Below, one piece after another: positions 1 to 30,144 of a DNA stretch of 30,144 nt. Source of the stretch: Vulcanimicrobiota bacterium (lineage in GTDB: Bacteria > Vulcanimicrobiota > Vulcanimicrobiia > Vulcanimicrobiales > Vulcanimicrobiaceae); contig PLCF01000092.1 in NCBI GenBank assembly GCA_003135555.1, positions 1-30,144 on the forward strand, read 5' to 3'. The first letter of the stretch is position 1; every line of letters begins with the position of its first letter. Position numbers and translations under genes: made by a program. The notes beneath the pieces are model-generated. The model worked only from the letters and a program-made list of their open reading frames with translations. It did not search any database and was not told the origin of the DNA.

Positions 1-1122
1 TTCTACGCCGAGCACTTCGGCGCATCACCGACCATCGTCGGCGCCATTTATTCCACGGTTGCCGTCTGCGCGCTTGTCTCGTCACCGTTCTGGGGGCGCC
101 TCAGCGATCGTATCGGGCGCAAGGGAGTGTTGATCGCTGCACAGGTCGCGGGCCTGCTCGGGTTCTCGCTTCTCGCCGCCGGAACAGCGTTGTGGACCGT
201 TTTCGTCGCCCGCGCCATCGAAGGTCTGGGGGGTGGCGGCCTGGGTGTGACGCAGGCCTACATCACCGACGTCACCACCCCGGCCAATCGCGCTCGCGCG
301 TTCGGCCTGCTCGGCGCGACCTTCGGGCTGGGCTTTTTGATCGGCCCGGCGCTGGCCGGAACGCTGGTTCGCTACGGCTACTGGGTACCGTTCGGCATAG
401 CGGCGGCGCTGCAGCTCCTCACGGTCGTCATGACGCTGATGCTGCTGCCCGAGTCCAAAGGCGCCGTGAAGACCGCGCCGACACTCGACGAGATCCGCAC
501 TTCCTTGCAATCGCCGGTGCTCGGGCGCCTGATCCTTACCCAGTTCGCGTTCGCGATCGCGTTCACGTCGTGGGTGACGGTGTTCGCGCTGTATGCGGAG
601 CGCGTCTTCGGCTTTGGCCCGGTGCAGACGTCGTACCTCTTCATCGTGTCGAGCGTGGTCGCCATCGCCGTGCAGACCCTGTTGATCGGGCCGCTGGTCG
701 ACCGGCACGGTGAAGGCCGCGTCGCGGTCGCCGGCCTCGCCCTCGCGGTGCTAGCGTATGGCGGCGTCGGCTTCGTGACGAACCTGCCGTGGCTGTTCGT
801 TTTCGTCGCGCTGTGGTCGCTCTCTGGCGCGCTCATCAGGCCGGCGCTGGGCGCGCTCGTCTCGGGCGCCGCTCCACCCGAACAGCGCGGAACCATTCTG
901 AGCGTCAACGACAGCCTCAACAGCGTCGCGTTCGTGATGGCGCCGTTCATCTCGACCACGGCGCTGCGCATAAACCCGCATGCTACCGGAGTCGTTCCCG
1001 CGGTCTTCGCCTGCGTCGCGCTCGCGATCGGCTATCGATTGCTCGCCGTGCCGCGAACGGCCGACGCGGCCGCAGCGGCCGAGGACGATCTTCGCGGCAC
1101 GCCGACCGGCGCGCCTCAGTAA
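1..1122 (+). CDS. MFS transporter, TetA/DHA1-like (5'-truncated by window edge)
   Basis: Frame is open from base 1 (FYAEHFGASPTIVGAIYS...). MFS motif A GRLSDRIGRK, motif C-like GFLIGPALAG and many hydrophobic helices; stop TAA at 1120-1122. Confidence 0.93.
   Translation, partial: FYAEHFGASPTIVGAIYSTVAVCALVSSPFWGRLSDRIGRKGVLIAAQVAGLLGFSLLAAGTALWTVFVARAIEGLGGGGLGVTQAYITDVTTPANRARAFGLLGATFGLGFLIGPALAGTLVRYGYWVPFGIAAALQLLTVVMTLMLLPESKGAVKTAPTLDEIRTSLQSPVLGRLILTQFAFAIAFTSWVTVFALYAERVFGFGPVQTSYLFIVSSVVAIAVQTLLIGPLVDRHGEGRVAVAGLALAVLAYGGVGFVTNLPWLFVFVALWSLSGALIRPALGALVSGAAPPEQRGTILSVNDSLNSVAFVMAPFISTTALRINPHATGVVPAVFACVALAIGYRLLAVPRTADAAAAAEDDLRGTPTGAPQ
1096..1115 (-). promoter_or_regulatory. Bacterial SECIS-like stem-loop
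   Basis: Minus-strand GGCGCGCC-GGUC-GGCGUGCC: 8-bp stem (one G-U) starting 12 nt after the UGA, with the loop 20 nt after it. GGUC matches the apical-loop core of the E. coli fdhF SECIS. Confidence 0.78.
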
Positions 1123-1376
1123 ACCGTTCAACCGCGCGGCGGTGAGCCCCAGCCCGACTGCACGTACGCGCCGTCGACCACGATCGCCGGAACGGTCGGG
1201 TCGCCGCCGGTGAACGCGAACATCGCGGCGCGGTGCGCGGGGTCGTTCTGCGCGTCGTAAACCGTGTACGGGTAGGCGCGCGCGTCGAAGTGCGCCCGCG
1301 CCTGCACGCAGTAGGGACAGGTCGGCGAGATGTACATCTCGACGCGATGGCCCGGTTCGAGCGCTTCGAGGTCCAT
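1116..1376 (-). CDS. Glutaredoxin-like (CPYC) protein, probable selenoprotein with C-terminal G-U-T-V-Y-stop (UXX-star-like)
   Basis: CPYC active site and TVP cis-Pro motif (GDPTVPAIVVDG). In-frame TGA at 1128-1130 is followed by ACG GTT TAC TGA and a SECIS-like hairpin. Without Sec readthrough the CDS ends at 1128. Confidence 0.85.
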
Positions 1377-1380
1377 GCGC

Positions 1381-2649
1381 TCAGCCCGGTCCCGCGCCGC
1401 CGGCGTCGGCTTCGGCCGCCTCGATCGCCAGCGTCAGCTCACGCAGGAACGAGGACGCGTCCATCACGATGCCCAGCGTTTGGTGCGAGCCGCGGTCGGT
1501 GAGCTTGGTCACCGAGGCCGGGTTGATGTCGACGCTGACGGTCTTGCACGCCGCCGGGAGCAAATTGCCTACGGCGATCGAGTGCAAAAGCGTGCACACC
1601 ATGATCGCCATCCCGATCTCGGGGACGTGCTTGCGCATCGCACGCTGGCACTCGATCACGTCGGTGATGACGTCGGGGACGGGCCCGTCGTCACGGATCG
1701 ACCCGCACAGCACGACCGGAATGTCTTTGCGATAGGCCTCGTACATCACGCCCGCGGTCAGCATCCCACGCTCGATGGCGTTGCGGATCCCGCCCACGGC
1801 ACGCAGCCGGTTCACCGTGCGCAAGTGGTGAACGTGGCCTTCTTCGGCTGGGAAGGCGTCCTCGAGGTTGACGCCCAGCGAGGTCCCGAAAAATTGGGCT
1901 TCCATGTCGTGCACGGCAAGCGCGTTGCCCGCATAGAGCGCGGTGATGTAGCCGTCGCGGATCAGGTCGGCGAGATACGGTCCCGCGCCGGTGTGGATGA
2001 TCGCGGGCCCGCCGACGAACAAGATGCGCTTGCCCGACGCGCGCACCGCCAACAGCTCGCGCGCCAGCTCGCCGAGCAGCGCGTGGCGCGGTTTCTCGCT
2101 CGATACTGCGCTGGCCATGAACTCGAACACCGCTTTGCGACGCTCGCGCTGCGGCATCGCCACCTTCACGCCTTCGTGTCCGACGACGATCGCTTCACCG
2201 GCCTTCACGTCCGAAGGCGGAACGGTGATCGCGCCACCGTCGTCGATGCGGATCGCGCAGTCCATCTCCGGGAAGGCGACCGGCATCCACACTCCCCCGA
2301 TGCGCACTTCGGTCAGGTAGTTCGTCGTGGCGTAGAACTCGTCGGGGAGCACGCCGTCGGCCGGCGCCGGCTCGGTCGAGATGTCGCCTTCGTCGACGAC
2401 CTCGGCGCCGGATTCGCGCAGCCTGTCGATGAGGTCGTCGAGGTACGCCTTGTCGGCGGCTTCGATCGCCAGGCGGGCGTAGGACGCATCGAGCTTGGTC
2501 CGGCCCGAGTCGAACTCTTCGATCACGTACGCGGCGCGCTCGTGGTCGGTGAGGATCCCCAGCACGCGGTTGAAGATGCCCGAGTCGATGATGTGACCGC
2601 GCAGCTCGATCCGGCGGACGACCGTCGGGGACGGCGAAGCGGAGCTCAT
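1381..2649 (-). CDS. TIGR00300-family protein (ornithine cyclodeaminase-like; LOR/SDH conserved region, ArgZ/AgrE C-terminal-like)
   Basis: Family motifs ELRGHIIDSG, APADGVLPDEFYATTN, EMDCAI, FEFMASAVSSEKP, GGPAIIHTG, GNALAVHDME, GSIRDDGP, LLHSIAVGNLLP, VDINPASVTKLTDRGS. Start placed at ATG 2649. Confidence 0.88.
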   Translation of the reverse strand: MSSASPSPTVVRRIELRGHIIDSGIFNRVLGILTDHERAAYVIEEFDSGRTKLDASYARLAIEAADKAYLDDLIDRLRESGAEVVDEGDISTEPAPADGVLPDEFYATTNYLTEVRIGGVWMPVAFPEMDCAIRIDDGGAITVPPSDVKAGEAIVVGHEGVKVAMPQRERRKAVFEFMASAVSSEKPRHALLGELARELLAVRASGKRILFVGGPAIIHTGAGPYLADLIRDGYITALYAGNALAVHDMEAQFFGTSLGVNLEDAFPAEEGHVHHLRTVNRLRAVGGIRNAIERGMLTAGVMYEAYRKDIPVVLCGSIRDDGPVPDVITDVIECQRAMRKHVPEIGMAIMVCTLLHSIAVGNLLPAACKTVSVDINPASVTKLTDRGSHQTLGIVMDASSFLRELTLAIEAAEADAGGAGPG

Positions 2650-3487
2650 GGGGCTCGTGTTCGTACCGACTCCGCTCGGCAACCTCCGCGACGTCACGTT
2701 GCGCGCCATCGACGTGCTGCGCGACGCCTCGCTCGTCGTCGCCGAAGACTCCCGCGTCACGCGCCGGATCCTGAGCGCCCTGGAGATCGGCGGGAAAGAG
2801 ATCTGGACCTATCACGACCACAACGCGCACGCGACGACGCCCTCGATCCTCGAGCGCGCGCGCTCCGAGACGGTCGCGGTGGTGACCGACGCCGGGACGC
2901 CGGGGATCAGCGATCCGGGCTCGGCGCTCATCGCAGCCGCCCGTGAGGCCGGAGTCGCGGTCGAGGTCTTGCCGGGGCCGGCGGCCTTCGTCTGCGCCGC
3001 CGTGCTCTCGGGGTTCGACCTGCGCCGCTTCGCCTTCGCCGGCTTTCCGCCGCGGGCCGGCGCGGCGCGGCGCGCGGCGCTGCGCGCGAGCCTTGCAACC
3101 ACGACGGTGTGGTACGAAGCGCCGCACCGCATCCTCGCCTGCTTAGCCGACCTCGCGGCGGTCGCTCCGGATCGGCGCGTATTCCTGGTGCGTGAGCTGT
3201 CCAAACTCTACGAGCAACAGGTCTTGGGCACCGCGGCGGAGATCGCCGGCGCGCTCGAAGTGCCGGTGCGCGGGGAGATCGCGTTCGTCGTCGAGGGCGC
3301 CCCAGACGCCACGCCGGCCTCGGCGCCGCCGCAAGCGGACGTCGACGCCGCGATCGACGCGCTGGTTGCCCAGGGGCTCACCACGTCGGCGATCGCCAAG
3401 CGGCTCGCCGAAGCAGGTCACGGCGAGCGCCGTCACCTCTACACGCGCGTCGGCGACCGGCGCACAGGCCGCGACGAACCGGGGTGA
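2648..3487 (+). CDS. rsmI: 16S rRNA (cytidine1402-2'-O)-methyltransferase
   Basis: PTPLGNLRDVTLRA, AEDSRVT, DAGTPGISDPG, YEAPHRI, RELSKLYE, RGEI motifs. Confidence 0.95.
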   Translation: MGLVFVPTPLGNLRDVTLRAIDVLRDASLVVAEDSRVTRRILSALEIGGKEIWTYHDHNAHATTPSILERARSETVAVVTDAGTPGISDPGSALIAAAREAGVAVEVLPGPAAFVCAAVLSGFDLRRFAFAGFPPRAGAARRAALRASLATTTVWYEAPHRILACLADLAAVAPDRRVFLVRELSKLYEQQVLGTAAEIAGALEVPVRGEIAFVVEGAPDATPASAPPQADVDAAIDALVAQGLTTSAIAKRLAEAGHGERRHLYTRVGDRRTGRDEPG

Positions 3488-3500
3488 CGAAACGGAGCGC

Positions 3501-5024
3501 GTGCCCGACCAGCGCCCGTTTTACGTCACGACCCCGATCTACTACATCAGCGGCACGCCGCACATCGGGCACGCCTACACCTCGATCGCCGCCGACGTTC
3601 TGGTGCGCACGGCGCGCGCACACGGTCCTGCGCGGTCGCTGACCGGAACCGACGAACACGGCCAAAAAGTCGCCGCCGCAGCGGCCGCGGCCGGGCTGAC
3701 GCCGCACGCGTACGTCGATTCGCTCGCGCCGCGCTGGCGCGCGTTGGCGCCGGCGTTCGACGCTCGATTCGACGACTTCATCCGCACGACCGAGCCGCGT
3801 CACGCGCGCACCTCGCTCGCGCTCTTCGAGCGAATGCGGGCCAACGGCGACGTGTACGAGGGCGTCTACGAGGGCTGGTACTGCACCCACGACGAGACCT
3901 TCTGGCCCGAGGCGAAGCTCGTCGACGGCCGCTGCCCCAACCCGGAGTGCCGGCGCTCCGTCGAGTGGCTGTCGGAGAAGAACTGGTTCTTCCGGCTCTC
4001 GGCGTATCGCGATCGGCTGATCGCGCACTTTCGCGCCAAGCCCGAGTTCTTGCGGCCGCAAGCGCGCTACAACGAGATGATGGCGGTGCTCGAGGGCGGG
4101 CTCGAAGATCTGTCGATCTCACGCTCCTCGTTCGACTGGGGCATCCCGCTGCCGGGCGGCGGCGTGATCTACGTGTGGTACGACGCGCTGATCAACTACA
4201 TCAGCGCGCTTGGCTGGCCCGACGATCCCGACGGCCTCTACGCGACCTTCTGGCCCGGGATGCACCTCATCGGCAAAGAGATCGCGCGTTTCCATACGCT
4301 GATTTGGCCGGCGATGCTGTGGTCGGCCGGGTTGCCCGAACCGACCCGCGTGTTCGCGCACGGCTGGATCACCGTCGAAGGCGAAAAGATGTCCAAGAGC
4401 TTGGGCAACGTCATCGATCCGTTCGCGCTCATCGAGGAGTTCGGACCCGATCCGGTGCGCTATTTCTTGTTGCGCGAAGCCCCGTTCGGCAGCGACTTCT
4501 CGATCTCGGTCGAGAAGTTGCGCCAGCGCTACAACAGCGACCTCGGCAACGACTTGGGAAATTTGCTGCGGCGGTCGCTGGCGATGTTGCAGAAGTACCG
4601 CGACGGGCTGGTGCCGCAGCCCAGCGAAGGTGCACTGCAAGAGCGTCTTACCGATTTGCCGGCGCTGGTGAACGAGCACGTAATGTGCCTGCGCTTCCGC
4701 GAAGCGCTCGACGAGATCTGGACCGTCGTGACATATCTCAACCGCACGATCGACGAGCGCAAACCGTGGGAGCTCTACAAGCACAACCGCGCGAATGAGC
4801 TCGACGCATTACTCTACGACTTGTGCGAAGGGCTGCGCTGGCTTAGCCTCCTGCTGTTCCCGTACATGCCCGCCAAAGCGACCGAGATGTGGCAGCAGCT
4901 CGGACTCGACGGCACACCCGAACGCCTGTGGGCCGACGAGCTGGTGTGGGGGCGCCTCGCCGCGGGGACGCAAACGAATCCCGGCGTGGCGCTGTTCCCG
5001 CGCCTGGAACCGCCGGCGGCCTAG
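3501..5024 (+). CDS. metG: Methionine--tRNA ligase, short form without C-terminal dimerisation/tRNA-binding domain
   Basis: FYVTTPIYY, HIGH, TGTDEHGQK, YVWYDALINY and KMSKS motifs, single Zn knuckle. GTG 3501 is preceded by GGAG at 3494-3497. Confidence 0.96.
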   Translation: MPDQRPFYVTTPIYYISGTPHIGHAYTSIAADVLVRTARAHGPARSLTGTDEHGQKVAAAAAAAGLTPHAYVDSLAPRWRALAPAFDARFDDFIRTTEPRHARTSLALFERMRANGDVYEGVYEGWYCTHDETFWPEAKLVDGRCPNPECRRSVEWLSEKNWFFRLSAYRDRLIAHFRAKPEFLRPQARYNEMMAVLEGGLEDLSISRSSFDWGIPLPGGGVIYVWYDALINYISALGWPDDPDGLYATFWPGMHLIGKEIARFHTLIWPAMLWSAGLPEPTRVFAHGWITVEGEKMSKSLGNVIDPFALIEEFGPDPVRYFLLREAPFGSDFSISVEKLRQRYNSDLGNDLGNLLRRSLAMLQKYRDGLVPQPSEGALQERLTDLPALVNEHVMCLRFREALDEIWTVVTYLNRTIDERKPWELYKHNRANELDALLYDLCEGLRWLSLLLFPYMPAKATEMWQQLGLDGTPERLWADELVWGRLAAGTQTNPGVALFPRLEPPAA

Positions 5025-5033
5025 GAGCCTGCC

Positions 5034-5993
5034 CTACGGCGGCGCGTAGTTCGGGTCGCCGTTCGCGCGCTCGCGCTCGATGAGCGCCTGACACTCCGCT
5101 TTGTAGAAAACGCACACCAGGCGTGAAAATGCGAACGGGTGCGGGAGCGTCCAGCCCACGGGCGGATCTTGCACGGTGTAGCGCCGGTACGGATGGTCGA
5201 CGGGATCGTCGTTGCGGTTGAAGTGCTGCGGCCACGGGATGAGCACGTGCTCGCTGAAACCGTCGCTGTAGACGAAGTCGCAGTCTTCGTAGTGCCAGAC
5301 GGTATTGCCGCGGTACCACGTCTGCGCGGCGATGCACTGACCTTGTGCGTTGGTCAGGTCGCCACGCGATCCGGCCATGACCTGCTGGTAGTGCTTCATC
5401 GTGGTCGCGGCGTGATGCGTCTGCGGCGGGACGCTCAAGGCATGTTGCGCCTGCGCGATCGTCTTGCTGAACTGCGCGTCGAGCGCCGCGATCTGCTGCG
5501 GCGAGTACGCCGATCTCGACGCCGGCTTGGGGGTGGAAACCTCGCGCGACGTCGGCTCGGGGGTGGGCTCGAGCGTCGGCTGCGCACGCGGATGATGGAT
5601 TTGGGCCGGTTCGGGACGGTATGTCGGCTCGGTGGTCGGTACGACCGTTGGGCGGCTGGTCGGGACGGCGACGGGCGGCAGCGTCGGCAGCTCGGGCCGT
5701 TGCGGCGCCGGGACCACCGCGACCCGCTTGGGCCGCGGCTGCGGGCGGCGCGGGCGCGGCCGCGCCCGGTGGGATTCGTGCGGGACGGTGCGCCGCTCGA
5801 TCGTGATCGAGTCGGAGAGCGCGACGATCTCGGGCGTCGGGCGCGGCAGCAGCTTCGCGACGATCGGCGCGAGCCGTTGGCTCAGCAGCAACCACGCCCC
5901 ACCGCCCACGAGGTGGACCAGGAACGACAGAAGCAGGGCGATGATAACGAGCCGGCGCCCGCTCCGGTCGTCGCGCTCGGGGAACAACTGCAC
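5034..5993 (-). CDS. Hypothetical membrane-anchored Pro-rich protein (TonB/TolA-like architecture) with 4-Cys C-terminal domain
   Basis: N-terminal TM helix with SxxxH (LLSFLVHL), long P/T/R-rich linker, and globular C-terminal domain. Fills the metG-tatD gap exactly. Confidence 0.75.
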   Translation of the reverse strand: MQLFPERDDRSGRRLVIIALLLSFLVHLVGGGAWLLLSQRLAPIVAKLLPRPTPEIVALSDSITIERRTVPHESHRARPRPRRPQPRPKRVAVVPAPQRPELPTLPPVAVPTSRPTVVPTTEPTYRPEPAQIHHPRAQPTLEPTPEPTSREVSTPKPASRSAYSPQQIAALDAQFSKTIAQAQHALSVPPQTHHAATTMKHYQQVMAGSRGDLTNAQGQCIAAQTWYRGNTVWHYEDCDFVYSDGFSEHVLIPWPQHFNRNDDPVDHPYRRYTVQDPPVGWTLPHPFAFSRLVCVFYKAECQALIERERANGDPNYAPP

Positions 5994-6013
5994 GGGGAAC
6001 CTAAAGTTTCACC
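5994..6013. promoter_or_regulatory. Putative overlapping bidirectional -10 elements for leaderless transcripts
   Basis: 20-bp gap with TAAAGT (6002-6007, +) 6 nt before the tatD ATG and TAGGTT (5998-6003, -) 4 nt before GTG 5993; no clear SD. Confidence 0.5.
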
Positions 6014-6811
6014 ATGATCGACACGCACGCCCACGTGCACGACCGCGCGTTCGACGAGGACCGCGACGCCATGCTGGCGCGGGCGCGCGACCGCGGGGTC
6101 GACGCGATCGTAACCGTCGGCTGTGACGTCGAGGATAGCGGGCGTGCCTGTGAGGTGGCCCAGAGATACGGCCTGTCGGCGACGATCGGCATCCACCCGC
6201 ACGAAGCCAAAGGCGCGCCCGACGATCTCGGCGCGGCCTTCGACGCGCTGCGAGCGCGCTTCGGGGAGCGCATCGTCGCGGTCGGCGAGACCGGCCTGGA
6301 CTATCACTACGACCACAGCCCGCGCGACGTGCAGCGGCGCGTCTTCGCCGCGCAGCTCGAGTACGCAAGCAGGTGCGGCCTGCCGCTGGTCTTTCACCAG
6401 CGCGAAGCGCACGCCGACTTCGTCGCCGGCCTGCGCGCCGGCTTCGACGGGCGGACCCAGCGTGGGATCGTACACTGCTTCACCGGTACGCCGCAGGAGG
6501 CGCGGGTGTTCACCGGCGACTTCGGCCTCGTACTCGGGATCGGGGGCGTCGTGACGTTCAAGACGGCGCAATCGCTGCGTGACGCGGTCCGGGAGGTGGG
6601 GCTCGACGCGATCGTGCTCGAGACGGACTGCCCGTATCTCGCGCCGATCCCGCATCGCGGCAAGCGCAACGAGCCGGCGTTCGTCGCCGACACCGCGCGC
6701 GTCGTCGCCGAGGTGCTCGACGTCGACCTCGAGACGGTGGTGGCGCGCGCCGACGCCAACGCGCGGCGCGTGTTCGGCGCTTCGCCCCCGCTCCGGACGG
6801 TCACGGCGTGA
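6014..6811 (+). CDS. tatD: TatD family hydrolase/DNase
   Basis: IDTHAH, GIHPH, VGETGLDY, FHQREA, HCFTG, LETDCPYLAP, RGKRNEPA. Confidence 0.95.
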   Translation: MIDTHAHVHDRAFDEDRDAMLARARDRGVDAIVTVGCDVEDSGRACEVAQRYGLSATIGIHPHEAKGAPDDLGAAFDALRARFGERIVAVGETGLDYHYDHSPRDVQRRVFAAQLEYASRCGLPLVFHQREAHADFVAGLRAGFDGRTQRGIVHCFTGTPQEARVFTGDFGLVLGIGGVVTFKTAQSLRDAVREVGLDAIVLETDCPYLAPIPHRGKRNEPAFVADTARVVAEVLDVDLETVVARADANARRVFGASPPLRTVTA

Positions 6812-7842
6812 TCGTGAGCGGCGCCGAGCGGCGCGTACGCGATACCCCGGCGATCTCGACGGAGCACGAATCGCGCTGCATGATCTTCACCGGCAAGGAC
6901 ACGGCCCGCGCGCTCAAGGACCCCAGCGAGATCTCCGAGCTGCTCAAGGACGCCGACAACCTGGTGTGGTTCGATCTCGCCGAGCCGACCCAGGCCGATC
7001 TGCAGCTGCTCCAGGACGAGTTCAACTTGCATCCGACCGCGATCGAGGATGCGGCGCTGGTACACGAGCGCCCCAAGATCGAGAACTACGACGGCTACCT
7101 GCTCGTCGTGCTGCACGCCGCGTCGCTCGAGGCCGGGGCGTTGACGATGCACGAGCTGGCCGTCTTCGTGGGCTCGAACTTCGTCGTCACGATCCGGGCC
7201 CATCCGGTGTACCCGCTCGACGAGATCGAGCGGCGTTGGCTCTCCAAGAGCGCGATCCCGCACACCGCGACCGCCTTGCTGTACGTGATCCTCGACGTCG
7301 TCGTCGACGGGTATCACCCCGTCGCTGCCGCCTACGACGAGCGGCTGGTGGAGCTGGAGAATCGCGTGCTGGGCCGCGAGCGCCATCATCCGCAGCACGT
7401 GCTGCGGCAGGTCCTCGAGTTCAAGCGGGACCTCATCCGGTTGCGCCACGCCGTCGCCCCGGTGCGCGACATCCTCTCGCCGCTGTTGCGCGGCGAGTTC
7501 GCGCCGCTCGAACCCGCTGTCGTGGCATACTTCCGGGACGTGCAAGATCACGCGCTGCGCGTCACCGATCAGATCGACTCGATCCGCGACCTCCTCAACA
7601 GCACGCTCGACATCCACCTGTCGTCTGAGGCGCACCGCCAAGGCGAGGTCTCCAGGCAGCTCACGATCATCGCGACCATCTTTCTGCCGCTGTCGTTCAT
7701 CACGGGCTTCTTCGGCCAGAACTTCGGCTGGATGGTCAACCGCATCGACAAGCCCGGACACTTCTGGTTCATCGGGGTCGGCGCCCAGCTCATCACGCTC
7801 GCCTTGCTTTTCGTCTACTTCCGTTACAAGCGCTGGTTCTAG
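6808..7842 (+). CDS. corA: CorA-family divalent cation transporter
   Basis: LHPTAIEDA, RPKIENY, YFRDVQDH and two C-terminal TMs with LTIIATIFLPLSFITGFFGQNF. GTGA overlap with tatD; alternative ATG at 6880. Confidence 0.9.
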   Translation: MIVSGAERRVRDTPAISTEHESRCMIFTGKDTARALKDPSEISELLKDADNLVWFDLAEPTQADLQLLQDEFNLHPTAIEDAALVHERPKIENYDGYLLVVLHAASLEAGALTMHELAVFVGSNFVVTIRAHPVYPLDEIERRWLSKSAIPHTATALLYVILDVVVDGYHPVAAAYDERLVELENRVLGRERHHPQHVLRQVLEFKRDLIRLRHAVAPVRDILSPLLRGEFAPLEPAVVAYFRDVQDHALRVTDQIDSIRDLLNSTLDIHLSSEAHRQGEVSRQLTIIATIFLPLSFITGFFGQNFGWMVNRIDKPGHFWFIGVGAQLITLALLFVYFRYKRWF

Positions 7843-7957
7843 GCCTTGCCCGTCAAAGCTCGCGCTTTGCGCGACCTTTGTCGGTCAAAGCCGCGCCCAT
7901 TCGGGCGCCCTACGCCGAGGGTCCGTGCCTGTCGGCGGGCTTTGGCATGAGGGCGGC
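7843..7957 (+). other. Highly structured intergenic element (candidate ncRNA, cis-element or repeat)
   Basis: Three-way junction 7884-7892/7938-7946, 7893-7898/7903-7908 and 7913-7918/7932-7937, plus upstream hairpins and direct repeat GTCAAAGC (7852, 7884). Confidence 0.4.
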
Positions 7958-7985
7958 ATCACCGCGTTCGTCTAAGATGGGCGGG

Positions 7986-8696
7986 ATGGTGACGGATCCA
8001 GCCGGCAAGGGGGCCTATGTCCGCGAGATGTTCGCGGCGATCGCCCCACGGTACGACCGGGCGAACCGCGTGCTCACCGCCGGCGTCGACGAGGCGTGGC
8101 GACGCCGTGCGGTCGCCGAGCTCGCCGCGCCGCAGGGCGGGCGCGTCGCCGACCTGTGCTGCGGCACCGGCGATCTCGCGTTCCACCTGCTCAAGACCGA
8201 CCCGGCGATGACGGTCGTCGGGATCGACTTCACGCCGCAGATGCTCGACGGGGCGCGGCTGCGCGCCCAGCGCGAAGACCCGTCCGGCCGCGCCACCTTC
8301 GTCGAGGGCGACGTGAGCCGGCTGCCGTTCGAGGACGCCGCCTTCGACGGTGCGACGATGGGGTTCTCGTTGCGCAACGTCGTCGACGTCGTCGCGACGC
8401 TCGTCGAAGCGCGCCGGATCTTGCGGCCCGGGGCGCGCTTCGTCAACCTCGACGTCACCAAGCCCGACCACCCCTTCGTGCGGCGATTTTTCGGGCTCTA
8501 TTTCTACGGGGTCGTCCCGCTGGTCGGCGGCATCGTCGGCGGCTCGAAGACCGCCTATCGCTACCTGCCCAACTCGCTGACCAACTTCCCCGATGCCGAC
8601 GGTCTGGCGGCGCGCTTCCGTAGCGCCGGCTTCCACGACGTTCGCACGATTCGTTTGGGTTTCGGCGCGATCGCCGTGCACGTCGGGGTCGCCTGA
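7986..8696 (+). CDS. menG: Demethylmenaquinone methyltransferase (MenG/UbiE family)
   Basis: VREMFAAIAPRYDRANRVL, DLCCGTGD, GFSLRNV, AYRYLPNS. ATG 7986 lies 7 nt after TAAGAT. Confidence 0.9.
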   Translation: MVTDPAGKGAYVREMFAAIAPRYDRANRVLTAGVDEAWRRRAVAELAAPQGGRVADLCCGTGDLAFHLLKTDPAMTVVGIDFTPQMLDGARLRAQREDPSGRATFVEGDVSRLPFEDAAFDGATMGFSLRNVVDVVATLVEARRILRPGARFVNLDVTKPDHPFVRRFFGLYFYGVVPLVGGIVGGSKTAYRYLPNSLTNFPDADGLAARFRSAGFHDVRTIRLGFGAIAVHVGVA

Positions 8697-9652
8697 TGCT
8701 CGAGCGCGCGCCGGCCGGGCGCGACCTGTACGCGCTGGTCGAAGATTTCTTCGCGTCGTCGTTCAGCACCGATAACACGTTGATCACCGAAGCCGTGCGC
8801 CGCATGTTGTCCGCCGGCGGGAAGCGGCTGCGCCCGCGGATCGCCCTGCTCGCCGCCGAGTCGGTCGGCGGCGTCCCCGGCGAGCATCTGCGGCTGGCCG
8901 CGTTCATGGAGCTCATCCACGTCGCGACGCTCATCCACGACGACGTCGTCGACGGCGCCGAGACCAGGCGCGGCGTCAACGCGACCGCGGTGGATTTCGG
9001 CAACCGGGTGAGCGTGCTCGCGGGCGACTACCTCTTCGCGTGGATCTTCAAGAACGTCACGGCCGACTATGCTCACCCGATCCCCCACATCCTGAGCGCG
9101 ACGCTGGCCGACATCACCGACGGCGAGGTCTTGCAGCTGCGGTCGTTGGGCGAACTGGGGACGACCTTGGCGACGTATCTCGACGTTGCCGCGAAGAAGA
9201 CCGCCTCGCTGTTCGCCGCGTCGGCCGAGTGCGGAGCACTCGCCGCGGGCGGCTCGCCGTTCAGCGTGAAGGCGCTGCGCGAGTTCGGAACGTCCTTCGG
9301 GATCGCGTTCCAGATGCGCGACGACCTGCTCGACCTCACCGCCGACGAGGCGACGCTGGGCAAGCCGGTCGGCAACGACCTGCGCGAACGCAAGATGACC
9401 GTCCCGCTCGTCCTGGCGCTGGAGGGTGCGGATCGGGAATTCCATGCCGACGTCGAACGTTTCTTCGCCGGCGATGACGAGGCGCCCGAGCGCGTCGCTC
9501 GGATCGTCGCCGGAATCGAAGCCGCGGGCGGCCTTTCGAAGACGGAAGCCGTCCTGGCGGGCTACGTCGAACGGGCGAAGCAGTCGCTCGCGCCGCTCGG
9601 AAACGCCCCGGCCCGCGCCGAACTCGCCGCGCTGGCGGACACCCTACGCTAA
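8696..9652 (+). CDS. Polyprenyl diphosphate synthase (HepT/IspB-like)
   Basis: GGKRLRP, FARM IHDDVVD, RRG, KKTASLF, SARM FQMRDDLLD, GKPVGNDL; coupled to menG. Confidence 0.93.
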   Translation: MLERAPAGRDLYALVEDFFASSFSTDNTLITEAVRRMLSAGGKRLRPRIALLAAESVGGVPGEHLRLAAFMELIHVATLIHDDVVDGAETRRGVNATAVDFGNRVSVLAGDYLFAWIFKNVTADYAHPIPHILSATLADITDGEVLQLRSLGELGTTLATYLDVAAKKTASLFAASAECGALAAGGSPFSVKALREFGTSFGIAFQMRDDLLDLTADEATLGKPVGNDLRERKMTVPLVLALEGADREFHADVERFFAGDDEAPERVARIVAGIEAAGGLSKTEAVLAGYVERAKQSLAPLGNAPARAELAALADTLR

Positions 9653-9665
9653 ACCGGAGATCCGT

Positions 9666-9965
9666 ATGTTCTCACCCATCGAAATCGCCGCGGTCGTCGG
9701 GGTCGCAATCCTGGTCTTCGGCGCCGACAAGCTCCCCAAGCTCGCGCGCAGCGCGGGTCAGGCCAAAAAGGAGTTCATGGTCGGACAAGCCGAGGCCGAC
9801 GTCGCCGCCGAGCGGGCGCGCGACGAAGCCCGCCGTAAGGCCGAGGCCGAGGCTAGCGCCGCGGCGGCAGCGACCAGCGTCAACGGGGTCGGTCAGCCTG
9901 CCGTGGTCCCCAACCCGCTGACCGGCGCCCCCGGGCCGACGACCCCCGCTCGACCGCTCGAATAG
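9666..9965 (+). CDS. tatA: Twin-arginine translocase TatA/TatE subunit
   Basis: TM plus FG hinge plus amphipathic helix (VFGADKLPKLARSAGQAKKEF); GGAG upstream of ATG 9666; directly before tatC. Confidence 0.92.
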   Translation: MFSPIEIAAVVGVAILVFGADKLPKLARSAGQAKKEFMVGQAEADVAAERARDEARRKAEAEASAAAAATSVNGVGQPAVVPNPLTGAPGPTTPARPLE

Positions 9966-9968
9966 ACC

Positions 9969-10757
9969 GTGTTCGCGGAGCGGGCGCCGCTCGACGACGG
10001 CGCCGAGCGCCAGGTCGATTGGGACCAGAGGGAGATGCCGTTCACGGAGCACCTGCGGGAGCTCCGTAACCGGCTCATGGTCTGCCTCTCGACGGTGCTC
10101 GGGCTGACCGTCGTCTTGCTGTGGCCGGCGCAGTGGGCGATCCCCCGGCTGACGCATTTGTACTTCGGGAAGATACAGTTGCATTCGTTCGGTCCGGCGG
10201 ACGGCGTGTGGGCGATCTTCAAGTTCGCTCTCTACGGCGCTATCGTCGTCGGCTTGCCGGTCATCCTGCACCAGATCTGGATGTTCGTCGTACCGGCGAT
10301 CCATCCGAAGACGCGCAAGGCAGTGTACTCGTACATCGCGCCGTCGTTCCTGCTCTCGCTGGCGGGGATCGCGTTCGCGCACTTTCTGGTTCTCCCGCGC
10401 GTCATCGGCGCGCTGAACGGGATCAATGCGAGCATCTCGGTCCCGACGTACGGGATCGAGGCGACGATCAATCTGGTCCTGCTCCTGTTCCTGGCGTTCG
10501 CAATCGTCTTCCAGACGCCGGTCGTCATGCTGCTCGGCGCGCGCATCGGGCTGATTAACAGCGCGCTGCTGCGCAAGTACCGCAAGTACATCGGCTTTGG
10601 CATGCTGGTCGCCGGGGCGGTGTTAGCGCCCGATGGAAGTCCCGCAACAATGATGCTCATTGCCGCCCCAATGTACGTCCTTTTCGAAATCTCTATCTGG
10701 CTAATCGTTTTTACGGAGCGGCGCGGGCGCGACAACAAGGCCAACGTTGCCAGATAA
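9969..10757 (+). CDS. tatC: Twin-arginine translocase TatC
   Basis: EMPFTEHLRELRNRL, QIWMFVVPA, FQTP, PMYVLFEISI; about 6 TMs. Confidence 0.94.
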   Translation: MFAERAPLDDGAERQVDWDQREMPFTEHLRELRNRLMVCLSTVLGLTVVLLWPAQWAIPRLTHLYFGKIQLHSFGPADGVWAIFKFALYGAIVVGLPVILHQIWMFVVPAIHPKTRKAVYSYIAPSFLLSLAGIAFAHFLVLPRVIGALNGINASISVPTYGIEATINLVLLLFLAFAIVFQTPVVMLLGARIGLINSALLRKYRKYIGFGMLVAGAVLAPDGSPATMMLIAAPMYVLFEISIWLIVFTERRGRDNKANVAR

Positions 10758-10861
10758 AGACGCTCGCTGGAACAGCCTCGCCGAGGGGAGGCGGCAAGAT
10801 TGCTCGAATCTTCGGTTATCCGCCACGGCGGTACACTTTCGAATACTAACGGGTGAAGACG

Positions 10862-11146
10862 ATGAGGGTGACGTCAAAGGTCGTCCCAGCGCTGCTAGCA
10901 GTGATGCTGGCGTTGGGGCCAATTCCCGCTCGGGCAAACCAGCTAGCCCAAGCTTGCATAGCCGCCAACGCCGTCGCCAACGCGGCAGGACAGCAATGGT
11001 TGGCGCTCGTGCAGAACAACTGGGGCGCGTATTGGATCTGGTTTACGACCGAGGTCGATCTGCTCGGGTTCGCTGCGGCACACGACCGAGCCGTCATGGC
11101 GCAAAGCTTTGCGGTGACCGTCTGCTCCGCAGGCGGAGCCTCGTAG
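10862..11146 (+). CDS. Small secreted hypothetical protein (94 aa; signal peptide, 2 Cys)
   Basis: Sec signal MRVTSKVVPALLAVMLALGPIPARA with AxA site; tandem stops TAG TAA; upstream TACACT -10-like hexamer at 10832-10837. Alternative GTG at 10853. Confidence 0.65.
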   Translation: MRVTSKVVPALLAVMLALGPIPARANQLAQACIAANAVANAAGQQWLALVQNNWGAYWIWFTTEVDLLGFAAAHDRAVMAQSFAVTVCSAGGAS

Positions 11147-11153
11147 TAACTCG

Positions 11154-11196
11154 CGCGTATACGGATCTCGCACATTTTGTCGTGACCGTATAGGCG
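11154..11196. terminator. Long imperfect hairpin between the orphan gene and resB
   Basis: TATACGG (11158-11164) pairs with CCGTATA (11186-11192), with inner TC/GA, CG/CG and ACA/TGT pairs. No U-tail, so the role is uncertain. Confidence 0.35.
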
Positions 11197-11209
11197 AATT
11201 GACGCAGCG

Positions 11210-12604
11210 GTGGAAGCGAGAAGCGCAAGGGGTCTAGCCTCCGGCGCGCTGGAGGGTATGCGCGAGAGCTGGGCCGAGCTGGTCGGGCTTTTCGCCAACG
11301 TCGCGTTCGGAGTCTCGCTGCTGGCGGTGTGGGGCTTCCTCACCACGCTCGGGGTCGTGATCGAGCAGGGCAAAGACGCAGCATTCTACGCCGCAGCGTA
11401 CGGACCGCCGTTGGGGCGGTTGATCGAGCGGCTCGACGTCGGCAACATCTACCACAGCGCCGCCTACGTCGGCATCGTCGGGTTGATCGTGTGCTCGATG
11501 ACGGCGGCGACGTTCACCAAGGTCATCCCGCGCCGCATTCCGCGCCTGCACCCGGTGAAGATCGCCGCGATCCCGCTGCACGCGACGGTGCGCGTCGCCG
11601 GAGACGTCGAGAGCGTGCGGGAGCGCATTGCGTCGTTCTTCGCCGAGCGCGGCTGGCAAGTCCGCAAACGCGACTTCGCCGGCACCGAATGGACCTTCGC
11701 CGACAAGAACAACTGGGCGCGGCGCGGAGTCCTCGTCGCGCACATCGGGTTCGTGATCATCGCGACCGGCACCACGATCTACTGGGCCAAAGGTTATAGC
11801 GGCCAGTTCGCGGTCCTCAGCGGCGCCACGGCGACGATTCCGGAGAACGGCGTCAAAGTCGATTTGCGGCGCTTCGCCTACCGCATCGATCCGATCGCGA
11901 CCAAATCCGGGACCGTGTACCAGCCGATCGACTACGTCTCCGACGCGACCGTAACGGGTCGCGACGGAACGCCGCGCAACGCGGTCATTCGCGTGAACCA
12001 GCCCTACGATGCCGACGGCACGCTGATCTACCAGGCCACCTACGGGTTCGCGATCGACTTTCGCCTCAGCAAGAACGGGAAGCCCGTTCCCAGCGGCGGA
12101 CATCCGCTCAAAGAGGGCGAGGGGTTCGTCATCGACGGCACCTCCCGAGCGATTCAGTACCAGCGGTTCGTCGGGACGATCGATCGCGCTACCGGCCGCC
12201 CGGGCGCCGATCCGCGGCCCAACGATCCGGGCGTCGTGATCGAGGCGTTCGACGGCGACGCTTCGGCCGGCACCGCGCTGCTCGCGCTGGGACGGCCCGT
12301 GAGCCTGGGTGCCGGGTACACGCTCGAAGCCGCGCGCTACGTGCTCTATTCGGGCTTCCAGTACCGCTACGATCCGGGGATCCCCGTGGTCGGACTGGGA
12401 GCGTTCGTGCTGCTGGCGGGGTTGTGCGTCTCGATGTACTTCCTTCCAGCCCGGCTGTTCGTTCTCGTGCGTCCCGTCGATGCGAACGTCACCGAGGTCG
12501 GAATCGCCGCGACCACGGTTAAAGGGTACGACGTCTTCGAAGACCGCTTCCGCGAGATCGTCGCGGCGCTGCGTCGCAGCGAAGGAGAGGCTCATGGACC
12601 ATAA
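11210..12604 (+). CDS. resB: Cytochrome c biogenesis protein ResB/Ccs1 (System II)
   Basis: N-terminal TMs (LGVVIEQG, IYHS), RRGVLVAHIG His motif, large extracytoplasmic domain with IRVNQP, C-terminal YDPGIPVV TM. Start is GTG 11210 or ATG 11258. Confidence 0.9.
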   Translation: MEARSARGLASGALEGMRESWAELVGLFANVAFGVSLLAVWGFLTTLGVVIEQGKDAAFYAAAYGPPLGRLIERLDVGNIYHSAAYVGIVGLIVCSMTAATFTKVIPRRIPRLHPVKIAAIPLHATVRVAGDVESVRERIASFFAERGWQVRKRDFAGTEWTFADKNNWARRGVLVAHIGFVIIATGTTIYWAKGYSGQFAVLSGATATIPENGVKVDLRRFAYRIDPIATKSGTVYQPIDYVSDATVTGRDGTPRNAVIRVNQPYDADGTLIYQATYGFAIDFRLSKNGKPVPSGGHPLKEGEGFVIDGTSRAIQYQRFVGTIDRATGRPGADPRPNDPGVVIEAFDGDASAGTALLALGRPVSLGAGYTLEAARYVLYSGFQYRYDPGIPVVGLGAFVLLAGLCVSMYFLPARLFVLVRPVDANVTEVGIAATTVKGYDVFEDRFREIVAALRRSEGEAHGP

Positions 12605-13580
12605 CCGGCAGCTGCTCGATCAGAGCTTGCTCGTCGTCGGCACCGCGACGTACGTGATGTCGGCGCTCGCGCTGTTCGGGTACTTTCTCACCCGCAAGCC
12701 GCTGCTGCGCTCGATCGGGATGCCGTTCGCGCTGGCCGGCTGCGTGGCCCAATTCGCCGAGCTCGGCACCCGCTGGTGGATGACGGGCGTGTGGCCGCTG
12801 ACCAACCTGTACGGTTCGCTGTCGCTTTTCAGCGCCTTGTCGGTCGCGATCTTCTTGATCTTCGCCTACCGCTACGACTTGGCGTTCCTGGGCGGGTTCG
12901 TGCTGACGGTCGCGGCGATCGCCTTCGCCTACGGCATGACGTGGAACGAGGGCACGATGCCGGCCGTCCCCGCGCTGCAGTCGTACTGGATCAAGATCCA
13001 CGTCCCGATCGTCATCGCGTCGTATGCGTCGTTCATGGTCGCATTTTGCGTCTCGCTGATGTACCTGTTCAAAGCCGCGGTGGAAAACCGCTACGCCCGG
13101 CGCGGCGCGCCGTTAAGCGGCGCGGTCGCCGCGGCCGGTCCCGTCGGGGCCGATGCGATGAGCGCGCTGGGCGATGCGCCTGGCATCGGGACGATCCGCA
13201 ACGACACGCCGGCGCTCACCAGCGCGGCCGCGGCCGGCGACGCGACCGCCGTCTGGCTGGCCGGACTCCCGTCGCTGGCGCGGCTGGACGTCATGCAGTA
13301 CCGCATCATCGCGGTCGGGTTGCCGCTGCTCGCGCTGGGGATCATCACCGGAGCGATGTGGGCCAAGGAAGCTTGGGGCGCGTACTGGCAGTTCGACGCC
13401 AAGGAGAACGCCGCGCTGGCTTCGTGGATCGTCTACGCCGTGTACATGCATCTGCACACGCGCCCGCGCTGGCGCGGAACGCGCACCGCGTGGGTCAGCG
13501 TGATCGGCTTCGCCTCCATCGTGTTCTGCTACCTCGGCGTGAACATCTTTATCAGCGGCCTACACTCGTACAAAATGTAG
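12594..13580 (+). CDS. ccsA: Cytochrome c biogenesis protein CcsA/ResC (System II heme lyase)
   Basis: PALQSYWIKIHV, WWD domain WAKEAWGAYWQFDAKE, YMHLH and GLHSY; strong SD before ATG 12594. Confidence 0.93.
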   Translation: MDHNRQLLDQSLLVVGTATYVMSALALFGYFLTRKPLLRSIGMPFALAGCVAQFAELGTRWWMTGVWPLTNLYGSLSLFSALSVAIFLIFAYRYDLAFLGGFVLTVAAIAFAYGMTWNEGTMPAVPALQSYWIKIHVPIVIASYASFMVAFCVSLMYLFKAAVENRYARRGAPLSGAVAAAGPVGADAMSALGDAPGIGTIRNDTPALTSAAAAGDATAVWLAGLPSLARLDVMQYRIIAVGLPLLALGIITGAMWAKEAWGAYWQFDAKENAALASWIVYAVYMHLHTRPRWRGTRTAWVSVIGFASIVFCYLGVNIFISGLHSYKM

Positions 13581-13582
13581 GG

Positions 13583-14164
13583 TTACGAGGCGGTGCGCCG
13601 GCGGGGCGGTCTGGTGGGCAGCGCGGGCATAGGAGTTGGGGGCGCGACGTGCGAGGGGTCTTCCCAGATCGCGTTGGCGGCGGCGGGTAGATCTTTGGGG
13701 ACGCGTTTGAGGAAGTAGGTCAGCGCCCAGATCGAGCGCTCGTCGAGCGCCGGGCTGTACGCCGGCATCCCGGTGAAGCGGATTCCGTGCTCGATCTTCC
13801 AGTACGTCACGCCTTCGGGATCGTCGTCGACCGAATCGCGCGCGAACTGGGGCGGACGAATCGGGCCCAGGCCCCGCGCGATCGCGTTGGGCGTGGTGTG
13901 CGCCGTCCCGTGGCACACGGCGCAGTTCTGCACGTACAGCGTCGCGCCGTTCGCAATCTCGGGATCGGACGATGGATAGGGGTAGGGCGGCTTGGGCGCC
14001 TCGCGCGCGATCGCGGCCTTGAGTGCCGTGCGCGCGACCCACCTCTCGCCCGGAAGCGGCGCTCCGTCGGCGCGTGCCGGGAGCTGCCCGGTCTTGACCG
14101 CGCTGAAGAACAGCACGGCGAGCACGGCGAGCGCGGCTACGAAGCCGACAAGAAATCCACGCAT
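13583..14164 (-). CDS. Membrane-anchored or exported monoheme c-type cytochrome
   Basis: N-terminal hydrophobic segment, CAVCH heme motif, YWKIEHGIRFTGMPAY (distal Met). Confidence 0.9.
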   Translation of the reverse strand: MRGFLVGFVAALAVLAVLFFSAVKTGQLPARADGAPLPGERWVARTALKAAIAREAPKPPYPYPSSDPEIANGATLYVQNCAVCHGTAHTTPNAIARGLGPIRPPQFARDSVDDDPEGVTYWKIEHGIRFTGMPAYSPALDERSIWALTYFLKRVPKDLPAAANAIWEDPSHVAPPTPMPALPTRPPRRRTAS

Positions 14165-14251
14165 AGTCCTTGAGTCTTGTCCATATTGCTGGCATTTTCA
14201 CCGGCCCGCGCAGCGCAACGACCGGCCGCACGATGAGGGTTCCAGGAGCGT

Positions 14252-15715
14252 ATGGCCATCGCACTGCCGCGCGGGACGCCCCTCGACGACCTTCGCTTCG
14301 CGAATTCGTTCGCGGCGCTGGGCGATGGGTTCTCGGAACGGCGCATGCCGGCCGGTATCCCGGGCGCGCGGCTGGTCGCGTTCAGCCCCGCGGCCGCAGC
14401 GCTCATCGACCTGCGTCCCGGTGAGGAGCAAAGCCCCGAATTCGCCGCCCTGGCCAGCGGCAACGCGCTCGTCGCGGGGATGGAACCGGTCGCGGCACTC
14501 TACGGCGGACATCAATTCGGCGTCTGGGCAGGGCAGCTGGGCGACGGCCGCGCGCTGCTGTTGGGCGAGGTCGCCGGCGAGGCTGGGCCCTGGGAGCTGC
14601 AGCTCAAAGGAGGCGGGGTCACCGCGTTCTCGCGCTTCGCCGACGGGCGCGCGGTCGTGCGTTCGACGATCCGCGAGTTCCTCGCCAGCGAGGCGATGCA
14701 TCACCTCGGCGTGCCGACGACGCGCGCGCTGGCGATGGCGGCGGGCGACGAGCCCGTGCTGCGCGAGCGCGTCGAGCGTGCTGCGACGGTGATCCGGATG
14801 GCGCCCTCGTTCGTGCGCTTCGGCTCGTTCGAGATCTTCCACTATCGCAAGCAGCACGCCGAGCTGCGGACGCTGGCCGACTACGTGATCGACCGTTTCT
14901 ATCCCGAGTGCGGAGCGGGCGACGAGCGGTACGCCCGCTTCTTCACCGCTGTCGTCGAGCGCACTGCGGCGCTGATGGCGCGGTGGCAGGCGGTCGGGTT
15001 CGCGCACGGCGTGATGAACACCGACAACTTCTCGATCCTCGGCCTGACGCTGGACTACGGGCCGTACGGATTCCTGGAGACCTACGAGCCTGGGTTCATC
15101 TGCAACCACAGCGACGAGGCCGGCCGCTACGCGTTCGATCGCCAGCCGACGATCGGGTTGTGGAACTGCTACGCGCTGGCCGAAGCGCTCTCGTCGCTGA
15201 TCGCCAAGGGCGAACTCGAGGCGGGCTTGGCGCGCTTCGAACCGGTCTACCGGGCGACGTTCATGGCGCTGCTGCGCGCGAAGCTGGGTCTGGCGACACA
15301 GCGCGACGACGACGCCGATCTGGGGCTGGAAGCGTTTCGCTTGCTGGCCGCACGACGCATCGACTGGACGAATTTCTGGCGCGCGCTATCGCACTCCGAC
15401 GCCGCTGCAACGGCGCTGCTGGGCGCCGACGAGTCGTCGCGTTCCTGGTTCGCGGCGTACGCCGCGCGGGTCGCGGCCGAGCCCGGCGACGACGCGGCGC
15501 GCCGTGCCGGCATGCGCGCGACCAATCCGAAGTACGTGCTGCGCAATTGGGTCGCGCAAGAAGCGATCGAGGCCTGCGAAGCCGGCGACGACTCGGTCGT
15601 ACACGCGCTCTACGACGTCGTGCGCGCGCCGTTCGACGAGCACGCCGAGCGCGAGGCCTGGACGCAGCAAGCGCCCGCGAAGTACGCGGGTCTTTCGGTG
15701 AGCTGCTCGTCGTAG
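14252..15715 (+). CDS. selO: Protein adenylyltransferase SelO/YdiU, Cys form
   Basis: YGGHQFG, GQLGDGRA, QLKGGG, DGRAVVRSTIREFLASEAM, HGVMNTDN, DYGPYGF and C-terminal VSCSS; AGGAG SD. Confidence 0.95.
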   Translation: MAIALPRGTPLDDLRFANSFAALGDGFSERRMPAGIPGARLVAFSPAAAALIDLRPGEEQSPEFAALASGNALVAGMEPVAALYGGHQFGVWAGQLGDGRALLLGEVAGEAGPWELQLKGGGVTAFSRFADGRAVVRSTIREFLASEAMHHLGVPTTRALAMAAGDEPVLRERVERAATVIRMAPSFVRFGSFEIFHYRKQHAELRTLADYVIDRFYPECGAGDERYARFFTAVVERTAALMARWQAVGFAHGVMNTDNFSILGLTLDYGPYGFLETYEPGFICNHSDEAGRYAFDRQPTIGLWNCYALAEALSSLIAKGELEAGLARFEPVYRATFMALLRAKLGLATQRDDDADLGLEAFRLLAARRIDWTNFWRALSHSDAAATALLGADESSRSWFAAYAARVAAEPGDDAARRAGMRATNPKYVLRNWVAQEAIEACEAGDDSVVHALYDVVRAPFDEHAEREAWTQQAPAKYAGLSVSCSS

Positions 15716-15792
15716 TGCACGCGGACACTGCTGAACTCGTGAAGACGGTACACACCTCGCCACGCGCCACGCTGGCGGAGACGTAGCACCGC

Positions 15793-16395
15793 GTGGGACG
15801 TGAGGCGCGCTGCACGGCGACCTGGGGCACCCGCAGCGGCGAGGTGACCGCCTTGCTCGAGTCCACCGAGCTGATCGTGCGGGGCGCGTTTCGCGCCCGC
15901 GTGCCGCTCGCGTCGCTGACGGCGGTGCAGGTGCGCGGCGATACGCTGCATTTTCGCGCCGGCGACGACGAGGTCGCACTGCTCCTGGGCAGCGCCGCGC
16001 AGCGCTGGGCCGCCGCGCTCACCACTCCGCGGCCGACGCTGGCGGCCCGCCTCGGCATCACCGCGCGCTGCCGGCTGCTCGTGGAAGGAGGCGTCGACGA
16101 CGAGGCGCTCGCGACCGCGCTAGCCGCCGCGACCGCACCCGCCGCGGACGGGGCCGAGATCATCGTCGCGCGGGTCGACGACCCCCAAACGCTGATCGAC
16201 GTGGCGGCGCGCCACCGCGCGCTGCTCGCCCGCGGCGTCCCGCTGTGGGTCGTCTACACCAAGGGCCGCGGCGCGCCGCTGGGGGAGGCGGCGGTCCGCA
16301 CGATCTTGCGCCAACGCGGCTTGATGGACCTCAAGGTCGCGTCGGTCTCCGCCGCGCTGACCGCGCTCAAGTTCGCGCGCGTCCGCGCGAAGTGA
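15793..16395 (+). CDS. Conserved hypothetical protein (DUF3052-like C-terminal region)
   Basis: LWVVYTKG...GLMDLKVASVSAALTALKF resembles DUF3052-type C-termini; GC-rich third codon positions. Confidence 0.6.
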   Translation: MGREARCTATWGTRSGEVTALLESTELIVRGAFRARVPLASLTAVQVRGDTLHFRAGDDEVALLLGSAAQRWAAALTTPRPTLAARLGITARCRLLVEGGVDDEALATALAAATAPAADGAEIIVARVDDPQTLIDVAARHRALLARGVPLWVVYTKGRGAPLGEAAVRTILRQRGLMDLKVASVSAALTALKFARVRAK

Positions 16396-16452
16396 ACGCT
16401 AATCCCGCGTAGCCCCGAGGTCGCGGGGCTCCGGCTCGGGAACGGCGCGCAG

Positions 16453-16767
16453 GTGGAACGGCACGGTGAGGTTAGGCTCCTGATTCGCGGGATCGCGCGC
16501 GGGGTCGCGAGCACGGAGATCGCCGCAGCGCTGGCGCCGTTCGGGGTCGACGCCGAGCGGATCGCGCTGCCGCGCGACCGCCGCACGCGGCGCCGCAAAG
16601 GGATCGCCTACGTCTTCGTTCCGAGCGCGCAGCACGCCAAAGACGCCATCGACGCCCTCAACAACACGATGCTGCAGGACAAGCAGATCACCATCGAGCC
16701 GGCCGCCGAACGCCCGCCCAAGAAGCCGCGCCGCTTCGGTGGCCCGCCGCCGCCGCGCCGCTACTGA
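16453..16767 (+). CDS. RRM-domain RNA-binding protein (divergent Rbp type)
   Basis: RNP2-like LLIRGI, PRDRRTRRRKGIAYV (RNP1-like), AKDAIDALNNTMLQDKQITIEPA, basic Pro/Gly tail. Confidence 0.82.
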   Translation: MERHGEVRLLIRGIARGVASTEIAAALAPFGVDAERIALPRDRRTRRRKGIAYVFVPSAQHAKDAIDALNNTMLQDKQITIEPAAERPPKKPRRFGGPPPPRRY

Positions 16768-16997
16768 AGATACTTCTCGACGGTCTCCGCGCTACGCTCG
16801 TGCGCGACATCGGGATCTTGGCCGAACTCCTCGCGCGCCCGCCGCTGGCGCAGCAAGTCCCACAGCCGGTCGAGCTGGACGTTGATCTCGCCCAGACGCG
16901 TTCGCTCGCCCGCCGAGACGGCACCGCCTTTTTCGAGCAGGCGGTGCTCCTCGGCGACGAGGCCTTCGATCCGCTCGTGGAGCTGCTGGTCGTTCAC
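16761..16997 (-). CDS. DUF2630 family protein
   Basis: LVAEEHRL...VQLDRLWDLLRQRRAREEFGQDPD...VEKYLQ. Start is GTG 16997 or TTG 17003. Confidence 0.85.
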   Translation of the reverse strand: MNDQQLHERIEGLVAEEHRLLEKGGAVSAGERTRLGEINVQLDRLWDLLRQRRAREEFGQDPDVAHERSAETVEKYLQ

Positions 16998-17124
16998 GCC
17001 CAACGTGTTCCCGCTCGGGCCGCGAACGACCCACAGCAGCGAGCGGGGCCATGCTCGCGCTTGCCCCCGCGCAGGGGACCGCTTACGGCTCCTACGAAGG
17101 TACGCGAGTTTTGTCCGGCGCCCA

Positions 17125-17130
17125 TACTAT
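17125..17130 (+). promoter_or_regulatory. Putative -10 element of the Rieske/cytochrome b operon
   Basis: TACTAT in an otherwise GC-rich spacer, about 46 nt before the GTG; no clear -35. Confidence 0.4.
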
Positions 17131-17176
17131 CATGCGCGTAGGCGACCGACGGTGCCGAACCGAGTGAGGAGAGATC

Positions 17177-17812
17177 GTGGCTCACGCAGAGGCCTATAAA
17201 GACCCGGGGACGCCCGACGAACAGAGCCGTCGCACGTTCATGGCCAATGCCGTCGTCGCACTAGGCGGCGTCATCGGCCTGGGTCTAACGATCCCGTTGC
17301 TGGTGTCGCTGGTCCCGGCCCAAGACGCGAACAACGAAGAATGGTCGCCGCTGACGCCCGAACAGGCCGCCGCGTTGCGAAAAGCCACGGACAACCCGGT
17401 CAAGGTGACCTTCAACCTCCACGAGGTCAACGGCTACTTCGGAGCAACGGATTCCGAACAGTTCTTCTGGGCCGTCAAGGCCGACGAAGCCACGATGCGC
17501 AAGCGGCGTCCCGAGCTCTTTGGCGGGATCGAAAAGGTCCCGTACCCGGTGATCGCGCTGGGCTTCTCGGTGTTCAGCCCGATCTGCCCGCATCTCGGCT
17601 GCAGGTACTCGTGGGATTCGAAGATCTCGCGTTTCCATTGCCCCTGCCACGGCTCGGAGTTCGACAACTTGGGCTGGCACATAACCGGCGTCGGGCCGGC
17701 GCTGCGCGGGCTCGACCCGCTGCCGTTGCGCGAATTCAGCGGTAAGGTCCAAGTCTCGTGGATCGAGTACAAGCAGAACACTCCCGATCACATCATCCTC
17801 AAGGTCGGCTAG
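17177..17812 (+). CDS. qcrA: Rieske iron-sulfur subunit of quinol:cytochrome c reductase
   Basis: Tat motif SRRTFM plus TM; CPHLGC and CPCHGSEF; GPALRGL; GAGGAG SD. Confidence 0.93.
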   Translation: MAHAEAYKDPGTPDEQSRRTFMANAVVALGGVIGLGLTIPLLVSLVPAQDANNEEWSPLTPEQAAALRKATDNPVKVTFNLHEVNGYFGATDSEQFFWAVKADEATMRKRRPELFGGIEKVPYPVIALGFSVFSPICPHLGCRYSWDSKISRFHCPCHGSEFDNLGWHITGVGPALRGLDPLPLREFSGKVQVSWIEYKQNTPDHIILKVG

Positions 17813-17825
17813 AGGAGACGCGGCG

Positions 17826-19340
17826 ATGTTGACCTGGCTCGACCAACGAACCGGCGTCGTCACGGCGACGAAAGACTTCCTCACCGAGGACGTGCCCGGC
17901 GGCGCCAGCTACTGGTACGCCTTCGGCAGCGCGACGCTGTTCGCGCTGATGATCCAGATCGCGACGGGGATCTTCCTGTGCTTCTACTACGCGCCGTCGA
18001 CCGCGACCGCGTGGGAGTCGACCGACTACATGATCAAGCACGTGCCGCTGGGCTGGCTCGTGCTCTCGCTGCACTACTGGGGCGCCTCGGCGATGATCGC
18101 GTTCATGGCGATGCACTTGCTGCAAGGGCTGCTCTGGGGGGCCTACAAGAAGCCGCGCGAGCTGCAGTGGGTCGTGGGCGTGATCCTGTTCATCCTCACG
18201 CTGGTGCTGGGCTTGACCGGCTATCTGCTCCCGTGGGACCTCAACGCGCTGCTCGCGTCGAAGGTAGCGATCCAGATCGCCGGCTCGGCACCGATCTTGG
18301 GCCCCGCGATTTTGAACTCTCTCCAAGACGGCTCCGGGATCGGAACGCTGACGATCAACCGCTTTTTCGGGATTCACGTCTGGCTGGTGCCGGCGTTGCT
18401 CCTCGGACTGGTCGGCGCGCATCTCGCGATCTTCCGCTGGAACGGGCCCGCCGGGCCTCCGATCGACGAGGCTCCCAAGCTCAAGCCCGGCCGCTTCTGG
18501 CCGGATCAGATGTTCATGGACACCGTGCTGTCGTTCGCGATGTTCGTCGTCATCGTCGCGCTTGCGGTGTTCGCTCCCGCGCCCTTCGATGCCAAGGCCG
18601 ATCCCAACAACACGACCTTCGTCCCCTATCCCGCTTGGTATTTCCTCGCGCTGTACGCGCTGCTCGACGTGGTCGGCAAATTTCCGCCGGCGATCGTGCA
18701 GATGTCGACGCTGTTCGCGACGATCATCATGCCCGGAGCGCTGGTGGCGTTGTTGGTCGCACTTCCTTTCGTCGATCGCAACCCGTCGCGGCGGCTTTCA
18801 CGCCGCCCGTGGGTCCTCGGCATCACCGCGCTGACGCTCATCGGCGCGATCGCGCTGAGCTTCTTCGGCCAGTACAACGTGGTCCAAGGTCAAGTTGAGA
18901 AAGGCCTCGTCGGCGCGACCGCCGGCAACACGGCGACCACCGGCGGTGCCGCGCCGCAAATCGAAACGAACATCGGCAACAACCCCAACGGCGGCGGTGC
19001 CGCCGCCGGCCCGGGCGCCGCGAGCGCCGGCGCCACGGTGTACACGACCAACTGTTCGGGCTGCCACGCCGCCAACGGCAAAGGCACGCCCAGCGTCGCG
19101 CCGACGCTGGTGGGCAACGACGTCGTCACCGGGGATCCCAAGAAGGTCGTCGGGATCCTGCTCAACGGTCTCAACGGGAAGATCACGGTGAACGGTGAGG
19201 AGTGGAACGGCACCATGCCGCCGTGGAAGGGCACGCTCAGCAACAAGCAGGTCGCCGACGTGATCACCTACATCCGCAGCTCGTGGGGCAACAAAGCGGC
19301 GCCGGTTTCCGAAGCGGACGTCGCGGCCGCAGCCAAGTAG
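17826..19340 (+). CDS. qcrB: Fused cytochrome b (b6-like plus subunit IV) with C-terminal c-type cytochrome domain
   Basis: Four heme b His ligands, YKKPRELQW, GYLLPWD, GTLTINRFFGIH, Qo motif PAWY, Gly/Ala/Asn linker, CSGCH and distal MPPW. Confidence 0.93.
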   Translation: MLTWLDQRTGVVTATKDFLTEDVPGGASYWYAFGSATLFALMIQIATGIFLCFYYAPSTATAWESTDYMIKHVPLGWLVLSLHYWGASAMIAFMAMHLLQGLLWGAYKKPRELQWVVGVILFILTLVLGLTGYLLPWDLNALLASKVAIQIAGSAPILGPAILNSLQDGSGIGTLTINRFFGIHVWLVPALLLGLVGAHLAIFRWNGPAGPPIDEAPKLKPGRFWPDQMFMDTVLSFAMFVVIVALAVFAPAPFDAKADPNNTTFVPYPAWYFLALYALLDVVGKFPPAIVQMSTLFATIIMPGALVALLVALPFVDRNPSRRLSRRPWVLGITALTLIGAIALSFFGQYNVVQGQVEKGLVGATAGNTATTGGAAPQIETNIGNNPNGGGAAAGPGAASAGATVYTTNCSGCHAANGKGTPSVAPTLVGNDVVTGDPKKVVGILLNGLNGKITVNGEEWNGTMPPWKGTLSNKQVADVITYIRSSWGNKAAPVSEADVAAAAK

Positions 19341-19356
19341 CGCCGCGCGCCGCGAG

Positions 19357-19629
19357 TCAGTCGCGGCGCTTGGCGTTCGCCTCGAGCGCGTTGGGCGAGA
19401 GATTCGACGCGACGTCACGATAGAGGTGGCGCATCGCGTCGATCATGAGCGAACCGACGCGGAAGATCCCGTCGCCCGAGATGCGCACGGCGCTCCACGG
19501 TGTGCCCCCATGGCGCTGCACCAGGACGTACGTGTCGGCGCCGGCCGCGTAGATCGCGAACTGATCCGATTCGGCGACGAGCTCCATCGCCTCGACGACG
19601 GACGGATCGATCTTTTCGATGAAGTCCAT
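19357..19629 (-). CDS. Hypothetical protein (90 aa)
   Basis: Protein-like composition, fills the gap, ATG 6 nt after TAGGCT. Confidence 0.7.
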   Translation of the reverse strand: MDFIEKIDPSVVEAMELVAESDQFAIYAAGADTYVLVQRHGGTPWSAVRISGDGIFRVGSLMIDAMRHLYRDVASNLSPNALEANAKRRD

Positions 19630-19638
19630 GCTCGGAGC

Positions 19639-20070
19639 CTACTTGATCGGCACGACGATCGATGGCCGTCGCAACGTGTGTACGGTGACCGTCGCTTGTG
19701 TCGATAGCGCCCGCACCGCGCGCGGCTGCACGGTCACCCACGTCAGCCGCTGCGCGCACATCAAGCCCAGCGTTCCGGGTCGCCGGAACTGCGTGACGTT
19801 GAATTGCGCCGGGAAGACGGTTCCCTCGAAGATGTCAAAGCGCGCAGCTTGGCACGCGTCCTTCACTTCGGCCTGGCCGGTCAGGGTGAACCCCTTCGCC
19901 GTGCGGCGCGCGCGCAGGGAGCGCGCGTCGAGGGCCGGGGCCCCCGCGGGCATCGGCGCCATGGTCATGATCATCGGCGCGGGGGTGGATTGGGCCGTTG
20001 CGCCGCCCGCCCCGATCGCGACGAGGGTGGCGGCGCCCGCGCAGGCGGCGGCGAAACGCAGTGCGTGCAT
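19639..20070 (-). CDS. Secreted hypothetical protein (beta-rich, 2 Cys)
   Basis: Signal peptide MHALRFAAACAGAATLVAIGAGGATA, Met/Pro-rich N-terminus, DACQ...LMCAQ Cys pair. Confidence 0.68.
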   Translation of the reverse strand: MHALRFAAACAGAATLVAIGAGGATAQSTPAPMIMTMAPMPAGAPALDARSLRARRTAKGFTLTGQAEVKDACQAARFDIFEGTVFPAQFNVTQFRRPGTLGLMCAQRLTWVTVQPRAVRALSTQATVTVHTLRRPSIVVPIK

Positions 20071-20102
20071 GGGGCGTTGGTTCGCTGCGCCCGGCGGCGG
20101 CC

Positions 20103-21773
20103 CTAGGAATTCCGTTCGTGGGCCGGACAGGCCCGGCCGTCGACGTGCAGCAGCGCCGCGCGCGTATGTTGCGCCGACGGCGCCTGCATGATGATCTCGG
20201 CGCTGCGCTGCAGCGACCGGGCGAGCGCGACGAGACGCTCGGCGTCCTGCGGCCGGGTGACGATCCAAGCCGTCCCGCCCGAGCAGATGGTCGAGATGAA
20301 GCCGGCGTTGTTCTTGATGTCGCGCACGGGCGGGAGCGTGTAGAAGATCAGGCCGTTACCGCCGCTCACGCCGCCGATTGCGATCGTGTCGCCGGCCTTT
20401 CGCGTCGCGTCGATCGCACGCGCGATCGGGGGCATCGGCTTGAGCGGCTCGGCCGCCGGCTCCGCGATCAGCGCGATGAATAGCACCAACGCGCCGCTGG
20501 TGAGTGCGAGCACGTACGGCGACCAGGCCGCCGTGCCGCGACGCGCGATCGCGACGACCGTCAGCACGGAACCGGCGAGCATCGCCACGCCGAGAAAGAC
20601 GAGTTGATGGTTTACGACCGCGAGGTCGACGTCGAGGCTGTTGGTGCGCGAGAACCGGTCGATCGCGAACGCGACGCAGCCGACGAACACGGGGATCGAC
20701 AGCGCCGAGATCACCGCGGCACGGCGGTCCGCTCCGGCGCGCACGCGCTCGAACCAGAGCGCGACCAGGATCGCGAGTGCGGGCAGCACCATCGCGACGT
20801 AGTTCGGCAACTTCGTGTTCGCGAAGCTGAAGAAGACGAACGGCACGACGGTCCACACCAGCGCGAGCCGCGCGAAGCCCCCCTCGGGCCGGCGCGCCTC
20901 GCCCAGCGCCGCGGCCGCCGCCACCGGGACGAACGCGATCCACGGAAAGAACCCCAAGATGACGACGGGCAGGTAGTACCACAACGGCCCGGTCTGGTTC
21001 TCGATCACGCCGGTGTAGCGCCCGAACGTGTAGTGACCGATCAGCTCGCCGATCGCGGCCGGCCCCACGCGCGAGGCGAGCGCGATGAACCACGGTAGCG
21101 TCACCGCGAGATAGGCGAGCGCGCCCAACGCGAGCGCGCGCCGCCGCGGTGCCGCCAAGCGGCCCGCCCGCGCTTCCCAGAACGCCCACACCCCGATCAC
21201 CAGCCCGGTGATCACCGGTGCGACCGGTCCCTTGGCGAGCGTGCCCACCGCGAGCGCCAACGCGCCGCAGACGAACGCGGTATCGCGGCGGCGCGCGTCG
21301 CCCGACGGTTCGAGCGCGCGGTACCACCACAGCACCGCCGCCGCGATCGCGAAGTCGAGCAGCGCGTCCATGATGGCGAGGCGGCCGACGATCGCTTGCA
21401 TCAAGCTCGTCGACAGGACGATCGCGGCGATCATCCCGGCCCGCTCGCCGGCGATCCGCGCCGTCGCGTAGCCGACCGCGCCGCCCATCGCGATCGTCGC
21501 CAGCGCCGACGGGAGGCGCAGCGCGAAGGCCGTCACCCCGAAGACCTTCGCCAGCAGGGCCGCGATCCAGAAGTACAAGGGCGGCTGTACGAACCACGGC
21601 TGGCCGTTGAGGTGCATCACGACCCAGTCGTGCGTGAGCCCGACCTCACGGGCGACCTCACCGTAGGTCGTCTCGCTGTTATCCCACAGCGTGCCGATGC
21701 CGAGCCCCGGCAGGGTGACGAACGCGGCGAAGAGCGCGCCGAGTAGCGCCGCGCGCGCGGGGACGGATCGCAT
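20103..21773 (-). CDS. ArnT/PMT-like (GT-C fold) glycosyltransferase
   Basis: WDNSETTYGEVARE, QPPLYFW, ALRLPSA, LAKGPVA, GPLWYYLPV, TKLPNY; many TMs. ATG 21773 lies 7 nt after TATCTT. Confidence 0.9.
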   Translation of the reverse strand: MRSVPARAALLGALFAAFVTLPGLGIGTLWDNSETTYGEVAREVGLTHDWVVMHLNGQPWFVQPPLYFWIAALLAKVFGVTAFALRLPSALATIAMGGAVGYATARIAGERAGMIAAIVLSTSLMQAIVGRLAIMDALLDFAIAAAVLWWYRALEPSGDARRRDTAFVCGALALAVGTLAKGPVAPVITGLVIGVWAFWEARAGRLAAPRRRALALGALAYLAVTLPWFIALASRVGPAAIGELIGHYTFGRYTGVIENQTGPLWYYLPVVILGFFPWIAFVPVAAAAALGEARRPEGGFARLALVWTVVPFVFFSFANTKLPNYVAMVLPALAILVALWFERVRAGADRRAAVISALSIPVFVGCVAFAIDRFSRTNSLDVDLAVVNHQLVFLGVAMLAGSVLTVVAIARRGTAAWSPYVLALTSGALVLFIALIAEPAAEPLKPMPPIARAIDATRKAGDTIAIGGVSGGNGLIFYTLPPVRDIKNNAGFISTICSGGTAWIVTRPQDAERLVALARSLQRSAEIIMQAPSAQHTRAALLHVDGRACPAHERNS

Positions 21774-21792
21774 CTGCTGGAAGATAGGGCTT

Positions 21793-23715
21793 GTGTATCC
21801 CGTCGCCCTTTCGATGCGCGGCCGGCGCGCGGTCGTCGTCGGCGGCGGCGCGGTCGCCGAGCGCAAGGTCCGCGGCCTGCTGCCGGCGCAAGCGGCGGTC
21901 GTCGTCGTGAGCCCGAGCCTCACGCCCCCGCTCGCCGCGCTCGCCGAGGTCGGCGCGATCGCCTGGGAACCGCGGCGCTACACACCCGGCGACCTGGCCG
22001 GCGCCTTCATCGTGTTCGCGGCCACCGACGACGACGCGGTCAACGCTGCGGTCGTGGACGGGGCGCGAGCCGCGGGGATCCTGGTGAACGACGCCTCGGA
22101 CCCCGCCCGGGGGGATTTCGCGACGCCCGCGGTCCACCGGGCCGGACCCTTGACGGTCACCGTCGACTCGAGCGGGCTCTCGCCGGCCTTCACCAAGCGC
22201 ATCCGCGACGAGCTGGCCCTGCAGTTCGACTCCCGCTACGCGCGCGCGGCGGCGACGCTGGGCGCCCTGCGCGAGCGCGTGCAGGCGGTCGTCCCGCGCG
22301 AGCTGCGTGCGGTCGTGATGCAGCACTTCGCCGAACGCGACGTCGACGAGCTCGCGGCGATGCCGCCGGGAGCGGTCGAGCACGAGGTCGAGCGCACCGC
22401 CGAAACGCTCGCCGGGGTGGTCCCGGCTCAGACCAAAGCGTTGATCTGCGCGTCGCGTGCCAGCGCGCTGGCGATGACCCAATCGCGCAGCGTCATGGCG
22501 GCGCTCGCCCGCGCGGGGTTGCCTTCGACGGTCCTCGAGGTCACGACGCGCGGCGACACGTTCGGGGACCGCCCGATCGCGGCGATCGGCGGCGAGAACG
22601 TCTTCGTCACCGAGCTCGAACGGGCGCTGCGGGCGGGGCAGGCCGACTACGCGGTGCACTCCGCCAAAGATCTGCCCAGCACGCTCCCCGACGACATGAT
22701 CCTGGCCGCGGTCACCGTGCGCGAGGACGCGCGCGACGCATTCTGCTCGGAACGCTATCCCAGCTTCGCCGAGCTGCCCGCCGGCGCGCGGGTCGGGACC
22801 TCGTCGCCGCGGCGGCGCGCCCAGCTGCGCGCGCAACGCGACGACCTCACCTACGACGACGTGCGCGGCAACGTCGACACGCGGCTGCGCAAGTTGCGCG
22901 ACGGCGCGTACGACGCGGTGGTGCTGGCCTGCGCCGGCTTGAACCGGCTCGGCGTGCACGCGACCTACACGGTGCCGTTTGCGGTGGACATCGTCACCCC
23001 GGCCGTCGGGCAAGGAGCGCTGGCGATCGAAACCCGTGCCGGCGATCCGCTCGCGCACCGGCTCGACGCCGTGCTGACCGATCCGCAGAGCTCGATCGCG
23101 GTCCGCGCCGAGCGCGCGTTCCTGCGCACCCTGCGCGGCGGTTGCCAGGCCCCGATCGGATGCCACGCCGCCTGGGCGGCCGGGCGCTTTCACATCGTCG
23201 GCGCGATCGCGGCCCGCGACGGGTCGCGAGTAGTGCGCTCCGCTCGCGACGCGGTGATCGACGTGCGCGACCTCGCTTCGGCCGAAGCGATGGCGGTCGC
23301 GCTCGCGGGCGACCTGTTGGCGGAGGGCGGCGCGTCGCTGCTGGGGGGACCGCTCACCGGCCGGGTCTTCCTGTTGCCGCGGACGCAGGACCGGCCCAGC
23401 CGCATCGCCCCCGCGCTGCGCGATGCCGGCGCCGAGGTCGTCGAGGTGCCCGATAGCGCGAGCGCGGTGCGGGCGCTCGGAGGCCGGATCCCGAACGCGA
23501 TCCTGTTCCCGTCGTCGGGCTCGGTCGGCGCGATCACCGACTACCTCGCCGAGCTGCGAGGTGGGGGTCATCGTCCGCTCGTCGCCGCGATGGGACCATC
23601 CTCGTCGGCGACGGCCGGCGCGCTCGGCTGGCCGCCCGACGTCGTTGCACCCTCCGCCGAGGTCGGTGCGTTCGTACAGAGCGTGACGCGGATCGTCTTG
23701 GAGAACGGCGCATGA
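21793..23715 (+). CDS. hemC: Fusion: precorrin-2 dehydrogenase/ferrochelatase (SirC/CysG-N) + hydroxymethylbilane synthase + partial HemD-like domain
   Basis: YPVAL..VVVGGGAVAERK Rossmann motif; HemC motifs SRASALA, VHSAKDLP, GTSSPRR, RGNVDTRL, GGCQAPIG; C-terminal LTGRVFLLPR...FPSSGSV...AAMGP. Confidence 0.9.
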   Translation: MYPVALSMRGRRAVVVGGGAVAERKVRGLLPAQAAVVVVSPSLTPPLAALAEVGAIAWEPRRYTPGDLAGAFIVFAATDDDAVNAAVVDGARAAGILVNDASDPARGDFATPAVHRAGPLTVTVDSSGLSPAFTKRIRDELALQFDSRYARAAATLGALRERVQAVVPRELRAVVMQHFAERDVDELAAMPPGAVEHEVERTAETLAGVVPAQTKALICASRASALAMTQSRSVMAALARAGLPSTVLEVTTRGDTFGDRPIAAIGGENVFVTELERALRAGQADYAVHSAKDLPSTLPDDMILAAVTVREDARDAFCSERYPSFAELPAGARVGTSSPRRRAQLRAQRDDLTYDDVRGNVDTRLRKLRDGAYDAVVLACAGLNRLGVHATYTVPFAVDIVTPAVGQGALAIETRAGDPLAHRLDAVLTDPQSSIAVRAERAFLRTLRGGCQAPIGCHAAWAAGRFHIVGAIAARDGSRVVRSARDAVIDVRDLASAEAMAVALAGDLLAEGGASLLGGPLTGRVFLLPRTQDRPSRIAPALRDAGAEVVEVPDSASAVRALGGRIPNAILFPSSGSVGAITDYLAELRGGGHRPLVAAMGPSSSATAGALGWPPDVVAPSAEVGAFVQSVTRIVLENGA

Positions 23716-24740
23716 CCCAAGTGAAGCCCTTCGACGTGGCTCTCGGCGACAGGACCGGAACGCGGTTGATCGCGCGGCCGCGCCGGTTGCGCTCGAGCGC
23801 GGCGATGCGCGGGCTGGTGCGCGAGACGCGGGTCAATCCCGACGGCCTCGTTGCGCCGCTGTTCGTCGTCGCGGGCGACGGGGTGGTCCAGCCCATCGGG
23901 TCGATGCCCGGCGTCGCGCGCTTCTCGGTCGACACGGTGGTTCGCGAGTGTCGCGAGCTCGACGCCGCAGGGGTCCGCGCCGTGCTCCTGTTCGGCATCC
24001 CGGAGGCCGCCGCCAAAGACGCCTATGCGACCGTCAACTACGACCCCAACGGGATCGTGCAACGCGCCGCGGGCGCGATCAAGGACGCGCTGCCGCACCT
24101 GCTGGTGATCGCCGACCTGTGCAACTGCGAGTACACCGATCACGGCCACTGCGGCATCGTCGACGCGGCCGGTGAGATCGACAACGACCGGACGCTGGAG
24201 ATCCTCGCCAAGACCGCCCTGACGTACGCCCGCGCCGGCGTCGACATCGTCGCCCCGTCGGACATGATGGACGGCCGCGTCGCCGCCATCCGCACGGCGC
24301 TCGACGACGACGGCTTCACCAAGACCGCGATCATGTCGTACGCGGCGAAGTACGCATCGGCTTTCTACGGGCCGTTCCGCGAAGCCGCCGAGTCGACGCC
24401 CGCGTTCGGCGACCGGCGCACGTATCAGATGGATCCGGCCAATCGTCGCGAGGCGCTCAAGGAAGTCCGGCTGGACGTGGAAGAAGGCGCCGACATCGTC
24501 ATGGTCAAGCCGGCGATGGCGTACCTCGACGTGGTTTGCAGCGTCCGCGAGATGACCGATCTTCCGCTCGCCGTCTACCACGTAAGCGGCGAATACGCGA
24601 TGCTCAAAGCGGCTGCGGAGCGCGGTTGGATCGACGAGGACCGCGCCGTGGACGAAACGCTCACCGCGATCGCCCGCGCCGGCGCCGACATCATCATCAC
24701 CTACTTCGCCAAAGATTACTTGCGCCGGACGCGCTCGTGA
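23712..24740 (+). CDS. hemB: Porphobilinogen synthase (Zn-type)
   Basis: RPRRLR, DLCNCEYTDHGHCG, APSDMMDGRV, YAAKYASAFYGPFREA, MVKPA. Confidence 0.97.
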   Translation: MTQVKPFDVALGDRTGTRLIARPRRLRSSAAMRGLVRETRVNPDGLVAPLFVVAGDGVVQPIGSMPGVARFSVDTVVRECRELDAAGVRAVLLFGIPEAAAKDAYATVNYDPNGIVQRAAGAIKDALPHLLVIADLCNCEYTDHGHCGIVDAAGEIDNDRTLEILAKTALTYARAGVDIVAPSDMMDGRVAAIRTALDDDGFTKTAIMSYAAKYASAFYGPFREAAESTPAFGDRRTYQMDPANRREALKEVRLDVEEGADIVMVKPAMAYLDVVCSVREMTDLPLAVYHVSGEYAMLKAAAERGWIDEDRAVDETLTAIARAGADIIITYFAKDYLRRTRS

Positions 24741-25342
24741 AGGTCAGCGTCTGCATTCTGGCGGGGGGACAGGCTACGCGGCTGCCCGGGAAGTTGGGCC
24801 TGGAGCTGGGCGACATCCCGATGCTCGTGCGGGTCTATCGCAACGTGTCGCCCGCACGCGAGACCTGGCTTTCTACTAAAGGGGCGCTGCCGCCGGAGAT
24901 CGACGCGCAACTCGCCGGCGCGCGTCAGGTGGTCGACCGCTGGCCGCTACGCGGCCCGCTCTCGGGGCTGCTCTCGACGTTGAGCGAGATGCGCGCCGAG
25001 TGGGTGTTCGCGGTCGCCGGCGACGCGCCGTTCGTCGATGCGCGGTTCATCGACGGCTTGCAGGCCCACATTGCGCCGCAGCACGAGGCGATCGTCCCGA
25101 TGCACGGCGAGAACGGCCAGCGCATCGAGCCGCTCGCGGCCCTGTACCGGCGCGAAGCCTTCTTGCGCGAGGGGACGCCGGTACTGCTGGGCGGTCACGG
25201 CGCTCTGCGTTTGGTGATCGATCGTTTGCAGACGCGATTCGTTCCGGTCAAAGACGAGCGCGCGTTCGAAAACGTCAACACGCCCGAAGACTACGCCAAG
25301 GCCCGCGGCGCGCTCGTACCGGGTACCGAGGTCGAGGCGTGA
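24737..25342 (+). CDS. mobA: Molybdenum cofactor guanylyltransferase
   Basis: ILAGGQATRL, GPLSGL, GDAPF, EPLAALY, FENVNTPEDY; GTGA overlaps on both sides. Confidence 0.85.
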   Translation: MKVSVCILAGGQATRLPGKLGLELGDIPMLVRVYRNVSPARETWLSTKGALPPEIDAQLAGARQVVDRWPLRGPLSGLLSTLSEMRAEWVFAVAGDAPFVDARFIDGLQAHIAPQHEAIVPMHGENGQRIEPLAALYRREAFLREGTPVLLGGHGALRLVIDRLQTRFVPVKDERAFENVNTPEDYAKARGALVPGTEVEA

Positions 25343-26631
25343 ACCGAAGCGGCTCCGAAGCGGCGTTCGAGGCGGCGCGGCGCGTGATCCCCGGAGGCGT
25401 GAACTCGACGGTTCGCGCCTTCAAAGCGGTCGGCGGCACGCCGGTGTTCGTGCGCACCGCACGCGGGGCGTACCTGACCGACGTCGACGGGAACCGCTAC
25501 CTCGACTACGTGCTCTCGTGGGGCCCGATGATCGCGGGCCACGCGCATCCGGCGGTCGTCGAGGCGGTGCGCGACGCGGCGGAGCACGGGACGTCGTACG
25601 GCACGCCGACCGAGCGCGAGACCGAGCTGGCCGAGCTGATCGTCGACGCCGTGCCGTCGGTAGCGAAGGTGCGTTTCTGCTCGTCGGGGACCGAGGCCAC
25701 GGCGAACGCGATCCGCCTCGCGCGCGGCGTAACCGGACGCGACATGATAATCAAGTTCGCGGGCTGCTACCACGGCTCGGCCGACGCGTTCTTGATCAGT
25801 GCGGGATCGAGCGCGCTCACGATCGGCGTGCCGGACTCCAAGGGCGTCACCGCCGGGACGGCGCGCGACACGATCGTCGTCCCGTACAACGACGCCGCCG
25901 CGGTGCGCGCCGCGTTCGAGCGCAACCCCGAGACGATCGCCTGCGTGATCGTCGAGCCCTACGCGGCCAACATGGGCCTGGTGCTGCCGCTGCCGGGCTT
26001 CCTGCACGCGCTGCGCGCGCTGACGCGCGAGTACGGCGCGCTGCTGATCTTCGACGAGGTCTTGACCGGCTTTCGCGTCGCGCGGGGCGGCGTTCAGGCG
26101 CGCGACGGCGTGCTCCCCGACATCACCACATTGGGCAAGGTGATCGGCGGCGGGCTCCCGGTCGGCGCGTTCGGCGGCCCGGCCGAGATCATGGACCGCC
26201 TCACCCCGGACGGGGACGTCTTCCAGGCCGGAACGCTGTCGGGGAATCCGCTGGCGACGGCGGCCGGAATCGCAACGCTGCGCTTGCTCGGTGACGAGTC
26301 GTATGCGAATCTGGAGCGCTTGGCGAACCGGCTCATCGAGGGCTTGTCGGAGGTCTTCCGCAGCCGCGGCGTCCCGCATGCGGTTGCCACCGCCGGCTCC
26401 CTGCTGGGTTTCTTCTTCACGGATGGTCCGGTCACGGACCTCGCCACTGCCAAAAAGGCGGATACCGCTCTGTACGCGCGCTTCTTCCACGCCATGCTCG
26501 ACCGCGGTTTCTACTTCGCACCGTCGCAGTTCGAAGCTGCGTTCCTGTCGCTCGCCCACGACGACGGTGAGATCGACCGGACCGTCGCCGCCGCCGATGA
26601 CGCCCTCGCCGAGGCCTACGCATGCCGCTAG
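25339..26631 (+). CDS. hemL: Glutamate-1-semialdehyde 2,1-aminomutase
   Basis: IPGGVNS, SWGPMIAGHA, SGTEAT, FDEVLTGFR, LGKVIGGGLPVGA, QAGTLSGNPLA, PSQFEA. Confidence 0.97.
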   Translation: MNRSGSEAAFEAARRVIPGGVNSTVRAFKAVGGTPVFVRTARGAYLTDVDGNRYLDYVLSWGPMIAGHAHPAVVEAVRDAAEHGTSYGTPTERETELAELIVDAVPSVAKVRFCSSGTEATANAIRLARGVTGRDMIIKFAGCYHGSADAFLISAGSSALTIGVPDSKGVTAGTARDTIVVPYNDAAAVRAAFERNPETIACVIVEPYAANMGLVLPLPGFLHALRALTREYGALLIFDEVLTGFRVARGGVQARDGVLPDITTLGKVIGGGLPVGAFGGPAEIMDRLTPDGDVFQAGTLSGNPLATAAGIATLRLLGDESYANLERLANRLIEGLSEVFRSRGVPHAVATAGSLLGFFFTDGPVTDLATAKKADTALYARFFHAMLDRGFYFAPSQFEAAFLSLAHDDGEIDRTVAAADDALAEAYACR

Positions 26632-27935
26632 TGTGTCTGGGGCTCTCGCACCATACGGCGCCGGTCGAGGTCCGCGAGCGGCACGCCTTCGCGCCGCCCA
26701 AGATGGTCGAGGCGCTCGTCGCGCTGCACGACTACGAGGCGGTGCGCGAAGCGCTGATGCTGCAAACCTGCGGCCGGCTCGAGCTCTACGCGGAGCTCGA
26801 CGACTACGAAGACGGGGTCGGCCAGCTCAAAGCGTTCTTGGGCAACTTCCGCCACGGCGACGTCGGCGACATGGACTCGTACATGTACACGCTGCTGGGG
26901 ACGGAGGCGGTCGAGCATCTCTTTCGCGTGAGCACGGGCCTCGACTCGATGCTCATCGGCGAGGCCGAGATCCTCGGGCAGGTCAAGGACGCCTACGTTC
27001 AGGCGCAGCGCGCGCGCTCGGTCGGCAAGACGCTCAACACGCTGTTCCGCGCGGCGCTCGAAGCGGGCAAGTCGGCGCGCACGCACACTGCGATCGCCGA
27101 GGACTCGACCTCGATCGCCGGCGCCGCGGTCGAGTGCGCGAAGCAGCACGTGGCGGACCTGGCGGGCAAATCGGTACTCGTGATCGGCGCCGGCCGGATG
27201 GGTGCGGTCGCGGCACGGCGCTTCAAGGCCGAAGGTGCGCGCGACATCGTCGTGCTGAATCGCTCGCACAAGCGCGCGCAGGAGGTCGCCGACGAGCTTG
27301 GCGGCGGCGCTCGCGCGGCCGAGGTGCCCGGGCTCGTCGACGCGCTGCAGGCGGCCGATCTCGTCGTCACCTCGACCGGGGCGTCGCACTTCATCCTCAC
27401 GCCGGCCAACGTCGCCGAAGCAATGCTCGCGCGGCCGCAGCGGCCGATGTTCATCGTCGACATCGCGGTGCCGCGTGACGTCGATCCCGAGGTCGCGCAG
27501 ATCGACGGGGTCGGTCTGGTCGACATCGACGCGCTCAAAGGCGTCGTCGACGGAACGCTCGAGAAGCGCCGCGAAGCGATTCCGCTCGTCGAGGAGATCA
27601 TCACCGAGCACGTCGAGCGATTCGGGCAATGGTATCACTCGCGCGTCGCAGTGCCGGTGATCGCGTCGTTGACGCAAAAGGCCGAAGCGATTCGCGAAGC
27701 GGAGCTGGAGCGGCTCTTCGCCCGCTGCCCGGATCTGACCGAGCGCCAGCGCATGCTCGTCACCGGGATGTCGCTGACCATCGTCTCGAAATTGTTGCAC
27801 AGCGCGATCGTGCGCATCCGCGACAAGGCCGTCGCGAACCGCGCCGAGGCCCTCAGCGACGCGCAAATCCTCGACGAGCTGTTCGAGTTGCGCGCGCTCG
27901 TCGGCGACCCTTCGACAAGCTCACGCGATGCGTGA
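26622..27935 (+). CDS. hemA: Glutamyl-tRNA reductase
   Basis: GLSHHTAPVEVRE, TCGRLELY, GLDSMLIGEAEILGQVK, IGAGRMG, DIAVPRDVD. Confidence 0.97.
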   Translation: MPLVCLGLSHHTAPVEVRERHAFAPPKMVEALVALHDYEAVREALMLQTCGRLELYAELDDYEDGVGQLKAFLGNFRHGDVGDMDSYMYTLLGTEAVEHLFRVSTGLDSMLIGEAEILGQVKDAYVQAQRARSVGKTLNTLFRAALEAGKSARTHTAIAEDSTSIAGAAVECAKQHVADLAGKSVLVIGAGRMGAVAARRFKAEGARDIVVLNRSHKRAQEVADELGGGARAAEVPGLVDALQAADLVVTSTGASHFILTPANVAEAMLARPQRPMFIVDIAVPRDVDPEVAQIDGVGLVDIDALKGVVDGTLEKRREAIPLVEEIITEHVERFGQWYHSRVAVPVIASLTQKAEAIREAELERLFARCPDLTERQRMLVTGMSLTIVSKLLHSAIVRIRDKAVANRAEALSDAQILDELFELRALVGDPSTSSRDA

Positions 27936-27947
27936 CACCACGTCAGG

Positions 27948-29462
27948 GTGACAGGCGCGGGCCGCGCGGGGAAGGTCTGGCTGGTCGGCGCAGGCCCCGG
28001 CGACCCGGGGCTCTTGACGCTCAAAGGGGCGCGCGCGCTGGCCGGCTGCGACACGCTGGTCTACGACTACTTGGCCTCGCAGGCGATCCTCGAGCTCGCC
28101 CCGCCGCAGTGCGAACGGATCTACGTCGGTAAGCAAGCCGGGCGGCACTCGCTCACCCAAGACGAGATCACCGCGCTGATCGTGAAGCTGGGTCATGACG
28201 GCAAGAAGGTCGTGCGCCTCAAAGGCGGCGACGTCTTCGTCTTCGCGCGCGGCGGTGAAGAGGCGCGGGCGTTGGCCGAAGCGGGCGTTCCGTTCGAGAT
28301 CGTTCCGGGGGTCACGTCGGCGATCGCCGGTCCGGCATACGCGGGCATCCCGGTGACGCACCGTGCGCACAACACGTCCTTCACCGTCGCCACCGGACAC
28401 GAGGACCCGACCAAAGGCGAATCCTCGCTGGATTTCGCGAAGCTCGCCAACCGCAAGGCGACGACGATTTTCCTCATGGCGATGACGAATCTGGCCGCGA
28501 TCACGGCCAAGCTGCGCGAGCACGGTCTCCCCGGCGACACGCCGGTGGGGATCGTGCACGAGGGGACCAAGCCGACTCAGGAAGTTGTCGTGGCGACGCT
28601 CGACACCGTGCTCGACGCGGTCGCGCGCAGCGGAATATCGGCGCCCGCGGTCGTGGTCTTCGGCAACGTAGTAAACGAACGCGAGCACATCCGCTGGTTC
28701 GATGCGCAGCCGCTGTTCGGCAAGCGCGTCCTGGTGACGCGCCCCGCGCACCAAACCGGCGACTTCGCGACGCGGCTGTGGGAAGCCGGCGCCGAGCCGA
28801 TCGTCGCACCGGTGATCGCGATCGTCCCGCCCGACGACATTGCCGCCGCCGCCGCCGCGGTGGCGCGCGTGCGCGACTATGACTGGGTCGCGTTCACCAG
28901 CCGCAACGGGGTCGATGCGTTCTTCGACCGATTGCGTGCGATCGAGCGCGATGCGCGCGCTTTCGGCGACACGAAGGTCGCCGCGATCGGCCCCAAGACC
29001 GCCGCGGCATTGGCGGCGCGCGGCATCCGCGTCGACCTTGTACCGACGACGTTCGTGAACGAAGCCGTGGCAGCCGAGCTGCTCGCGCGCACGCAGCCCG
29101 GCGAGCGCGTTCTGCTCTACCGCGCGCAGGAAGCACGCGACGTGCTGCCCGAGACGCTGCGCCTGCACGGCCGAACCGTCGACGTCGTCGCGGCCTACCG
29201 CACGCGCTTCGTCGACGATCCCGAGCTGGGCGCAAAGACCGAGCGCGCCGACATCGTGACCTTCACCAGCTCGAGCACGGTCGCCGGCTTCGTGCACAAC
29301 GTCCCGGATGCGGCGCGCGCGCTGGCCCCCAAGACGGTCGCCGCGATCGGCCCGATCACCGCGCAAACCGCGCGCGAGCACGGCATCCGCGTGGACGTCG
29401 TCGCCGACGAGTTCACCGTCGACGGCTTGCTCTTCGCCCTCGCGGAGCCCGCGGCCGTCTGA
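27948..29462 (+). CDS. cobA: Fused uroporphyrinogen-III C-methyltransferase / uroporphyrinogen-III synthase (CobA-HemD)
   Basis: VGAGPGDPGLLT, RLKGGD, RGGEE, GIPVTHR, followed by PLFGKRVLVTR, FTSRNGV, FTSSSTV, AIGPITA. Confidence 0.95.
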   Translation: MTGAGRAGKVWLVGAGPGDPGLLTLKGARALAGCDTLVYDYLASQAILELAPPQCERIYVGKQAGRHSLTQDEITALIVKLGHDGKKVVRLKGGDVFVFARGGEEARALAEAGVPFEIVPGVTSAIAGPAYAGIPVTHRAHNTSFTVATGHEDPTKGESSLDFAKLANRKATTIFLMAMTNLAAITAKLREHGLPGDTPVGIVHEGTKPTQEVVVATLDTVLDAVARSGISAPAVVVFGNVVNEREHIRWFDAQPLFGKRVLVTRPAHQTGDFATRLWEAGAEPIVAPVIAIVPPDDIAAAAAAVARVRDYDWVAFTSRNGVDAFFDRLRAIERDARAFGDTKVAAIGPKTAAALAARGIRVDLVPTTFVNEAVAAELLARTQPGERVLLYRAQEARDVLPETLRLHGRTVDVVAAYRTRFVDDPELGAKTERADIVTFTSSSTVAGFVHNVPDAARALAPKTVAAIGPITAQTAREHGIRVDVVADEFTVDGLLFALAEPAAV

Positions 29463-30144
29463 GACCGCTCGACGTTCTCATCGGCGCGGTCTGTGCCGGA
29501 GCGCTGGCATTCGTCGCCTGGCGCGTCGGGGCGCTGACGCGGGGGGGCGCGCTCGCGGCGCTCGTCGTCGGAACCCTGACCTACGCCGCCGGAACGATCG
29601 AATTCGCGCTGGTGTTGCTGGCGTTCTTCGTGCCGTCGGTCGCGCTGTCGCGCCTGGGCCGCGCGCGCAAGCGCGCGCTGGTCGATATTGGAAAGACCGG
29701 TCCACGCGATGCGCGCCAAGTGCTCGCCAACGGCGGCATCGCGACGCTGTGCGCCGTGGGGTTCGCAGTCACGCACGACGTCTTTTGGACCGCAGCGTTC
29801 GCAGGCGCCTACGCAGCCGCGACGGCGGACACCTGGGCGACCGAGATCGGCACGCTGGCCGGCCGGGCACCGCGCTCGATCCTGACCTGGCGCCCCGTCG
29901 CGACCGGAATGTCGGGTGGGGTCACGCTGGCCGGCACGCTCGCCGAGCTCGCCGGCGCGCTATGGATCGGACTGGTCGCGCTGCTCGCGGCCGTGCTCGC
30001 GCTGGTGATCGCGAACGGCGACTTCGGCTTGAGCTTCGGTTATAGCCTGAGCTTCCGGGCGCCCAGCCTCACGGCGGTCGGCCTGGTGGTGATCGCGGTG
30101 GTCGCGCTTGGGGGCGTCGCCGGCGCGACGGCGGACTCGCTCCT
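29459..30144 (+). CDS. DUF92 (TMEM19-like) membrane protein, 3'-truncated, probable CTG start
   Basis: Read by hand (absent from the ORF track): RDARQVLANGG, ADTWATEIG, GMSGGVTLAGT; multiple TMs; frame open to the window end. Confidence 0.88.
   Translation, partial: MRPLDVLIGAVCAGALAFVAWRVGALTRGGALAALVVGTLTYAAGTIEFALVLLAFFVPSVALSRLGRARKRALVDIGKTGPRDARQVLANGGIATLCAVGFAVTHDVFWTAAFAGAYAAATADTWATEIGTLAGRAPRSILTWRPVATGMSGGVTLAGTLAELAGALWIGLVALLAAVLALVIANGDFGLSFGYSLSFRAPSLTAVGLVVIAVVALGGVAGATADSL

Follow-up and report, generated by a model that had tools for sequence, protein, structure and literature searches.

Mammalian thioredoxin reductase carries selenocysteine (Sec) in a C-terminal Gly-Cys-Sec-Gly tail, with the partner Cys adjacent to Sec and a eukaryotic Sec insertion sequence (SECIS) element, while the SECIS of Escherichia coli fdhF presents a GGUC apical loop. 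Glutaredoxin-like selenoproteins have been grouped as UXX-star families 1, 2 and 3 and a HUGP/GUXX-star fusion (NF041114, NF041211, NF047338 and NF045501); the review PMC13188914 lists these and credits Zhang and Gladyshev 2008 and Haft and Tolstoy 2025, with the latter credited for family 2 and the fusion, and family 1 credited to its reference 61. That review also reports a clostridial selenoprotein glutaredoxin with a UxxC active site and describes bacterial SECIS elements as sited in coding regions. Its bacterial SECIS (bSECIS) model specifies a loop of 3–9 nt, a stem of 4–16 bp, a G within the first two loop positions, a distance of 16–37 nt from the UGA and a minimum free energy (MFE) of at most -7.5 kcal/mol (PMC13188914).

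Here we analysed a glutaredoxin-like locus that very probably constitutes a selenoprotein gene, encoding a putative oxidoreductase of 86 residues with a glutaredoxin fold, a CPYC site at residues 20–23 and Sec83 followed by Thr-Val-Tyr. This reading had been raised in a first-pass annotation of the sequence, and is supported by a conserved TGA, a coding tail, a covarying hairpin, a Cys/Sec pair and the Sec machinery of the genome.

Gene structure and genomic context

The gene lies on the minus strand of the window (the whole analysed stretch, 30,144 nt). In the ORF list, its first 82 codons (1131–1376, ATG at 1376–1374) form the part that is reported by ORF callers and databases. This ORF matches Pfam Glutaredoxin PF00462 (55.8 bits versus a cut-off of 22.9), and the N-terminus of its product, MDLE.., is kept in orthologs. 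The active-site codons, identified by reading the sequence, lie at 1308–1319 (Cys20 TGT, Pro, Tyr and Cys23 TGC); residue 20 is encoded by TGT as Cys, without Sec at the first active-site position. The ORF caller ends the 82-residue ORF at TGA 1130–1128, which follows CCG CGC GGT. Downstream are ACG GTT TAC (1127–1119), a second TGA (1118–1116) and a hairpin formed by GGCGCGCC (1115–1108), the loop GGTC (1107–1104) and GGCGTGCC (1103–1096). The first-pass description of this strand (TGA, three codons, TGA and a GGUC-loop hairpin of 8 bp) was exact, and reading the TGA as U reproduces the 86-residue length and CPYC site that it had proposed.

On the basis of ortholog conservation and alignment with Cys-form homologs, we predict that the in-frame TGA (1128–1130) encodes Sec at residue 83. 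Comparison of 80 loci assigns 1119–1127 to a Thr-Val-Tyr tail, and variation of the in-frame stop across loci marks 1116–1118, TGA in the window, as the true stop. The hairpin (1096–1115) lies wholly 3' of this stop and is a predicted SECIS according to its fold, conservation and covariation.

Two neighbours, identified from the ORF list and family matches, provide context only: a convergent MFS transporter gene (127–1122, plus strand) and an upstream ArgZ-like/LOR-SDH-type gene (1381–2760, minus strand). The last codons and TAA stop (1120–1122) of the MFS gene overlap the tail and SECIS on the opposite strand; this overlap cannot account for their conservation, because only 14 of the 80 related loci have an MFS neighbour. 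The ArgZ-like gene, upstream in 17/80 related loci, terminates at an ordinary TGA, with 4 nt separating this stop from the glutaredoxin ATG.

Relationship to the Uxx-star family

The best NCBIfam match of the window protein is NF041212 Uxx_star, in agreement with an earlier pointer to the 'UXX-star type'. Its score of 58.3 bits lies below the cut-off of 66, with the alignment ending at profile position 66 of 70, and all 7 other Eremiobacterota sequences compared with this model also fall below the cut-off (52.0–60.7 bits). Sister clades pass it, with 89–99 bits for group B, 72–75 for Cys forms and 72.7–73.3 for the acidobacterial type. In common with NF041212, the window protein combines a small glutaredoxin fold and an N-terminal CxxC/T site with Sec or Cys a few positions short of the C-terminus and a SECIS behind the stop; the fold and the N-terminal Cys/Sec-x-x-Cys/Thr site that characterize the family are evident from PF00462, CPYC and a Foldseek search. 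By sequence, it belongs to the catalogued Uxx-star glutaredoxin-like selenoproteins as a divergent branch from Eremiobacterota. While the name 'UXX-star' denotes two residues after Sec, the window encodes U-T-V-Y-stop, and U-T-V-stop occurs in only 7/80 loci. The name is looser than the family, as U is followed by 3 or 4 residues in relatives that pass the HMM, too.

A PGAP-named Pyrinomonadaceae sister protein included in NF041212 (HEX6717839.1, 72.7 bits) ends in ...SGWGNPPRG, like the window protein, and in the DNA of its close metagenomic relatives a TGA follows, then TVHD and a stop. Compared with group B (...VGFGGG-U), the window protein has a three-residue insertion before Sec (SPP in GWGSPPRG-U). 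The SECIS loop differs as well, being GGUC in the window and CGUGN in sister clades.

The window protein shares its superfamily and a C-terminal Sec with UXX-star families 1–3 and the fusion, but scores against NF041114, NF041211, NF047338 and NF045501 are far too low, at 40.0, 28.4, 28.1 and 34.7, respectively, versus cut-offs of 72, 100, 97 and 325. Family 1 carries a further Sec within its active site (UxxT), whereas the window protein keeps Cys20 (TGT); the family 2 motif given in PMC13188914 is GxGU, compared with RGU here, and the partner domain of HUGP/GUXX-star is absent. The clostridial enzyme, as presented in PMC13188914, likewise unites a glutaredoxin fold with the use of Sec; however, Sec there replaces the first active-site Cys, whereas the window protein has CPYC and places its predicted Sec in a C-terminal tail.

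The resemblance to mammalian thioredoxin reductase lies in the position of Sec, on a C-terminal tail near the end of the protein and beside a redox-active dithiol domain, and in a SECIS located in the 3' untranslated region. The folds, however, are unrelated, and the likely partner in the window protein, Cys20, is 63 residues from Sec.

Predicted fold and redox residues

An AlphaFold model with Cys in place of Sec was of high confidence (pLDDT 95.8), and its nearest solved folds by Foldseek are glutaredoxins. The first-pass annotation had taken the GWGSPPRG arm to be flexible; the model instead predicts an ordered tail (mean pLDDT of 96 at residues 81–86). DSSP assigned strands at residues 12–16, 37–41, 64–67 and 70–74 and helices at 21–32 and 46–56. 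No helix follows residue 74, unlike in classical dithiol glutaredoxins such as E. coli Grx3, which have a C-terminal helix after the last strand. In a comparison aimed at whether Sec coincides with the extra Cys in the GGC motif of classical glutaredoxins, sequence matches to solved glutaredoxins stopped at residue 72, short of the tail.

In an alignment of 25 family sequences, the invariant columns are Y15, C20, D45, V62, P63, G75 and U/C83. The TGA column is Cys in all 5 Cys-form homologs, one of which (L029) comes from the unpublished genome G036, while a library homolog, P0157, has Gly in the place of Sec. Cys20 is present in all 25 members and Cys23 is replaced by Thr in 4 of the 5 Cys forms, leaving the first active-site Cys and the C-terminal Sec/Cys as the only invariant redox residues. 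From sequence, we infer that the product is probably a thiol/selenol oxidoreductase. Cys20 and Sec83 may act as a conserved redox pair that forms a selenenylsulfide, with Cys23 serving as an extra resolving thiol and the conserved Thr-Val-His/Tyr tail positioning or tuning the selenol. The first-pass annotation had likewise envisaged a possible intramolecular redox relay.

Alternatively, Sec could be inserted mainly as a metal or metalloid ligand, in concert with the CPYC thiols and the His/Tyr of the tail, rather than as the redox partner of Cys20. Tail composition gives this idea some substance, His being strongly conserved: among the 80 loci, the residues after the TGA are TVH in 52, TIH in 15, TV in 7, TVY in 4, SVH in 1 and TVP in 1, so that His is present in 68, and a sister clade from soil metagenomes (..GWGNPPRG) has TVHD in 72, TIHD in 6 and SVHD in 2 loci, with His in 80/80. 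Nevertheless, the window has Tyr, not His, and the 7 TV loci lack a third tail residue altogether. Metal or arsenic resistance genes were not found as conserved neighbours in the 80 related loci; the conserved neighbours are instead an rsmI-like gene (73/80) and metG (56/80), a housekeeping synteny that offered no functional clue. Furthermore, Cys20 and U/C83 are invariant even where Cys23 is lost, and a two-residue redox couple therefore fits. We thus regard a primarily metal-binding role as unlikely.

Conservation of the TGA codon and its coding tail

All 13 orthologs from relatives (66–89% identity) and all 80 species-level loci have TGA as the first stop codon, counts that overstate independent support because the related genomes are kin. 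The next in-frame stop, in contrast, varies: TGA in 48, TAA in 20 and TAG in 12 of the 80 loci, and TGA in 8, TAG in 4 and TAA in 1 of the 13 relatives. The sister clade shows the same pattern, with TGA at the Sec codon in 80/80 loci and a final stop of TAG in 63, TAA in 14 and TGA in 3; it also has a hairpin of its own. Between the two stops of the 80 loci, variation is confined almost wholly to third codon positions. The first tail codon is ACG in 57, ACC in 22 and AGC in 1, and the second is GTC in 31, GTT in 23, GTG in 9, GTA in 2, ATT in 8 and ATC in 7. The Thr-Val/Ile-His/Tyr tail is coding and is kept through synonymous changes.

These observations bear on a second alternative, namely that translation truly stops at the TGA, and that the conserved sequence downstream acts as a transcription terminator or an mRNA-stabilising hairpin. 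The hairpin does sit just behind the annotated stop, at which all the database entries examined end. A true stop would, however, be expected to vary as the following one does, and Cys would not be expected to align with it in homologs; nor does a non-coding segment explain three intervening codons that keep their amino acids and end in frame. A promoter and terminator scan returned 0 sites, and a run of at least 4 T, searched for in a 14-nt segment at a fixed offset downstream of the loop, was present in only 1/80 loci. We therefore consider termination at this TGA highly improbable. In place of homologs that end in TAA or TAG without a conserved tail or hairpin, an outcome that would have spoken against the Sec reading, we found TGA throughout, Cys in the Cys forms, and conservation of both tail and hairpin.

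A covarying hairpin behind the stop codon

In the window, the GGUC loop (4 nt) starts 20 nt after the UGA and is closed by a stem of 8 bp. Alone, the 20-nt hairpin folds at -15.6 kcal/mol (z = -3.37; 1 of 200 shuffles as stable), while its 61-nt context folds no better than shuffled sequence (z = 0.21; 117 of 200 shuffles fold as well) and genome-wide there are 21 hairpins that combine a CC-GGTC-GG apex with a stem of 6 bp or more. Judged from the window sequence alone, the question of a chance origin is equivocal; it is the comparative evidence that shows the hairpin/TGA pattern to be more than chance. Of 82 distinct sequences, 80 carry a hairpin with a GGUC loop, which begins 17–23 nt after the UGA (mode 18); of the other two, L086 has a GUU-loop hairpin and L102 a mismatched stem. 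The first-pass annotation had proposed covariation as a check, and the stem does covary. In 13 sequences compared over 8 pairs, pairing holds in 95.8% of cells, and both sides vary at 4 of the pairs. The covariation score was reached by 0 of 500 shuffles; slid controls were 20–53% paired. Closing triplets in the distinct sequences include GCC/GGC (53), ACC/GGT (9), CCC/GGG (7) and TCC/GGA (4), among others.

The hairpin agrees with the bSECIS model in loop, stem, G position, spacing and MFE, as these are set out in PMC13188914. An Rfam search of 1000–1250 returned chance matches only (E ≥ 0.41) and no SECIS family. Our own genome-wide scan for a TGA followed 15–25 nt on by a GGTC-loop hairpin yielded 111 candidates, mostly noise because of the long open frames in this 68% GC DNA. 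Like the E. coli fdhF SECIS, the window hairpin follows shortly after the UGA and has a small apical loop with G and U. Unlike it, the hairpin lies wholly in the 3' untranslated region rather than in coding sequence, and no bulged nucleotide is evident. The loci described here thus supply at least 80 natural examples of a predicted bacterial SECIS sited wholly behind the stop codon.

Capacity for selenocysteine insertion

The genome encodes the factors needed to decode UGA as Sec, for which the first-pass annotation had suggested looking: a tRNA-Sec (73.5 bits, anticodon tca), selA (418.7 bits), a selB winged-helix domain adjoining selA, and selD. The last has an in-frame TGA of its own (...SACAG*ASK), with two candidate SECIS hairpins (loop UCU ~15 nt and loop GUC ~33 nt after the UGA). 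A formate dehydrogenase gene, located like selD by family search, also contains an in-frame TGA (...QQARV*HGPT), with a hairpin whose GUU loop begins 19 nt after the UGA. A search of 41 relatives recovered SelB in 38; among the 13 gene-carrying genomes, it was not found in G009 (91% complete) and G016 (89% complete).

Read-through of the TGA as an ordinary residue (Trp, Cys or Gly, by an altered code or leaky termination) would likewise preserve a coding tail, but is very improbable, given that TGA terminates neighbouring genes and 48/80 of these genes themselves, so that the code is not reassigned, that the Sec machinery of the genome is complete and accompanied by two selenoprotein genes of classical type, and that a conserved, covarying hairpin at SECIS distance would have no role.

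Under Sec insertion, and by analogy with the known bacterial pathway, a ribosome at UGA 1130–1128 would have the hairpin 12 nt downstream at the mRNA entrance, where the GGUC loop would recruit SelB with GTP and Sec-tRNA(Sec). Sec would be inserted, three further codons read and translation terminated at the second stop, which would therefore leave the SECIS wholly in the 3' untranslated region, against the stop codon.

Annotation and biological significance

The first-pass annotation had anticipated that standard annotation would truncate the protein. All 28 database homologs read, of 120 listed, end at the TGA with ...PPRG or a close variant, and the named entries among these 28 are called plain 'glutaredoxin' or similar. 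The homologs read therefore lack the residue on which the chemistry most likely depends. The present reading corrects a systematic annotation error in a branch that the curated NCBIfam model NF041212 does not reach. The Uxx-star family type is already catalogued, and the picture of Sec decoding is unchanged.

Eremiobacterota (WPS-2) is a mostly uncultured soil phylum, to which these findings add a widespread predicted selenoprotein; a literature search for Eremiobacterota together with selenoproteins found no paper linking the two. We tentatively suggest, as a possibility rather than an expectation, that the catalytic couple of the superfamily consists of the first Cys of the active site and the C-terminal Sec/Cys rather than the CxxC pair, that the tail forms a module, and that the Eremiobacterota branch has a phylum-wide role. 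If this is correct, the G-U-T-V-H(-D) tail, conserved across two phyla, would be a small ordered selenol-His module, taking the place of the last glutaredoxin helix and folded back over the active site, and thereby a minimal bacterial counterpart of the Sec tail in thioredoxin reductase. The locus would also represent a natural bacterial case of a SECIS acting entirely from the 3' untranslated region, and the Eremiobacterota branch would amount to a housekeeping selenoprotein found throughout the phylum in synteny with rsmI and metG, and overlooked by the models and annotation now in use.

Conservation of the in-frame TGA and its tail

The minus-strand glutaredoxin gene comprises an open reading frame of 82 codons (1376 to 1131) that runs into an in-frame TGA (1130-1128), followed by three tail codons (ACG GTT TAC), a second TGA (1118-1116) and a hairpin, GGCGCGCC-GGTC-GGCGTGCC (1115-1096), exactly as the first-pass annotation described it. 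TGA is otherwise a stop in this genome, as the upstream gene in the window terminates with it. Translating the first TGA as selenocysteine (Sec, U) extends the product to 86 residues, with the CPYC site spanning residues 20-23 and U as residue 83; the protein matches the Pfam Glutaredoxin model at 55.8 bits (cut-off 22.9).

We identified orthologs (66-100% identity) in 13 of 41 genomes, including the window's own. Each of the 13 has TGA directly after ...PPRG or ..PLRG. It is followed by three codons, differing by synonymous changes, that specify Thr-Val-His (10) or Thr-Val-Tyr (3), and then by an in-frame stop: TGA (8), TAG (4) or TAA (1). A scan of species-representative genomes confirmed 177 relatives, of which the best 80 were kept; judging by record titles, nearly all are Eremiobacterota, Vulcanimicrobiota or WPS-2 metagenome-assembled genomes, with a few odd automatic labels. 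Among these 80 loci, the first stop is TGA in every case, the tail is TVH (52), TIH (15), TV (7), TVY (4), SVH (1) or TVP (1), with its variation carried by third codon positions, and the final stop is TGA (48), TAA (20) or TAG (12). As the genomes are kin, the counts of 13 and 80 are not independent trials; the two sets also overlap, their 93 sequences containing 82 distinct 60-mers.

Just 4 nt before the glutaredoxin start codon lies an ArgZ-like/LOR-SDH-type gene (1381-2760, minus strand), which separates the glutaredoxin gene from rsmI-like and metG genes that are conserved at other loci. Only 17 of the 80 related loci have it, so it looks as if it was inserted among the nearest kin. On the opposite strand, a convergent MFS transporter gene terminates at 1122; at 1096-1122 its last nine codons and TAA stop overlap the Sec tail and the whole hairpin. 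An MFS neighbour is present at only 14 of the 80 loci.

A covarying SECIS-like hairpin in a genome equipped for selenocysteine

Taken on its own, the window sequence makes no compelling case for the hairpin. Shuffled versions of the hairpin's 61-nt context fold equally well (z = 0.21); the 20-nt hairpin in isolation (-15.6 kcal/mol) is matched by only 1 of 200 shuffles. Among the 82 distinct sequences, 80 contain a GGUC-containing loop on a stem of 4-11 bp, with the loop starting 17-23 nt past the UGA (at 18 nt in 43 sequences). Covariation is evident in the closing triplets (GCC/GGC 53, ACC/GGT 9, CCC/GGG 7, TCC/GGA 4, plus singles). One of the two exceptions (locus L086) has a GUU-loop hairpin, the same loop as the formate dehydrogenase gene of the window's genome, while the stem of the other (L102) is mismatched. 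Across the eight pairs in 13 relatives, 95.8% of positions are paired and both sides change in four pairs; the covariation score was reached by 0 of 500 shuffles, and slid controls gave 20-53% pairing. The homologs therefore bear out the conserved TGA, short tail and covarying hairpin anticipated in the first-pass annotation. The window hairpin also has all four features of the bacterial SECIS model quoted in the review PMC13188914. It is not terminator-like: a promoter and terminator scan gave no sites, and only 1 of 80 loci has a run of four or more T in the 14-nt stretch that begins a set distance beyond the loop.

The window's genome (~84% complete, 68% GC) encodes tRNA-Sec (73.5 bits, anticodon tca), adjoining selA and selB, and selD, so the machinery that the earlier reading depended on is present; SelB was detected in 38 of 41 relatives searched. 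The selD gene (G000:C98:19906-20829, minus strand, L041) is itself a selenoprotein gene, with its own in-frame TGA (...SACAG*ASKVG) and two candidate hairpins 3' of it. A formate dehydrogenase alpha-type gene (G000:C59, about 207-1600, minus strand, L126) likewise carries an in-frame TGA (...QQARV*HGPTVV) and an 8-bp hairpin whose GUU loop begins 19 nt past the UGA. The gene in the window combines a conserved recoded UGA and coding tail with a hairpin of SECIS type located 3' of the true stop, and its genome has the Sec machinery; its original interpretation as a selenoprotein gene was right. By the established bacterial pathway, SelB would bind the hairpin loop and bring Sec-tRNA(Sec), after which three further codons would be read.

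A sub-threshold member of the Uxx-star family

The best NCBIfam match of the window protein is NF041212, 'Uxx-star family glutaredoxin-like (seleno)protein', at 58.3 bits (cut-off 66), with the alignment ending at profile position 66 of 70; seven other sequences of its branch (group A) score 52.0-60.7 bits. Two related groups in the same phylum pass the model: group B, ending ...VGFGG[GA]-TGA-x-[IV]-H(-D)-stop (7 loci; four scored, 89-99 bits), and a Cys group with a CPxT site and ...G[RL][GS]-C-Y-[VI]... (6 loci; three scored, 72-75 bits). The gene is real, and is a sub-threshold member of the known Uxx-star kind with a three-residue tail. According to the review PMC13188914, the kind includes UXX-star families 1 and 2 and a HUGP/GUXX-star fusion, with family 2 and the fusion credited to Haft and Tolstoy 2025. 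Full-text literature searches found no paper with both selenoprotein and Eremiobacterota and, for selenocysteine with WPS-2, nothing but an irrelevant paper. Of the 120 top-ranking database homologs, 28 had their sequences examined, and every one of these stops at the TGA, in most cases with the ending ...PPRG (variants PPKG, PPAG and PARG); where the 120 carry names, these are 'glutaredoxin', 'glutaredoxin 3', 'GST N-terminal domain-containing protein' or 'hypothetical protein'.

When 25 sequences were aligned, the column that holds Sec in groups A and B held Cys in 5/5 Cys forms; one of these (L029) comes from an unpublished genome (G036), and the statement stands on the other four. Y15, C20, D45, V62, P63, G75 and U/C83 are invariant, and Cys23 varies. 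Searching 1.84 billion representatives with a profile retrieved 418 proteins at E up to 1e-10; many of them terminate exactly where Sec is expected, and many carry Cys there. By a crude regex-based count over P0123-P0272, which ignores relatedness and misassigns some motifs, the terminating forms are mostly CxxC (23 versus 10 CxxT/S) and the Cys forms mostly CxxT/S (25 versus 5). This skew hints that the C-terminal residue is the resolving partner. One library protein, P0157, has Gly at the expected Sec/Cys place (...TRG-G-LVHD); either mutation of TGA to GGA or an error in sequencing may account for this.

AlphaFold, given the same alignment with Cys in place of Sec, produced a model with mean pLDDT 95.8 and pTM 0.87, whose best solved Foldseek matches are glutaredoxins. 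Its elements are E12-16, H21-32, E37-41, H46-56, E64-67 and E70-74. As no helix follows residue 74 and the tail is ordered (residues 81-86, mean pLDDT 96; beta bridges at 76, 81 and 83-84), the Sec tail is predicted to replace the usual last glutaredoxin helix, rather than forming the flexible arm first proposed. Conservation suggests that Cys20 and Sec83 would form a redox couple, with Cys23 as a possible additional resolving thiol. The main functional rival is that Sec and the tail His serve as a ligand, a role that PMC13188914 mentions for the Uxx-star family.

Turnover of the SECIS within one protein family

One cluster ending ...SGWG[ND]PPRG holds a Pyrinomonadaceae protein that PGAP names as Uxx-star (72.7 bits on NF041212); at 73 aa, it is still cut at the TGA. 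At 80 sister-type metagenome loci, the codon is always TGA, the tail is TVHD (72), TIHD (6) or SVHD (2) and the final stop is TAG (63), TAA (14) or TGA (3), with a different hairpin, CCGGC-CGUGC-GCCGG, showing its own compensatory changes. Sec forms from the same class and from acidobacteria-like soil contigs (L025-L028, L031, L032, L039 and L132-L211) have retained a U-[TS]-[VI]-H(-D) tail, but their loop is CGUG plus one base, not GGUC. The G-U-T-V-H motif is therefore shared by two phyla, and within this single protein family the SECIS has undergone turnover.
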